Shown: positions 1-64,000 of the stretch, piece by piece | Position numbering within the stretch: position 1 is the first letter of the stretch | How the letters are laid out: the number at the start of each line of letters is the position of its first letter | Assembly: GCA_965242865.1 (NCBI GenBank) | Contig: CBDETK010000013.1 | Coordinates: 2,944,001-3,008,000 of the forward strand | Direction: 5' to 3' | DNA length: 64,000 nt | Origin: Candidatus Latescibacterota bacterium | GTDB lineage: Bacteria; Latescibacterota; UBA2968; UBA8231 | The notes under the pieces: generated by a model | The model's database searches: none | What the model was told of the DNA's origin: nothing | Seen by the model: only the letters and a program-made list of their open reading frames with translations | Program-made: the position numbers and the translations under genes

Positions 1-747
1 GGGGCGCACGTAGCGGTTTTGGCCCGCACCGGGTCCGAGCTGGACGAGACGGTCGCGCTTTTGGCCGCCCAAGGCCGACCCGCGTTGAAGCTACGGGCGG
101 ATGTGGGGCGGCGGGCGGAAGTAGATGCGGCCATCGAGCGAGTGTTCGCGGCTTGGGGCGGCGTCGATGTGCTGGTCAACAACGCGGGCATTCAAGGGCC
201 TATCGGGCGAGTGGAAGAGGTCGATCCAGACGCTTGGATGCAAGCGGTGCAGGTCAATCTCGGCGGCTGCTTCTACTGCACCCGCAAGGTCTTGCCAGCC
301 ATGATCGCCCAGCACTACGGCAAGATCATCAATCTCTCGGGCGGCGGTGCGGTGGGGCCGCGCCCCTTCTTTAGCGCGTACAGCGCCGCCAAAGCCGGCG
401 TCGTGCGCTTTAGCGAAAACTTGGCCGGAGAAGTGGCCGAGTACGGCATTGACGTCAACGCCATGGCCCCCGGAGCGGTCAACACGCGGATGCTCGACCA
501 ACGGCTAGCGGCCAGCGCGGCCCTGAGCGCGGAGGAACGGGCGCGCGATCAGCACCTGCTGCGCGAGGGCGACGCTACGGGCGAGCGGCCGGCCGCGCTG
601 GCAGTCTATCTGGCCTCGGCGCGCTCCGATGGGCTGACCGGCCGGTTGCTATCGGCGGTTTGGGACCCCTGGGAAACCCTCGATGTCGAGGCGATCATGG
701 CCACGGAGGCCTTTGCGGTGCGGCGCGTACCACGGCCGGAGGACTGA
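1..747 (+). CDS. SDR family oxidoreductase (5' partial, runs off window start)
   Basis: Frame open from base 1; VLVNNAG motif and YxxxK catalytic motif (YSAAK). Confidence 0.92.
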   Translation, partial: GAHVAVLARTGSELDETVALLAAQGRPALKLRADVGRRAEVDAAIERVFAAWGGVDVLVNNAGIQGPIGRVEEVDPDAWMQAVQVNLGGCFYCTRKVLPAMIAQHYGKIINLSGGGAVGPRPFFSAYSAAKAGVVRFSENLAGEVAEYGIDVNAMAPGAVNTRMLDQRLAASAALSAEERARDQHLLREGDATGERPAALAVYLASARSDGLTGRLLSAVWDPWETLDVEAIMATEAFAVRRVPRPED

Positions 748-749
748 GT

Positions 750-1769
750 ATGTACAAGGTAGGAATCGTCGGAGCGGGTCGCGTGGGGCAGCGGCGGGCG
801 GCCACAGCCCACGCCCATCCCGCGTCCACAGTGGCCCTAATCTACGACGAGCGCCCGTCGGCCGCAGCCGAATTGGCCGCCGTATATGATGCCGCCGTGG
901 CTGCTTCGCGGGAAGAGCTCCTCGCGGCCGATATGGACATCGCGGTGGTTTCGACGACGCACGACGCATTGGCCCCCATCAGCAGGGCCGCCCTCTTGGC
1001 CGGCAAACACGTCTTGTGCGAAAAGCCGCTCGGGCGCAACCCTGACGAAGCTCGGGCGGCCGTTGTCGCGGCCGAGCGGAGCGGGCGCGTCCTCAAGGTC
1101 GGCTACAACCACCGCTATCACCCGGCCATCCAAAAGCTGCACGAAGTTTGCACGGCCGGCGAGATCGGCCCGCTGTTGAGCATCCGGGCGCGCTATGGCC
1201 ACGGCGGCCGGCCCGGCTACGACCGCGAGTGGCGGACCGATCCCGAAAAGGCGGGCGGCGGCGAGCTTTTAGACCAAGGGGCCCATCTAATCGACTTGGC
1301 CAAGTGGCTCTTGGGGGATTTTGCCGAAGTCACGGGCTATGTCGAGACCCATTTTTGGGACTCGCCCGTGGAGGACAACGCCTACGGCCTCTTTCGCACG
1401 GCCACCGGACAGATCGCCTCGCTGCACGCGAGTTGGACCCAGTGGAAAAACCTCTTCAGTTTTGAGGTTTTCGGGCGCGATGGCTATGTGTGTGCCGAGG
1501 GCTTAGGGGGGGCCTACGGGCCGGAACGCGCCATCGTGGGGCGGCGCAATCCGCACGGCGGCGCACCGGACAGCGAGTGCTTTGACTACCCGGGCGCGGA
1601 CCGCTCGTGGGAGCTGGAGTGGGCCGATTTTTTGCGCGGCCTAGCCGGCACTGGCGCCCCTCATTCGCTTGGACGGGAGGCTTTGGAGACGCTCGAGTGG
1701 ATTTACCGGCTCTACCGGGCTGCCACCGAGGGGTGCGCCGTGCGGCGGGAAGAGCCTCTAACCGTATAG
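750..1769 (+). CDS. Gfo/Idh/MocA family oxidoreductase
   Basis: KVGIVGAGRVG Rossmann start, HVLCEKP, GGGELLDQGAH; ATG at 750 lies 2 nt after the SDR stop. Confidence 0.92.
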   Translation: MYKVGIVGAGRVGQRRAATAHAHPASTVALIYDERPSAAAELAAVYDAAVAASREELLAADMDIAVVSTTHDALAPISRAALLAGKHVLCEKPLGRNPDEARAAVVAAERSGRVLKVGYNHRYHPAIQKLHEVCTAGEIGPLLSIRARYGHGGRPGYDREWRTDPEKAGGGELLDQGAHLIDLAKWLLGDFAEVTGYVETHFWDSPVEDNAYGLFRTATGQIASLHASWTQWKNLFSFEVFGRDGYVCAEGLGGAYGPERAIVGRRNPHGGAPDSECFDYPGADRSWELEWADFLRGLAGTGAPHSLGREALETLEWIYRLYRAATEGCAVRREEPLTV

Positions 1770-1791
1770 AAAAAAAAGAGTTACGAATAGT

Positions 1792-1830
1792 ATAGCCGCC
1801 GTGCCGCTAGGGGCGATGGCTATTTTTTTT
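1792..1830 (+). terminator. Probable intrinsic terminator after the Gfo gene
   Basis: Imperfect hairpin atagcc...ggctat followed by a T run. Confidence 0.5.
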
Positions 1831-1849
1831 GCGCGCCTGTTATTTTTTT

Positions 1850-1872
1850 GAAAATTTTGCGCGAAAATTTCT
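1850..1872. promoter_or_regulatory. Palindromic operator-like site gaaaattttgcgcgaaaattttc
   Basis: Near-perfect inverted repeat (also a direct repeat) in the AT-rich region upstream of the 83-aa ORF. Confidence 0.4.
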
Positions 1873-2007
1873 TACCATATAGATAGTCAGACGGCAAACA
1901 CTACTTTTTTGTCATTAGAAAGGAAGGAAGCCTTTAGACGAAGTGAAGCACCCTAAACTCACTACTTATTACCGCAGTTCAGATACCCCTAACCCGCAGG
2001 AGGTGCT

Positions 2008-2259
2008 ATGAGAACAGATCGGGATAGTGCCCAAGTGGAACGCATTGCGATGGCCTATCGCCGTCTTGCTAATGCTATGATTCTCAGTACGTTACGCGAA
2101 ATATCCAAGATGGATGAGGTCGTGGAAACCCCAGATGACACCCCGGAGATGGCCTTTGTCGAAAGCTCTAGGATCGATCCTTGGTGCGAGTTGGCTGGCC
2201 TCGAACCCGAAGTCGTGCGTAGGGCTGCCAAACGGCTGATTGAGGACCGACCTTTTTAG
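2008..2259 (+). CDS. Small hypothetical protein (83 aa)
   Basis: AGGAGG RBS just upstream of the ATG, own terminator downstream, helical-looking sequence. Confidence 0.75.
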   Translation: MRTDRDSAQVERIAMAYRRLANAMILSTLREISKMDEVVETPDDTPEMAFVESSRIDPWCELAGLEPEVVRRAAKRLIEDRPF

Positions 2260-2280
2260 CACTCCACAGCACAAACCAAC

Positions 2281-2316
2281 AAAAAGCTCCAGAACGAACA
2301 CTTCTGGAGCTTTTTT
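2281..2316. terminator. Bidirectional intrinsic terminator
   Basis: aaaaagctccagaa-cgaacac-ttctggagcttttt perfect hairpin between convergent genes. Confidence 0.85.
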
Positions 2317-2320
2317 GTGT

Positions 2321-4327
2321 TTAGTGGCTGGCGCGGAGCGTGGTACGCGTGGCGTGGTCGAGGAGGCCGCGCACCACTTTTTCGGCATCGCGGTGGCGCA
2401 GATCTTCAAAGCGCAAGGCCCAGACGTGATCCCGGTACGCCATGTTGCGCAGCTCGATGAGGACCTTGACGTCAGCGGGGTTGTTGTGCAAGACCCCTAG
2501 TCCCTGCCCGCGGACGCGAGCACCAGCCCCTAAGGCCGGGAGCAGGGAGCGAGCGAATTGGCGCGAGACGCGATCGATCCGGCCACTCCGGCTGCTCTTG
2601 TAGTACAAAACTAGCGGTGCCTCTGGGCCCTTGGGGTTGACGTCGGCGTGGAAGGAAAGAAAGATGCGCCGGCCCCGCGGCGCCTTGGCAAGAGCCTGAC
2701 GGGCCACGCGCACCCGAGTCGAAAGATTGCTGCCGCGCGGCCAAGCACTGAGCTTATTGGTCTGGTTGTAAGCGGCCAAGTTGTACACTTCGTTCTTTTC
2801 GTTGACAAAGGTCTGGGTCGGCGGCTCGTTTTGGCGGATTAGGTGGTTGGGACTGAGCAGAGTCATGGTGGCTTGGGCGCCGTGCAAGCGCACCAAGACA
2901 TAGACCCGCAGCGCGATGTCAAAGACGTACTCGTCCTCGACGACATAGAGCGTTTTGCCGTTGCCATCGCGGGTGGAAACCACCGCGCCCGGGTCGAGCC
3001 CGCCGTGCCCCGGGTCGAGGACGATGTGCCAGCCTTCCAACCGGGAGCTCAAGCGCCCCATGCGCCCGACCTTGCGCTCGAATTCTCGCCACAAGCGCGT
3101 GGCTTGGCGATAGGTCTGGCGCGGCGAGTTTGGCTGCCCCTCGTAATAGGTCTTGCTCGGCTGGCGCGTATTGCGGGGCCGGGAGAAGTAATAAGGGCCG
3201 TTGCCGAAGGCGATTTTCGGGGTGTCTGAGCGGTGAATCTGTAAGTCGTCCCAATCAATCTCAGACAATTCCACCCAGCGCATAGGGCGCACCTTGAGCC
3301 GGTCGCCCGGATGGATGACGGCGTTGCGCTTCAGGTTGTTGACGCGGGTGATTTCAGCCACGCTCATCTGGTGTAGGCGGGCGATCTGCGCGAGGTAATC
3401 GCCGCGCTGAACCACGTACGTGGCGAGACGCGGCCCGCTCGAGGGCGCGGCACTTGGTTCGAGCTTCCCGTCTGGGTAGAGCTTGAGCTTTTGGCCGGGG
3501 TAGATGCGGTTTGACCGGAGGCCGTTGAGCACCTTGAGGCGATAGACGCTGACGCCGTACGCACGGGCAATTTCCCACAGCGCGTCCCCCCGCTCCACGA
3601 TGTGGACCGTGCTCTCCGCGTCTTTGAGGCGGAGCTTCTGCCCGATGAGAATCCGGTCGCCGACTAGGGCATTGAGGTGCTGCAACTGGCCGACCGAGAC
3701 TCGGTAACGCCGGGCGATCTCCGTGAGGGTTTCGCCCTCTTGCACCACGTGGACGGCTTCCTCCAACCGCGAAGCGCGCAGGCGCAACTTTTGCCCGGGC
3801 CGAATGAGGTCGCTTTTGAGCTGGTTGAGCTGGCGCAGAAAACCCAAGCCCACGTCAAATCGCAGGGCGATTTTCGACAGCGTGTCGCCCGAGCGAACCG
3901 TGTATTCGCGCGGCTCTTCGTCGTGGTCGTCGGCCAAGTCCCTCCGCACGGGCGCGGCCGCTTGCAAGCGCAGCTTTTGGCCGACGCGGATGACGTCCCC
4001 ATTGAGGCGGTTGAGTGCCTTGAGCTGGCGGACCGAGAGGGCGAACTGCCGAGCGATTTTCGACAGCGTATCCCCGCGCCGGACGCGATACCAATCGCCG
4101 CTGAGTGCTGGAGGCCCAACTTGCAGGCGCTGACCAGCGTATATCGTGCTGCTGGAGAGCTTGTTCCAGCGCTTGATTTGCGCCCGCGAGACTCGGTAGC
4201 GCGCGGCAATCTCAGAGAGCGTATCCCCGCGCTTGACCAGATGGACCCTTGGACTTTTGAGCTCGGCGGCGTCAAGTGCAAAAGCACACAAAAGCAGCAC
4301 CACCAGGATATAGACCGGGCGCGACAT
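2321..4327 (-). CDS. LysM-repeat (6x) N-acetylmuramoyl-L-alanine amidase (Amidase_3)
   Basis: Signal peptide; six VxxG(D/E)xLxxIA LysM repeats; C-terminal IVLDPGHGG...E...SFHAD...IELRN zinc-amidase motifs. Confidence 0.88.
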   Translation of the reverse strand: MSRPVYILVVLLLCAFALDAAELKSPRVHLVKRGDTLSEIAARYRVSRAQIKRWNKLSSSTIYAGQRLQVGPPALSGDWYRVRRGDTLSKIARQFALSVRQLKALNRLNGDVIRVGQKLRLQAAAPVRRDLADDHDEEPREYTVRSGDTLSKIALRFDVGLGFLRQLNQLKSDLIRPGQKLRLRASRLEEAVHVVQEGETLTEIARRYRVSVGQLQHLNALVGDRILIGQKLRLKDAESTVHIVERGDALWEIARAYGVSVYRLKVLNGLRSNRIYPGQKLKLYPDGKLEPSAAPSSGPRLATYVVQRGDYLAQIARLHQMSVAEITRVNNLKRNAVIHPGDRLKVRPMRWVELSEIDWDDLQIHRSDTPKIAFGNGPYYFSRPRNTRQPSKTYYEGQPNSPRQTYRQATRLWREFERKVGRMGRLSSRLEGWHIVLDPGHGGLDPGAVVSTRDGNGKTLYVVEDEYVFDIALRVYVLVRLHGAQATMTLLSPNHLIRQNEPPTQTFVNEKNEVYNLAAYNQTNKLSAWPRGSNLSTRVRVARQALAKAPRGRRIFLSFHADVNPKGPEAPLVLYYKSSRSGRIDRVSRQFARSLLPALGAGARVRGQGLGVLHNNPADVKVLIELRNMAYRDHVWALRFEDLRHRDAEKVVRGLLDHATRTTLRASH

Positions 4328-4443
4328 AGACTGAATATTGGAATTGGACAACAGGGGGAGGGGTTTTGCAAGTATAAGGCTATTAAGGTGATAGCGCAAA
4401 GGCTACTTGCTGGCGGCCGAGGGGCCACCTATACTTCGCCCCC

Positions 4444-5826
4444 ATGAATGAAGCTAGGCTGCCCGCGGTCGATCAGATGCTCAAACAGGTTGCCGACCTT
4501 TTGCGCGAATACGACCGCGCCTATGTCGTCGAGCAGGTGCGCCGCTGCATTGCGGACGTGCGTTGCCAAGTGCAGGAAGGGGTTGTGGCCGAGGAGCGGG
4601 CGGCCTTGGCGTTGCGGGTCGAGCGGGCCGTGCGCCGCTGCATTGAGCAGGAAGCCGCGCCCCGGCTGCATCGCGTCGTCAATGCCACCGGCGTGGTGCT
4701 GCACACCGGCTTGGGCCGTGCGCCGCTGCCGCCAAAGGCCCAAGAGGCCGTCGCCCGGGTGGCCACCGGCTATTGCAACCTCGAATTCGAGCTGGAGTCG
4801 GGCCACCGCGGCGAGCGCGTCGCGCACGTTGAGGCCCTTATATGCTCGGCCACCGCGGCCGAAGCGGCCGCGGTAGTCAACAACAATGCGGCCGCCGTGC
4901 TCCTGCTGCTCGACACTTGGGCGCGGGGCCGGGAAGTGGTGGTTTCGCGGGGGCAACAGGTCGAGATCGGCGGCTCCTTCCGCCTGCCCGACGTCATCGC
5001 GGCCAGCGGCGCCAAGCTGCGCGAGGTCGGCACGACGAACCGCACCCACTTGCGCGATTACGAGCGCGCCGTCGGCCCAGAAACCGGGGCCATTTTAGTG
5101 GTGCATCCGAGTAATTACCGGGTCCAAGGCTTTACCGCCGAGGTCGGCCTAAAGGACTTGGCCGCCCTGAGCCAGCGCGCAGGAGTGCCGCTGGTTCACG
5201 ACTTAGGGAGCGGTGCTTTGGTCGATCTGACGCGGTGGGGGCTGCCGCCCGAGCCGGTCGTCGCCGCCAGTCTCAAGGCCGGGGCGGCCTTGGTTTGCTT
5301 TAGCGGCGACAAGGTGCTGGGCGGGCCGCAAGCCGGTATCATCGCTGGCCAGCGTCCCTACGTAGAGCCCGTGCGCCAAAATCCGCTGATGCGCGCCCTG
5401 CGCTGCGACAAGCTGATCTACGCCGCGCTCGAAGCCGCGTTGTCGCTCTACCGCCTGCCGCCGGACGAGCTAACGCAAGCCCTGCCCGTGCTGGCGATGC
5501 TGCGGGCGACCGTTGAAACCTTGGAGGCGCGTGCTCAAAAGGTCCGGTCCCTCCTGCCCGCCGCGGCCAGCCGCGCGCTCCGCCCCAAAGTGGTCGAATC
5601 GCTGGCCCAAGCTGGAAGCGGCTCGCTGCCCCTAGCCGAGATCCCCAGCCGGGCCGTGGCCCTCCAGCCGGCCGCAGTGCGGGTCGAGCAGCTAGGGCGG
5701 CAACTCCGGCGGCAAGGGGTCGTGGGGCGCATCGCCCGCGACCAGCTCCTGCTCGACATGCGCACCGTACACGACGACGAGGTGGAATGGATCGTCCGCG
5801 CCCTGATCCACGTCGCGGCGCAGTAA
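4444..5826 (+). CDS. selA: L-seryl-tRNA(Sec) selenium transferase
   Basis: VVNATGVVLHTGLGRA, VNNNAAA, EIGGSFR, EVGTTNRT, FSGDK (PLP lysine). Confidence 0.96.
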   Translation: MNEARLPAVDQMLKQVADLLREYDRAYVVEQVRRCIADVRCQVQEGVVAEERAALALRVERAVRRCIEQEAAPRLHRVVNATGVVLHTGLGRAPLPPKAQEAVARVATGYCNLEFELESGHRGERVAHVEALICSATAAEAAAVVNNNAAAVLLLLDTWARGREVVVSRGQQVEIGGSFRLPDVIAASGAKLREVGTTNRTHLRDYERAVGPETGAILVVHPSNYRVQGFTAEVGLKDLAALSQRAGVPLVHDLGSGALVDLTRWGLPPEPVVAASLKAGAALVCFSGDKVLGGPQAGIIAGQRPYVEPVRQNPLMRALRCDKLIYAALEAALSLYRLPPDELTQALPVLAMLRATVETLEARAQKVRSLLPAAASRALRPKVVESLAQAGSGSLPLAEIPSRAVALQPAAVRVEQLGRQLRRQGVVGRIARDQLLLDMRTVHDDEVEWIVRALIHVAAQ

Positions 5827-6245
5827 AAGCCGCGCTAGTGCTCGCCGCTTGGCTGCTCAGCGGCTGCGGCGACAAAGCCCCCACCGCACCGCCGGCGTCG
5901 ATTCCCCCCGAACCTTCCGGTCGAGACGGGACCGTGTCGGTGGCCAACCACACGGCCTACGATCTCGAAGTAGCGTACCTCAACGAGACCGCTGCGGACG
6001 CGCCGCGGATCGTGCGCACCCGCGTACCGGCCGGCCAACGGGCAGAGGTTTCGGACGGGGTGCTGCCAGCCGGTCTAGCCGTGGAATTCGACTTGGTACT
6101 CGTGCCGCGCACGCCAGCCGGGATTCGGGTGCGGCGCAAAATCGAGGTCGCCATTGACGGCGATTGGGTCTTGCATCTGCGCTTGGCGGACGAAGCCGAT
6201 CCTTTCAGCCTAGCGATCACTGGCGCGGCCCCTAAGCGGCCATGA
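5823..6245 (+). CDS. Putative lipoprotein, hypothetical (start uncertain)
   Basis: KAALVLAAWLLSGC lipobox followed by a Pro-rich linker; overlaps the selA stop. Confidence 0.6.
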   Translation, partial: VKAALVLAAWLLSGCGDKAPTAPPASIPPEPSGRDGTVSVANHTAYDLEVAYLNETAADAPRIVRTRVPAGQRAEVSDGVLPAGLAVEFDLVLVPRTPAGIRVRRKIEVAIDGDWVLHLRLADEADPFSLAITGAAPKRP

Positions 6246-6426
6246 GGGGCAATATTTTCGCTTGCTTTATCGCGGGGCGGGTTTTACGTTTGAGAAGCCC
6301 GCGATAAATTTTCAACCCCTTCCCCTTCCTTTTTTCGTCTTTCGCATAGCGCAGGGCAGTTTCTGTTTCTGCTAAATTGGCTAGCTGTGTCAGCCGCGCA
6401 CTTTCGGCACAGCAAGGGAAGCAAAC

Positions 6427-7422
6427 ATGGTTTTGGACATCCGCGACTTGCGAGAAGAAGCGGCGCCGGTCGTCGAAACATCGCTGGACCAATGGCTCCA
6501 AGGCGAGCCAGCTCCACCGCACCGGCTGGTGCTCAGCGCGGACGATTTGGAGCAGCTCTTGACCATCGCCGAGGATTCGAGCGACAGCCGGCGGCTGGCG
6601 GCCATCGACATCTTGAGCCATCACCGCTCTTGGCTGGCTTCGCTCCGCATGCTGCGCCGGATCGTGCGACTGGCGCGCAACGAGTACGCCCCGCGCCCGG
6701 CCGCGGCCTTAGTGCAAGCGTTGCGTCAGTGCGATGAGGTCGCCCAATTCCTGACCAGCAACGAGCGGGCGGTCGTCCGCGAGGCCGCGCAGGGCGTACC
6801 AATCAGCCGCCAAACCCTCGCGCCGATCACCGCAGCCCTAACCGCCGGCCTCCCCGCGGCCGTCGCGGCCGTACTCCTCGACAAAATTCGCCGCATCCAT
6901 CCTTCGATGGTGCCCTATGCAATCGACTGCCTCCTCAAGTGCGGCCCCAGCGAGAGCCTTTTGCGCGCGTTCTTGGCGCACGTGCCGCAGATCCCGCTCT
7001 TTGCCTTTTTCGTCGAGGCTGGGCTGCCCCAAGCCATGGCTTCGGGCACCAGCGTCTGGCAGCAGGCCGCGCGGATCGCCACGGAGGTCCTCCAAGCGGC
7101 GCCATCGGCCAAACTGCTGCGCCACCTGCTGAGCAAGTGCGGCGAGGACGCGGCCTTCGCCCGCACCCACGCCCGCTTCCTGCGCGGGATCGCCCAGCGC
7201 GCCGACACCTCGTTGGACGCCGACTTAATCGGCCACTTTGAGCGACTCAGCACCGGGGCCTCTGAGGACAAGGTCGCCCGTCTAGCGCCGCTCTTAGTTG
7301 GATTCAGTGGGAGACTCGACGGCCAAGCAGGGCAGCAGGCGGCCGCCCTGCTAGAAAATTGGAAATCCCGCTCGGCCTCACTCAAGCTCAAAATTTACCA
7401 TCTAGAGCAAGGCATCCGCTGA
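6427..7422 (+). CDS. Hypothetical alpha-helical protein
   Basis: 331-aa ORF with RBS-like gggaag upstream and a terminator downstream; no motif recognised. Confidence 0.7.
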   Translation: MVLDIRDLREEAAPVVETSLDQWLQGEPAPPHRLVLSADDLEQLLTIAEDSSDSRRLAAIDILSHHRSWLASLRMLRRIVRLARNEYAPRPAAALVQALRQCDEVAQFLTSNERAVVREAAQGVPISRQTLAPITAALTAGLPAAVAAVLLDKIRRIHPSMVPYAIDCLLKCGPSESLLRAFLAHVPQIPLFAFFVEAGLPQAMASGTSVWQQAARIATEVLQAAPSAKLLRHLLSKCGEDAAFARTHARFLRGIAQRADTSLDADLIGHFERLSTGASEDKVARLAPLLVGFSGRLDGQAGQQAAALLENWKSRSASLKLKIYHLEQGIR

Positions 7423-7447
7423 GCATTTATCCAATCCGAGTCTCCCC

Positions 7448-7481
7448 AAGGGCCGTTCGTCGACGGGCGAACGGCCTTTTT
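7448..7481. terminator. Bidirectional intrinsic terminator
   Basis: aagggccgttcgtc...ggcgaacggccttttt hairpin between convergent genes. Confidence 0.8.
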
Positions 7482-8553
7482 ATTTGTGGGCGCGCCACAG
7501 CAGGACCAAGGCCAAGGCCGCAAACAACAAGTTGGCTATCCACGCGCCCAACCAAGGCGCGAGCAATTGATTCCAACCGAGCGCTTGGCCGGCCTTGACG
7601 CAACTGTAATAGGCAAAGCAGAACAGGCACCCCAAGCCGAAGCAGTTGGCCAGCCCAGCGCGGCGGGCGTTGGCCCCGAGGGTTGCGCCGAGGACGATGA
7701 TGATAAAACTAGTCAGGGGAAAGGATATTTTTAGGTGCAAATCCACTCGCTGGCGCGTGGCGTCCTCCCCGTTGAGCGTGGCGCGGGCGATGTAGTTGGC
7801 CAGCTCGGCGTAATTCATTTCTTCGGGGTCCTTCTGCTGGCGGGCAAAGTCGCTGGGGAGCAGCGACAAGCTCGGCAGGGACAGGGTATCAAAGGAAGAA
7901 GTCGCCACGGCTTCGCCGGCAGCAAAGCGAAAGGTCCGGCCCTTGAGGAGCACCCAAGTGCCCTCCCGCCATTCCATGCGCTCGGCCACTGCACGCTCGA
8001 GCGGAACGTAGCCGCGCAGCCGCTCCCAAGACACTTCGTCGGCGCGTTGCCGCTCGGCATCGTAGCTGCGGGCGAACACGAACTGGTTGCCCGCGTCTTG
8101 GAGCAGGACTTGGCGGCGGGAGCCATCGCTACGGTGATAGGACTTAATCTCGTTGCTGACTTGGTTGTACCGATAGGTAGCGGCCGGGACCACCCAGTCG
8201 GTAAAGAAAAAGGCCGCGACCGCAACGGCGAGCGCACACCCCCAGACCGGCGCCAGCAGGCGATACAGGCTAATGCCGGTGGCCTTCATGGCGGTGATTT
8301 CGTTTTGGCGCGCCAAGCTGGTCAGGGCAAAGAGCGCGCCGAGCAGCGCGGCGATGGGCAGCGTCAGGATGATCCAGTACGGCACCCGATAGACGTAGTA
8401 GAGCAAAATCTGCTTGGGGCGCGCCTCAAAGTCGATAAACGTGTCAATGTTTTCGATGAGGTTGATGATCACCGCAATGAGCAACAGGCTGATCACCGCG
8501 ATCCCCAGACAGGACAAAAAGCGGCGCGTCAGATAGAGGTCGAGCGTGCGCAT
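7480..8553 (-). CDS. lptG: LPS export ABC transporter permease LptG (YjgP/YjgQ family)
   Basis: MRTLDLYL start, NEITAMKATGISL, LAPWLGAWIANL; tandem with its paralog. Confidence 0.88.
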   Translation of the reverse strand: MRTLDLYLTRRFLSCLGIAVISLLLIAVIINLIENIDTFIDFEARPKQILLYYVYRVPYWIILTLPIAALLGALFALTSLARQNEITAMKATGISLYRLLAPVWGCALAVAVAAFFFTDWVVPAATYRYNQVSNEIKSYHRSDGSRRQVLLQDAGNQFVFARSYDAERQRADEVSWERLRGYVPLERAVAERMEWREGTWVLLKGRTFRFAAGEAVATSSFDTLSLPSLSLLPSDFARQQKDPEEMNYAELANYIARATLNGEDATRQRVDLHLKISFPLTSFIIIVLGATLGANARRAGLANCFGLGCLFCFAYYSCVKAGQALGWNQLLAPWLGAWIANLLFAALALVLLWRAHK

Positions 8554-8554
8554 C

Positions 8555-9853
8555 TCAGGTTTTTTTCGTCCCTCGGCGGCCGGTGCGGTCGTGCGCGACC
8601 ACCCGCAACAGCCCCCAGCCGGCCAAGGCGAAGACCAAATTGGGCGCCCACATCGCCAACGGCGGCGCAATGTAGCCGCGGTCGGCGAGCTCCTCGCCGC
8701 CGATGAGGAACATCCAATAGATCCAAAAGAAGAACAGGCTGATGCCGACGGAAACGGCCGCGCCGCGCCGGCGAATGAGCGCGCCCAGCGGAGCGCCGAC
8801 CAGCGCGAAAACCAAGCAGGCGGCCGGGATGGACAGCTTCTTGTGAATTTCGACCCAGTACTCGTTGATCCGCCCGGCGCGGCGGTCTATGTGCCGCCCC
8901 TGTCGGCGCAGCGCCTCGGCCGCCTGTTGCCCGGCGCGCGCGAGCTCGTCGGCCGTGGAGTCCGCAAACTGGCTTTGGTGTAGGGCGAGGTAGTGTGTGG
9001 CAATCGAATCGAGGCGGTCGTAGGCGCGGGCCTGCTCGTCGCGGCGCTCCAACACCAAGCGATGCATGGCCGCGATGTTTAGCTCGCGATCGCTGCGGTA
9101 GGACGAAGGCCGGTGTTCGTAGCGGCGGCGCTCGTCCTTAATGTGCAGCACTTGGCGGGCAAAGGTGCCGTAAAAAAAGTGCTCGGCGAGGCCGGCTTGG
9201 ACGCGCTGGACATGGCCTTCCTCCAGTTCCAAGCGGATGTACGCCCCATCGCCCAACAGCGCGATGCGCCCCCGAGGGGCGTGTAAAATCACCGGCGGCC
9301 CCGGGCGCGAAGCGTCGTAGAGTGCGATGCCGGCCAGTTCGTTGGTCTCTGGGGCGATCTTGCGGATGAGCAGGTGGTAATCGCCCAAATTCGGTATGAA
9401 GACTCCTTCCTTTTCCCGCAGTACTAAGGCCGCCTTGGTTCGCTGCAAGCTCGCCGACAGGACGCGGGCTTGGTGGTTCCAATCCGGGAGGATCTGGTCG
9501 TTAAAAAAGACCATCAGCAGCGCGAGCAGAAAAGCGGCCCCCAGCACCGGCCGCAGCAGCAGCCAAAAGCTCACCCCACAGGCTTTGGCTGCGACGATTT
9601 CCCCGTCGGCCGCGAGCCGGGCAAAGGCCATGAGCACGGCGATGAGCACGGCCATCGGCACGGCCAGCGCCACGATCCAAGCCAAGTTGAAGAGCAAAAG
9701 TTGGAGGGCGGCCGGCAGGGTCAATCCCTTGCTCAGCACTTGGTCCATCGTCTGCAACACGACGTCGATCAGCAGAATGAAGAAGATCAGCGCAAAGCCG
9801 AGCGCAAAGGGCCAGCCATGCTCTTTGAGCACGTAGCGGGACAGGGTCGTCAT
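8555..9853 (-). CDS. lptF: LPS export ABC transporter permease LptF (YjgP/YjgQ family)
   Basis: LSRYVLKE, RLAADGEIVAAKACGVS, EIHKKLSIP, AMWAPN. Confidence 0.88.
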   Translation of the reverse strand: MTTLSRYVLKEHGWPFALGFALIFFILLIDVVLQTMDQVLSKGLTLPAALQLLLFNLAWIVALAVPMAVLIAVLMAFARLAADGEIVAAKACGVSFWLLLRPVLGAAFLLALLMVFFNDQILPDWNHQARVLSASLQRTKAALVLREKEGVFIPNLGDYHLLIRKIAPETNELAGIALYDASRPGPPVILHAPRGRIALLGDGAYIRLELEEGHVQRVQAGLAEHFFYGTFARQVLHIKDERRRYEHRPSSYRSDRELNIAAMHRLVLERRDEQARAYDRLDSIATHYLALHQSQFADSTADELARAGQQAAEALRRQGRHIDRRAGRINEYWVEIHKKLSIPAACLVFALVGAPLGALIRRRGAAVSVGISLFFFWIYWMFLIGGEELADRGYIAPPLAMWAPNLVFALAGWGLLRVVAHDRTGRRGTKKT

Positions 9854-10027
9854 GGGTCGAAAGGGATACGGGGTTGTGGCGTGCAGCACTCAGGGGCACT
9901 CGTCGCCAGCGGCGAGCACCCGGGCGAGGCACGGGCCTTAGTGCCCTTAAATATAACGACTTAGAGCATCGCTCCAAAAAGTGCGCCCGGCGCCGCGCAA
10001 CGGGAATGGTTTTTGCAAGGGCTTTCT

Positions 10028-10056
10028 TGAAATAATCACAGCCGTATGCTATGTTT
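10028..10056 (+). promoter_or_regulatory. Putative sigma70 promoter for sprA
   Basis: TTGAAA-17 nt-TATGTT with an extended TG, in the divergent lptF/sprA gap. Confidence 0.5.
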
Positions 10057-10267
10057 TCAGGTGGCTGCCCGTTCCGTCTGGGCAGCATCCCCCTGTTTTG
10101 GGTTTGGAGACAGCCTATCGCGTTTAGTTAATGCAGAAGCCGTGCAACGCCTTGCTGGCCGCAGCACAAGTGAAGGCTTCTGAGTCGCTTCCGCTAAACC
10201 TCAACTGAAAGACGGCCGAGCCCCGCGCTCGCTGCTCGACGCCTCCTCCCTCCGGTCTCTCAGGAGC

Positions 10268-13200
10268 GTGGGAACACGTCAAACGATAGACGTCGATAGG
10301 TATGCACTAGAGGTGTTTCTTCGCTTTCCCGTCCAAGCGTTTTCCTCGTGGCTGTGCGTTTTCTCGCTCGCGGCAATGGCCCACGCCGAGCCTGGTCTGC
10401 ACTTTGAGCCGCTGTCCGGCCCGCTGTCCCAGCGCATTGCAGGCCCTCGCCAAGAAGCCGCCTTTAGGGCTGGACAACCGCTCTTGCCAGCCCCCAGCCG
10501 CGCACCGATTTCGTACCGAGCCGCAGTGGACTCCGCGGGCATAGCCCACTACGGCCGCCGCGTCAGCGGATTCCCCGAGGGACCCACTGTCGCCGTCGCT
10601 CTAACCGACTATCTGCACATGGAATACCAAGCCAAGCACCGCCAGCTTTGGCACCAACAAATCCGCCGCGACTTTCGCACCACCGCGTCCGAGCAGCGCC
10701 GGCGCAGGGGCAGCCGCTTTGAGTGGACCGTGCCCTTTTCCACGCCCAAGCCCCTGCGCCGCTTTATCGGCGACCAAGGCCCCAGTCTGGCGCTCAATGG
10801 CTCGCGCACCATCATCATCTCGGGCAAGAGCGAGTGGACCGATGGCGAGGTGCAGACCTCGTTTGGGCGGAGCTCGAGGTTCCCCTCGCTGGGCATCGAA
10901 CAGGAGTCTGATTTTACGGTGGAGGGCAAAGTCGGCGAACTGATCAACATACGCATTGACCAAGACACCCAAAATTTAGGCTCGGCGCTTGGCTCCAATT
11001 TGGGGGATCAGCTGTCCAATCAGATCAAGCTCGACTACGACGGCGAGGAGGACTCCATCTTCCAAGAGGTGCAGGCCGGCAACACCACCTTAGAGCTGCC
11101 CAACACGCGCTTTGTCGGCTTCCGGCAGAAGAACAAGGGCCTGTTCGGCATCCGCGCGAAGGGGCACATCGGGCCGCTGGCCTTTACGACGGTGGCCAGC
11201 CACGAAAAGAGCAAGTCCAATCGCCAGACCTTCAAGGGCGGAGCGGCCATCGATACCCTCCAGCTCAAAGACTACCAATACATCCGCAACACGTACTTCT
11301 TCTTGCACGAGTTCTACCGCGCCCACCTGCTCGACTTCCGCCGGTTGTTGGACGGAGCGCAGTTTGGGGCGGAAAACTTCGTCGATATTAGCCGCCTCGA
11401 AGTCTATATCAACGACTTCAATACCAAAAACGACGCCGAGTTGTTCGCCAAGCCCGGCACAGCTTGGGTCGATCCGTCCGATTCCCTTTCTACCATTGAG
11501 TGCTTTGACGCGGCGGGCCAGCGCTTGCGCAACAGCGGCTGCTTTGAGGAGGGAACTTGGCACCGGCTCGACCCGGACGACGATTATGCGGTCGTGGCTG
11601 AAGCGGGTTACATCATCCTCAACCGACCCGTGCTCAACTCCTACGCCATGGCCGTGTACTTCAAAACCCGGGCACCGGACTTCGACGGCGCGCTCCAACA
11701 CGAGACCACTCGGCTCAAAACCAGCGCCGAAGCCGATTCCTTGCACCTCAAGCTGATCAAAGCCCGCAACGCCCGCCCGGGGTTTCCCACTTGGAACCTA
11801 GAGTGGAAAAACGTGTATCGCATTGCCTCGGGTTTTTCCACTGGCCGCCGCTTTGACCCCAAGACGTTGCAGGTCGATATCGCCAAGGAAGTGCCCGGTC
11901 AAGAGGACCAACTCTCGCAAAAGGGCCGCTCGTACTTGCAGGTCTTGGGCTTGGACGAGCGCGGCAAAGACCCGGGCAGCGCGCCTGACCGCGTCATCGA
12001 CGCCGATTACATCGGGCTGGACGACCTCCGCGGGCACTTGATTTTCCCGGACCAGCGGCCCTTTGATCCGCGCTCCGACCGGTACCGTGGCCAACTCGCT
12101 GAACCCGGCCCGGCCATCTACGACGAGCAGCAGCAGCGCGCCCAGATCGAGGCCAGCCGCTACAAAATCCTCGTCCGCGCGGCCTCCTCCGAGCAGCGCA
12201 TTCGGCTGGGCGGCCTCTTCGGCAGCGTCCGCTCCGAGACCGTGGAAGTCCAGCTAAATGGCCGCCCCCTGACGCGAGACGCGGACTACCGAGTCGATAT
12301 GATGGGCAGCGTGACGTTTGTCGGCTCGATTGCTCAGGAAGTGGCCGACCCCGGCGCCGACTTGGAAATCTCCTTTGAGTCCGCGGACCTGTTCAATATC
12401 GGCAGTCAGCAAAAAACGCTGTTGGGGCTGCGCACCGAGTACGAGTTCTGGGGGGGCGACGGGCGAGTGGGCAGCACCATGATTTACAACAACGAGCGGT
12501 CGAGCGATCGCCGGGTGCGGGTGGGCAACGAGCCTAAGCGCACGGTGATATGGAACTTTGACTTGCGCGCCCGGCGCGAGGTGCCGGCCCTCACCCGCGC
12601 TGTCGATATGCTGCCGCTGATCAAGACAGCGGTCCCCTCCGAAGTGACCTTAGACGCCGAAGTCGCGCAAAGCCGCCCCAATCTCAACACCAAGGGGCGC
12701 GGCTACATAGACGACTTTGAAGACAGCGAGCGGCCCATCTCCCTGTTCCTCAACCGCATGCGCTGGGCCCCGGCCAGCACGCCGGTGGGCGGGCGCTTGG
12801 GCGCGGAAAATCGCGCGTCCTTCCTCTGGTACAATCCCTACGACGGGGCCTTGCGCACCGACATTTGGCCCAACCAAGAAGAGCAGATCGACGCCCAAAA
12901 CCGCCGCACCGACATCCTGTCGCTCGCGCTGACGCCGCGGCTCGAAGCCCCGGAGTCTTGGGGGGGAATCACCCTCGCCTTTTCGGCCGTCAACGACTTT
13001 TCTGAGTCCAAGTTCCTAGAGGTCTGGGTCCGCGGCCGGGAGGGCATCTTGCACGTGAACTTGGGCGACCAAATCAACGAGGATTACATCGCCAACGGCC
13101 GCCTCGATACCGAAGACGAGCCGTTTCCCGGGCAAGCGGCCGGCGATGGGTTGGTGGAGCGGGAAGAGGATGTGGGCATTGACGGCCGCGACGACGAGGC

Positions 13201-16200
13201 CGAGTTGAACTTCTACCTGCGGCTGCAGGACGCCACGTTCGACACCACTCGCTCCCTAGCCGAGCGGAAGCAGGCATTTGCCGCGCTCTATCCAGACGCC
13301 GATCCCCTGCGCCCCAACCGCTCGCCCGACGATCCCGAAGGGGACAACTGGCAATACGACGCCCAGCGCGACAAGCACGATTACAGCCGCATCAACGGAA
13401 CCGAGAACAACAAAAAAGACCCCGAAAGCGGCGACCGCCCGGACACGGAAGACCTCAATGACAACGGCGTGCTCGACCGGCGCAACAGTTACTACCACTA
13501 CGAGCTCGATTTGTCCGCGAGCCACTACGAGGTCGCCGGCACCGAAAACAAGGGCTGGCGTCAGCTCCGAGTGCCCCTGTTCGGCCCCCAGGTCGAGCGC
13601 GTAGGCTCGCCCGACTCCACCCGCATTGAATACGCCCGCCTGATGCTTTCGAGCGCACCGCAGCCGGAGGCCGATCAGCCCGTGCGAGCCGATATCGCCC
13701 TCGTGGAGATCGTGGGCAACAAGTGGCAGGAAGACGAATTGGTGCGGCTCGACGCGCGCTTCCCGGTTGGCGAGCGCGAGACGCTCGACGTCACGGTCAT
13801 TGGCACCGACAAGAGCCAGAGTTACCGGCCCCCGCCCGGCGTGAAGATCCGCCGCAACGTGCAGTCGCGCACCCGCGAACGCGAGCAATCCCTCGTGCTG
13901 GCCTACGAAAACCTAGAGCCGGGCCACCAGATGTCGGCGACTAGGATTTTGACCCGACCGGCCAATTACACCAACTACGAGCGGCTGCGCATGTACGTCT
14001 ATGGCGATTCGAGCGGGACGGTTGAATACGCCCGCGGCGATTCGAGCGACTTGGTGCTCTTCGTGCGCTTTGGCGTGGATTCGACCAATTACTACGAGAC
14101 CATCAGCCCCATCTTCCCGGGTTGGGAAGGCGGGCGCAAGGGCTGGAAGGGCAATCAAGTCGATGTGGACCTGCCGGTCATTTCCCAGCTCAAGGCCCTG
14201 CTGCAATCGGGACAAGCCGATACCACCACGGGCGAGTTCTACTACACCTATCGGGTGCTCGACCCGCACGAGGCCCCGCTAGACGGCAAGACCCTGATCG
14301 CGCAACGCGAGTTGGAAGCGTTGCGTGCGGCCGGCTACGACCCCCACGTCGAGCGCTTTTCCCTAGACCAAGTCTTTGCGCGGTCGGGCCGGCGCAGCGG
14401 CGAGGAAGCCATTTACCGGGTGCGCGGCAACCCGTCGATGCAGTCGATCAAACAACTGAGCATCGGCCTGCGCAACCGGGCTGCAAACCGCGCGTACAGC
14501 GGCCGGGTCTTGCTCGACGAGCTTCGCCTCGACGAGGCGCGCAACGACCCCGGGCTGGCCGCATACACCCATCTCAACGCCAAGCTGGCCGACTTTGCCA
14601 CCGTCGGCGGCAACGTGCTGTGGCGGCAGGAGAATTTCCGCAGCTTTAGCGGCCAAGGCGGCAACAGCACGGACCGCGAAGCCGCGCTCGCGGTCTCGAC
14701 CAACGCGCAAAAGCTCCTGCCGAGCAGCTGGGGGTTTTTGATCCCGCTCAAGGTAAATCTCAGCCGCACGACCAGCTTGCCGCGCTTCGGCCCCGGCTCG
14801 GACGTGGAGCTGACTCCCGAAGAGAAGCTCGAGCAACAGGCCGTGCGCTCCAAGGAGCTCTACGACGTCTCGATCAGCCGGCGGCCGGGCAAAAACGTCC
14901 TCTTGCGCTGGACTCTCGACCAGATGAATCTGCGGCTGTCTCACTCGCGCGAACACAGCTCGGACCCGGTGCGCCCGATCAACGAGCGCGAAGCCCAGAC
15001 GATGAGCTTCAACTACAGCATGCCGCTGCCCAAGCCGGGGCTGCGGATCATGGGCTGGCTCCCGACGTTCATGCCCAAGAGCTGGACGCGGCTGGAGTTT
15101 CGCCCGCTGCCTACGAGCCTGACCTACTCGTTCAACGGCCGCCGGAACATCTCGCGGTTGCTGCGCCGCGGCGACGACGATCCGACCGAGCAAGAGGACT
15201 TTACGCTCGTGGAAACCTACGCCTCTAAGCTCAATCCGCTCTCCGGGCTGTCGGCCAACTACAACCTCAAAATTGACCGCGACTTGCGGAAAAAGTTCGC
15301 CCTCGCCCAGCGGAGCTTTGGGCGCGAGGTCGGGCGGCGGCAAACGGCCGACCTCGGCTTGTCGCTGCGCCTGATCTCGTGGCTGGACCAAAACTACACC
15401 TTCAAGGCCAATTACGAGGAGCAGAACGACCCGGCACAGCGGCGCGGGGTGGCCCCCATTGATTCGATTAGCGGCCGGCCGTTTAAGACTCTCGAAATCC
15501 GCAACCAGAACGACCTGTCCGTCCGCCTCAATCTCAAAATCCCGACCCTGCTCAAAAACTTGGGCAAGGCCAAGCGCCGCGACGACCGGGACCGCGAGCG
15601 GAAGCGAGACGCCGGCGAGTCAAGCGCCAAGGGCGACCCAGCCGAGCAGCAGAAAAGCCAAGTGCCGCAAGGTCCCAACATGTTTCGCCGCCTCGCCGGG
15701 TGGACGGGCCGCCTCGTCGAGCCGGTCAATGCCAGTTGGCGGCGCAACATCAACTCGCGCCACTTCAACTTGCTGCACCGGCCCTCGCTCGCCTACCAAC
15801 TCGGCCTTGCGGACACCCTGCGGGTGCGGCAGGTGACCCAAGGGCTGACCCACCAAGACAATTGGTCGCACACGGCCTCGTTTGAGGCCGGCTCGGGGAT
15901 GCGGTTGCCCTTTGGCATTAGCGTCAAGGTCAACTCCAAGGATCAGACCACCAAGCGCAGCGGGGCTTCGCAGCAACGGCGGCGGTTGCGCAACGAGCGG
16001 ACCTACCCGCGCATAAACCTGAGCTGGGGGCGCGCCGACCGAATTCCCCTGATAAAGCGCGTGATCAACAGCGCGCAGGTAAACGCGAGTTTCGAGACCG
16101 TAGAGGCCAGCGAGGGCGAGGGCCGCCTCGCGCCCGGGCACCTGCTCTCTGAGGAGACCAAGACCGAGTTTAGGGCGTCGTGGAACGGTCGTTGGCGCTG

Positions 16201-16636
16201 GGGCCCGACCACGACCATTGAGCGCGTGATCTCTTTCTCGGAGAGCCGAGATTTTGACGAACCCACGGCCGAGGGCGACGGCACCCAATCCCTGCGCGGC
16301 ACCCGCGACCGGGTGCGCACGACCACCACGTTCAAGATCACGCACACCCTCAAGCCGCGGCGGCTGCCCTTGATCGGCCGGCTCAAAAGCGATGTCACGC
16401 TCACCTTGGAACAAAAATTTGAAAACGAGGTGCGCTCCATTGCCACGGGGGCCGAAGACCGCATTCCCAACGCCAAAAAGAACACTTGGCGCACGCAGTT
16501 GACCACGACCTATAACTTCAGCTCAAACTTCCGCGGCGAGGGGCGAATTCGCATTGAGAACGACAAAGACCACATCCGAGACAAGACGCGGAAGATCCGC
16601 GAGGTGCGGCTTTCGGGCACGTTCTTCCTCCGCTGA
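10268..16636 (+). CDS. sprA: SprA/Sov-like large outer-membrane protein (type IX secretion translocon family)
   Basis: 2,122 aa; SprA-type motifs such as IKLDYDGEEDSIFQEVQAGNTTLELP, GLFGIRA, YIDDFE, DTEDLNDNGVLD...NSYYHY; long amphipathic beta-strand C-terminus ending FFLR. Confidence 0.82.
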   Translation: MGTRQTIDVDRYALEVFLRFPVQAFSSWLCVFSLAAMAHAEPGLHFEPLSGPLSQRIAGPRQEAAFRAGQPLLPAPSRAPISYRAAVDSAGIAHYGRRVSGFPEGPTVAVALTDYLHMEYQAKHRQLWHQQIRRDFRTTASEQRRRRGSRFEWTVPFSTPKPLRRFIGDQGPSLALNGSRTIIISGKSEWTDGEVQTSFGRSSRFPSLGIEQESDFTVEGKVGELINIRIDQDTQNLGSALGSNLGDQLSNQIKLDYDGEEDSIFQEVQAGNTTLELPNTRFVGFRQKNKGLFGIRAKGHIGPLAFTTVASHEKSKSNRQTFKGGAAIDTLQLKDYQYIRNTYFFLHEFYRAHLLDFRRLLDGAQFGAENFVDISRLEVYINDFNTKNDAELFAKPGTAWVDPSDSLSTIECFDAAGQRLRNSGCFEEGTWHRLDPDDDYAVVAEAGYIILNRPVLNSYAMAVYFKTRAPDFDGALQHETTRLKTSAEADSLHLKLIKARNARPGFPTWNLEWKNVYRIASGFSTGRRFDPKTLQVDIAKEVPGQEDQLSQKGRSYLQVLGLDERGKDPGSAPDRVIDADYIGLDDLRGHLIFPDQRPFDPRSDRYRGQLAEPGPAIYDEQQQRAQIEASRYKILVRAASSEQRIRLGGLFGSVRSETVEVQLNGRPLTRDADYRVDMMGSVTFVGSIAQEVADPGADLEISFESADLFNIGSQQKTLLGLRTEYEFWGGDGRVGSTMIYNNERSSDRRVRVGNEPKRTVIWNFDLRARREVPALTRAVDMLPLIKTAVPSEVTLDAEVAQSRPNLNTKGRGYIDDFEDSERPISLFLNRMRWAPASTPVGGRLGAENRASFLWYNPYDGALRTDIWPNQEEQIDAQNRRTDILSLALTPRLEAPESWGGITLAFSAVNDFSESKFLEVWVRGREGILHVNLGDQINEDYIANGRLDTEDEPFPGQAAGDGLVEREEDVGIDGRDDEAELNFYLRLQDATFDTTRSLAERKQAFAALYPDADPLRPNRSPDDPEGDNWQYDAQRDKHDYSRINGTENNKKDPESGDRPDTEDLNDNGVLDRRNSYYHYELDLSASHYEVAGTENKGWRQLRVPLFGPQVERVGSPDSTRIEYARLMLSSAPQPEADQPVRADIALVEIVGNKWQEDELVRLDARFPVGERETLDVTVIGTDKSQSYRPPPGVKIRRNVQSRTREREQSLVLAYENLEPGHQMSATRILTRPANYTNYERLRMYVYGDSSGTVEYARGDSSDLVLFVRFGVDSTNYYETISPIFPGWEGGRKGWKGNQVDVDLPVISQLKALLQSGQADTTTGEFYYTYRVLDPHEAPLDGKTLIAQRELEALRAAGYDPHVERFSLDQVFARSGRRSGEEAIYRVRGNPSMQSIKQLSIGLRNRAANRAYSGRVLLDELRLDEARNDPGLAAYTHLNAKLADFATVGGNVLWRQENFRSFSGQGGNSTDREAALAVSTNAQKLLPSSWGFLIPLKVNLSRTTSLPRFGPGSDVELTPEEKLEQQAVRSKELYDVSISRRPGKNVLLRWTLDQMNLRLSHSREHSSDPVRPINEREAQTMSFNYSMPLPKPGLRIMGWLPTFMPKSWTRLEFRPLPTSLTYSFNGRRNISRLLRRGDDDPTEQEDFTLVETYASKLNPLSGLSANYNLKIDRDLRKKFALAQRSFGREVGRRQTADLGLSLRLISWLDQNYTFKANYEEQNDPAQRRGVAPIDSISGRPFKTLEIRNQNDLSVRLNLKIPTLLKNLGKAKRRDDRDRERKRDAGESSAKGDPAEQQKSQVPQGPNMFRRLAGWTGRLVEPVNASWRRNINSRHFNLLHRPSLAYQLGLADTLRVRQVTQGLTHQDNWSHTASFEAGSGMRLPFGISVKVNSKDQTTKRSGASQQRRRLRNERTYPRINLSWGRADRIPLIKRVINSAQVNASFETVEASEGEGRLAPGHLLSEETKTEFRASWNGRWRWGPTTTIERVISFSESRDFDEPTAEGDGTQSLRGTRDRVRTTTTFKITHTLKPRRLPLIGRLKSDVTLTLEQKFENEVRSIATGAEDRIPNAKKNTWRTQLTTTYNFSSNFRGEGRIRIENDKDHIRDKTRKIREVRLSGTFFLR

Positions 16637-16668
16637 GCATTGCTCGGCGCGGCTACGGGAGATATGTT

Positions 16669-17034
16669 TTGTTTAATCAACGCGAGCAACGCGCACTCAT
16701 CGGCCTGACAGCGGCCCTGCTCGTAGGGATGCTCGTGGCCGTAAGCGATTGGTTTTACCCATCGCACTCAGAGGAATTTAGCGTCGTGCCGCGCGCGGTC
16801 GCTCCGCCGCCACCGCTGGCCGTAGTCAAAGCCGAGCAAGGGCCGCTGGCGCTCAATTCGGCTACGGCCGCCGAGCTCGTCGCGTTGCCAGCAATCGGCC
16901 CCAAGATCGCCGAGCGGATCGTCGCCTTCCGCCGCACCCACGGGCCGTTCAAGCGGCTGGAGCAACTGACCCAAGTCCATGGCATCGGCACTAAAACGCT
17001 AGAAAAACTTCGTCCTTTGCTCATCGTGGAGTAA
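16669..17034 (+). CDS. comEA: ComEA-family helix-hairpin-helix DNA-binding protein
   Basis: N-terminal TM segment; LNSATAAELVALPAIGPKIAERIVAFR...GPF...GIG. Confidence 0.9.
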   Translation: MFNQREQRALIGLTAALLVGMLVAVSDWFYPSHSEEFSVVPRAVAPPPPLAVVKAEQGPLALNSATAAELVALPAIGPKIAERIVAFRRTHGPFKRLEQLTQVHGIGTKTLEKLRPLLIVE

Positions 17035-17038
17035 GGGA

Positions 17039-17944
17039 ATGTTTCGCAGGAAGAGGTTGGGATTGTTTGGCAGAACAAAGGCCACCGGGATTCACATCAG
17101 CGGTCAAACCGTGCGCGTCGCCGCCTTAGACGCTGGACGCACCGGCGTCCGGCCGCTGGTCTTGGCAACCGACGAGCTGGAGCGGCCCTTTGACCCGGTA
17201 GCTCTGACCAACGAGCGTCAGCGACGCGGGCTCGCCGCCCAGCTAGCCAAGCTGGCGAAGGATTACGATTTTGATTACAGCAATACCTGTTTTTCGCTGG
17301 ACCGGCGCGTGGGCTTCATTCAGCGGCGGCCCCTCGCGGCGGAATCCGAGCGAGAAAACCGCGACCAGCTCTCCTGGGAGGCCGAGCAGATTTTGGCCGG
17401 AGAAGCAACCGCGTTTAGCTGCGATTTTGCGCTGACCTCGCAGTGGGGGTTTGTGGCCGCAGCGCGCCACCGCGCCCTCAACTGCTACCGCGCCCTAGGC
17501 CGGGCGGCCGGGGTCCAGCGGTTCGATGTGGATTTGGCGCCCTTTTCGCTGTACAACGCCAGCGAACGCGCCAACCTGCTCGCCAAAGATAAGTTTTCGC
17601 TCCTGCTTTATGCCGATCTGGGCGAGGCTTGGCTCCTGCTGACAGAGGAAGGCGAGTTGTCCGCCATGACCAGTTGCGTATGGGAGGGCAACGACGCCGC
17701 GCCCAAAGCCTTAAAGGGCGCGGCGCACGAGCTGCTCGGCGACAAGAGCAGCAGCGTCCGACGCCTGTGGGGGGCCGGTGTTGTGTATTGGAGCAAGGGC
17801 TTGGCCGAGCATTTGCGGGTGCCGCATTCAGTCCTCGATCCGCTCGCCGCGGTCAATCCCAAGTTGCTCGACGATGCCACGTCCGCCCAGCGATCCGCGT
17901 ATGCCATTGCCGTCGGGCTGGCGCAGCGGGGGTTGGCGCGATGA
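17039..17944 (+). CDS. PilM-like (actin-fold) type IV pilus assembly protein, divergent
   Basis: N-terminal GIHISGQTVRVAAL, WEAEQ, DVDLAPFSLYNA, C-terminal YAIAVGLAQR resemble PilM. Confidence 0.55.
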   Translation: MFRRKRLGLFGRTKATGIHISGQTVRVAALDAGRTGVRPLVLATDELERPFDPVALTNERQRRGLAAQLAKLAKDYDFDYSNTCFSLDRRVGFIQRRPLAAESERENRDQLSWEAEQILAGEATAFSCDFALTSQWGFVAAARHRALNCYRALGRAAGVQRFDVDLAPFSLYNASERANLLAKDKFSLLLYADLGEAWLLLTEEGELSAMTSCVWEGNDAAPKALKGAAHELLGDKSSSVRRLWGAGVVYWSKGLAEHLRVPHSVLDPLAAVNPKLLDDATSAQRSAYAIAVGLAQRGLAR

Positions 17945-18903
17945 TCCGCGTCGAACTGCTCGGCCGCCAGCGGCGGTGGTGGCCTTGGTCAAAAGCCTTG
18001 CTTTCGGCCTTGGTCGTCTGCGGGGGACTATACGGCCTCTACCATGTTCTCTACTCGGGTTCCGCCCCCAGCCCGGTAGTACCGCAAGCGGCTGCTCCTC
18101 CGAGTTCGATAGTACAGCAAGCGGCCGCTCCTAGCCCGATAGTACAGCAAGCGGCCGCTCCTAGCCCGATAGTACAGCAAGCGACCGCCCCCAGCCCGGT
18201 AGCCCAACGAGAAATCACCCCAGAGTCTGCGGTCCAGCAAGCGACCGCCCCCAGCCCTGCCGCAATGCCGCAAGAAATCGAATCCAGTCCCGCGACCGAG
18301 CAAGAGCCCGCAGGCCAACGAGAAGCCTCGGCCCCAACGCCGGCCCAACGCAGCACGGCCTGCCACCAAGCCATGCGGATCGTCGAACAGGCTCCCGCCG
18401 GGATTCGCTTGGCTTCGCTGAACTGCAATTCGACCGGGGAGTACTGGCTGGAGGGGGCCAGCCCTTCGCACAAAGCCCTGCGCGCCTTCAGGCTGCGCCT
18501 GCAAGCATTGCCATCGCGGGTTTCGTTTTCGACTTGGCGGGAGGAGCGCACGTTGCGCTTTGCCTTCCAAGGCCGCTTTGCCGAGCGAACCCCTCCTCCA
18601 CAGGCCGCCCTTTCCTCGGGCCAAGCCGAGCAGTTCTTGGGCGAGGTGGCCGGCTGGGCCGACGCGAGCGGCCTAGACAGCTTGTCGATCCACGAGCCGA
18701 TCCACGTGCGCCACCAACAGCGGCAAAAATTGCGGGGCATTGGGGCTCCGCAGCAGATCGACGCCTTCTTACAGCAGTTTCAACAGGCCGAGGGGGTTGC
18801 AACCCTCGGGGAGGTCTTGCTCATGCCCGTCAAGAGCGACGAGCACGGCTGGGTCACAGCGCGGCTCTACGCGGCTGTGGACATCGTCGTGGAAGCGCCC
18901 TGA
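17941..18903 (+). CDS. PilN-like membrane-anchored protein with Pro/Gln tandem-repeat linker
   Basis: MIRVELL start typical of PilN, one TM segment; ATGA overlap with the pilM-like stop. Confidence 0.5.
   Translation: MIRVELLGRQRRWWPWSKALLSALVVCGGLYGLYHVLYSGSAPSPVVPQAAAPPSSIVQQAAAPSPIVQQAAAPSPIVQQATAPSPVAQREITPESAVQQATAPSPAAMPQEIESSPATEQEPAGQREASAPTPAQRSTACHQAMRIVEQAPAGIRLASLNCNSTGEYWLEGASPSHKALRAFRLRLQALPSRVSFSTWREERTLRFAFQGRFAERTPPPQAALSSGQAEQFLGEVAGWADASGLDSLSIHEPIHVRHQQRQKLRGIGAPQQIDAFLQQFQQAEGVATLGEVLLMPVKSDEHGWVTARLYAAVDIVVEAP
18063..18258 (+). repeat. In-frame 30-bp tandem repeat (PSPIVQQAAA)n
   Basis: gatagtacagcaagcggccgctcctagccc units, about 5-6 copies, degenerate at the ends. 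Confidence 0.9.
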
Positions 18904-19397
18904 TGAACCGCTTTGCCGACGCCGCCATCTATCCCGGCAGCTTCGACCCCATCACTTTGGGCCACCTAAACATTCTAGAGCGGGCCTTGGACATTTTCTC
19001 CCAAGTCACCCTGCTGGTGGCGATCAATCCCAACAAAAAGCCGCTGTTTTCGCTGGCGGAGAGCCGGGAAATAATCTCCGAGGCCATTCGCCACTGGCCG
19101 CAGGCCAACGTCGATTTCCACGACGGCTTGACCGTTGACTATGCGCGGCAGCACAACATACGCACGGCCGTGCGGGGTCTGCGGGCGGTCACCGACTTTG
19201 AGCACGAGTTCGCCATGGCCTTGACCAATCGCTCGCTGTGGCCGGAGTTCGACACGGTCTTTCTAATGACCAAGGCCGAGTACATGTATCTCAGTTCGTC
19301 GGTCGTGCGCCAAGTGGCGCAAATGGGTGGGCAGTTGAACCAGTTCGTGCCCCCTTGTATTGAGCGACGCCTGCGGGAGAAATTCCAAAATGCCTGA
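18903..19397 (+). CDS. coaD: Pantetheine-phosphate adenylyltransferase
   Basis: AIYPGSFDPITLGH, RGLRAVTDFEHE, LSSSVVR. Confidence 0.97.
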   Translation: MNRFADAAIYPGSFDPITLGHLNILERALDIFSQVTLLVAINPNKKPLFSLAESREIISEAIRHWPQANVDFHDGLTVDYARQHNIRTAVRGLRAVTDFEHEFAMALTNRSLWPEFDTVFLMTKAEYMYLSSSVVRQVAQMGGQLNQFVPPCIERRLREKFQNA

Positions 19398-20460
19398 GTC
19401 CCAACGCGAAGTGCAGGCCCTGCTCGCGCTGACCCGAGCCGAGCGGCTCGGGCGCGTGCGGCGCTTGCTCGACCACTTTGGCTCGGCCCAAGCGGCCCTC
19501 GCGGCCCCAGATTGGACGGCGGCCGTGGGTCCCAACGCCCCCGACCAGCGGCCAACGCCGGCCGACTTTGCTTGGGCGGCCGAGCAATGGCACCGGCTCT
19601 GCGCCAGCGGCGGTCGCTGTCTGTCCCCGCAGGACGCGAACTATCCCCAGCTCCTCGGGCAAATCGCCGCGCCGCCCCCCGTGCTGTTTGCGCTGGGGCC
19701 AGACGACTTGGCCCCTCCCACGGTGGCCATCGTCGGCTCGCGCCGGGCAGCGGGCGACGGCAAGCAACTCGCGGCCGAGCTGGCCCGCGAGCTAGTGGCT
19801 CGGGGCGTCTGCATCGTCAGCGGCTTGGCTTTCGGCATTGACGCCGCAGCCCACGAGGCCGCACTCGCGGCTGGCGGACGCACCATCGCCGTGTTGGGCT
19901 GTGGGGCCGATGTGGCCTATCCCAGCGCCCATGCTTCGCTCTACCGCCAAATCCGCGAGCGCGGGGCCATTGTCTCCGAGTTTGCTTGGGGGGCGCAGCC
20001 CGAGCGGGGAGCCTTCCCGCGCCGCAACCGCATCATCAGCGGGCTGAGCTTGGGGGTCGTCATCGTCGCGGCCCCGCAAAAGAGCGGGGCGCTGATTACG
20101 GCCCAACACGCCCTCGAGCAAAACCGCGAGGTCTTCGCCGTGCCCGGGGACGTGCGTTCGGGCCGCAACGCCGGCTGTCACCAGCTCATCAAAGACGGGG
20201 CCAAACTAGTCGAAGATGTGGAGGATGTGCTCGAGGAATTGGCGATATGGACGCACCCGCAAGACGCGCCCGCGCCCGTTCTTCCCCCGGAAGAAGACAG
20301 CGTCTATGCCCTGCTCTCGCGCCAACCCCAGCACATCGACGAACTCGCCCAAACCAGCACCCTGCCGCCGGCGGCCCTGCTCGACGTGCTGCTCAGGTTG
20401 GAACTGGACGGCCTAGTGGAGCAGCTAGCGGGCAAGCGATTTTTGCGGCGCGCGAAGTAA
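19390..20460 (+). CDS. dprA: DNA-processing protein DprA
   Basis: VAIVGSR, VSGLAFGIDAAAH, FPRRNRIISGLS, SGALITA, C-terminal winged helix. Confidence 0.96.
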   Translation: MPESQREVQALLALTRAERLGRVRRLLDHFGSAQAALAAPDWTAAVGPNAPDQRPTPADFAWAAEQWHRLCASGGRCLSPQDANYPQLLGQIAAPPPVLFALGPDDLAPPTVAIVGSRRAAGDGKQLAAELARELVARGVCIVSGLAFGIDAAAHEAALAAGGRTIAVLGCGADVAYPSAHASLYRQIRERGAIVSEFAWGAQPERGAFPRRNRIISGLSLGVVIVAAPQKSGALITAQHALEQNREVFAVPGDVRSGRNAGCHQLIKDGAKLVEDVEDVLEELAIWTHPQDAPAPVLPPEEDSVYALLSRQPQHIDELAQTSTLPPAALLDVLLRLELDGLVEQLAGKRFLRRAK

Positions 20461-20469
20461 GCGCCGCGG

Positions 20470-20607
20470 CTAGTCGTCGGAGTGCTCTATTTGCAACGGT
20501 TCGTCGCGGTGGGATTTGTCGCGAAAAAAAGGCCGCGCTAAACGCCACAACACGTACGCGGCCGCGAGCGCGGCAACGGCGATGGCCACGGGCGTTTGCC
20601 AATCCAT
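20470..20607 (-). CDS. Small single-TM membrane protein (45 aa), absent from the ORF track
   Basis: Hand translation MDWQTPVAIAVAALAAAYVLWRLARPFFRDKSHRDEPLQIEHSDD*. Confidence 0.6.
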   Translation of the reverse strand: MDWQTPVAIAVAALAAAYVLWRLARPFFRDKSHRDEPLQIEHSDD

Positions 20608-20758
20608 ATTGAATTCAGGCATTGCGTCGATCTGATCCGATCGTCAATCAAGGTACGCGTACCCAATCTGCATGGATACTCGTAAAAGTGCCAGAAGAGA
20701 TATTTGATAAACAACCAACCTGTTCACGATTGTCGCGCCCAGTGCGGGCACGCCGGCC

Positions 20759-21058
20759 GTGCGCGATGCGGATTACATCGCCGCGCTGGGCGGCTCGGTC
20801 GTCATTGCCACTGGCGAGCCGGCGACGACGATCCAATACGCCCTGCCGCAAGCGGCCAACGTGCAGTTGACCGTGTATAACGTCGTCGGTCAGCCGGTGC
20901 GGACGCTGGTGGCCGAGCATCAGAGCGCCGGCCGCTACTTAGTGGAGTGGGACGCGACCGACGATAGCGGGCACAGCTTGTCGTCAGGGCTGTATTTCTA
21001 CCGCTTGCAAGCGGGCGGCGCATTCCACGCTGTCCAGAAAATGCTGCTGCTCAAGTAA
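20759..21058 (+). pseudogene. Orphan T9SS type-A / FlgD-Ig C-terminal sorting-domain fragment
   Basis: PATTIQYALP...VYNVVGQPVRTLV...WDATDDSG...SSGLYFYRL...KMLLLK; no signal peptide or passenger domain. Confidence 0.75.
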
Positions 21059-21071
21059 GAAGCGTTCCTAA

Positions 21072-21195
21072 GTACGCGACACCTAATTCAAGCACGCCTT
21101 TTCTGGTGTTGTGTCCGGGATCGAGGGCGTCTCGCCCTAGACGAGGGCAAGATGCCCTCGATCCTTAGGAAAGCTAGAGTTGGCGTCGTGTAGTA
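21072..21195. mobile_element. MITE-like insertion with imperfect TIRs, internal palindrome and TAA duplication
   Basis: tacgcgacacctaattcaagc / gctagagttggcgtcgtgta inverted ends; ggatcgagggc...gccctcgatcc hairpin; the flanks rejoin as at 43563-43611. Confidence 0.65.
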
Positions 21196-21241
21196 TAACA
21201 CTCATGTTGCTTTTGGCTCGTCTTGCCTGACGCCTCTAGAG

Positions 21242-21266
21242 GTCATTCCCGTGAAAGCGGGAATCC
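21242..21266. repeat. REP-like palindrome gtcattcccgtgaaagcgggaatcc
   Basis: Same family as 22095-22121 and 28788-28813; degenerate copy near 21316-21342. Confidence 0.75.
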
Positions 21267-21483
21267 TGAAAAAGACCAAGCCGCATCAGAAACTGAAACC
21301 CTCCCGTGAAGTCTCCGTCCTTCCAGTGAAAACGGGATCCAGCCGGGATCGTTTGGACGCAAGGGACGCCCACCAGCGTTTACAGACCGCTTCTAACGAG
21401 ACGCCAACCAGCAACTTGACGCTTTGGGGATGCCTCATACATTCTGTCCACGCCTCGCAGTTCACCCCGACGGAGAACAGAAT

Positions 21484-22053
21484 GTGATTACCATTACCCA
21501 AGCAGCCGAAGAGAAAATTGCCCACCTAGTCGCCGAGAGCGAAAAGCCCGTCAAGGGCCTGCGCATCGGCGCCCGCCTCGATCCCGTCAAGCAGGTTGAC
21601 TACAAGCTGGCCTTCATCTCCGACCAGCAGATAGGCGGCGACGATCAGGTCGTTCACTTCACCGGCTTTGACGTGTACATAGACCCCGAAAGCGCCGATC
21701 TGTTGGCGGAAGCCAAGGTGGATTACGTCGATGGCCTCATGGGGTCGGGGTTCAAAATTGAGCGGCCCCGCAAGATGCCCGCGCACCTGAGCGGCCCGGT
21801 GGCCGAGGCCGTCCACCGCGTCATCGAAACGCAAATCAACCCGGGCGTGGCCGCGCACGGCGGCGTGGTGACCTTAGTGGACATCAAGGGCAACACGGTC
21901 TTTGTGCAGATGGGTGGGGGCTGTCAGGGCTGTGGCCAAGCGGATGTGACGCTCAAACAGGGCATCATTCGCATGATCAAGGAAGCGGTGCCCGAGGTGG
22001 AAGCCGTAGTCGATGCGACGGACCACGCCTCCGGCGAAAACCCTTACTATTAG
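21484..22053 (+). CDS. nfuA: Fe-S cluster biogenesis protein NfuA
   Basis: ITITQAA A-type carrier N-domain; INPGVAAHGG...GGGCQGC NifU C-domain; GTG start. Confidence 0.88.
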   Translation: MITITQAAEEKIAHLVAESEKPVKGLRIGARLDPVKQVDYKLAFISDQQIGGDDQVVHFTGFDVYIDPESADLLAEAKVDYVDGLMGSGFKIERPRKMPAHLSGPVAEAVHRVIETQINPGVAAHGGVVTLVDIKGNTVFVQMGGGCQGCGQADVTLKQGIIRMIKEAVPEVEAVVDATDHASGENPYY

Positions 22054-22068
22054 GTCGCGGAGAGGTGC

Positions 22069-22185
22069 TATAGCAATCCTACATCATTCAAGACTGGATT
22101 CCCGCTTTCGCGGGAATGATTCCTCATAGGCAAAAAGACGATGCCGATGAACATTCCATGCTTCAAGTCATTTAGGATGGCTATA
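22069..22185. mobile_element. 117-bp MITE with TA-ended TIRs carrying a REP palindrome
   Basis: tatagcaatcctacat...atttaggatggctata inverted termini; second copy at 28763. Confidence 0.75.
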
Positions 22186-22988
22186 TGACAACGGCGTTGC
22201 CGCTGGTGGCGCGGCCCAATCTTGAAGGCTATGTGCAGGCGATGAAGGAAGACGGGTACGCCTACTTTCCCGCGGTGCTCAACGAGCGCGAGATCGCCGA
22301 GTTGCGCCGAGCCATGGACGAGCTGACCGCGCTGGAGGAAAGCTACGACCGCCACACCGACCCGGCCGCGCACGGCTTCCTCAACAAGACCATCAACAAC
22401 GCATTCAACCGCGCCCCGATCTTCGCCCAGTACTTGGACCGGCCCGAAATCATCGACTTAGTCGAGGCCGTTCACGGCGACGATTGCCACTGCATCGGCA
22501 TGACGGCTTGGCTGACCGGCCCGGGCCGCCCGGACCAAACCCTGCACGCCGACTGGCAGCCCCTGACCCTGCCCGAAGAAGTCATGGCTCACCCCGCGGT
22601 CGAGATTCCAATTTTCATCACCACCGCCCATTACTATCTCGACGATCTGACCGAGGAGTTGGGACCGACGCGCTTTGTGCCGGGCAGCCACCGCGCGGGT
22701 CGGCGGCCCCGGTCTGGCGAGACCCGCTTCAAGGGCGTAGAGGAGCAGAGCATCTTGTGCAAGGCCGGCGACTGCGTGTTGTTCCGCTGCGAGGTTTGGC
22801 ATCGGGGCACGGCGAATACGAGCAACCAAACGCGCTATTTGCTGCAAGTACACTACGCCCAGCGCATCATCACCCAGAAGTACCCCCCCTATCTGAACAA
22901 GTTTCAATTCGACGCGGCCCTGTTGGCGCAGGCGACGCCACGGCAGCGACGGCTTTTGGGCGACCACGTCCCGAGCAATTACGACTAA
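22185..22988 (+). CDS. Phytanoyl-CoA dioxygenase (PhyH) family Fe(II)/2OG enzyme
   Basis: EDGYAYF, LHAD (HxD), GPTRFVPGSH, WHRGTAN. Confidence 0.9.
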   Translation: MTTALPLVARPNLEGYVQAMKEDGYAYFPAVLNEREIAELRRAMDELTALEESYDRHTDPAAHGFLNKTINNAFNRAPIFAQYLDRPEIIDLVEAVHGDDCHCIGMTAWLTGPGRPDQTLHADWQPLTLPEEVMAHPAVEIPIFITTAHYYLDDLTEELGPTRFVPGSHRAGRRPRSGETRFKGVEEQSILCKAGDCVLFRCEVWHRGTANTSNQTRYLLQVHYAQRIITQKYPPYLNKFQFDAALLAQATPRQRRLLGDHVPSNYD

Positions 22989-22998
22989 AAGCCAGCTC

Positions 22999-23376
22999 AT
23001 GCCCTCCACCGATTCCCCCATATCCGTCCTGCTCGTCGAGGACAACCCCATTCACGCCCGCCTGTTGCAGGGCTTGCTAAAACCGGAATTTGCCGTAGAA
23101 GCGGTCGATCACTTAGGGGCCGGCTTGGCGCGGCTAGCGGCCGGCGGCATCGACGCGATCCTCCTCGACCTAGTGCTGCCCGACAGCCAAGAGTTGGCCA
23201 CCTTTGAGCGCGTCAAGGCAACCGTCCCGAATGTGCCCGTCTTGGTCCTGACCGGCCTCGACGACGAAGTGCTCGCCGAAGAGGCCGTAGCGGCCGGGGC
23301 CCGCGATTACCTAATCAAAACGCAGATCAACGGCGAGAGCTTGGCTCGGGCTATTCGGGCGGCCATAGCGGGTTAG
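22999..23376 (+). CDS. Single-domain response regulator
   Basis: [25 protein letters not shown]. Confidence 0.92.
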
Positions 23377-23377
23377 C

Positions 23378-26236
<2,859 letters not shown>

Positions 26237-26252
26237 CGACGCAGGAGTAGAA

Positions 26253-26576
26253 ATGGAACGAGTGTACACTACGCAGGACTTGGCCCTGCTCAGCCACCTC
26301 AAAAACGCGCTGGCCGCGCAGGGCATTGAATGCGTTTTGCGCGGTCAACACCTGCTCGGCGGCGTGGGCGAATTGCCTCCGATTGAGTGTTGGCCGGAGT
26401 TGTGGGTCTTGGACGACCAACAGGCCGCCGCCGCGAAGTCGCACATCGACACTCTGTTTGCCACGGCTGTGGGAGACGAGGAACCGTGGACTTGTGCCGC
26501 GTGTGGGGAGGAGTGCCCGGGGGCGTTTACGGATTGTTGGAACTGCGGGGTGGCGCGTACGGAGTTTGACCATTAG
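26253..26576 (+). CDS. DUF2007-like protein with C-terminal zinc ribbon
   Basis: LKNALAAQGIEC...GELPP...WPELWV; WTCAAC...FTDCWNC; AGGAG RBS. Confidence 0.8.
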   Translation: MERVYTTQDLALLSHLKNALAAQGIECVLRGQHLLGGVGELPPIECWPELWVLDDQQAAAAKSHIDTLFATAVGDEEPWTCAACGEECPGAFTDCWNCGVARTEFDH

Positions 26577-26640
26577 ATACGTTTGGCTTGGATGCTACGG
26601 ACTTTTTTTACCCTTGCTAATTCGGGCGAGGAGACCGGCT

Positions 26641-28218
26641 ATGCGTTTTTTTAACACGACAGGGCCAGTGGTAGCGGCCGATCACGACTGCATTCCACCG
26701 TTGGATCGGCTCAATCTCACTGAGGTTCGCCGCCTCATCCGCGACAAGCGCTATTTCGTTCTACACGCGCCGCGTCAGACGGGCAAGACGTCGGCATTGC
26801 TGACATTGCGCGACCTGCTCAACGGCGAGGGGCGCTACCGTTGCGTATATGTCAACGTCGAAGGGGGGCAGACCGGGCGCGAAGATGTGGAGCAGGTGAT
26901 GCGCACCATTTTGGGTGCGCTGGCCTCTTGGGCGAATGCGACGCTCGGCGACGAGTTTCTCGACTCGGTTTGGCCTGACATCTTGGCGAAATACGGTCCG
27001 CACGGGGCCTTGGGTGAGGCACTGGCACGCTGGTCGCAGGCGTCGGCGCAGCCGCTGGTGCTGCTGATTGACGAGATCGACGCGCTGATTGGCGACTCGT
27101 TGCTGGCGGTGTTGCGTCAGTTGCGAGCGGGCTATGTGCGGCGGCCCGAGGGATTTCCGCAGAGCGTGGTATTGTGCGGAGTGCGCGATGTGCGCGACTA
27201 CCGCATCCAATCGACCGCAGAAAACGCGATTATTGCCGGCGGCAGTGCGTTCAACATCAAGGCGAGATCGTTGCGCTTGGGCGACTTTACGCGAGACGAG
27301 GTGGTTGCTCTGCTGGGACAGCACACGGAAGAAACGGGACAGGTGTTTACAGGCGAAGCATTGGAGGTACTCTGGGCGCAGACGCAAGGGCAGCCGTGGC
27401 TGGTCAACGCCTTAGCCGACGAGACGTGCTCATATCGGGAAGCGGCGGCCGACCGTTGCCTGCCGATCACGGCCGAGGCCATCCGCCACGCGCAAGAGCA
27501 ACTCATTTTGCGGCGGGAGACGCACTTGGATCAGTTGGCCGACAAGCTGCAAGAGAAGCGGGTGCAGCGGGTGGTCGAGCCGCTGTTGAGCGGATCGGAC
27601 GAGCGCACATTCTCCACGCACGATCTCGAATACGTCCTCGACTTGGGCCTAGTGGCGCACGATCGTCCGCTGCGGGTGGCCAATCCAATCTACGCCGAGG
27701 TGATCCCCCGCGAGTTGACGTGGGTTGTTCAGGAGGAATTTGAGCAGGAGACGGCTTGGTACGTGGATGCCGAGGGCGGCTTGGATATGGGCAAACTGCT
27801 GACCGCGTTTCAGACGTTCTTCCGCGAGCATTCGGAGCATTGGGTGGAGCGGTTCCAATACCAAGAGGCCGGCCCGCAGTTGCTGTTGCAGGCTTTTTTG
27901 CTGCGGATTGTCAACAGCGGCGGTCGGATTGAGCGGGAGTATGGCTTGGGTCGGGGTCGGACGGACCTGCTGATCGCGTGGCCGCAGGGCGAGCAGACCC
28001 ACAAGGTAGTGCTCGAGTGCAAAGTGCTGCACAAGAGCTTAGAACAGACCCGTGCCGAGGGGCTGGAACAGACCGCGGGCTATATGGATCGGTGTGCCGC
28101 GGCGGCGGGTCATTTGGTAATTTTTGATCGGCGCGTTGGCAGGCGTTGGGAGGACAAAATTTTCCATTGTCGGTGTGCGGCGAGTAGTGGTGTTGCGATC
28201 GATGTTTGGGGGATGTGA
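26641..28218 (+). CDS. AAA+ ATPase fused to a PD-(D/E)XK nuclease-like domain
   Basis: MRFFNTTGP, APRQTGKTS Walker A, LLIDEID Walker B, EREY...RTDLLI...VLECK. Confidence 0.85.
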   Translation: MRFFNTTGPVVAADHDCIPPLDRLNLTEVRRLIRDKRYFVLHAPRQTGKTSALLTLRDLLNGEGRYRCVYVNVEGGQTGREDVEQVMRTILGALASWANATLGDEFLDSVWPDILAKYGPHGALGEALARWSQASAQPLVLLIDEIDALIGDSLLAVLRQLRAGYVRRPEGFPQSVVLCGVRDVRDYRIQSTAENAIIAGGSAFNIKARSLRLGDFTRDEVVALLGQHTEETGQVFTGEALEVLWAQTQGQPWLVNALADETCSYREAAADRCLPITAEAIRHAQEQLILRRETHLDQLADKLQEKRVQRVVEPLLSGSDERTFSTHDLEYVLDLGLVAHDRPLRVANPIYAEVIPRELTWVVQEEFEQETAWYVDAEGGLDMGKLLTAFQTFFREHSEHWVERFQYQEAGPQLLLQAFLLRIVNSGGRIEREYGLGRGRTDLLIAWPQGEQTHKVVLECKVLHKSLEQTRAEGLEQTAGYMDRCAAAAGHLVIFDRRVGRRWEDKIFHCRCAASSGVAIDVWGM

Positions 28219-28257
28219 AGGCAGATTGCAGCGATTCAATAGGGTTGAGATAAAGAT

Positions 28258-28767
28258 ATGACGAGATTGGCGATTGCGTATTTTCTAAAAGGGAAGGCCG
28301 CGAATACAATTAACGGTTTACGCCAAAAATATGACGTTAAGACTGCCACAGCGATAGCTGGGCATCTGACAATAGCTGGGCCTTGTAACGCGGAAACTCC
28401 TCTTTCTCAAATACAAGACGTAGTGGCCCGTTTTGCTGCTACACTACAACCGATCCCGCTTACGATCAGCAGAGTGGAAACATTTCTGCCGATCTCGGCA
28501 ACGTGTTATCTAGGGATAAACCCCAAAGAACCTCTCAAGACCCTCCATGCTGCTATTGTATCGCAATTGAACTGGACGGAATGCTATCCCTACCACCCTC
28601 ACGTGACGATCACTGAGTATCTTACACCTGCAAGAACGAAAGAAGTCGCAGATCAACTTCAAGGCTTAAACATTCACGAAACCGATACGCTAGATTCTTT
28701 AACATTACTCGAGAAGGATTTTAGAGGTACATGGTGCGAGATTGATAAGGAAGCGAGGCATATATAG
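28258..28767 (+). CDS. 2H phosphoesterase (2'-5' RNA ligase family)
   Basis: Two HxT motifs (GHLTI, PHVTI); markedly lower GC than neighbours. Confidence 0.8.
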   Translation: MTRLAIAYFLKGKAANTINGLRQKYDVKTATAIAGHLTIAGPCNAETPLSQIQDVVARFAATLQPIPLTISRVETFLPISATCYLGINPKEPLKTLHAAIVSQLNWTECYPYHPHVTITEYLTPARTKEVADQLQGLNIHETDTLDSLTLLEKDFRGTWCEIDKEARHI

Positions 28768-28856
28768 CAATCCCATATCATTCAAGACTGGATCCCCGCT
28801 GTTGCGGGATGACGCCTCTATGCAAAAAAGACGGTGCCGATCAACATTTTATGCCT
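28763..28856. mobile_element. Truncated second copy of the 22069-22185 MITE
   Basis: tatagcaatcc..atcattcaagactggat.cccgct...gcggga.tga...aaaaagacg.tgccgat.aacatt aligns to the first copy; right TIR missing. Confidence 0.75.
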
Positions 28857-28861
28857 TCTGC

Positions 28862-31588
28862 TTAGTGCGCCTCCAGCCAATTTTCGCCGGTGCCCATCTC
28901 GATTTCTATCGGCACCGCCAGCGGCAGGGCCTCGCGCATCTCGCGGGCGACTAGCGGCGGCAGGGCCTCTGCTTCGTCCCGGTGCAGATCGAAGACCAGC
29001 TCGTCGTGGACTTGCAACAGCAGGGCCGAGCGGAATCCCCCCTCGCGCAGCAGCCGGTGGATGCGGCTCATGGCCAGCTTGATCATGTCCGCGGCCGTCC
29101 CCTGAATCCGGGTGTTGATCGCGTTGCGCTCGGCCCCCTTGCGGGTGGTGGCGTTGCGCGAGTTGATGTCGCGCAGGTAGCGCCGCCGCCCGGTCACCGT
29201 CTCGACGTAGCCCTTGTCGCGGGCGAACTCCACGGTCTCGGCGACGTAGCGCTGCACTCCGGGGTACTGGGCAAAGTACTGCTCAATTTGCTCGGTGGCC
29301 TCCCGGCGGGTGATGTCGAGCCGCTCGGCTAAGCCAAAGGGCGAGATGCCGTAGATGATGCCGAAGTTGACCGTCTTGGCTTGGCGGCGCATCGGGTCTG
29401 TCACTTGGTCTTCTGCGACTTGGTATATCTTGACCGCTGTAGCCACGTGGATATCGCCGCCGCGGTTGAAGGTGTCTAGCATCCCCTCGTCGCGGCTGAG
29501 CGCGGCCGCGATCCGCAATTCGATCTGCGAATAATCGGCCGAAAAGAGCAGGTAGGAAGGGCTGCGCGGCACAAAGGCGCGGCGGATTTCCCGCCCCTGC
29601 TCGCTGCGGATGGGGATGTTCTGCAGGTTCGGGCGGTCGGACTTCATCCGGCCGGTGGCGGTCATTAGCTGCTCGTAGTTGGTGTGGACGCGCCCGGTGG
29701 CCGTATAGACCGCGCTGGGCAGCTGATCGACATAGGTTGACTTGAGCTTGGTGTGCAATCGGTAGTTGAGCACCTGCCGGGCGATCTCGTGGCGATGGGC
29801 CAGCCGGCGCAAGACCTGTTCGCCCGTCTGGTACTGGCCGGTCTTTTGCGTCCGCCGCGCATTGGGGTCCAGCTTGAGCTTCTCAAAGAGCACCCCCCCG
29901 AGCTGGTGGCCCGAATTGAGGTTGAAGCGCTCGCCGGCCAGCTCAAAGACGCGCTCACTCGCTCGCTCACTGGCTTCCTCAAACTGCCGCGCAAGCCCGG
30001 CTAGGGCCGCGCTCTCCATGCGGATGCCCTCGTATTCCATATCGACCAGCACCGGCAGGAGCGGGGCTTCGATCTCGTAGAACACTTGGCGTTGCCCCGC
30101 GTCCTCAATTTTGGGCCGCAACGCCGCGGCGAGTTGGAAGGTGATGTCCGCGTCCTCGCAAGCGTACTCAGCCACTTGTTCCACCGGCACCTGCAAGAGC
30201 GTTAGCTGCTCGCCGCCGCGCTTGCCGATCAGCTCGGAGATGGACTTGGGCGCGTAGGCCAGCAGGTTCTTGGCCAGCTCGTCCATGCTGCGCCTTAGTT
30301 CGGGCTCGGCCAAGGTCGCGGCCAGCATCGTGTCGAAGAAAGGCCCTGCCACCCGCAGGCCGTGCCAGCGGAGGACGCCGAGATCGTACTTGAGATTGTG
30401 GCCGATTTTTTCGCTCGCTTCGCTTGCAAAGACCGGGCGGAATTCCTCCAAAACGGCCAGCACCTCGGCCCGCTCTATCGGCAGCGGCACGTAGTGGCCC
30501 GTGCCCGGGGCCCAAGAGAAAGCCAAGCCAATCAAATCGCATTGCCGGACATCGAGGCCGTTGGTCTCCACGTCAAAGCAAAACGCCGGCTGCGCCAATA
30601 GCGCGGCGATCAACGCCCGGCGCTTGTCGGGCGTATCCGCGAGCTGATAGTCGTGCTCCACATCGGCCACCTCTTTGAGTGGGCCGTGGGCCTGCTCCTT
30701 TTCAGCGCGAAACTCGTCGCCGAGGAGCCGCCGACCCAGCGTATTGAATTCGAGCTCGGTGCAGAGGGCGTTTAGCTTAGGGCGGTCCCACTCGGCCTTG
30801 GCCAAATCCGCCAGCCCCACGTTTAGCGGCACATTGCACTCAATGGTGACGAGCTCCTTGGAGAGCAGGGCCTGCTCCCGGTGGTCTTCTACGTTCTGCT
30901 TTTGCTTGCCCTTGAGCTGGTCGGAGTGCGCCAGCAATTCTTCGACGCTGCCGTACTGGGCAATGAGCTTTTGCGCGGTCTTGGGGCCGATCCCAGGGAC
31001 GCCGGGCACATTGTCCGAAGCGTCGCCCATCAGCCCCAGCACATCGATCACTTGGTCAATTCGCTCGACCTGCCATTGCGCGAGGATTTCCGCCACTCCC
31101 AAAACCTCGGCTTCGTCGCCGTGCCGCCCCGGCTTGTACATAAAGCTCCGCTCGGAAACGAGCTGGCCGTAGTCTTTGTCGGGCGTGACCATGTACGTCG
31201 CAAATCCCTCGGCTTCGGCCTGTTTGGCCAAGGTGCCGATTACGTCGTCGGCCTCCCAGCCGGGCTCGCGTAGGACCGGGATGTTAAACGCCTCGCAGAG
31301 CTGGAATACGTACGGCAACGCTTGGCTCAGCTCCTCGGGCATGGCCTCGCGCTGGGCCTTGTACTCTTCGTATTTGTGGTGCCGGTGGGTCGGCTCTGGG
31401 GTGTCGAAGACAGCGGCGATATGCGTGGGCTCGCCTTTCTCGATAATGGAGAGCACGGTGTTGGCAAAGGCAAAAACGGCCGACGTGTTCACGCCCGTTG
31501 AGGTCAGGCGCGGATTGCGAATCATCGCGAAGTGCCCCCGATAGACGAGGGCCATGCCATCGAGCAGGAAGAGAACGTTTTCGCTCAT
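28862..31588 (-). CDS. polA: DNA polymerase I
   Basis: LFLLDG 5'-exonuclease, EADDVIG, FDVET 3'-exonuclease, PNLQNIP, ADYSQIELR, LQVHDEL. Confidence 0.97.
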   Translation of the reverse strand: MSENVLFLLDGMALVYRGHFAMIRNPRLTSTGVNTSAVFAFANTVLSIIEKGEPTHIAAVFDTPEPTHRHHKYEEYKAQREAMPEELSQALPYVFQLCEAFNIPVLREPGWEADDVIGTLAKQAEAEGFATYMVTPDKDYGQLVSERSFMYKPGRHGDEAEVLGVAEILAQWQVERIDQVIDVLGLMGDASDNVPGVPGIGPKTAQKLIAQYGSVEELLAHSDQLKGKQKQNVEDHREQALLSKELVTIECNVPLNVGLADLAKAEWDRPKLNALCTELEFNTLGRRLLGDEFRAEKEQAHGPLKEVADVEHDYQLADTPDKRRALIAALLAQPAFCFDVETNGLDVRQCDLIGLAFSWAPGTGHYVPLPIERAEVLAVLEEFRPVFASEASEKIGHNLKYDLGVLRWHGLRVAGPFFDTMLAATLAEPELRRSMDELAKNLLAYAPKSISELIGKRGGEQLTLLQVPVEQVAEYACEDADITFQLAAALRPKIEDAGQRQVFYEIEAPLLPVLVDMEYEGIRMESAALAGLARQFEEASERASERVFELAGERFNLNSGHQLGGVLFEKLKLDPNARRTQKTGQYQTGEQVLRRLAHRHEIARQVLNYRLHTKLKSTYVDQLPSAVYTATGRVHTNYEQLMTATGRMKSDRPNLQNIPIRSEQGREIRRAFVPRSPSYLLFSADYSQIELRIAAALSRDEGMLDTFNRGGDIHVATAVKIYQVAEDQVTDPMRRQAKTVNFGIIYGISPFGLAERLDITRREATEQIEQYFAQYPGVQRYVAETVEFARDKGYVETVTGRRRYLRDINSRNATTRKGAERNAINTRIQGTAADMIKLAMSRIHRLLREGGFRSALLLQVHDELVFDLHRDEAEALPPLVAREMREALPLAVPIEIEMGTGENWLEAH

Positions 31589-31608
31589 GCCAAATTCTTT
31601 CGTCGGGT

Positions 31609-32448
31609 TCAAACGGCTTGGTTGGCTGGTTCGTAGTACTTGTTGACGCCGGGCACATCGCTCATTCCGTGCCACACGCCCCGGAAGAGGGTGCGGTGCT
31701 TTTCTGGGAACGCGGCGATCACTTCGACCGCTGGGCAGCCCTTGCCCCACTTGGAATTGACGGTGTCGTAGCAGGTGAACAAGCTCAGCCGGTCCCGCTG
31801 TGGGTTGGTCCAGCGCGTACCCGAATGGCACAGGGCCTCGGTGAAGATCACGGCTGAACCGGCCGGACAGGTATAGCTCTCCCACAGCGCACTGTCGCGC
31901 TGGCTCAACGCTTCGGGTCGGGGGAAGGCGGCCTTGTGGCTGCCCGGCAGAAAAAGCGTACCTCCGTCGCCTTCGCCGACTTCGTTGAGCTCCCACACCA
32001 CCCGCGTCAGCCCGGAATGGACCTTGCCCGGCTGCATTTGGTAGATATGCGAGTCGCCGCGAAAATTGAAGTAGCCGCCGCCGCCGTGCGGGCCGAAGTT
32101 GTCGTGTCCGGCCCGGCGATGGCTGGTATAGGTGTGGTCGTAGCGAAACCCGTAGCACTCTTCGCTGGCCAGCGCTTGGTGCGAGAGCACTTCGTTGAGT
32201 ACGCCCACTACCGCCGGGTGGTCGAGCAAAATCTGCGATGGGCCGCCGTGATTGTCGCGCTCGGGCGGCGGCAGGGACTCGCGCTCGTAGAGGAACTTGT
32301 GCTGATGGGCGCGAATCGGCCCCAGCTCTTCTGCGCTCAACAGTGCCGGCAAGAGGATAAATCCCTTGAGGTCGAAAACGTACTGCTGGGCCTCGGTCAT
32401 CGGGACGACGGCTCGCCCGTCGGCATTGGTCGTGGGCAGCAGTTCCAT
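31609..32448 (-). CDS. PhyH family Fe(II)/2OG enzyme with HxG variant motif
   Basis: FDLKGF, PHGGG, GGTLFLPGSHKA, FTEALCHSG. Confidence 0.85.
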   Translation of the reverse strand: MELLPTTNADGRAVVPMTEAQQYVFDLKGFILLPALLSAEELGPIRAHQHKFLYERESLPPPERDNHGGPSQILLDHPAVVGVLNEVLSHQALASEECYGFRYDHTYTSHRRAGHDNFGPHGGGGYFNFRGDSHIYQMQPGKVHSGLTRVVWELNEVGEGDGGTLFLPGSHKAAFPRPEALSQRDSALWESYTCPAGSAVIFTEALCHSGTRWTNPQRDRLSLFTCYDTVNSKWGKGCPAVEVIAAFPEKHRTLFRGVWHGMSDVPGVNKYYEPANQAV

Positions 32449-32451
32449 ATT

Positions 32452-33465
32452 TTAGTCCTTCCAGTTGAATACCACGTTGAGCATGGTTTTCTCGCGGCGG
32501 TACGCCATTTCGTAGGCTTGGACCATGTCCGAGTAGTGTAGCCGGTGGGTGACCAAGCGGCTCGGCTGGAGCTTGCCGTCCTGCATCAGGGAGAGCACGT
32601 GGGCGCAGCGGCTGTCGTTGTCAAAGCGATCGCCATCCGGCAGCGGGAAAAGCGACCCGGCCCGGTCGTTGACCGCGCAGAGCGAAATGCCCTTGAAGTA
32701 AAACCAGCGCATGTCCAATGGGTTAAAATTTAGCGGCGCTTCGCCTCGCCCGGGCAAGCTGACGATGGCCACCCGCCCGTTGGGCCGGACCACTTCCAAG
32801 GCTGTGCGATACGCCGGCCAAGGGTTGGCCGTCAGGATCACCAAGTCGATTCCTTGGCCGCGAGTGAACTCGTCCAGCTTGGCGGCGAGCGCGGGATCAT
32901 CCGACAACAGGGCCTCGTGGGCCCCCATCTGACGCGCCATGTCCAAGCGCACCGGGCTGTTGCCCAACCCCACGACGCGCGCACCAAAAAGCGGGCCTAA
33001 CGCCACCGCGCCTAACCCCAAGACGCCCAACCCCACTACGGCCACGGTCTCGCCGGGCGCGAAAAAAGCCTTGGTGTAGCAATGCATGCTCAAGGCGTAC
33101 AAATGGGCGAAAACCGCGTCTTCGGCCGCAACCCCGTCTGGCACGGGTACGATGCTTTCGCGGTCGCTCGCCACGTACGCCGACTGATGCGGATGCCGCG
33201 ACACCACCCGATCCCCGACTGCGAACTTGGTTACTTTGCGGCCAATCCCTCGCACCACGCCTAGGTTGCTATCGCCCACCCAGCGCGGAAAATCCGGTGC
33301 TCCGGGCACTTGTTCGGCGCCTTCGTAGTTGCCGCGGTCCGTGCCGATCTTGAATCCCGTAATCTCCGTCTCCACCCAAATTTGGTCGTCCGCCAACTGC
33401 TCCGTGGCCAGCGTCTGCTCTTCGATCCGCAAATCGCGCGGACCGTGCAACATGGCAATTTTCAT
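32452..33465 (-). CDS. MDR/zinc-binding-type alcohol dehydrogenase family
   Basis: GroES-like N-terminus, VAVVGLGVLG, RLVTHR; lacks the canonical GHE motif. Confidence 0.85.
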   Translation of the reverse strand: MKIAMLHGPRDLRIEEQTLATEQLADDQIWVETEITGFKIGTDRGNYEGAEQVPGAPDFPRWVGDSNLGVVRGIGRKVTKFAVGDRVVSRHPHQSAYVASDRESIVPVPDGVAAEDAVFAHLYALSMHCYTKAFFAPGETVAVVGLGVLGLGAVALGPLFGARVVGLGNSPVRLDMARQMGAHEALLSDDPALAAKLDEFTRGQGIDLVILTANPWPAYRTALEVVRPNGRVAIVSLPGRGEAPLNFNPLDMRWFYFKGISLCAVNDRAGSLFPLPDGDRFDNDSRCAHVLSLMQDGKLQPSRLVTHRLHYSDMVQAYEMAYRREKTMLNVVFNWKD

Positions 33466-33510
33466 GCGACCCCCCTGTGCGGCTGTCGTGGCCGATTTAG
33501 GCGTGAAGCG

Positions 33511-33990
33511 TCACCCCGCACGGACGCCCCCCATCTTGCAGACCTCCTGCCACTCCTGCTCGGCAACCGGCTGAATCGAAAGCCGCTGACCCCGCTGCAC
33601 CACCTGCATGGCGGCGAGCGCGTGGTTGGCCTTGAGGTCGGCGAGGGGGACGAATCGTTTGAATTCGCGCTTCCACTGCACGTCAAAGGAAAACCAGCGC
33701 GGCTCGTCCTCGGTGGATTTTGCGTCGTAATAGCGGTGCTTGGCGTCAAACTGGCTGGGGTCGGGGTAGCCTGCTCTGGTGATCGTCGCGATGCCGGCGA
33801 CCCCCGGCTCGTCGCAGTTGGAGTGATAAAAAAACGCCCAGTCGCCCGCTTCCATGCGGTCGCGGATGAAATTGCGCGCTTGATAGTTGCGGACACCCCG
33901 CCAATAGCCGGTGCTTTGCGGACGCTGCTTCAGCTCGTCAAAGGAGCACTCGTCGAGCTCGCACTTGACGAGCCAGTACTGTCTGGCCAT
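33511..33990 (-). CDS. EVE domain-containing protein
   Basis: YWLVKCE, WRGVRNYQARNF, FFYHSNC, YYDAKS, RLSIQPV. Confidence 0.93.
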   Translation of the reverse strand: MARQYWLVKCELDECSFDELKQRPQSTGYWRGVRNYQARNFIRDRMEAGDWAFFYHSNCDEPGVAGIATITRAGYPDPSQFDAKHRYYDAKSTEDEPRWFSFDVQWKREFKRFVPLADLKANHALAAMQVVQRGQRLSIQPVAEQEWQEVCKMGGVRAG

Positions 33991-34004
33991 GCGCCTCCCT
34001 CGCC

Positions 34005-34706
34005 TCACAAGCTGATTTTGACGACCCAGCCCGAGGTGGCGTCGCAATAGGCCAAATCCTCGCCAAAAATCGACAGCCCATGCGGCTGGGGGTCGCTGTC
34101 CGGGACCTCGATTCGGTCCAACTCGGCCCCGCTCTCCACGTCGAGCTTGACGATCACGCGGTCGGCCGTATGCACCACCCAGATCCCGTCGGCAACCCGC
34201 ACCACGCCGTGCGCCCGCCCGTAGGGCAGGTCCAGCACGTGCTCGACCGACCAGCCAGCGATCTTGACTTTGCTCAGGGTCTGGCTCTTGAGGGTGGTGA
34301 TCCACACGTAGCCCTCTTCAACCGGATCGTACTCCATCCCGTGAACCCCGCCCCCACCGGGCACTGGATAGCGATTGCGGGTCGCGCCGGTGTCTGGGTC
34401 AATCTCGAAGATTTCGCCCTGTCCCGCCTTGGCGTCCGTGGGGCGCTCGGGCCGCCAGAGCGTACCCGCGCCGTTGGCCGCCAACCACAGCGAACCGCCG
34501 CCCCACGCCATGCCGCTGGTGTTGGACGACTCGCTGGGAAGGTCGCGGATCAGGCGGGTGACGCCGTATTCGGACGGCGCGGCGATTTCGACCAGCGCCA
34601 CCCGGTCGGTGATTTGGTCGGTAATCCACAGTCCTTCTTTTACTGATTGCAGCGCATTGGGCACCCCGTAAGGGGCGCGAAAGAGCTTCTCTATGCTCCT
34701 ACTCAT
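34005..34706 (-). CDS. Hypothetical beta-propeller protein (Vgb/NHL-like)
   Basis: Repeated blade motifs GLWITD, GMAWGGGSLW, HGMEYD, PHGLS. Confidence 0.65.
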   Translation of the reverse strand: MSRSIEKLFRAPYGVPNALQSVKEGLWITDQITDRVALVEIAAPSEYGVTRLIRDLPSESSNTSGMAWGGGSLWLAANGAGTLWRPERPTDAKAGQGEIFEIDPDTGATRNRYPVPGGGGVHGMEYDPVEEGYVWITTLKSQTLSKVKIAGWSVEHVLDLPYGRAHGVVRVADGIWVVHTADRVIVKLDVESGAELDRIEVPDSDPQPHGLSIFGEDLAYCDATSGWVVKISL

Positions 34707-35691
34707 CGTCGTCTCCTAAGTCAGTGTCCCACATCAGCAATACCGCCATTGTCTCGCCCAATCGGTTGTAGAGCAGGTCAAAGGCCGCGGCCGCTTCGGC
34801 GTAGGGAAAGCGGTGGGTGATCATCTTGGCGAACTGAATCTGGTTTGTAGCCAATAACTCTAGCGCCCGGGCCGATCCTCGGGGCCGCAGCCCGGGGTCG
34901 AGATAGCTGCCTACGAGGCGCTTGCCCATGATTTTGCTCGAGTAAAGCGGCAACGGGCTTTCTTCGTACAGCCCCAGCACCTGCAAGAGGCCGCCGCTCT
35001 TGAGCATGTCCTGCGCCTCGGCAAAGGCGCGGGCGCCCGCCCGACCCCCTACGGCCTCAACCACCACGTCGGCCCCGGCCCCGGCCGTCCGCTCCAAAAC
35101 CTGTGCGACCGAGTCGCCGGCGCGGGCGTCGATCACCGCGTCGGCCCCCAACTCGCGCGCCAACTCGCAGCGCAAGGGCAACGCATCGATCGCGAGGACG
35201 CGCCCCACGCCCTGTGCTTTGGCCGCCTGCATGCAGCCGCTGCCGACCAAGCCCTGCCCTTGGATGACCATGACGTCGTCCGAACCGGCCGCGGTCTCCC
35301 ACATCCACAGGACCGAGCTGGTTGCCAACGGCCAGAAGGTGCCCGCCTCGGGCGACAGGCCGGCCGGTAAGCGCACGGCCCTTGGCGGGTGTTGGCTGGC
35401 TGCGACTTCGACCGCTGCGTATTCGGCGTGCGGTGCCAGCGCCGCGACCCAGTCGCCGGTTTTGAACGCTTCGACCGCCGCGCCCACTTCCGCGACCCGC
35501 CCCACCAGCGAGTAACCCATGGCCCGATGGTCTATGGCCTCTTCGCGGACGTAGCGACGCCAAATCTCCGAGCCTCGGCTGATGAGCGAACACTGGGCGC
35601 GAATCAAAATCTCGGTCGGAGCAATCGCTGGAATCTCGACCTCTTCTACCACGATGTTATAGGCCCCTGCGGGCTTGGCGATGCGCTTCAT
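34699..35691 (-). CDS. MDR/zinc-binding-type dehydrogenase family
   Basis: SLISRGSE, MGYSLVG, GQGLVG, GADVVVEAVG, MITHRF; AAGGAGG RBS. Confidence 0.85.
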   Translation of the reverse strand: MKRIAKPAGAYNIVVEEVEIPAIAPTEILIRAQCSLISRGSEIWRRYVREEAIDHRAMGYSLVGRVAEVGAAVEAFKTGDWVAALAPHAEYAAVEVAASQHPPRAVRLPAGLSPEAGTFWPLATSSVLWMWETAAGSDDVMVIQGQGLVGSGCMQAAKAQGVGRVLAIDALPLRCELARELGADAVIDARAGDSVAQVLERTAGAGADVVVEAVGGRAGARAFAEAQDMLKSGGLLQVLGLYEESPLPLYSSKIMGKRLVGSYLDPGLRPRGSARALELLATNQIQFAKMITHRFPYAEAAAAFDLLYNRLGETMAVLLMWDTDLGDDDE

Positions 35692-35758
35692 ATCCGGCCT
35701 CCTTGAGCGACAATATGGCAAAAACGCGGCGCGGGAACCAATCAAGCGCAGCGCGAAC

Positions 35759-35800
35759 AAAAAACCGGGCGCACCCGCTAAGATGGGATGCGCCCGGCTG
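35759..35800 (-). terminator. Intrinsic terminator
   Basis: Minus strand agccgggcgcatccc-atcttagc-gggtgcgcccggtttttt. Confidence 0.85.
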
Positions 35801-36043
35801 TACTCTCAGAAGCTGTGCTTCTGACCAGGTAGTCGATCACCTGGAGTTGATCAAGTGATCAACCTCCCTGCGGTACAATTACTACTCAATGGACCACCTC
35901 CTTTCGCTAGTGCGCGCCTCATATCCATACTCCAACTCTGCGCGTCGTTGCGGCCAGTTACAAAGCCGGGCTGGCTCGCTCGCGTAGCCTCGAGCCTCAG
36001 CGTGGCGGCAACAGAGGCTTCACGGCCCCTGAACCCGTCTCGC
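35759..36043 (-). ncRNA. Candidate structured sRNA or micro-ORF mRNA with an extended Shine-Dalgarno
   Basis: Bounded by a promoter and a terminator; contains GAAAGGAGGTGGTCCA and three consecutive hairpins. Confidence 0.55.
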
Positions 36044-36048
36044 CCGTT

Positions 36049-36078
36049 AATATGACGACCACCAAAGAACCGTGTCAA
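36049..36078 (-). promoter_or_regulatory. Sigma70-type promoter
   Basis: TTGACA (36078-36073), 18-nt spacer, CATATT (36054-36049) on the minus strand just after the metG stop. Confidence 0.65.
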
Positions 36079-36103
36079 CTGATTTTTGTCCCGAGCGACC
36101 GCC

Positions 36104-38038
<1,935 letters not shown>

Positions 38039-38063
38039 TTACAATATCAAGGTGGGGCACACC

Positions 38064-38846
38064 TCAAGGGGGCGAAACGCGCGGCATCAGGAGCGCACGC
38101 TTGCGGGCCAGCGGTAAGCCGGCAAAGGCGCAGGAGTTGCCCCATTGGTCGATGGTGGCCGCGGTTTTGTACTCGTTGATGATGGCGTGGCGAGCACGCG
38201 GGGTGTAGTTGTGGCCGGCGCGGTGGACGACGAGAACGTGAATGATGGCCACGTCGCCCGGCTCGGCCTCCAAGACCACGCACTCGGCCGGGGGGATGTG
38301 CTCGTCGGAGATGGTGTGGCCGGTTTCTAGGGTGGGGTACTCGCCCTTGCGGTGGCTGCCGGGCAGGACTTCGGTGGCGCCGGCTTCAAATCCGCTCGGA
38401 TCGAGGTACGTAATGGCCGCGGCCAAGTCGGGGTCGGTGTGGCGCTCGTAGGGCCAGTCTTGGTGCCAGCTTTGGGTGCAGACAAAGCCGGGGGGTTTGT
38501 TGCGGACCTTGCCGTTGTGGAAATCGAGGTCCGGGCCTAAGAGATCGACCATGACCGAGACGATGCGCGGCTCGGTAAACTGGTCGAACCAGTAGTCGCT
38601 GGCCAACGTCTGGTCCATCATGCCGACGACGTTGTGCGGGTTGAAGGGGTCGGGCGCGTAGCCTTCGGGCGCGTCCATGAAGGAGTAGCGGACGTTCTTG
38701 GGCCGGTTTTCAATATCGACCATCAAGCGGTGAAATTCGCAGCGCATCTGCTCCATCTCGGCCGGGCCATAGAAGCCTTTGAGCAGCAGGTAGCCGTTGT
38801 CGTCGAAAAACTGCTTCTGCTCGGGGTGCAAAATGAGCAAGCTCAT
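38064..38846 (-). CDS. PhyH family Fe(II)/2OG enzyme
   Basis: FDDNGY, KPP, WHQD, LPGSH, VHRAGHN. Confidence 0.9.
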   Translation of the reverse strand: MSLLILHPEQKQFFDDNGYLLLKGFYGPAEMEQMRCEFHRLMVDIENRPKNVRYSFMDAPEGYAPDPFNPHNVVGMMDQTLASDYWFDQFTEPRIVSVMVDLLGPDLDFHNGKVRNKPPGFVCTQSWHQDWPYERHTDPDLAAAITYLDPSGFEAGATEVLPGSHRKGEYPTLETGHTISDEHIPPAECVVLEAEPGDVAIIHVLVVHRAGHNYTPRARHAIINEYKTAATIDQWGNSCAFAGLPLARKRALLMPRVSPP

Positions 38847-39997
38847 GGCGTATCGTCCTTTGGGGTTGGGCGGCTGGGCAGGAAGAAGGCCAAGCCGGCG
38901 GTCAATATCGGCAGCAAGGCTAGGTATTTCAAGGTTTCAGCGACGCCGATCTGGTCGCCAAAATGGCCGATTAGCGGCAGCGCGAGGCTGGCCAAGCCCC
39001 AGCTAAAGCCCAGCGGCAAGCTGGAGACCAAGCCCGAGTTTTCCGGCGAAAACTCCTGAGCTAAGGCGACCATAATCGAGTTGGAAGCCATCAACAGACC
39101 GCCGCCCAAAAAGAGCAGGACGTTGCTGGCCAGCATCCCGTCGGCATAGATGAAGGCGTAAAGCGGCGGCACCGAGGCCAGCAGCGACCCCCAGACCAGC
39201 GGTTTTGGATCGACGCGGTCGGCTAGGTAGCCAACCGCGAGTGCGCCGACCACGCCGGCGATATTGTAGATGCCCAAGGGGATGCCGCCGGCCACGAGGC
39301 CGAGGCCGCGCTCCTCGGCCATGAGCGTCAAAAACGTGCCAAAGCCCAGCCCCGACACCGAGCGCAAAACCACGATGGCGGTGATCAGCACGAGGGGACC
39401 GGCCTGCGCGCCGAGGCTGCGCCAGTGGGCCGTGCTTCTGCCGTGGGCGAAGTTTGGGTTGCCGAGCGGCACCGCACGCCAGAGGAGCAAGAGGAACAAC
39501 AGGCCGGGCGCGGAGAGGTACGGCAGGGCGGCCAGCCCAAAGGAGTTGGTGTACGCGGGGGCCCACAGCGGCGTTAGACCCAGCCCCAGCGTACCGCCAA
39601 AGATGAAGAGCGCCAAGCCGAAGGAGCGGCGCGGACCGCTGAGCTCGCCGGCCAGCGAAAAGACTTGGGGATGGAAGGCGGAGATCCCGATCCCCCCCAG
39701 CGCGAGGATGCCGACGAGGGTCAGGTAATCGGGGGCCAGCCCCATGAGCGGGGAGAAAATGGTCGCCAATGCCAAACCCCCGACGATCAGCCAGCGCCAA
39801 GCCATGCGGTCGGCCCACAAGCCCATGAGCGGCTGGCTGATATTGCATATAGAGACGATGGAGCCCAAAAACCCGACCTGCGCCAAGCTCAGCCCCAAAT
39901 TGGCCTTGATCAGGGGCAGGAGCGGGGCCAACATCGTGGCGTAGCTATCGACGCAAAAGTGCGAGAGCGTGATGAGGAACAGGCGAAGTTTTTGCAT
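38843..39997 (-). CDS. MFS transporter (Fsr-like)
   Basis: SHFCVDSY, QPLMGLWADR, SAFHP; about 12 TM segments. Confidence 0.88.
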   Translation of the reverse strand: MQKLRLFLITLSHFCVDSYATMLAPLLPLIKANLGLSLAQVGFLGSIVSICNISQPLMGLWADRMAWRWLIVGGLALATIFSPLMGLAPDYLTLVGILALGGIGISAFHPQVFSLAGELSGPRRSFGLALFIFGGTLGLGLTPLWAPAYTNSFGLAALPYLSAPGLLFLLLLWRAVPLGNPNFAHGRSTAHWRSLGAQAGPLVLITAIVVLRSVSGLGFGTFLTLMAEERGLGLVAGGIPLGIYNIAGVVGALAVGYLADRVDPKPLVWGSLLASVPPLYAFIYADGMLASNVLLFLGGGLLMASNSIMVALAQEFSPENSGLVSSLPLGFSWGLASLALPLIGHFGDQIGVAETLKYLALLPILTAGLAFFLPSRPTPKDDTP

Positions 39998-40006
39998 CCG
40001 CCTAGT

Positions 40007-41224
40007 CTAAGCCGTAACCCCGGCGGCGTCCAGACGGCGGCAGAGGCCCAAGGCGGCGAGCGCACCGAGGGCACTAAGGGCCGCGCCAACATAGAAGGGC
40101 AGGGCGGCATGGAGCTCGAGCAGGTAGCCGCCGATTAGGCTGCCGAGCACCATTGAGCCGCTCCAAGCGAGGTGGCCCAAGCCGACGAGGCGGTTTCTTT
40201 CTTCGGCGGTCGCGACATCGTTGATGAGCCGGGGGATCAGCGTCGAGACAGCCCAAGCCGTCGCCGTGAGGGCGGTGCCGCAGGCAAAGAGGCCGCCGAG
40301 GGAATCGTGCAAAAAGCAAAGGCCCAAGGTGCTGAGGAAGACGGCCGTGGCCGAGCCGATGAGCGGGGCGGTGCGGCCCAAGCGGTCGTTGAGGTAGCCA
40401 ATGCCGAGCTGACACCCAGCGGCCGCGACCAGCGACGCCGCGGCAAAATACGCGGGGAGGGCCTCGCTCTGGCCGACTCGGTAGATCAACAGCGGCAGCG
40501 CCAGCGTCGCCATGCCCCAGAAGGTGGTGATGGTCAGACGCAGGCTGAGTAGGAGGTGAACAGTGCCGCGGCTCAACAGCGGTCGGTAGGCCGCCCACGT
40601 ATTGAGGCGCGCCGTCTGCGCTGCGGTCGGGGCGGGCGCGTCGCTGGGCAACAGCACCAGCGCCAAGGCGATTACCGCGACCATGCCGATGCTCATGGCC
40701 GCGCCGATCTGGGCGAAGGAATAGGCGGTTTTAACCAAGCCGGTACAGAGGCTGCCGAGCGCGTTGCCGAGCGTATTGCTGAGAAAGTAGAGGGCACTGC
40801 CCAACCCGAGTCGAGCGGGGGTGACGGCGGTGATGAGGATGCTCTGCCCGGCGGTGGACCAAGGGCCGCTGGCCGCGCCCATCGCCAAGACCAAGCACGA
40901 GAGCCCCCACGGCTCTGCGGTGCGAAAGACCAAGCCGGTGAGCGCGCTGCCCACGAGGCCGATCATCAGCGTCGGCTTGCGACCCAAGTGATCGCAGAGC
41001 CGACCGGCCACCACGGCAAATATCCCGCTGAGGAGCAGCATCAGCCCGCGCAGGTAGCCGGTAAACCACGGAGGCCGCGCCAAGTCGGCTTCGATATAGA
41101 CGGGAAAGAGGGCTTGGAAGGGAGCGGCGAGGAAGCTATGGAGCAGGTAAATCAAACAAAGCGCGAGGAAGGCGCGGCTGAGCAGCCCACCTCCCTCGCG
41201 CGCAGTCGCGGATGCTGAGGCCAA
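40007..41224 (-). CDS. MFS transporter
   Basis: GRLCDHLGRK and GYLNDRLGR motif A repeats; about 12 TM segments. Confidence 0.88.
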   Translation of the reverse strand: MASASATAREGGGLLSRAFLALCLIYLLHSFLAAPFQALFPVYIEADLARPPWFTGYLRGLMLLLSGIFAVVAGRLCDHLGRKPTLMIGLVGSALTGLVFRTAEPWGLSCLVLAMGAASGPWSTAGQSILITAVTPARLGLGSALYFLSNTLGNALGSLCTGLVKTAYSFAQIGAAMSIGMVAVIALALVLLPSDAPAPTAAQTARLNTWAAYRPLLSRGTVHLLLSLRLTITTFWGMATLALPLLIYRVGQSEALPAYFAAASLVAAAGCQLGIGYLNDRLGRTAPLIGSATAVFLSTLGLCFLHDSLGGLFACGTALTATAWAVSTLIPRLINDVATAEERNRLVGLGHLAWSGSMVLGSLIGGYLLELHAALPFYVGAALSALGALAALGLCRRLDAAGVTA

Positions 41225-41227
41225 GGG

Positions 41228-42187
41228 CTATTTCTTACTGGCCGCGACCGAGTTTTTGAGGACGCCGATCCCGGAGATCTCGATTTCGACTTTGTCGCCC
41301 TTTTTCATAAAGGTGCCGGTGGTCGCGCCGACGCCCGATACAGTGCCGGTGCTGATTAGGTCGCCCGGCTCTAAGGTAATAATCGCCGAGATGTACTCGA
41401 TGATCTTATCCACCGGGTAGAGCATCTGGCCGGTGTTGTTGTGCTGCTTGCGCTTGCCGTTGATGTACGTGCTGATGTCGAGGACTTGCGGATCGGGAAT
41501 GTCGTCGCGGGTGACGATCCACGGTCCCTGCGGGGCAAAGGTGTCGAGCCACTTGCCGTTGAGCCAGTCGAACCACTCGTCGCGCGGGCGGCTGTCGGTG
41601 CGCTTCTTGATGAGCAACTCGCGCTCGGACACATCGTTCATAACGGTGTACCCGGCCACGTATTTGAGCGCGTCCTCGGCTTTGACGCCCTTGGCCTTGC
41701 GACCGATGACTACGGCCAACTCGCCTTCCCAGTCTATCGACTGGGCCACCGGCGGGATCAAAATTTTGTCGCCCGGGCCGATAACCGTGGTTGTCGGCGG
41801 CTTCATAAAGACGCGCGGGGTCTCCTTGTCTTGGGCCTCCATTTTGCCGCCGCCCTCTTCGATGTGGTCTTGGTAGTTGCCGGCCAAGCAGAAGACCTTG
41901 CGCGGGTTGGGCATTGGAGCGCGGAGCCGGACCTTGTCGAGGGCGTGGATGGTCTTGCCGTTGGGTTCCTTACCCTCGGCGGACGCGGCGGCCTGTTTGG
42001 CGGCGCGCAGGCCCTTGGCACCCGCCGAGAGCAGGGCCAGCATATCGGTAAAGAAGGGATGTATTTTGCGCTTTTCTTGGCGGGCCAAGGCGCGGTCGGC
42101 TGCTCTGAGTTCCACGACCACGGAGTCGTCGGCTACGACGGCCCCGACGAATTGTTCGCCAGCAGCAGAGTACGTGACCAGTTTCAC
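41228..42187 (-). CDS. Fumarylacetoacetate hydrolase family protein
   Basis: NYQDH, DWEGELAVVIG, NDVSER, LEPGDLISTGT. Confidence 0.93.
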   Translation of the reverse strand: MKLVTYSAAGEQFVGAVVADDSVVVELRAADRALARQEKRKIHPFFTDMLALLSAGAKGLRAAKQAAASAEGKEPNGKTIHALDKVRLRAPMPNPRKVFCLAGNYQDHIEEGGGKMEAQDKETPRVFMKPPTTTVIGPGDKILIPPVAQSIDWEGELAVVIGRKAKGVKAEDALKYVAGYTVMNDVSERELLIKKRTDSRPRDEWFDWLNGKWLDTFAPQGPWIVTRDDIPDPQVLDISTYINGKRKQHNNTGQMLYPVDKIIEYISAIITLEPGDLISTGTVSGVGATTGTFMKKGDKVEIEISGIGVLKNSVAASKK

Positions 42188-42276
42188 GGTTTCCTCCGTT
42201 GTGAATAAGGGTTTACGCGCCGACCCGATGGCCGGTGCATTGGTAAATGGATCGGGACAATTTATATTGAGTCGTC

Positions 42277-42843
42277 ATGGCAAAAGAATACTTCGTCCAT
42301 CCCAGTGCTTGCGTTGATGAGCCGGTTGCCATTGGCGCGGGGACCTATATATGGCATTTCTGCCACCTAATGCCCGAGGCGCGGCTTGGCCAAAACTGCA
42401 ATCTCGGCCAAAACGTCTATATCGACCGCGGCGTGGTAATCGGCGATGGCTGCAAGATACAGAACAACGTCTCGATCTACAAGGGAGTTACGCTCGAAGA
42501 CGAGGTCTTCTGCGGCCCGTCCATGGTATTCACCAACGTCGTCAATCCCCGCGCCTTTATCGACCGCCGCGGCGAGTTCCAAGAGACTCGGGTGCGAAAG
42601 GGCGCTTCGCTGGGGGCCAACTCGACCATTGTCTGCGGCGTCGAAATCGGCGAGTACGCCCTCGTCGGCGCCGGCGCGGTCGTAACCCGCGACGTGTCGG
42701 CATACTCCCTGATAACTGGTGTGCCGGGGCGACAGACGGGCTGGGCCTGCCGTTGCGGCGTCACGCTGGGCGATGATCTCGTCTGTAGGGAATGTGGCGC
42801 GGGCTACGAGGCGCGAGAAGGGCGGCTGCGGCCGCGAACTTGA
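42277..42843 (+). CDS. Hexapeptide-repeat N-acetyltransferase (WbpD-like)
   Basis: IWHFCH, NLGQNV, KIQNNVSIY, GPSMVFTNVVNPR, C-terminal Cys cluster. Confidence 0.88.
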   Translation: MAKEYFVHPSACVDEPVAIGAGTYIWHFCHLMPEARLGQNCNLGQNVYIDRGVVIGDGCKIQNNVSIYKGVTLEDEVFCGPSMVFTNVVNPRAFIDRRGEFQETRVRKGASLGANSTIVCGVEIGEYALVGAGAVVTRDVSAYSLITGVPGRQTGWACRCGVTLGDDLVCRECGAGYEAREGRLRPRT

Positions 42844-42920
42844 GGCCGGCCGGTGGTGTCGCCGCGCTTGCCGGCGCCCGAACTAGCAACGCAAGACAAC
42901 GTCTCCAAAAGGAGTTTTTT

Positions 42921-43442
42921 ATGAAACCCGTATCGGAAGTGCTTGAGGCTGCAAAATTCCTAGAAGAGCGCAGGTTCCTGACTGCAAGAATGTTAGCTTT
43001 TTTTCAAAGCAACGAGGAAGACATCCAAGCCCTGTTGTCGAAAATAGAGACGATAAAGATGGACATGGCCGAGCGCGTCAATAATGTCTGTGAGGCTTTG
43101 GACTTACTTGAATCAGAAGGGCAAGGTCGGAAAGCCAGACTTCGCAACTGGACACCAGCGTATCAGCTTTACGACATTTGTGAGATTGAGATCCAGATTG
43201 AAGAATACTTTTACCTTCTTATAAATACCATCCTTACTCCGCAGGGATGGAGATTTAGGGTGTCCGCGAGAAAGCTGTGGAAGCGTCCATCAGAACGGAA
43301 TAATCAACGGGCCATTTCTTGGTACGAAGCACAAGCGGGGCCTCGCACTTTTCCGTATAGGGCTGAGCCCAGTGAAGTCGCCGATCAGTTGCGCCGACTG
43401 GTCGAAAGCGCCCAGACCGATCCTTTCCACCTGCCGGAATAA
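42921..43442 (+). CDS. Hypothetical protein (lower GC)
   Basis: AAGGAG RBS before ATG 42921; no motif recognised. Confidence 0.6.
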   Translation: MKPVSEVLEAAKFLEERRFLTARMLAFFQSNEEDIQALLSKIETIKMDMAERVNNVCEALDLLESEGQGRKARLRNWTPAYQLYDICEIEIQIEEYFYLLINTILTPQGWRFRVSARKLWKRPSERNNQRAISWYEAQAGPRTFPYRAEPSEVADQLRRLVESAQTDPFHLPE

Positions 43443-43562
43443 TTTTCTCTGCTTCCTGTCGCCCGGAGCGCTAGGAGGATGAGTAAAACGTAAGGCATAG
43501 CAAGTAACGCCGCGATGGAGTGGAGCCGCGCTTTATTCGTTGGGTCGCGCTGATAACCAAAC

Positions 43563-43611
43563 TAAGAAGCGTTCTTAAAACTCGTGTTGCTTTTGGCCTA
43601 CTTGCATGACG
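43563..43611. repeat. Uninterrupted copy of the sequence split by the 21072-21195 insertion
   Basis: taagaagcgttcttaa+aactcgtgttgcttttggc matches 21056-21071 + 21199-21217. Confidence 0.7.
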
Positions 43612-43770
43612 ACTCCTGCCGTTTAGCGGATGACCGCTCTGAAGGTCCAATGGAGCATCTGCCAGCACATCCTCGATCGAAAGAAGAATACCGACATCTT
43701 CGAGTCGCTTTGATCCTGAAACTCCAGCATCCGTGACTATTTGATTGAGCGATTCTAAGATGTCGCGGCC

Positions 43771-44934
43771 TCAGGCACTGGCTAGGGTAGGCCGGTCGTG
43801 AATCGGCCCAGGGTGGTTGCGGAGCGAGCCGCCTTTGCGGCCAGTGAGCACGGCTTGGATTTCCCCGAGAATGGACAAGGCGATTTCCTCGGCCGTTTCA
43901 GCGCCGATGTCGAGGCCAACCGGGCCGAAGAGGCGAGCGGCCTGCTCGTCGCTGGGTGCGATGCCTTCTTTTTGCAGGTCGGCGAGGAGGCGTTGGGTGC
44001 GCTGGTGCGGGCCGAGGACGCCCAAGTAGGCGAGGGGCGCGTCAAGCAAGTCCCGCAACAGCGCTTGATCCTGTAGGTAGTTGTGGCTCATGACGACGGC
44101 GCACGAGCGGTTGTCAAACGGAAGGGCCTCGGGCCGACGACCGGGCTGGGCGAGGAGGACTTGCCGCGCCCAAGGGAAGCGCTCGGCGCGGGCGTAGGCG
44201 GGCCGGTGGTCGGCCACGGTGACGCGCCAGCCAAGTTCGCTGGCCAGCCGAGCGAGGGGCACGGCGTCGTAGCCCGCGCCAAAGAGGTAAAGGGCAATGG
44301 GGGGCAGCAGCGGCTCTAGGAGCAGGGCGGCCTTGCCGTGCGTCAGCGCGCAGTGGCGAGTGCAGCCCGGAACGACCGGGAGCCGGGTGGCGTCAAGGGT
44401 CGCCAACATTTCGCCAGCCGCGTTGCGGGCGATCGCACGCAGCTCCGAGTCGGCGATGTCGTCGAGGGCGTTTTTCCGCTCGTCGAGCATCAGGTGTTGG
44501 CCCGGCGCGGCCTTTGTCTCGCCCTCGGCGGCAAAGACCGTGACGAGGACGCCGTGTCGATTCTCCAAGGCGCAGCCGTGCAAGAAGGTTGGGTAGTGGA
44601 GGGGGCCACTGGGCAGGCGTTCTAAGAGCACATCCACCGTGCCGCTACAACCCAAGCCGGTGCCCCAGAGGATGTCGTCTTCAGAGGTGGCGTCGTAGTG
44701 GAGGAGCCGAGGTTGGCCATCGGCGAAAACGGCGCGTGCGTTTTCCCGCACATCGCCTTCGAGGCAGCCGCCGCTGATAGTGCCCAAGCTCTGGAGATCG
44801 GCTTCGATGAGCATGCGGGTGCCCGGGCCGCGATAGACCGAGCCAGAGGTCTGGACGACCGTGGCCAGAACGTATGACGCACCCGCCTCGTCGAGTGCCC
44901 GGGCGCGGCCGAGGATCGTCTGCAAGTCTTTCAC
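43771..44934 (-). CDS. XdhC/CoxI family molybdoenzyme maturation factor
   Basis: LATVVQTSGSVYR, GTISGGCLE, LFGAGYD, PVGLDIGAETAEEIALSI. Confidence 0.92.
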   Translation of the reverse strand: MKDLQTILGRARALDEAGASYVLATVVQTSGSVYRGPGTRMLIEADLQSLGTISGGCLEGDVRENARAVFADGQPRLLHYDATSEDDILWGTGLGCSGTVDVLLERLPSGPLHYPTFLHGCALENRHGVLVTVFAAEGETKAAPGQHLMLDERKNALDDIADSELRAIARNAAGEMLATLDATRLPVVPGCTRHCALTHGKAALLLEPLLPPIALYLFGAGYDAVPLARLASELGWRVTVADHRPAYARAERFPWARQVLLAQPGRRPEALPFDNRSCAVVMSHNYLQDQALLRDLLDAPLAYLGVLGPHQRTQRLLADLQKEGIAPSDEQAARLFGPVGLDIGAETAEEIALSILGEIQAVLTGRKGGSLRNHPGPIHDRPTLASA

Positions 44935-46187
44935 GACCGTACTCCAAAACGCCGCAACCTGTCAGCCCGCGTCGGCGCGGTAGGTTGGGCTTGCGTCGGC
45001 GCGGGGTGCTCAGGGCGGCGCAGGTACTGCACGGCCGTTGCACCGCGCACCGTCATCAGGTATCCGACGAGGGCCTTGAGGCTCTCGATGTTGTGGGCCG
45101 GGGCAAAGAGGTCGATGTACGGCAAAGCGGCCTGCATCCCGCGCGTGGCCGGCCGGTAGCTTGGGCTGCCCAGCAGGGGGTTGAGCCAGATTAGGCAGCG
45201 GCTGCGGCGCTGTAACGCACGCATGCTTTCTTTGAGCGTCTCAAGGTCGCCGGTGTCCCAGCCATCGCTGACGATCAGCAGCGCGGTCTGGCGATCGACG
45301 AGGACGGCGTGTTCGCGGAGGAAGGTGGCCAGCGCGGCCCCAATGCGCGTGCCGCCCGACCAATCCGGCACTTGCGCGGCCAGCGCGTCCAATCCCGCGC
45401 TCAGGTCGTCGCCCCTCAGCAGCGGCGCGACGTGGTGGAGCGAGGTCGCAAACACAAACGTCTCCATGCGGCGATAGGCGTTTTGGAAGGCGTACATAAA
45501 CTGAATCAAGAAGCGGCTGTACAGATCCATGGATTTACTGACATCGCACAACAAGACCAGCTTGGGCTTCTGGCAGGTGCGACGGCAATAGGATAGATCT
45601 AAAAGCTCGCCGCCGCGGCGCAAGCTGGCTCGGAGGGTGCGCCGCAAGTCGAGGCGGCCCGGTGGGCGGGCGGGCCGATAGCGGCGGCTAAAGCGCGTGG
45701 CCAGCACCCGGGCAATGGCTTGCAGCAACCGCCCGATCTCCGCCAACTCTTCGGCCTTAAAGTCCTTAAAGTCGCGTTTGGTGTGTACCTCAATGGGGCT
45801 GTACCCGGCCGCTTCGCGCTCCTCTTCGGTCGGCTCGCCCTGTTTGAGCCAGTCGCGGATGCTCGTCGAGGGGCACTTGGCCGGGGGTGGGGGCGCAGGC
45901 GTGGGCGGAGGCTGACCCAATTCGCCGGCGCGGTCCCACACCGACCAGTAGGCATTGAAAAGCGCGTCAAAGAGTTGCTGCTCGGCGGGCGTCTTGGCCA
46001 AGGTCGTCCGCAGGCTTAGCCGAAAGTCCTCCGGGTCGGACAGGTCAATGGCGGCGAGGGCGCGGAGGGCGTCTTGCTCCTCGCCCAAGGCCGCGCCAGA
46101 ACCTTGGCCGCGCAACGCGCGGCAAAAGCCGACCACATTCGCGCTCAACGCGCCGTGGCGGGCTAGGTCGTCAATTTTGTGGGTCAT
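44931..46187 (-). CDS. CoxE-like VWA domain protein
   Basis: LDLRRTLR, CDVSKSM MIDAS, WSGGTRIG, SDGWD, WLNPL. Confidence 0.9.
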   Translation of the reverse strand: MTHKIDDLARHGALSANVVGFCRALRGQGSGAALGEEQDALRALAAIDLSDPEDFRLSLRTTLAKTPAEQQLFDALFNAYWSVWDRAGELGQPPPTPAPPPPAKCPSTSIRDWLKQGEPTEEEREAAGYSPIEVHTKRDFKDFKAEELAEIGRLLQAIARVLATRFSRRYRPARPPGRLDLRRTLRASLRRGGELLDLSYCRRTCQKPKLVLLCDVSKSMDLYSRFLIQFMYAFQNAYRRMETFVFATSLHHVAPLLRGDDLSAGLDALAAQVPDWSGGTRIGAALATFLREHAVLVDRQTALLIVSDGWDTGDLETLKESMRALQRRSRCLIWLNPLLGSPSYRPATRGMQAALPYIDLFAPAHNIESLKALVGYLMTVRGATAVQYLRRPEHPAPTQAQPTAPTRADRLRRFGVRS

Positions 46188-47079
46188 GTTTTGGCGCCAG
46201 CTTGGCGCGGATCCCCAATCCTGCCAAGAACTCGGCCAGCGATTGCTTCACCTGCGCCACATCGCGTTGGTCCTTCAACACAATGCCCAAGGTATCCGCC
46301 ACGACTTCAAGGTCAAGGTGGTGCTGGTGCAGGGCGACGAGGGCCTTGGCCCAATCGAGGGTTTCGGCGACGCCCGGCACCTTTTCGAGGCGTTGCAGGC
46401 GAATTTTTTCCATGAAGCGGCCGATCTGCTCGGCGAGCTGGACGTCGATCCCGGCGACCTTGCCGCGCACGATTTCCACTTCCTTGGCAAATTCCGGGTA
46501 GTCGATCCACAGGTAAAAGCAGCGGCGGCGCACTGCGTCGGAAAGCTCGCGGGTGCGATTGCTGGTCAGGATTACGTGTGGCCGAACGGCCGCGCGGATG
46601 GTGCCGATTTCGGGAATGGTAATTTGCCAGTCGGACAGCACCTCTAGAAGGAAGCTCTCAAACTCCTCGTCGGCCCGGTCGAGTTCGTCGATCAGCAGCA
46701 CCGGCGGGACGGGTTGGGTGATGGCTTGGAGCAAGGGACGCTTGAGCAGGAAGTCCTCGGAGAAGAGGTCGGCCTCGCGCTCGGCTAAGGGACGTTGGCT
46801 GTTCTCGTCGAGCTTGAGGTGCAAAAGCTGGCGTTGGTAGTTCCACTCGTACAGGGCGGCGTGGGCGTCCAACCCCTCGTAGCACTGCAAGCGGATCAAC
46901 TCGGTGTTGAGGGCGCGGGCTAGGACCTTGGCGACCTCGGTTTTGCCGACGCCGGCCGGGCCTTCGATGAGCAAGGGACGCTCCAAGGTCTGGGCGAGGT
47001 ACACGGACATAACAACTTGGCGATCGGCGATATACCCGTGCTCGGCGAGCATCGCTTGGATCGCAGCAGTGGCACTCAT
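46171..47079 (-). CDS. MoxR family AAA+ ATPase (CoxD-like)
   Basis: EGPAGVGKTE, RLQCYEGLD, LLIDELDRAD, TSNRTRELSDA. Confidence 0.92.
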   Translation of the reverse strand: MSATAAIQAMLAEHGYIADRQVVMSVYLAQTLERPLLIEGPAGVGKTEVAKVLARALNTELIRLQCYEGLDAHAALYEWNYQRQLLHLKLDENSQRPLAEREADLFSEDFLLKRPLLQAITQPVPPVLLIDELDRADEEFESFLLEVLSDWQITIPEIGTIRAAVRPHVILTSNRTRELSDAVRRRCFYLWIDYPEFAKEVEIVRGKVAGIDVQLAEQIGRFMEKIRLQRLEKVPGVAETLDWAKALVALHQHHLDLEVVADTLGIVLKDQRDVAQVKQSLAEFLAGLGIRAKLAPKHDPQN

Positions 47080-47239
47080 TAAATCCCTCTCGTTGCGCGG
47101 TACAATGCCGCTCCAGTTGGGCGCGGGCCTTAATATCACGCGCCGACTTCCGTACAGCAAGAACGCGCCGCGGCCGCGGCGACATTGCCCACTACTAGGG
47201 ATTCTCTATATTCTCAAGTCCCTTTAACTCCATCTATAG

Positions 47240-48298
47240 ATGCCTTTTATGGCCCTTGCAACATCCGCCAAAACCGAGTTGGTGCGCGATCTTCTGGGCC
47301 GCCCGTTGGTCTCTTTGCGCGTGTCGGTCATCGACCGCTGCGATCTGCGCTGTCAGTACTGCATGCCCGAAGAGCACTACACTTGGCTGCCGAGTAAAGA
47401 CATCCTCAATTCCTCCGAGATCGAGCGCGTGGTCGATGCCTTTTGCCAAGTTGGCGTCCGCAGCGTCCGCCTGACCGGCGGCGAGCCGCTATTGCGCGCC
47501 GACTTGCCCGAGCTCGTCGCCCGCCTCGCCGCCCTGCCCCTCGTCAAGGACCTCGCGCTGACGACCAATGCGCGGCAACTGGCGCACCGGGCTGGGCCGC
47601 TGCGAGAGGCCGGGTTGCAGCGCGTCACGGTCAGCTTGGACTCGTTGCGACCCGCGCGTTTTGAGGCGTTGACGCGGCGCGCCGGGCATGGCAAGGTCCT
47701 AGCGGGGATTCGCGCGGCCGCGGCCACGGGCTTTGACGCGCTCAAGATCAATTCGGTCGTGGTGCGCGGCTTCAACGACGACGAGTTGGTCGATCTGCTC
47801 GAATTTGGGCGGGAGGTGGGCGCGGAGGTTCGCTTCATCGAATACATGGATGTGGGCGGGGCCACGCACTGGTCGCTGAGAGCGGTGGTGTCGCAGCAAG
47901 AGATGCTGGCGAAGCTGGCGGCGCACTACGGTCCGATCGAGCGCGAGGCCGAGCGGGGCGCGGCCCCAGCGGCGCGCTTCCGCCTGCGCGACGGGACGCG
48001 CTTTGGTATTGTCGCGTCGGTCACCGAGCCGTTTTGCGGCACCTGTGACCGCAGCCGACTGACGGCCGACGGCCTGTGGTACTTGTGCCTCTACGCCCAG
48101 CAAGGCACGGACCTAAAGCCTTTGCTCCGAGCCGGAGCCGATCGCGCACGACTGGTGCGACGCATTGGCGCGGGGTGGGCCGGACGGGCCGATCGCAGCG
48201 CTGAAAAGCGGCGCGACGATCCACACCGCGATGTGCTCTATCAAGTCGCAGAGCTGCAAGCCGACCCGCACCGCGAGATGCACACCCGCGGCGGTTGA
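47240..48298 (+). CDS. moaA: GTP 3',8-cyclase MoaA
   Basis: LRVSVIDRCDLRCQYCMP, TGGEP, FIEYM, FCGTCDR, C-terminal GG. Confidence 0.95.
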   Translation: MPFMALATSAKTELVRDLLGRPLVSLRVSVIDRCDLRCQYCMPEEHYTWLPSKDILNSSEIERVVDAFCQVGVRSVRLTGGEPLLRADLPELVARLAALPLVKDLALTTNARQLAHRAGPLREAGLQRVTVSLDSLRPARFEALTRRAGHGKVLAGIRAAAATGFDALKINSVVVRGFNDDELVDLLEFGREVGAEVRFIEYMDVGGATHWSLRAVVSQQEMLAKLAAHYGPIEREAERGAAPAARFRLRDGTRFGIVASVTEPFCGTCDRSRLTADGLWYLCLYAQQGTDLKPLLRAGADRARLVRRIGAGWAGRADRSAEKRRDDPHRDVLYQVAELQADPHREMHTRGG

Positions 48299-48315
48299 GC
48301 CGCTCCCTCCACTGC

Positions 48316-50397
48316 ATGGATTACTTTCGCGCCAAACGCTACTTGGACGCCCTGCCCGACTGGGAGGTCGGCCGTCCAGTGCTCGGGCCGGTCGAGGACT
48401 ACCTGCCGCGGATGCGCGCCCTGCTGGCCCGCCTCGGCGACCCCCAGACGCGCTTCCGCTCGGTCATTGTCGGCGGCACCAACGGCAAGGGCACGGTCGC
48501 TAGCGTCCTCGCTGCCCTCCTAAGAGCCCGAGGGCACCAAGCCGGGCTGTACACCTCGCCGCACCTGCACACCCAGCGCGAGCGGATCCGCATTAACGGT
48601 GCCATACTCAGCAAGGAACAATGGGCAGCCGCCGCGTCGCACCTCGACGATCGCACCCGCGACTTTGCCCGGGAGGCGTTGGGTCCGTTCAGCAAGTTTG
48701 AGGCCCTTACCGGGCTTGCGGCCCATCTCTTCGCGCAGCAGGGCGTGGAGTTCGGGGTTTTTGAGGTCGGGCTAGGGGGACGCTACGACGCGACCAACGC
48801 TTGGGACTCGGAGTTGGCTGTCCTGACAGCTATCGGTCTAGACCACGTGGACCTGTTGGGCAATACCTTGGAGGAAATCGCCTCCGACAAGCTGCACATC
48901 GCCCGGGCGGGTCGCACACTCATTACTACGGCGGCGCAGGCCCCGGCGGCGATGGCTCTGATCCGGCAGACCTGTGCAACGCGGGACGTGGCGTTGCAGG
49001 TTGCCGGAACGGAGTGGCACTTGGGGCCTCTAACGGACCGGCCGGCGACCTACGCGGAAAATGCGCGGCTGGCCCTTGCGGCCGCGCAGGAGCTCGTCCG
49101 GGGGCTAGGAGACGAGGAGGCGCACCAAGTCGTGGCGACCCATCGCTGGCCGGGCCGCTTTGAAGTGGTGCGCGAGAAGCCGCTAATTTTGCTCGATGGG
49201 GCGCACAATCCGGCCGCGGCCGCGGCGTTGGCCCAAGAGTTACAGCGGCTGGGTGGAGCATGGGTGCTGGTCGTCGGCGCGGGAGCAGGACACGATGCGG
49301 CGGGGATTTTGTGGGCGCTCGCGCCGGTGGCGCAACGGGTCTTGCTTACTTCGTCGGACCATCCACGGGCACTGGCCCCAGCGGTGCTGGCGGCCTTGGC
49401 ACCCGATGGACTATCTGTCGAGCAAGTGCCCGCAAGCAGCCAAGCGCTCAAGCGCGCCCTGACGCTGGCAGGGCGCGAAGGCCGAGTCTGCGTGGTGGGG
49501 TCGCTGCACTTGGTGGCGCGGGCGCGGGAGTTTTTCTCCCTGCCCGGCGAGCGCGATGGCATCACCGAAGACATGGCGTTGGAGAATCTGGCGTGTGTGG
49601 CCGCGGCCGGCCAGCGGCGGGGACTCACCTGCGAGTGGATTTCGGGCGACGGCACGCGGCTCAAGCTGTCGGGCGGCCGGCGTCCCTTGCGCTTCTGGCG
49701 CAACAAGCACCCCTTCAACGACTACGTCGAGGCCCGACTCGCCGAAGACAAGGCATACCAATACGAGGATTTCGTCGCGGCCGGCTTGCCGGTCCCCCAC
49801 ACCCTCAAGCTCTTCAACCCGCTGGCCGACGCGCGCTTCGACCGCTACAAGACGCACGCTTCCGTAGCGGAAATCGTCGCGGCGGTACGGGCGCAATTCG
49901 AGTTTCCCCTGTTGGTCAAGAAGTGCCACAGCTCGCTGGCGCAGGGCGTGTTTTTGGAGCGCGACGCCGCCGCCCTTACGCAGCGGCTCGAATCCCTCTT
50001 TGCCAACAGTGCCTTTCTCGACAACATTGCACTAGTGCAGCAATACGTGGCCGGGCCGGAGTATCGCATCGTCGCCAGCCGTGCGGAACTGTGGCTGGCC
50101 TATCGCAAGGAGAGCAAGGCTGTGGAGACGGATGGGGACCGCAACCCCCTGCATCAGGCCGATGGCCGGGCCGTGCGCGTAACAGACGGGGCCTTGCTGG
50201 CGCAGATGCAGGTGCTGACCGAGCAAGTGGCCGGGGTGTACTCGCTCGGTTTTTACGCCATGGACCTCATCCACAGCGCTGATGGGTTCTCCATCCTCGA
50301 ACTCAATCCCAATCCCATGTGCTACGCCTACAACCGCGACAACGGGCGTCGGGACTTCATCGGGCTGTACGAGCGGCTGCTCGCCCAATTTGCCTAG
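48316..50397 (+). CDS. folC: FolC (dihydrofolate/folylpolyglutamate synthase) fused to a C-terminal ATP-grasp domain
   Basis: GTNGKGT, YTSPHL, EVGLGGRYDATN, WPGRFE, LDGAHN; then PLLVK, VQQYVAGPEYR, YAMDL, ILELNPNP. Confidence 0.85.
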   Translation: MDYFRAKRYLDALPDWEVGRPVLGPVEDYLPRMRALLARLGDPQTRFRSVIVGGTNGKGTVASVLAALLRARGHQAGLYTSPHLHTQRERIRINGAILSKEQWAAAASHLDDRTRDFAREALGPFSKFEALTGLAAHLFAQQGVEFGVFEVGLGGRYDATNAWDSELAVLTAIGLDHVDLLGNTLEEIASDKLHIARAGRTLITTAAQAPAAMALIRQTCATRDVALQVAGTEWHLGPLTDRPATYAENARLALAAAQELVRGLGDEEAHQVVATHRWPGRFEVVREKPLILLDGAHNPAAAAALAQELQRLGGAWVLVVGAGAGHDAAGILWALAPVAQRVLLTSSDHPRALAPAVLAALAPDGLSVEQVPASSQALKRALTLAGREGRVCVVGSLHLVARAREFFSLPGERDGITEDMALENLACVAAAGQRRGLTCEWISGDGTRLKLSGGRRPLRFWRNKHPFNDYVEARLAEDKAYQYEDFVAAGLPVPHTLKLFNPLADARFDRYKTHASVAEIVAAVRAQFEFPLLVKKCHSSLAQGVFLERDAAALTQRLESLFANSAFLDNIALVQQYVAGPEYRIVASRAELWLAYRKESKAVETDGDRNPLHQADGRAVRVTDGALLAQMQVLTEQVAGVYSLGFYAMDLIHSADGFSILELNPNPMCYAYNRDNGRRDFIGLYERLLAQFA

Positions 50398-50415
50398 TGG
50401 ATTAAGGAGAAAGAA

Positions 50416-51552
50416 ATGGATATTCAGACCCGCCTCGTCCACGCCGGCGAGGAGCGCATCGACGGCGCGGTGGTGGTGCCGATCTTCCAGAGCTCGACTT
50501 TTGTCTCGCAGGACGAGCAGCAATACGATGCCGTCCGCTATCTCCGCCTCAACAACACGCCCAATCACCGCGCATTACACGCCAAATTAGCCGCTATCTG
50601 CAACGGCGAAGCGGCCTTGGTCGCCAGCTCGGGCATGGCGGCGATCACCACGGCCTTGCTGGCTTTGCTCAACAGCGGCGATCACCTGCTGATCCAAGAC
50701 TGCCTCTACGGGGGTACGCACAGTTTTGTGACGCAGGACGCGCCGGGCTTGGGGCTGCGCTGCGACTTTATCGCTGGCAATGCGCCCGAGACGTGGGCGA
50801 CCAAGCTCCGACCTGAGACGCGGGCGATTTACGTGGAGACCATGACCAACCCGCTATTGGAGGTCGCGGATTTAGAGGCGGTCGTGGCGTTTGCCCGCGA
50901 GCACGGGCTGGTGTCCCTGATCGACAATACCTTTGCCTCGCCGTGCAACTTCCGCCCGCTGGAACTCGGGTTTGATCTAGAGCTACACAGCGCGTCCAAG
51001 TACCTCAACGGCCATTCGGACATCGTCGCGGGGGTGGTCGTCGGCTCGGCGGACCGCATCCGCGCCATTACGCACAAGCTCAATCACCTCGGCGGGTCGC
51101 TGGATACACACGCCTGCTTTTTGTTGCAGCGGGGCTTGAAGACCCTGTCCCTGCGAATGAGGCAACACGACGAAAATGGGCGGCGGCTGGCGAGCTTCTT
51201 GGCCGAGCAGCCGCAGGTGGCGCGGGTGAACTACCCCGGGCTAGAAAGCCATCCGCAATACGAGCGGGCGCAGCGGCTGTTTGCCGGGGCGGGTGGCGTG
51301 TTGAGCTTTGAGCTGCACGGGGGCGTGGAGGCCGCCGTGCGATTGCTGTCCAAGCTGGTTCTGCCGGCGTCCGCCCCCAGTCTCGGCGGGGTCGAAACCC
51401 TCATTACTCGGCCCGTCACCACGTCGCACAGCAGCTTGAGTCAAAAGGAGCGGGCGGCCATGGGCATTGCCGATGGCTTGGTGAGGGTGGCATGCGGCAT
51501 TGAGGCCGCCGAGGATTTGTGCGCGGATTTTGGGCAGGCGCTGGCTGGATAA
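50416..51552 (+). CDS. PLP-dependent cystathionine gamma-lyase/methionine gamma-lyase family
   Basis: SSGMAAI, LYGGT, ETMTNP, DNTFASP, HSASKYLNGHSD, SLGGVETL. Confidence 0.93.
   Translation: MDIQTRLVHAGEERIDGAVVVPIFQSSTFVSQDEQQYDAVRYLRLNNTPNHRALHAKLAAICNGEAALVASSGMAAITTALLALLNSGDHLLIQDCLYGGTHSFVTQDAPGLGLRCDFIAGNAPETWATKLRPETRAIYVETMTNPLLEVADLEAVVAFAREHGLVSLIDNTFASPCNFRPLELGFDLELHSASKYLNGHSDIVAGVVVGSADRIRAITHKLNHLGGSLDTHACFLLQRGLKTLSLRMRQHDENGRRLASFLAEQPQVARVNYPGLESHPQYERAQRLFAGAGGVLSFELHGGVEAAVRLLSKLVLPASAPSLGGVETLITRPVTTSHSSLSQKERAAMGIADGLVRVACGIEAAEDLCADFGQALAG
51214..51272 (+). repeat. 59-bp segment of the lyase gene duplicated at 53282-53340
   Basis: 55/59 identical by manual alignment. 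Confidence 0.9.
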
Positions 51553-51570
51553 AACAGGAAAGCCGGTTCA

Positions 51571-53244
51571 ATGAGTCCATACACCACATCACTAGCCGAT
51601 CAGTTGCGGCCCGTGCAGGAGATAATGCAGGATCAGTACGCTTCTGTGGTGCCGATCAGCCAAGTCTCCATTGAGGTCCACGCCCGCGATGGCAACGACC
51701 CCTTCGCAACGGCCCAGCAGAAAGTCTTGCAGTGGATAGCCGATCGAGTTGGGCAACGGCTCCCCGAAGAGGCTTGGGCCGGTCAATCCTTTGAGACCGA
51801 GAAAATTGGGGCGCAGTACGCCGCGGCCGCGTTGTTGGACGAGCCGGAGATTTGGGGAGCGCGGCTCGATGACGCCGACAAGTCCGTTCCGCAGCTTACT
51901 TGGGTTACGGAGGTTGGGCTAAAGCGGCTAGCCGCCAGCAAGATCGCCGTCAGCACCCGCCTTGTATGCACTCGGCGCGGTCCCAATATCCCCATCGATC
52001 GCTCCGTTCCCGATTTCGTCCGGCAAATCGCAGCCATTGGCACCAGCTCGCTAGACGGTCGGTTGCTGCGCCCGACGCCATGGCTCGTTTCCGAACCCGA
52101 TGAAATTCTGTCGATGTGCGACCTGATTCAGGACCCAAAGCGCCGGGCCGCGGTCCTCGTCGCGTCCTTGCCGTTAGGCTCCGTCCGCGCCCAAGACGCA
52201 GCGTGCCCGATTGACGCTTTATGCCGTAGGACATTTGGTGCGGCCCACGTAGTGCTCATCACGGAGCCTGCCACCTATGGTTTGACCCACGAGCTAGGGC
52301 GGGAGTTTTCCGTATTCAACCGGGCCGTCAGGAACTATCTACCGAACTTTAATCCCAAGGAAGATGAACCGCATCAACACCCCTGGGCAACGGCCCGCCG
52401 CATTCACAATTGGGACGGAGGCCCGGCTAGATATGCGGAATTTTTGGCCGACCACGTACTAAAGAACGCGGTTGAGCGTTCAGAGCCGGAGGGCGATCCT
52501 CCGTCCTTTGCCAAAATTCGGCGGCTGGCAGCAGAGCGTCGCACAGCACACGCCAAGGCGACCAATGCGACCATCGCTGAAAGGCTCGAACTAGCCGAGG
52601 CCCAAATCGTCGATCTCCAAGCCGAGCGCGAAGAGATGGAAGAGACCTTTGAAGGGGTCTTGAAGTCCATAGAGCAAGAGCGTGATGAAGCCCAAGCCAA
52701 GGCCGATACCGCCACCCAACGAGCGCGGAACTTGCGCGCCCGCGTGGAGATGCTCGAAGAGGCCCTGTCGAGCGGCTCCAGTCCAAAAGAGCCGGCAATT
52801 CCAAGCGACCTGAACGACTTTGGGGCGTGGTGCGACGAGCATCTGGCGGGGTTTGTCGAAGTGCTTCCGCGCGCCAAACACGCCGCCAAAAAGAGCAAGT
52901 ACGAAGATCCGTCCTTCCTGTACAAAGCGTTGCTTTTGCTCCGCGATTACTACGTTCCCATGCGGCGCTTCGGCGGCCCTACCAAATTAGGAGCCTTCAA
53001 GCAGGCATGTTCGGCCTTAAATATCGAGGAGACCCAAACCTTTGCCGGCGATCGGTACGGCGAGCACGGCGACATGTATTTCGTGCGCTACGTCGGTCAG
53101 TCGCGCCTGCTCAACCGTCATCTGAAGAAGGGGAGCACCCACGACGTGCGCCGCTGTTTTCGGCTGTATTTCTTTTGGGACGAGGACTCAGAGCAGGCCG
53201 TTGTCGGCTGGTTGCCCTCGCATTTGGACACGCGAAAGACCTAG
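51571..53244 (+). CDS. Hypothetical 557-aa protein with central coiled coil (accessory cargo)
   Basis: Long ORF with a Glu/Ala-rich coiled coil; C-terminal HLKKG...FRLYFFWD...VVGWLPSHL. Confidence 0.75.
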   Translation: MSPYTTSLADQLRPVQEIMQDQYASVVPISQVSIEVHARDGNDPFATAQQKVLQWIADRVGQRLPEEAWAGQSFETEKIGAQYAAAALLDEPEIWGARLDDADKSVPQLTWVTEVGLKRLAASKIAVSTRLVCTRRGPNIPIDRSVPDFVRQIAAIGTSSLDGRLLRPTPWLVSEPDEILSMCDLIQDPKRRAAVLVASLPLGSVRAQDAACPIDALCRRTFGAAHVVLITEPATYGLTHELGREFSVFNRAVRNYLPNFNPKEDEPHQHPWATARRIHNWDGGPARYAEFLADHVLKNAVERSEPEGDPPSFAKIRRLAAERRTAHAKATNATIAERLELAEAQIVDLQAEREEMEETFEGVLKSIEQERDEAQAKADTATQRARNLRARVEMLEEALSSGSSPKEPAIPSDLNDFGAWCDEHLAGFVEVLPRAKHAAKKSKYEDPSFLYKALLLLRDYYVPMRRFGGPTKLGAFKQACSALNIEETQTFAGDRYGEHGDMYFVRYVGQSRLLNRHLKKGSTHDVRRCFRLYFFWDEDSEQAVVGWLPSHLDTRKT

Positions 53245-53246
53245 CG

Positions 53247-53340
53247 TCACAATATCCCATACTGATCAAAAACCTCCGTCACAGGTGACGCGGGTGAACT
53301 ACCCAAGTCTAGAAAGCCATCCGCAATACGAGCGGGCGCA
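53247..53340. repeat. Junction: copy of the RraA-gene 3' end (53247-53280) abutting a copy of a lyase-gene segment (53282-53340)
   Basis: 53247-53280 vs 54646-54679: 30/34 identical (EVFDQYGIL* vs EVFDRYGIL*); 53282-53340 vs 51214-51272: 55/59 identical. Confidence 0.9.
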
Positions 53341-53487
53341 CTCGTCTATTTCATCATCCCCACGGATGCTATCCCTGACCTAATTCCGGTCGCGGGATAT
53401 ACTAACGACCTTGGAGCACTAGGCGCGGCATTAGCGACGGTCGCCGCGTATACGACCCCTTTAGGCACCAGAAAGGCGACTCTATGA
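53335..53487 (+). pseudogene. DUF1232/YkvA family fragment lacking its N-terminus
   Basis: Hand translation GALVYFIIPTDAIPDLIPVAGYTNDLGAL. Confidence 0.7.
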
Positions 53488-54323
53488 ATAAGGTGGTTCT
53501 ATCTGACTACACGGCCCGTAAAATTATGCAGCTTCGGGTAGGAACGGGCTTCATCATCGCCCTAATAGGGTTAATAGTCCTACCATTAGTCATGTCGTTC
53601 ATACCTCCAAATTCTCCAATCACTGTCAAAGGAGAAGAAGTCGCGGTGGTGGCAATAGTCCTGTCATTCATGTCGTCCATATCTCTATGGTGGAAGGTCC
53701 CTATCATCCTCATATTCCTTTTTTTATGGGGGCGGATTCGAAAAAAAAAGAATATCTGGCTGGCTGGCAAAGAAGGAGAACGCAAGGTTGAGAAGCGTCT
53801 GTCACAAAGGTTGGGGCACAAATGGACGCTGCTCTCCGGTTACAAAAGCCATAAGAACGAGATAGACCATCTTCTCGTCGGGCCGCCCGGCGTCTGCGCG
53901 TTGGAGACAAAGAATCACAACTGCACTGTGTACATCAGGGGAGACGATTGGGAATTCGAGAAGTACGACAGATATGGCAATGTCGTCGAGAACGGAAAGC
54001 TGCGGGATGGCGGTGGACAATCGCCGAGTGCTCAGGTCAACAGAGCGGTGGCATCCCTCGAAAAACATCTGTCTAACATCAAATTGATTAATCGAATCAA
54101 CCGAGCAGTAGTACTAGCGCACGACAAGTCTGAAGTAGCTAGTATCGAGAGGCCAACGGTTGATTGCATAACGACGCTACGGGAGTTAAAGGTTCAGCAC
54201 CTGTTCCCTCGACAGAATAAGCAACTCAATCCCAAGGAGACCGATAGGCTGGTACAGGCTATCAAAAAAAGCCACAAATACCACCAAGAGAAGGGTAAAA
54301 ATCGTAAAAACAAAAAGAAGTAA
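53484..54323 (+). CDS. Membrane-anchored NERD domain nuclease
   Basis: N-terminal TM segments; GKEGERKV, EIDHLLVGPPGVCALETKN, SPSAQV; low GC. Confidence 0.85.
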   Translation: MNKVVLSDYTARKIMQLRVGTGFIIALIGLIVLPLVMSFIPPNSPITVKGEEVAVVAIVLSFMSSISLWWKVPIILIFLFLWGRIRKKKNIWLAGKEGERKVEKRLSQRLGHKWTLLSGYKSHKNEIDHLLVGPPGVCALETKNHNCTVYIRGDDWEFEKYDRYGNVVENGKLRDGGGQSPSAQVNRAVASLEKHLSNIKLINRINRAVVLAHDKSEVASIERPTVDCITTLRELKVQHLFPRQNKQLNPKETDRLVQAIKKSHKYHQEKGKNRKNKKK

Positions 54324-54371
54324 GTATGACGGGGTAGGCGAACAGAGAGTGGGCTAGGCAAGGCGAAGAGG

Positions 54372-54545
54372 CTAATGTGAAGAGTCTGTGACTTCTTCCA
54401 AGTACAGCTCGGTAGCCTCTTTGAGGTTTTTCAATGCTTCATCCTCAGTCTTTCCCTGACTAACCGTGCCCACTTGGGGACAGCGAGCGACGAACAAAGG
54501 CAAATCTTCGCTCTTGGTTATTACGGCTGTAAAAAGCGTGGACAC
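54372..54545 (-). CDS. Orphan HicB-family (UPF0150) antitoxin, 57 aa, absent from the ORF track
   Basis: VSTLFTAVI...VARCPQVGTVSQGKTEDEALKNLKEATELYLEE; AAAGGAG RBS. Confidence 0.8.
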   Translation of the reverse strand: MSTLFTAVITKSEDLPLFVARCPQVGTVSQGKTEDEALKNLKEATELYLEEVTDSSH

Positions 54546-54645
54546 AAGTCTCTCCTTTGGAAAGTGTAGTTATGATACTGAACAGACCCAAGTTTATCAA
54601 GTGTTGTTGTATGAAAACACGAGGTCGTCTATGAGCGTCCGACAA

Positions 54646-55284
54646 TTACAGTATCCCATACCGATCAAAAACCTCCCTCGGCGACTGCCCGGCGGCCAGT
54701 TCATCGCGCACGACGTTTTCCCCGGCCAACTTCTCCATGGCCTTTTTTTTGACCTCGCCTTTAATTGCCGCCGGAATTACGGCCACGCCATCGTAGTCGG
54801 CTAGAATAAAGTCGCCCGGGTGAACCTGCACACCGCCGCAGGAGATCGGTTGATTGACCTTTTTGGCGAGGATGCGGCCCGCCGAATCGAGCGGCGAGTA
54901 CCCCTTGCAGAAGCAGTGGTAGCCCATGGCGTTCATCTGGCGCACATCGCGGACCAAGCCATCGGTGAGCACGGACTCGACGCCGCGCGCTTGGGCGGCC
55001 GTGGAGAGGAGCTCGCCCCACAGGCCGGAGCGCACTTCGCCATTGGTGGCAATGACGAACACGTCGCCCGGGCTAGCTTGATCGTAGGCGGCAAAAATTT
55101 GGCCGTAGGGATCGGGGTGCGGGTCGGTATCGGCGTACGCGTCGATGGTGAGGGCCGGGCCAGCGATAAAGGCGTCGGCCCGGCTGGGCCGGATATCCGC
55201 GGTCATGGCCTGATCGCGGTAGCCGAGTTGATCCATGATGTCGGTAGCCAAAGCCGAGTAGATGGGCTTCCATTCGTCGTACAT
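54646..55284 (-). CDS. RraA family / HMG aldolase-like protein
   Basis: GLWGELLS, TDGLVRD, VHPGDFILADYDGVAVIP. Confidence 0.9.
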   Translation of the reverse strand: MYDEWKPIYSALATDIMDQLGYRDQAMTADIRPSRADAFIAGPALTIDAYADTDPHPDPYGQIFAAYDQASPGDVFVIATNGEVRSGLWGELLSTAAQARGVESVLTDGLVRDVRQMNAMGYHCFCKGYSPLDSAGRILAKKVNQPISCGGVQVHPGDFILADYDGVAVIPAAIKGEVKKKAMEKLAGENVVRDELAAGQSPREVFDRYGIL

Positions 55285-55286
55285 TC

Positions 55287-55391
55287 TTAATCTCCTAGCT
55301 CTCTTAACCTGTCCGTTTCTGGCCTCTCTTGGAGCCGCACAACCGCCTCGCGGGGCGCGACGATTGGATTGGTGTCAAGAACGATCCGCAC
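55287..55391 (-). pseudogene. PIN-family toxin remnant with a large internal deletion
   Basis: VRIVLDTN N-terminus joined directly to PIVAPRE C-terminal motif; 34 aa; overlaps the antitoxin stop. Confidence 0.65.
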
Positions 55392-55593
55392 GAGCTTGAG
55401 CTACGGCTTCGTCAGCGAGGGCTTGGGCTTCCTCGGCCGAGAGGGGCTTGTTGCGTTCCCAGATGGAGTCAACAGTCTCCCAAAAGATCGCTTGGCGGAC
55501 CGCACGGGCGACAAAGCGCGATAGGTCGCCCCTTTTCCCACCCGTTCGGGCCAAATAGCTCCGAACATCGCTATGGGTTTTCCAGAATTTCAC
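55375..55593 (-). pseudogene. Ribbon-helix-helix antitoxin-like gene, N-terminus apparently damaged
   Basis: DVRSYLARTGGKRGDLSRFVARAVR...LADEAVAQAR; lies directly upstream of the PIN remnant. Confidence 0.6.
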
Positions 55594-55603
55594 GAGGGCC
55601 TCC

Positions 55604-56437
55604 TTAGCGATCTGGCCATTTGTACGCGATCTTGCTGTTTTGCCAGAAGTACTGCTCGGTCGCGCCCTTTGCGCCAAAGTACGCTTTGACAATGGAGATG
55701 GCGGCCTTGAAACGCCCCGCTCGGTCGCTGACGGGCCAGTTGCTGCCGTAGATCACCCGGTTTTGGCCAAAGGCGTCCCACATTGCGTCGAGAATCGGGC
55801 GGTAAAAGTCCAGCTCTTCCGGCACCGGCTCTACCCTGCTTTGCTCCATGATCGCCGAGACCTTCATAAAGACTTGCGCCTGCTCGGCCGCTTGAGCCAT
55901 GGCGTCCAACCACACCGGGTCGGGATCGCCGCCATCGGTCCCGACCCCGCCGCAGTGATTGATGACGATGCGGAGTTCGGGCAAGCGTCGGGCCAGTTCG
56001 GCCACTTGGGCCAAGTCCGCTGGCCCCACCAGCGCGTCGAGCGTCAAGTCTCGCACCACGAGGTGCTCCATGTCGGCGAGCAAAGACCCGGCCTCCAAGT
56101 CGGCAAAATACCCGCCGCCGCAGCGAATGCCGCGAAAGAGCGCGTTTTCCGCCAAGCGGTCGATGTCGCCTTTGAAAGCCTCGCGGTTGGGATCGACGTG
56201 GCCCACCAGCCCGACGATCCAAGGATCGGCCGCGGCCAAATCCAAAATCCACTGATTGTCCGCCAGCCACGCACTAGCTTCCACCACCACCGTCCCGGTC
56301 ACTCCTTCGGGCGCGGCCAAGGCGCGATGGTGCTCGGGCAATACCGTGCGGTAGAGCAACTCATTGTCGGCCGGCGGCCAAGGCACGCCTTCCGGCCGCG
56401 TGGGATCGTAGAAGTGGGTATGGGTGTCGATGATCAC
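55604..56437 (-). CDS. Amidohydrolase family protein (lactonase-like)
   Basis: IIDTHTHF, INH, MKVS, YGSNWPV. Confidence 0.9.
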   Translation of the reverse strand: MIIDTHTHFYDPTRPEGVPWPPADNELLYRTVLPEHHRALAAPEGVTGTVVVEASAWLADNQWILDLAAADPWIVGLVGHVDPNREAFKGDIDRLAENALFRGIRCGGGYFADLEAGSLLADMEHLVVRDLTLDALVGPADLAQVAELARRLPELRIVINHCGGVGTDGGDPDPVWLDAMAQAAEQAQVFMKVSAIMEQSRVEPVPEELDFYRPILDAMWDAFGQNRVIYGSNWPVSDRAGRFKAAISIVKAYFGAKGATEQYFWQNSKIAYKWPDR

Positions 56438-57483
56438 GATAGGCTCCTTTCCTCCATAGTGGTTTCGATGAGGGTTGCAAAAGTCTCCACGTCTTCGGGT
56501 TGGGTGTCAAAGGAGGTCATCCAGCGCACCTCGCCGCGCGTGGCATTCCAAGGGTAAAAGAAAAATTCCCGTTGCAAAGTGGGGATCACTTCCATCGGCA
56601 ATCGGGCGAAGACTGCGTTGGCCTGCACGGGGTAAATCACCTCTACCCCGCGAATGGGTCGCACTCGCTCGGCCAGCACCTGCGCCATGGCATTGGCGTG
56701 CTGGGCATTCCGCCGCCACAGATCGTCGGTCAGCAGGGCCGTAAACTGCGCGGCGATAAAGCGCATCTTAGACGCGAGCTGCATTCCCTGCTTGCGCGCC
56801 CGGCGATAGTGCGCGGCTAGCTCAGGCGCGAAAAAGACCACGGCTTCCCCCAGCATCAGGCCGTTCTTGGTGCCGCCAAACGACAGCACATCAACGCCGC
56901 AATCCCCGGTGATTTCCCGCAGCTCCAGCCCCAAGCTCACGGCTGCGTTGGCAATCCGCGCCCCATCGACGTGCAAGAGCAACCCGTGCTCGTGGGCGCA
57001 ATCGGCCAAGGCGCGAATCTCGCTGGGCGCGTACACAGTGCCCAACTCGGTCGCCTGTGTAATCGACACCACGCGGGGGCGCACTTGGTGCTCATCGCCA
57101 CGAGCCGCAATGTGTGCGGCGATTCCCTCGGGCGCGATCTTGCCGTCGGGTGCGGGCGCGGTCAGGAGCTTGACGCCGGCCACCTGTTCGGGGGCACCGC
57201 ATTCGTCGATGTGAAGATGCGCGGTGTCCGAGCAGATCACCGCGTCGTAAAAGCGCGTGAGTGCGGCGAGGGCCGTAACATTGGCCCCGGTGCCGTTGAA
57301 CGCAAAGAAAACCTCTACCTCCGATCCCAACACCCCGCGCACCAGCGCGACAGCTTCAGCCGTGTGGGGATCGTCCCCATAAGAATGCACGTGTCCCGCG
57401 TTGACCCGATGTAAGGCCGCCATGACTTCGGGATGAACTCCGGCGTGATTGTCGCTGCCAAAGCCGCGAATGCGCTCACCCAT
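56434..57483 (-). CDS. ltaE: Low-specificity L-threonine aldolase
   Basis: FGSDN, YGDD, NGTGAN, DECGAPE, LHVDGARIANA, SFGGTKNG. Confidence 0.92.
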   Translation of the reverse strand: MGERIRGFGSDNHAGVHPEVMAALHRVNAGHVHSYGDDPHTAEAVALVRGVLGSEVEVFFAFNGTGANVTALAALTRFYDAVICSDTAHLHIDECGAPEQVAGVKLLTAPAPDGKIAPEGIAAHIAARGDEHQVRPRVVSITQATELGTVYAPSEIRALADCAHEHGLLLHVDGARIANAAVSLGLELREITGDCGVDVLSFGGTKNGLMLGEAVVFFAPELAAHYRRARKQGMQLASKMRFIAAQFTALLTDDLWRRNAQHANAMAQVLAERVRPIRGVEVIYPVQANAVFARLPMEVIPTLQREFFFYPWNATRGEVRWMTSFDTQPEDVETFATLIETTMEERSLS

Positions 57484-57555
57484 TATGGCCCATGCCTTTC
57501 TCGGTCTTGTGCCTTCATGTAGATGCTGCGTAATGGACGCCTGCCAGATTGCATT

Positions 57556-57683
57556 CTAATCCGTCGGAAACGACAGCGGCATGGTCGGTGCTTGGTCCTG
57601 TCGCCGAGTGCGCGGCTCAATTTTCATCGCGTGGTATTCCTCGACAAATTCGGCCAAGTTTCGGCTCGCCTCCTCAAAGACGA
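57556..57683 (-). repeat. 128-bp duplicate of the creatininase-gene 3' end (58761-58888), including the stop codon
   Basis: 126/128 identical by manual alignment. Confidence 0.92.
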
Positions 57684-57936
57684 AGTTCCGTCAGTAGAGA
57701 GATAGACTCAAGGAATCCAATTTGTACTCGTGTTATCCGATCCAGAAATTCGCTCGCCGTCATACCTTGAAAATAAAAGAGACCCTCTTCCCGTCCACTT
57801 TGGCTTGAAAGTACACATCTATCTTGTTGTACTGAGGGCTAGGACAGGTCACGGCGCTCACGTCGCACAGCCCATTGTAGCGAGTATGACAAACGACCCG
57901 TAAGCTACCTGTCCGATCTAAATGCCGATATTGTCT

Positions 57937-58548
57937 TTACCTACGGGATCGCCGGAAACGGCGTTTCTTGGCTGGAGCCTTGAGCAGTTCCGGGTCTATA
58001 GGCGGGTCGGCCGGCGTCCTCTCCTGCTGCGGCAGATAATCGGCGTGTTTTTCCCTAAACTCAATGTCGGTCATCGTGCCTTTGGCTAGGTTGCAACTTT
58101 TACAAGCCAACTGGCAGTTTCGGATATGGTCCGGGCCGCCGCGGGTCTTTGGAATCATGTGCTCAACGTCGAGTTTGTCGTACTGGTACTCGTTGCCGCA
58201 GTAAACGCACTTACCTTGCTGGGTGTGGAACAACTGGCGTTTGTCCCGTGCCTTATGGTCATCTTCCAGCAAAGCGTCACGTTCGGCGAAGGTGTCGGCT
58301 CTGCCTGGGTCGTACTTACGGATTTCCTGCTTGTCTTCCGCTTGTTTCGATTTTTTCCTGCGTACCGCTTTGGCTTTCTTGTTGCACTCAATGCAGAGGG
58401 GGTATCTTATATCTTTAAATACCCCACACTGGGAACACTCATCAATAACGCCTTCCTGCAATCCCTCCCAGTGCTCACGGCATAAGTAGTGGTTTCTTCG
58501 TATTTTCTCAGTGCAGGATTGCTCTTTACAGATGTTCGGTGCTGGCAT
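57937..58548 (-). CDS. HNH endonuclease with Cys-rich N-terminus
   Basis: CVYC...DVEHMIPKTRGGPDHIRNCQLACKSCNLAKG; lower GC. Confidence 0.9.
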   Translation of the reverse strand: MPAPNICKEQSCTEKIRRNHYLCREHWEGLQEGVIDECSQCGVFKDIRYPLCIECNKKAKAVRRKKSKQAEDKQEIRKYDPGRADTFAERDALLEDDHKARDKRQLFHTQQGKCVYCGNEYQYDKLDVEHMIPKTRGGPDHIRNCQLACKSCNLAKGTMTDIEFREKHADYLPQQERTPADPPIDPELLKAPAKKRRFRRSRR

Positions 58549-58760
58549 GGTTGTCCTTTGATTTTGGGCTAAGTCGTCAGCCTGCTACCGGCAGAAAATA
58601 TCGAATGATAAAGGGCTTGCCAAGTACATAGGGAAGCCCTCCACGAGCCAAGGTGCTACCCGGTGGCAAGAACGTGCGAGGCTGATCAGCGGAAGAGACA
58701 TCGGGCACTAGCCAAGTCCTGTTGGAGGTCTTCCTCGGTCAGATTGAATTAAACGCGACC

Positions 58761-59624
58761 CTAATCCGTCGGAAACGACAGCGGCATGGTCGGCGCTTGG
58801 TCCTGTCGCCGAGTGCGCGGCTCAATTTTCATCGCGTGGTATTCCTCGACAAATTCGGCCAAGTTTCGGCTGGCCTCCTCAAAGACGATTTTGCCCTTCT
58901 CGGCCGTGGCCTTCTCGGCCTCGCCCATCACCCCGCTATCCGAATACTGACTCGTCCATTCGATCAAGCCCATCGGCCCGTGCCCGAACAGATCGGTGTA
59001 CACAAACTTAGAGCCGAGTTGGTTCGTCTTGGCGATCTCGCTCTTGATCTTGTCTTGGCGCACACTCTCTGGCGCGAGATACAACATCATTGAGGTCTCC
59101 AACTCGCCCGCATGCGAACAGCCGCCCGGATACACGCTCTCGCGCCACTTTTCGTCAAAGCCGGGATGGACCCGGAGCAAATGCCACCACGAGCAAAACG
59201 TGCAGCTCGCGTCGGTCTCGACGATGGTGCGCCGAGCGACCATGTCCACGAGGTTGTGGTTGGAGCCGTGGCCATTGACGAGAATAATCTTCTTAAAGCC
59301 GTGATAGGCCAAGCTCTTGGTGATGTCGAGCACGTATTGGACGAAGTGCTCGTGGTGAATGTTGAGCGACCCCGGGAAGTCCATCACGTGGTGGACGTAC
59401 CCGTAGCTCACCGGCGGCAGGACGAGGGCCAGCTCGGGCCGCAAACGAGCGGCTTCGGTCGCCACCGCGTTGGCACAGAGGTGATCCACCTTGAGCGGGA
59501 GGTGGTGGCCGTGTTGTTCAACCGACCCAGTGGGGATGATGGGGATTTTGCCCATAGCCACGGCTTGGTTGACTTCGGGCCAAGTCAGCTCGTCGAACTT
59601 GTACATTTTGGCTACGTCGGACAT
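58761..59624 (-). CDS. Creatininase family protein
   Basis: PTGSVEQHGHHLPLKVD, FPGSL, NGHGSN, HAGELETS, ATAEKG; AAAGGAG RBS. Confidence 0.92.
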   Translation of the reverse strand: MSDVAKMYKFDELTWPEVNQAVAMGKIPIIPTGSVEQHGHHLPLKVDHLCANAVATEAARLRPELALVLPPVSYGYVHHVMDFPGSLNIHHEHFVQYVLDITKSLAYHGFKKIILVNGHGSNHNLVDMVARRTIVETDASCTFCSWWHLLRVHPGFDEKWRESVYPGGCSHAGELETSMMLYLAPESVRQDKIKSEIAKTNQLGSKFVYTDLFGHGPMGLIEWTSQYSDSGVMGEAEKATAEKGKIVFEEASRNLAEFVEEYHAMKIEPRTRRQDQAPTMPLSFPTD

Positions 59625-59670
59625 GAGAGCTCCTTTCCGGCGAAAGCAGGAATCGAGTGAGGGCCTTTTC

Positions 59671-60309
59671 TCAAGGCAGGTCGAGCGTCTTGTGGATGCG
59701 GGTGGAGAGGCGCCAGCGCGGATGGCGGCGGAGTATTGCCAGAGCCTTCTGCACGTAGCGCGGCTCAGAGGATTCGGGCTGCAAATAGACGTAGTCGGCG
59801 CGGTGCTCCTCAACGCGCTCCTCGCGGAAAGCCCGGCCGACGACGTACTTGAGCTCGGTAATGCGTGCAAAACCAGCGACGACCGGGTAGCACTTAGGCG
59901 ACACGGTCCAATGGTCAATCCGCTCGAACAACACCGGGTCGGGCGCGATAGTGCCGTTGGTCTCGATGTGGAGCTTGTAGCCCGCTTCTTTGAGCCGCCC
60001 GGCCAGCACCGCGAGGTTTTGGCCCAAAGGCTCGCCGCCGGTCAAGCACACCCAGTCGGCCGGATGGTGCGCCACCTCGGCGGCAATGTCCTCGATGTCC
60101 ATAGCCGTGAAGCGGTCGAACTCGGTGTCGCAGAACGGGCAGCGCAGGTTGCAGCGCGCCAAGCGCACAAAGGTGGTAGGCTCGCCCACGCGCAGCCCCT
60201 CGCCCTCAATCGAGTAGAATATGTCGTTGACCTGCAGGACGCGCCCGGAGTCGCTCCATACCGGCAGGCGATCGACGCGCTCTTCGGCCGGCTCCGACGG
60301 GCTGGTCAC
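59671..60309 (-). CDS. queE: 7-carboxy-7-deazaguanine synthase (radical SAM)
   Basis: IFYSIEGEG, FVRLARCNLRCPFCDT, TGGEP, IETNG, VSPK; GTGA overlap with queC. Confidence 0.92.
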   Translation of the reverse strand: MTSPSEPAEERVDRLPVWSDSGRVLQVNDIFYSIEGEGLRVGEPTTFVRLARCNLRCPFCDTEFDRFTAMDIEDIAAEVAHHPADWVCLTGGEPLGQNLAVLAGRLKEAGYKLHIETNGTIAPDPVLFERIDHWTVSPKCYPVVAGFARITELKYVVGRAFREERVEEHRADYVYLQPESSEPRYVQKALAILRRHPRWRLSTRIHKTLDLP

Positions 60310-60980
60310 GGCGTCTGCTCGTACGCCAAGGGATCGCCGGCTCGGTTGGCCGCAAAAGCCGCTCGTCGCTCGCAGCAGGCGTCGCACGCGCCACAGGCCG
60401 GCCGCACACCCTCATAGCAGGAGTGGGTTTCCTCGTAGGGAACGCCGAGCTGGAGCCCGATGGCAACGATGTCTCGCTTCCACAGCTTGACAAAGGGCGT
60501 GTGGATCGTCCACGGCGCGTCGTGGGCCGCTCCCAAGCGCAGGCTCTGTTCGAGGCTGTCGAAAAAGGGGCGACGGCAGTCGCGGTAGGCCGCGTAGTCG
60601 TCTTTGACCGGCGCCATATACAGATCGACAATGCCTTGGGTGGCACAATAGGCGGCCGCGAGCGTGGCAAAGAGCATGTTGCGGAAGGGAACAATGGTGT
60701 CGCGTTGGCGTTTGGACTCAGCGGAGGGCACGTCCAGCGCGGGGTCGGTCAGGGGATTGCCGCCGAGGGCCGCCAAGTCCAAGGCGAGCGTCTCGTGGGA
60801 CGCAACCTCGGCGCGGCGGGCGAGGCGGGTGGCGCATTCGAGCTCGACGCGGTGGCGCTGGTCATAGTCAATGCTAATGGCGTGGATGGGGCCTTGTTGC
60901 CGCGCCTTGAGCCACCAGAGCAAGGTGGTCGAGTCCATGCCGCCGCTGAATAAAATGGCTGTCGTCGTCATAGTCGTCAT
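60306..60980 (-). CDS. queC: 7-cyano-7-deazaguanine synthase
   Basis: FSGGMDSTT, DYDQRH, VPFRN, YRDCR, THSCY...CGACDAC. Confidence 0.94.
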   Translation of the reverse strand: MTTMTTTAILFSGGMDSTTLLWWLKARQQGPIHAISIDYDQRHRVELECATRLARRAEVASHETLALDLAALGGNPLTDPALDVPSAESKRQRDTIVPFRNMLFATLAAAYCATQGIVDLYMAPVKDDYAAYRDCRRPFFDSLEQSLRLGAAHDAPWTIHTPFVKLWKRDIVAIGLQLGVPYEETHSCYEGVRPACGACDACCERRAAFAANRAGDPLAYEQTP

Positions 60981-61102
60981 AAGGATAAAATAGGCCCCCG
61001 CGCAAAAAGCGTAAGCCCTGCGCAAGGCGCGTACCTGTATTGACAGTAATTTGGCCCGGTTGGATATTCAAAAAATGCCAATGTATATGGATAAATCGCG
61101 CC

Positions 61103-61759
61103 ATGAGTGAGACGCCCCCGCGCCAAAGCCCGACTCGGCTACAGCGGCTTAGGCGCACGATAGTAGCCGGTCTGACGATCATCGCGCCCCTGTGGGTCAC
61201 CGGCTGGGTGCTCAAGACCCTGTTCAACTGGGCCGACGGCTTCTCCGCGCCGTTGATTCACCAACTGGCCAAGTCGTTGGGCGATCCCGAATTCCACATT
61301 CCCGGCTTGGGCTTTGTGCTGACCTTTGTCATTCTCTGGGTCGTCGGCGCGTTCGCCGCCAACGTGGTTGGTCGCAGCCTGTTGCAATACGCACGCGAAG
61401 CCTTAGAGGGCCTGCCGTTGGTGCGCACGATCTACGCGCCCGTGCAGCATCTCATGGAGTCGCTGACCTCCCCGGGCAAGGCCGGCTTCGAAAAAGTCGT
61501 GCTGGTCGAATATCCGCGCACCGGGCTGTGGACCTTGGGCTTTTTGGCCGGCGACGTCCCCCGCGAGGCCGAAGCAGTGCCCGCGCACAGCATCTTCGTT
61601 CCCACCGCGCCCAATCCCACGACCGGCTTTATGCTCATCGTGCCGCCCGAACAATTGCGACCGACCGAACTCGGCGTCGAAGAGGCCCTCAAGATGATCG
61701 TCTCGGCCGGCGTCGTCGTGCCCCCGGCCCTTTCCCTGCCTGCTGAAGAGGACGGCTAA
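61103..61759 (+). CDS. DUF502 domain membrane protein
   Basis: PLVRTIY, VVLVEYPR, FVPTAPNPTTGF. Confidence 0.88.
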   Translation: MSETPPRQSPTRLQRLRRTIVAGLTIIAPLWVTGWVLKTLFNWADGFSAPLIHQLAKSLGDPEFHIPGLGFVLTFVILWVVGAFAANVVGRSLLQYAREALEGLPLVRTIYAPVQHLMESLTSPGKAGFEKVVLVEYPRTGLWTLGFLAGDVPREAEAVPAHSIFVPTAPNPTTGFMLIVPPEQLRPTELGVEEALKMIVSAGVVVPPALSLPAEEDG

Positions 61760-61867
61760 GTCCTTTTCTTGCAATGGTCAAGTGCTTTCGTTATGCTCGC
61801 TGAGAAACTTAGAGCGTCCCTTGCGCGTCCCAATAAAAAGCCCTTCGCATATTGAGGAGATGATGCG

Positions 61868-62542
61868 ATGTTATCGTTTCTTTTTAGTCCGTTTTTCATT
61901 CTGCCGATCATCTTGGTCGGCTGGGCCCAGATGCGGGTCCGCAGAGCCTTCAACAAGTACAGCCAAGTGGCCTCGGCCTCGCGCCTTTCGGGTGCGGAGA
62001 CCGCGCGGCGCATCCTGCAACAGCAAGGCATATACGATGTGTCAGTCGAGGAGACCGGCGGGATGCTTTCCGATCACTACGATCCCCGCGCCAAAGCCGT
62101 GCGCCTCTCTTCGGACAACTTCCACGGGCATCATCTAGCCGGCTTGGCCGTGGCCGCGCACGAGGTCGGCCACGCAATTCAACACGCCCGCGGCTACCTG
62201 CCGCTCAACCTGCGCCACGCGATCCTGCCGGTCGCCAACTTGGGCTCAACGCTGGGCTTTCCCCTGATTATGGCGGGGATGTTCTTCGGGGCCGCCGGCC
62301 TAATGAATATCGGCATCCTGTTCTTCGCCGGCGCGGTGCTGTTCCAAATCGTCACCCTGCCGGTAGAGTTCAACGCGAGCTCGCGGGCCATGGCGATTCT
62401 CTCGCAGGGCTACCTAGCCAACGACGAGGTGCGCTCGGCCCGCAAGGTGCTCAACGCCGCCGCCATGACTTACGTCGCAACGGCCGCCACCGCTCTGCTC
62501 CAGCTAGCGTCCATGTTGCTCATGCGCGGCTCAGACGAGTAG
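61868..62542 (+). CDS. Neutral zinc metallopeptidase (YugP-like)
   Basis: LSDHYDP, AAHEVGHAIQ, TLPVEFNASSRA, AAAMTYV. Confidence 0.92.
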   Translation: MLSFLFSPFFILPIILVGWAQMRVRRAFNKYSQVASASRLSGAETARRILQQQGIYDVSVEETGGMLSDHYDPRAKAVRLSSDNFHGHHLAGLAVAAHEVGHAIQHARGYLPLNLRHAILPVANLGSTLGFPLIMAGMFFGAAGLMNIGILFFAGAVLFQIVTLPVEFNASSRAMAILSQGYLANDEVRSARKVLNAAAMTYVATAATALLQLASMLLMRGSDE

Positions 62543-62567
62543 CAGCCGGCGCGGCAAGCCAAGTCCG

Positions 62568-62598
62568 AGGCCCCTCCCCTTGTGGGTAGGGGCCTTTT
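62568..62598 (+). terminator. Intrinsic terminator
   Basis: aggcccct...aggggcctttt hairpin. Confidence 0.75.
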
Positions 62599-62661
62599 GC
62601 TTGTGGGCCACTCACCGCGTTTCGCTATATTAGTTCCACCTTATCACAGGAGGGTGCGAGC

Positions 62662-63492
62662 ATGATTTTGCTGTTGTGTGCATTGCTGGCCGGCGCGGCG
62701 AGCGCGGGCGCCGACGTGTATTTTGAAGAAGAGGTCGTCAATCGCGGCTTTGGCAAAGACAAGGTTGGAGCGCGCAAGACGACCAACAAAATTTACATCA
62801 AGGGGCCGAGCCAGCGGGTCGAGCAGCGGATTGAGGCCGACGCGAGAACGGCAAAGGTCCTCCGGCAGCAGGGCCAACCCCTCAACAAATGCACCATTTT
62901 GCGGCTGGACCAAGTGCAGGTGTACGAAATTGACCTAACGGCGCAGACCTTTGTCCAGCAGAAAGCTCCGCCGGCGCGCAAGGCCGCGGCCAAGCCGAAA
63001 GCCGCCCCGGGCGGGCCACAAGTGGCCCTGGCGGTCAAGGTGCCGGGGGACGCCCAGCGCATCGCTGGAATTTCCTGCCAGCGAGTCGTCGCGCAGATGC
63101 GCGCCCGCTATCTCGACCCCAAGACCCAAAAGCTCCGCCGCGAAAACCGCTACACGTACGACGCCTGCATTGCCAAGCAATTCCCCGGCTCTCAGGAGAT
63201 TGCGGCCTTTGCGGCCTTGCAGGACGCTCGCACATCCTATCCGTCGCTAATCGGCGGCGGCTTGGAAGGGCTGGAAGACCACCAAGCACTGAGCGACCAG
63301 CTAACGAACGCCGAGGAACTCAAAGGCTTTGCGCTGCGCTCAACCTTGACGGCCGCCGTCAAACTGCCCGGCAAAGACAAGTCCAGCCAAGTGTTCCGCT
63401 TAGACCGCACGATCAAGACCATGGCGTACGCGCCGTTGCCCGACTCGCTCTTCCAAGTGTCCAAGGCTCTGACTCGCCTCAAATCCAAATGA
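62662..63492 (+). CDS. Secreted hypothetical protein
   Basis: AGGAGG RBS, signal peptide, C-terminal PDSLFQV. Confidence 0.7.
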   Translation: MILLLCALLAGAASAGADVYFEEEVVNRGFGKDKVGARKTTNKIYIKGPSQRVEQRIEADARTAKVLRQQGQPLNKCTILRLDQVQVYEIDLTAQTFVQQKAPPARKAAAKPKAAPGGPQVALAVKVPGDAQRIAGISCQRVVAQMRARYLDPKTQKLRRENRYTYDACIAKQFPGSQEIAAFAALQDARTSYPSLIGGGLEGLEDHQALSDQLTNAEELKGFALRSTLTAAVKLPGKDKSSQVFRLDRTIKTMAYAPLPDSLFQVSKALTRLKSK

Positions 63493-64000
63493 AGAGGAAG
63501 CTGTTCGGGGCGGCGGCCGTTTTAGTCCTCGGCCTCGTCGCGCTCACGCCTTTAGGGCCGGCCGCGCTCGCCCACCTGCTGGAGCGCGGAGTGGGGGGAT
63601 GGCAGGTCGCCATCGGCGGTCGCGGAGGAGGCTTGCTCTACGGGTTTTCCTTTTCCGACTTGCAATGTCAAAATCCCGCGCTGGGGGTGGCGGTCGAGGT
63701 CGAGCATCTCGCCGTGCGGCCGTGGTCTTGGGCGGTCGAAATGCAGGCACCCAAGGTGCGGATTGAGCCAAGTGCCCGTGGGACCGCGGCGGCCGATATC
63801 GAGCTGCCCCTCGCCTTCCTCCCCAACCTCAGCGCGACCGCCGGGACGCTCGATTGGCAGTTGGGAGAAACGCGGATCGGGGTGCGTGACTGGCGCGGCG
63901 CGTATCGCTCAGTGGCCGACACCTCGGCGCACTTGGAGTTGACCTTGTCCGAATGGCAAGGAGTGCCGCTGCGCTCGCTAACGCTGGACCTCGCGCTCAG
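63489..64000 (+). CDS. Hypothetical membrane-anchored protein, possibly TamB/AsmA-like (3' partial)
   Basis: ATGA overlap with the upstream stop; MKRKLFGAAAVLVLGLVALTP TM segment; frame open to the window end. Confidence 0.55.
   Translation, partial: MKRKLFGAAAVLVLGLVALTPLGPAALAHLLERGVGGWQVAIGGRGGGLLYGFSFSDLQCQNPALGVAVEVEHLAVRPWSWAVEMQAPKVRIEPSARGTAAADIELPLAFLPNLSATAGTLDWQLGETRIGVRDWRGAYRSVADTSAHLELTLSEWQGVPLRSLTLDLAL

Follow-up and report, generated by a model that had tools for sequence, protein, structure and literature searches.

The window, that is, the whole 64,000-nucleotide stretch of Latescibacterota DNA analysed here, carries on its minus strand a compact element that lies between the end of metG (36104) and a gene for a zinc-type dehydrogenase (35691-34699). 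Judged by its sequence and those of its relatives, this element is a stand-alone, single-copy small-RNA gene of Latescibacterota, real and conserved, in organisms that to our knowledge are known only from metagenome-assembled genomes. A promoter-like site agreeing with the consensus at 10 of 12 positions, which had been pointed out in an initial annotation of the DNA, is present at 36078-36049, with a -35 box TTGACA (36078-36073), an 18-nt spacer and a -10 box CATATT (36054-36049). It is the sole site of this kind between 35400 and 36400, where shuffled sequences yield a mean of 0.3. At the other end, the proposed intrinsic terminator is found as a G+C-rich hairpin with a T-run (35764-35759) at 35798-35759 and is predicted by both folds; a simple terminator scan returned no site for this hairpin, probably because of its bulge. 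Both signals are conserved in an alignment of 30 homologous loci, in which the TTGAC core of the -35 box is invariant and a -10 box of the ATATT type is kept, and this bears out the description of the element as a unit with its own promoter and terminator. Its reported position right after metG holds for the window's genus and does not extend to other genera, where the neighbours are different.

From the predicted RNA start, placed by the position of the -10 box, a structured 5' domain of ~137 nt (36042-35906) leads to an extended Shine-Dalgarno (SD) sequence. Conservation of this domain is limited to the window's genus and one other genus, and RNAalifold on 17 sequences gives it 34 pairs, eight of them with compensatory changes. 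The leaders of other genera differ, and in a sister family (f2) the promoter lies directly before the SD. An open reading frame of 106 codons (35851-36171) has the same frame and stop as the micro-ORF described below; it was rejected on two grounds, that it would run through the promoter and the end of metG and that relatives differ by 1-nt indels in the 5' domain.

The extended SD, here called SD0, covers 16 nt at 35905-35890 on the minus strand, with a TTG codon directly after it, as first described. Comparison with the organism's own 16S rRNA gene, which ends in ...TGGATCACCTCCTTTC-TAAGG, confirms that all 16 positions of SD0 are able to pair with the 3' tail, one of them as G-U. Across both strands of the whole 6.0-Mb genome, only two sites are in-register complements of the tail at 16 of 16 positions, and one of them is SD0; the next best reach 14 (three sites) and 13 (six sites). 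The second complete site has a sequence exactly complementary to the tail and is for this reason taken to be the antisense of the 16S gene 3' end. The pairing of SD0 with the 16S tail exceeds chance. The core of SD0, AAGGAGGTGGT, is invariant among the 17 sequences of one alignment (A1), and SD0 as a whole varies very little across a class; a later listing of sites was chosen by this core word and is therefore by itself no measure of SD0 conservation. The start codon follows the GGAGG core at 6-7 nt, and at 11 nt in one lineage.

It was considered whether the 5' leader acts as an anti-SD that sequesters SD0. This was rejected: in 26 representatives, the duplex between leader and SD0 is no stronger than that with shuffled leaders (z from -1.6 to +2.2), and SD0 is left free in the RNA. 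A leader pairing of ACCGCC with GGUGGU proposed by RNAalifold has one-sided changes only. Very long SD pairings are thought to impede the escape of the ribosome, and given the length of SD0 the translation of the micro-ORF could be poor.

The micro-ORF itself occupies 35889-35851 (minus strand) as a TTG start, 11 more sense codons and a TGA stop (35853-35851), so the 12-codon frame of the initial annotation is present. A frame of 9-13 codons is kept in every one of 65 distinct sequences, with starts at TTG (42), ATG (12) or GTG (11) and stops at TGA (54), TAG (8) or TAA (3). Within one genus all three stops are used at the same position (TGA in L132, TAG in L152, TAA in L153). Inside the window's genus the indels in the micro-ORF are of 3 nt; between genera a one-base loss is offset by a one-base gain, so that the frame is kept and the middle residues are changed (RRS versus GGA). 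In one lineage the start has shifted to an ATG 4 nt downstream, in frame with the same stop. What is preserved at the start and the stop is thus the signal and not the codon used, and the frame persists through indels, which is the behaviour of a true reading frame and of a translated small ORF. From this pattern the micro-ORF looks to be translated.

A second SD-like word, GGGAGG (SD1, 35868-35863), lies inside the frame with a spacing of 9 nt to the stop codon. Measured from the internal xAGG, this spacing is 9 nt in 49 of the 65 distinct sequences and 10 nt in the other 16. A third word (SD2) lies downstream; the two further SD-like words reported alongside SD0 are real and conserved. A second cistron served by SD1 or SD2, or a +1 frame past the stop, was looked for by eye and rejected, with no start or frame kept across lineages.

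Such a frame could belong to a plain mRNA for a functional micropeptide of 9-13 residues, in which the long SD gives high output and the hairpins stabilise the message. This would account for the conserved frame, start and stop, and certain residues do recur: an N-terminal Ser-Ser (Met-Ser-Ser in many sequences), Ile-Pro in several genera and a C-terminal Thr. Parallel families discussed below have better conserved peptides, with RTREVAA in three actinobacterial loci and, among the matches listed for the CC2171 family, a 14-residue peptide that occurs with each of the three stops. The 65 sequences nevertheless encode 40 distinct peptides that vary in length from 9 to 13, and amino acids are not conserved above nucleotides. 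Where the middle residues switch frame between genera, the nucleotides of the SD-like word are kept; within that word AGG is the only codon used for Arg, and GGG or GGA are those used for Gly, which points to a constraint at the level of the RNA. The codons are also rare for the genome, with 8 of 11 sense codons below equal synonym use and four codons (AGT twice, GCA, AGG, ACT) each below 10% of their synonym set. Sister-family peptides such as MSEMTSGGGCR and MIATTRRWVV have no motif in common with that of the window. The heavily translated micropeptide offered as one option by the initial annotation is not supported by this comparison, and we regard an mRNA of this type as unlikely, although the recurring residues mean that the peptide may have some role.

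Downstream of SD1 the RNA can fold in more than one way. In the window's RNA, and in 53 of 61 distinct sequences, folding to minimum energy gives a long hairpin of 17 bp (ALT, 35870-35826). Its 5' strand (35870-35852) holds SD1 and the 3' end of the ORF through the first two bases of the stop; its 3' strand (35843-35826) holds SD2, CAGGTGATC, together with CCTG. The end of the ORF, stop included, forms an anti-SD-like word in ALT, and the 3' strand also has a second anti-SD-like word. For the 17 pairs of ALT, 95.1% of cells in the alignment are paired, against at most 46% in slid controls. Compensatory cells number 44, compared with 9.7 +/- 5.8 in shuffles (a value reached by 0 of 500), and cognate arms pair at -19.8 kcal/mol versus -16.3 kcal/mol for non-cognate arms (reached by 0 of 10,000 permutations), with the significance of both tests overstated by the relatedness of the sequences.

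Three back-to-back hairpins had been proposed for the same region. The complementarity behind the first two exists and the third is predicted, but in the minimum-energy fold the 3' end of the ORF pairs instead with the 5' arm of the proposed hairpin 2. That hairpin (H2, 35844-35825) consists of CCAGGT and ACCTGG around the loop GATCGACT; it is pairable in 99.4% of cells, and no pair is changed on both sides, that is, it has no covariation. Hairpin 1 with H2 was rejected as the main fold, being the minimum-energy state of the free RNA in 8 of 61 sequences only, and is kept as an alternative state. When the stop region (positions -15 to +14 around the stop) was masked as if occupied by a ribosome, H2 formed in the folds of 10 of 18 representatives. 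In the masked fold of the window's RNA H2 is absent, and the freed strand pairs with SD0 instead. From these energy models and the masking, we infer a switch between ALT and H2 governed by ribosome occupancy.

Hairpin 3 (35824-35806) is predicted as TCAGAAGC, a loop ACA and GCTTCTGA, and in most relatives of the genus it is lengthened by an insert of 17-20 nt, which also occurs in contigs from RNA libraries. The group of hairpins is enclosed by a predicted closing stem (P0, 35877-35799) in which TGTAC (35877-35873), inside the ORF, pairs with GTACA (35803-35799), just before the terminator. This stem, part of the original description, reaches 4 bp or more in 36 of 61 folds and takes a different sequence by genus (TGTAC/GTACA, AGTAC/GTACT or ATACC/GGTAT). 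A P0-like pairing, CAATCA/TGATTG, was read by eye in another genus.

The extent of the pairing with rRNA and the presence of two anti-SD-like words suggest a different kind of activity, in which the RNA works by base pairing and is not translated, either as a guide or protector of the 16S 3' end (in decay or in maturation, for which the initial annotation had suggested a regulator) or as a trans-acting small RNA that masks the SDs of mRNAs. SD0 reaches to the last bases of the 16S tail, further than initiation needs, and many regulatory small RNAs target SDs by C/U-rich loops, a precedent for the second variant. A purely non-coding RNA would leave the conservation of start, stop and frame unexplained; both anti-SD-like words are buried in ALT in the free RNA, and the gene neighbourhood links the element to no target or maturation factor. 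On balance we find this reading decidedly unlikely.

The element has a wide but bounded distribution. By BLAST it is found in 28 of 30 genomes of the genus and in three of six other genera of the family. A covariance model (R1) detects it in 58 of 63 genomes of this family (f1) and, less strongly, in two sister families, with 2 of 2 genomes of f3 and 17 of 30 of f2, where the matches are weak (~21 bits); there is one match per genome, except for one reverse-strand echo. In 36 genomes of ten other families R1 found none. A match in 1 of 19 genomes of family f4 (L165) was set aside as a false positive that has neither the frame nor the hairpins and resembles coding sequence. In five genomes of other phyla R1 gave no match, in a run without a positive control. 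A pattern describing the design, validated on true members (61 of 63 matched), gave no match in 201 genomes from the phylum to which a Longimicrobiales-labelled metagenome-assembled genome belongs. Conservation of the element across more than 20 genera, its covariation and its maintained signals leave practically no room for a chance intergenic sequence or a functionless, decayed relic. The same is argued by a 16-nt complement that is unique in the genome save for the antisense of the rRNA gene, and by the RNA-library contigs that cover the element.

These contigs come from four RNA libraries of four studies and carry no information on strand, ends or level. In three of the four libraries the covering contigs are short (70-251 nt) and end inside the element. 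Contig depths of 121-822 for the short contigs and 8-11 for two flanking contigs were recorded and are unfit for ranking genes; likewise, parts of the window without RNA-library contigs are no evidence of absence. In the remaining library (X16), a contig of 2195 nt spans the element and the downstream gene. Read-through or DNA could explain this contig, which speaks against a strictly discrete RNA in that sample.

A contig that extends into the next gene is what might be expected if the element were a cis-acting leader-peptide attenuator, here of the zinc-type dehydrogenase. A short frame, alternative pairings and a terminator resemble the parts of such attenuators, and a same-strand gene follows the element in the window's genus and at least three other lineages. 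The gene that follows is not constant, however. Neighbour genes differ among the four genera typed with Pfam: the downstream gene encodes a dehydrogenase, an epimerase or, in convergent orientation, a URO-D-like protein, and in two more lineages an untyped protein of ~740 aa. The element is also served by a conserved promoter of its own, and in 17 of 18 representative folds the ribosome mask leaves the 3'-terminal hairpin unchanged, with no competing anti-terminator predicted. Attenuation of the downstream gene is accordingly very improbable.

The reading that we prefer, at a confidence that sits about midway between doubt and acceptance, is that this small-RNA gene may be built to engage ribosomes and acts via that engagement rather than via the encoded peptide. 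The 30S sponge or parking RNA put forward in the initial annotation may be of this kind. The geometry fits the holding of a ribosome, with an SD0 of 16 nt at one end of the frame and SD1 placed 9-10 nt from the stop at the other. A 30S subunit would be captured at SD0 and the frame translated, with the closing stem and the 5' strand of ALT being unwound on the way. With the stop codon in the A site, SD1 would be just out of the ribosome, and its distance from the P-site codon (6-7 nt) is one that permits pairing with the anti-SD of the same ribosome. The freed 3' strand would fold back as H2 or, in the window's own RNA, would pair with SD0 instead. The ribosome would thus be held at the stop, and the RNA would toggle between two states by ribosome occupancy. 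The output could be the holding of the ribosome itself, or a report of ribosome availability through the shape or stability of the RNA.

Parts of this arrangement are known from other systems. At the site of programmed frameshifting in the RF2 gene (prfB), an internal SD at short spacing before the stop drives a +1 frameshift into a long frame. As in that case, and in SD-driven pausing generally, the element has an SD-like word in frame, at a fixed short distance from the stop, that can pair with the anti-SD of the translating ribosome. The spacing in prfB is shorter, whereas that of the element is the spacing of initiation (6-7 nt to the P-site codon). In contrast to prfB, no downstream frame is kept across lineages as read by eye, and the hairpin 3 inserts of 17-20 nt would break one; the use of all three stops means that there is no link to one release factor. 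In leader-peptide attenuators of the erm and cat type, ribosome occupancy of a short frame selects between pairings that involve SD-like words, much as suggested here. Unlike them, the element has no regulated downstream start in the switched hairpin, its downstream genes vary and its terminator is predicted to be unaffected. STAB-SD elements are 5' stabilisers in which a strong SD binds the 30S subunit without serving a normal gene; the strong SD is common to both, and the conserved frame after it is found in the element only. The dual-function small RNAs SgrS/SgrT, SR1/SR1P and VcdRP are likewise small structured RNAs, first thought to be non-coding, with a small translated frame. They differ in having conserved proteins of ~30-45 residues and defined pairing targets, compared with 9-13 codons and a weakly conserved peptide here.

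Searches against Rfam were the check set by the initial annotation, and no match at gathering score was obtained in the 64-kb window. That the initial annotation did not recognise the RNA as tmRNA, 6S, SRP or RNase P is in line with the absence of gathering-score matches to these families in Rfam 15, as also to the T-box and other riboswitches, and the loci of 16 relatives similarly gave no match at gathering score. The best match is to CC2171 (RF01867), an alphaproteobacterial small RNA, at 35766-35913 on the minus strand, and its 26.6 bits fall well below the gathering score of 75 (E 0.0014 for a search of 801 bases and 0.0025 genome-wide). Relatives score 23.9-25.1 bits with the same model. 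Two more matches of this model in the genome (20 and 18.8 bits) were taken as noise and are apparently coding sequence.

Although membership in CC2171 is not indicated by score, the architecture is the same. The CC2171 consensus starts with a full complement of the 16S tail and passes straight into a start codon; after it a stem encloses several hairpins and finishes directly upstream of the terminator, as in the window. The cmscan alignment runs over model positions 1-159 with the elements in register and several pairs non-standard, and the window's own folds reproduce a layout of the CC2171 type. Among the matches listed, from a set of 119 distinct sequences, all complete metagenome sequences that carry this 16S-complementary word plus GTGTC have a frame of 14-29 codons, and one 14-residue subfamily uses all three stop codons. 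The CC2171 frames are longer and their peptides better conserved than those of the Latescibacterota element; by eye, the matches listed show neither an internal SD at a fixed place ahead of the stop nor a hairpin of SD with anti-SD, and the SD has A where that of the window has G. Expression of CC2171 was observed by Northern blot in Methylorubrum, in a study that did not identify the condition affecting it (bioRxiv 10.1101/2022.01.24.477521).

A second family, Ms_IGR-5 (RF02471), is closer in design. It is a stand-alone small RNA without a conserved neighbourhood, and its first word, ACACAAG-R-AAGGAGGUGGUC, is near-identical to that of sister-family Latescibacterota members, with G for A at the same position, where it forms a G-U pair with 16S. 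Three genuine actinobacterial loci have 12-codon frames with TAG, TAA or TGA as stops; an internal GAGGUGG lies ~11 nt before the stop, and the end of the ORF is the 5' strand of a long hairpin in two of three folded loci. The full design of the Latescibacterota element is shared by Ms_IGR-5: the SD is extended, the frame has ~12 codons, an SD-like word inside it precedes the stop, and a hairpin takes up the end of the ORF. The best relative, the sister-family locus L147, scores 37.3 bits with the Ms_IGR-5 model, below the gathering score of 45 and the 84-86 bits of genuine loci, and the model found no match in the whole genome of the window at E values up to 10. Conversely, R1 gives actinobacterial Ms_IGR-5 loci 9.5-12 bits only. 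The frame relative to the common GAGGUGGCUG word is off by one base between the two, the peptides are unrelated, and the downstream structure of Ms_IGR-5 is unlike that of the window's element.

These likenesses allow a broader conjecture, which we put forward tentatively as having a small though real chance of being correct. At least three phyla would keep a dedicated RNA for the 'test-drive' or parking of ribosomes, and CC2171, Ms_IGR-5 and the Latescibacterota family would represent a single functional class in different lineages. Each would be a stand-alone RNA with an SD that pairs along the whole of the mature 16S 3' tail and a micro-ORF that walks one ribosome to a stop, where in two of the three a second SD re-captures the anti-SD. 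Such an RNA would hold or count ribosomes, or test the quality of their 16S 3' ends.

If the preferred reading, a small-RNA gene that acts by engaging ribosomes, is true, the ribosome itself would be the substrate of a small RNA. SD0 would be among the longest natural SD pairings, followed by a frame kept for its translation and not its product, and a strand-exchange hairpin would hand an SD to a terminating ribosome. Two orphan Rfam families, widespread in Actinobacteria and Alphaproteobacteria and testable in tractable laboratory species, would also gain their first working hypothesis. These questions bear on the sensing of free ribosomes, on the limits of SD pairing and on how many 'non-coding' small RNAs are translated. 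The plain reading still adds a well-defined, class-wide RNA gene to Latescibacterota. In the parts of the literature that our search brought up, no paper describes such an RNA in Latescibacterota and none assigns a function to CC2171 or Ms_IGR-5, although supplementary ribosome-profiling tables may bear on the latter. For Ms_IGR-5, three reports record detection by RNA-seq in two Streptomyces (PMC8079986, PMC8780764) and ribosome-profiling reads on homologues in two mycobacteria (PMC4974804).

Along the minus strand, the end of metG at 36104 is followed by a sigma-70-like promoter, TTGACA-18-CATATT (36078-36049), the sole such site in 1 kb. About 137 nt beyond this site lies a 16-nt extended Shine-Dalgarno (SD) word, SD0 (35905-35890), and directly after it a micro-ORF (35889-35851) that runs from TTG through eleven more codons to TGA. 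Several complementary stretches separate the micro-ORF from a terminator-like, G+C-rich hairpin with a T-run that ends at 35759, as read from the sequence and its predicted fold. The next gene downstream, a zinc-type dehydrogenase on the same strand, starts at 35691. The promoter, the small frame, and the terminator reported in the initial annotation are all present. The 3′ end of the genome's own 16S gene is the tail that had been assumed there, so the proposed complement stands, with 16 of 16 SD0 positions able to pair, one of them as G-U. In-register matches to this tail were scored around every GGAGG on both strands of the 6.0-Mb genome, and 16/16 pairing was found at only two sites, one being the element. 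Since the other complements the tail exactly, it is taken to be the antisense strand of the 16S gene at its 3′ end. The runner-up sites have 14 matches (three sites) or 13 (six sites), so the pairing is real and exceptional for this genome. A role of the element in 16S maturation, also suggested from this complement, is speculative. Outside the window, the 12-nt word GGAGGTGGTCCA occurs at least eleven times in contig C13 of the same genome (reverse-strand offsets ~3881430-3882972, 4392448, and 4392856), and nine of these occurrences fall within ~1.5 kb; our guess is that they may represent a repeated Gly-rich protein motif instead of SDs.

Homologues of the element are found in much of its own family. 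Of 30 genomes in the window's genus, 28 gave a BLAST match to the whole 331-nt unit; among six other genera of the family, three matched in the core alone (SD, frame, and hairpins), and BLAST of the unit gave no match in 24 genomes of three sister families. A covariance model (R1) was built on 17 core sequences and run on 151 sampled genomes of the phylum. It detected a single copy in 58 of 63 genomes of the element's family, across about 20 genera, along with matches in both genomes of sister family f3 and, at weak scores, in 17 of 30 of sister family f2. There was no match in 36 genomes from ten further families, and the lone match in another family, f4, was a false positive once read. When 185,579 species genomes were scanned for the exact pattern, 61 loci were returned. 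By eye, 30 are true members (23 with a Latescibacterota or Latescibacteria title, 6 with a Gemmatimonadota-type title, and 1 titled ‘uncultured bacterium’) and the other 31 are chance matches in coding-looking sequence. A pattern for the design as a whole, which recovers 61 of the 63 true members, had no match among 201 genomes from the phylum of a Longimicrobiales-labelled MAG, so the six Gemmatimonadota-type labels probably reflect differing classification. The MAGs concerned, titled Gemmatimonadota, Gemmatimonadetes, or Gemmatimonadaceae (L047, L054, L059, L067, L069, and L088), carry a Latescibacterota-type element near-identical to the version of the window's genus or a related genus.

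Neighbouring genes vary by genus where they were typed, the downstream gene being convergent in one genus, and most lineages retain the unit's own -10 box. On these sequence features the element is a stand-alone gene, in agreement with the initial annotation. One locus (L145, genus g22) keeps the SD and a 12-codon frame but has no second SD-like arm and no terminator that can be recognised; this copy may be in decay or have been rebuilt. The 5′ domain (35906-36042, minus strand) is conserved in just two genera, where its hairpins have compensatory changes at 8 of 34 predicted pairs; leaders of other genera are unrelated to it, and family f2 is almost without a leader. A small share of the 701-nt stretch was recovered in six RNA libraries, of which four, from four studies, were examined. 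In three of these, only short contigs that stop inside the element cover it (164 nt; 251 nt; 70 + 99 nt), and in one of the three the downstream gene has a contig of its own. At 85-99% identity to the window, the contigs stem from relatives. Contigs carry no strand, ends, or level, and these give no more than a hint of an abundant small RNA. In the fourth library a 2195-nt contig spans the element and the downstream gene, which is evidence against the transcript being strictly discrete there.

Every extended-SD site was extracted from all loci and the first start codon behind the SD was read. A frame of 9-13 codons followed in 65 of 65 distinct Latescibacterota sequences (12 codons in 45), one further site being cut by a contig end. 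Start codons are TTG (42), ATG (12), and GTG (11), and stops are TGA (54), TAG (8), and TAA (3), with all three stops at the same position in three species of one genus (L132, L152, and L153). Within the window's genus the frame indels are one 3-nt loss, which recurs in an RNA-library contig, and one 3-nt gain. Between two genus groups, loss of one base before the internal SD-like word and gain of one after it compensate, so start and stop stay in frame while the intervening residues change from RRS to GGA. One lineage has lost the TTG and starts instead at an ATG 4 nt downstream, which reads in frame to the same stop. Such patterns are not expected of non-coding sequence, and the 12-codon micro-ORF looks to be a genuine frame. 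The peptide is not well kept, with 40 variants among the 65 sequences and no motif shared between those of sister families and that of the window. Eight of the 11 sense codons in the window's frame fall below the equal-use share among synonyms, and AGT (twice), GCA, AGG, and ACT each make up <10% of their own synonym set in this 60.6% G+C genome. The frame alone would fit an mRNA for a heavily translated micropeptide, as had been considered, and the variable peptide and rarely used codons make that reading unlikely. With the frame kept, the peptide variable, and the codons rare, the constraint seems to act on being translated from start to stop, and on internal RNA words.

The first of these words, SD1 (GGGAGG in the window, 35868-35863, minus strand), ends 9 nt before the stop in 49 sequences and 10 nt before it in 16. 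An anti-SD-like word is formed by the last codons and the stop, and a second SD-like word (SD2) and a second anti-SD-like word are found 3′ of the micro-ORF. The minimum-energy fold of the window RNA pairs the 3′ half of the ORF with the downstream strand in one long hairpin, ALT (35870-35826). Three back-to-back hairpins had been drawn here; the complementary stretches are present, and the first two hairpins are replaced by ALT in the minimum-energy folds of 53 of 61 distinct sequences, the original drawing being found in the other 8. Across 44 distinct sequences, 95.1% of cells in the 17-pair helix are paired, against at most 46% in slid controls, and four pairs have changes on both sides. 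Compensatory cells number 44 compared with 9.7 ± 5.8 in shuffles (0 of 500 reach 44), and cognate arms pair at -19.8 compared with -16.3 kcal/mol for arms of other lineages (0 of 10,000 permutations reach this); both tests ignore kinship and, since the sequences are related, their probabilities are too optimistic. Compensatory changes across genera are evident by eye. Hairpin 2 of the original drawing could pair in 99.4% of cells and has no covariation. A short closing stem, between mid-frame bases and bases just 5′ of the terminator, appears in 36 of the 61 predicted folds, with a sequence that varies between genera. Hairpin 3 of the window (35806-35824, minus strand) is shorter by ~17-20 nt, at 35812-35817, than its counterpart in almost every other species of the genus; the longer form occurs in three of the four RNA libraries examined.

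When the stop codon occupies the A site, SD1 is 6-7 nt from the P-site codon. At SD0 in these RNAs, GGAGG stands equally far from the start codon (6-7 nt in 61 of 65), so the ribosomal anti-SD could take SD1 at termination. Folding was repeated with positions -15 to +14 around the stop masked, as covered by a terminating ribosome. The freed 3′ strand is predicted to form hairpin 2 in 10 of 18 representatives, the 3′-terminal hairpin being unchanged in 17 of 18; in the window RNA, where the loop is short, the freed strand binds SD0 instead (8+3 bp). Complementarity of the leaders to SD0 does not exceed that of their own shuffles, and SD0 itself seems to be left free. We infer that the anti-SD would first engage SD0 and then, at termination, SD1, whose former partner would shift to SD2 as the partner of SD2 is being decoded. 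This strand exchange would tend to keep a ribosome at the stop and would give the RNA two states that depend on ribosome occupancy. Holding of ribosomes is plausible from the sequence features, and we put at about even the chances that the RNA works through ribosome engagement, by way of a translated micro-ORF and a hairpin that exchanges SD and anti-SD strands.

At gathering score, Rfam 15 has no match in the 64-kb window; matches to the element are all sub-threshold, in line with the initial annotation, which did not recognise it as tmRNA, 6S, SRP, or RNase P. Two families are the nearest: CC2171, a Caulobacter-type sRNA, and Ms_IGR-5, an actinobacterial sRNA. The element is the top match of the whole genome to the CC2171 model, its best under lax settings (26.6 bits, cut-off 75), and a sister-family member scores 37.3 bits against Ms_IGR-5 (cut-off 45), with the first ~20 bases alike and an internal GAGGUGGCUG common to both. 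The element itself falls below both cut-offs. It has the full design in common with Ms_IGR-5, and the extended SD, small frame, and stem-terminator layout in common with CC2171. It therefore appears to be a further version of this poorly understood kind instead of something categorically new, one that ties two orphan sRNA families together across phyla and offers a testable mechanism.

According to published reports, CC2171 is expressed in Methylorubrum, the condition affecting expression not being identified (bioRxiv 10.1101/2022.01.24.477521), Ms_IGR-5 is detected by RNA-seq in two Streptomyces (PMC8079986, PMC8780764), and ribosome-profiling reads lie on its homologues in two mycobacteria (PMC4974804). 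Within the article text searched, no function for either family was found and the shared design was not noted. A metagenome-contig scan for a CC2171-type SD and start (GTGTC) gave at least 119 loci (L172-L290). Among the matches listed, all complete sequences contain a 14-29-codon frame, and a single 14-residue peptide is closed by TAA, TAG, or TGA depending on the contig; CC2171, filed as a non-coding sRNA, may well be translated. Four genuine Ms_IGR-5 loci were fetched from actinobacterial genomes (L148-L151; 84-86 bits) and three were read. Each has a frame of 12 codons (stops TAG, TAA, and TGA) and an internal SD-like word before the stop; in two of three folds the ORF end lies within a long hairpin, and the loci have no neighbours in common. 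The three frames share an RTREVAA core, and the Ms_IGR-5 SD has its G-for-A at the same position as the Latescibacterota element.
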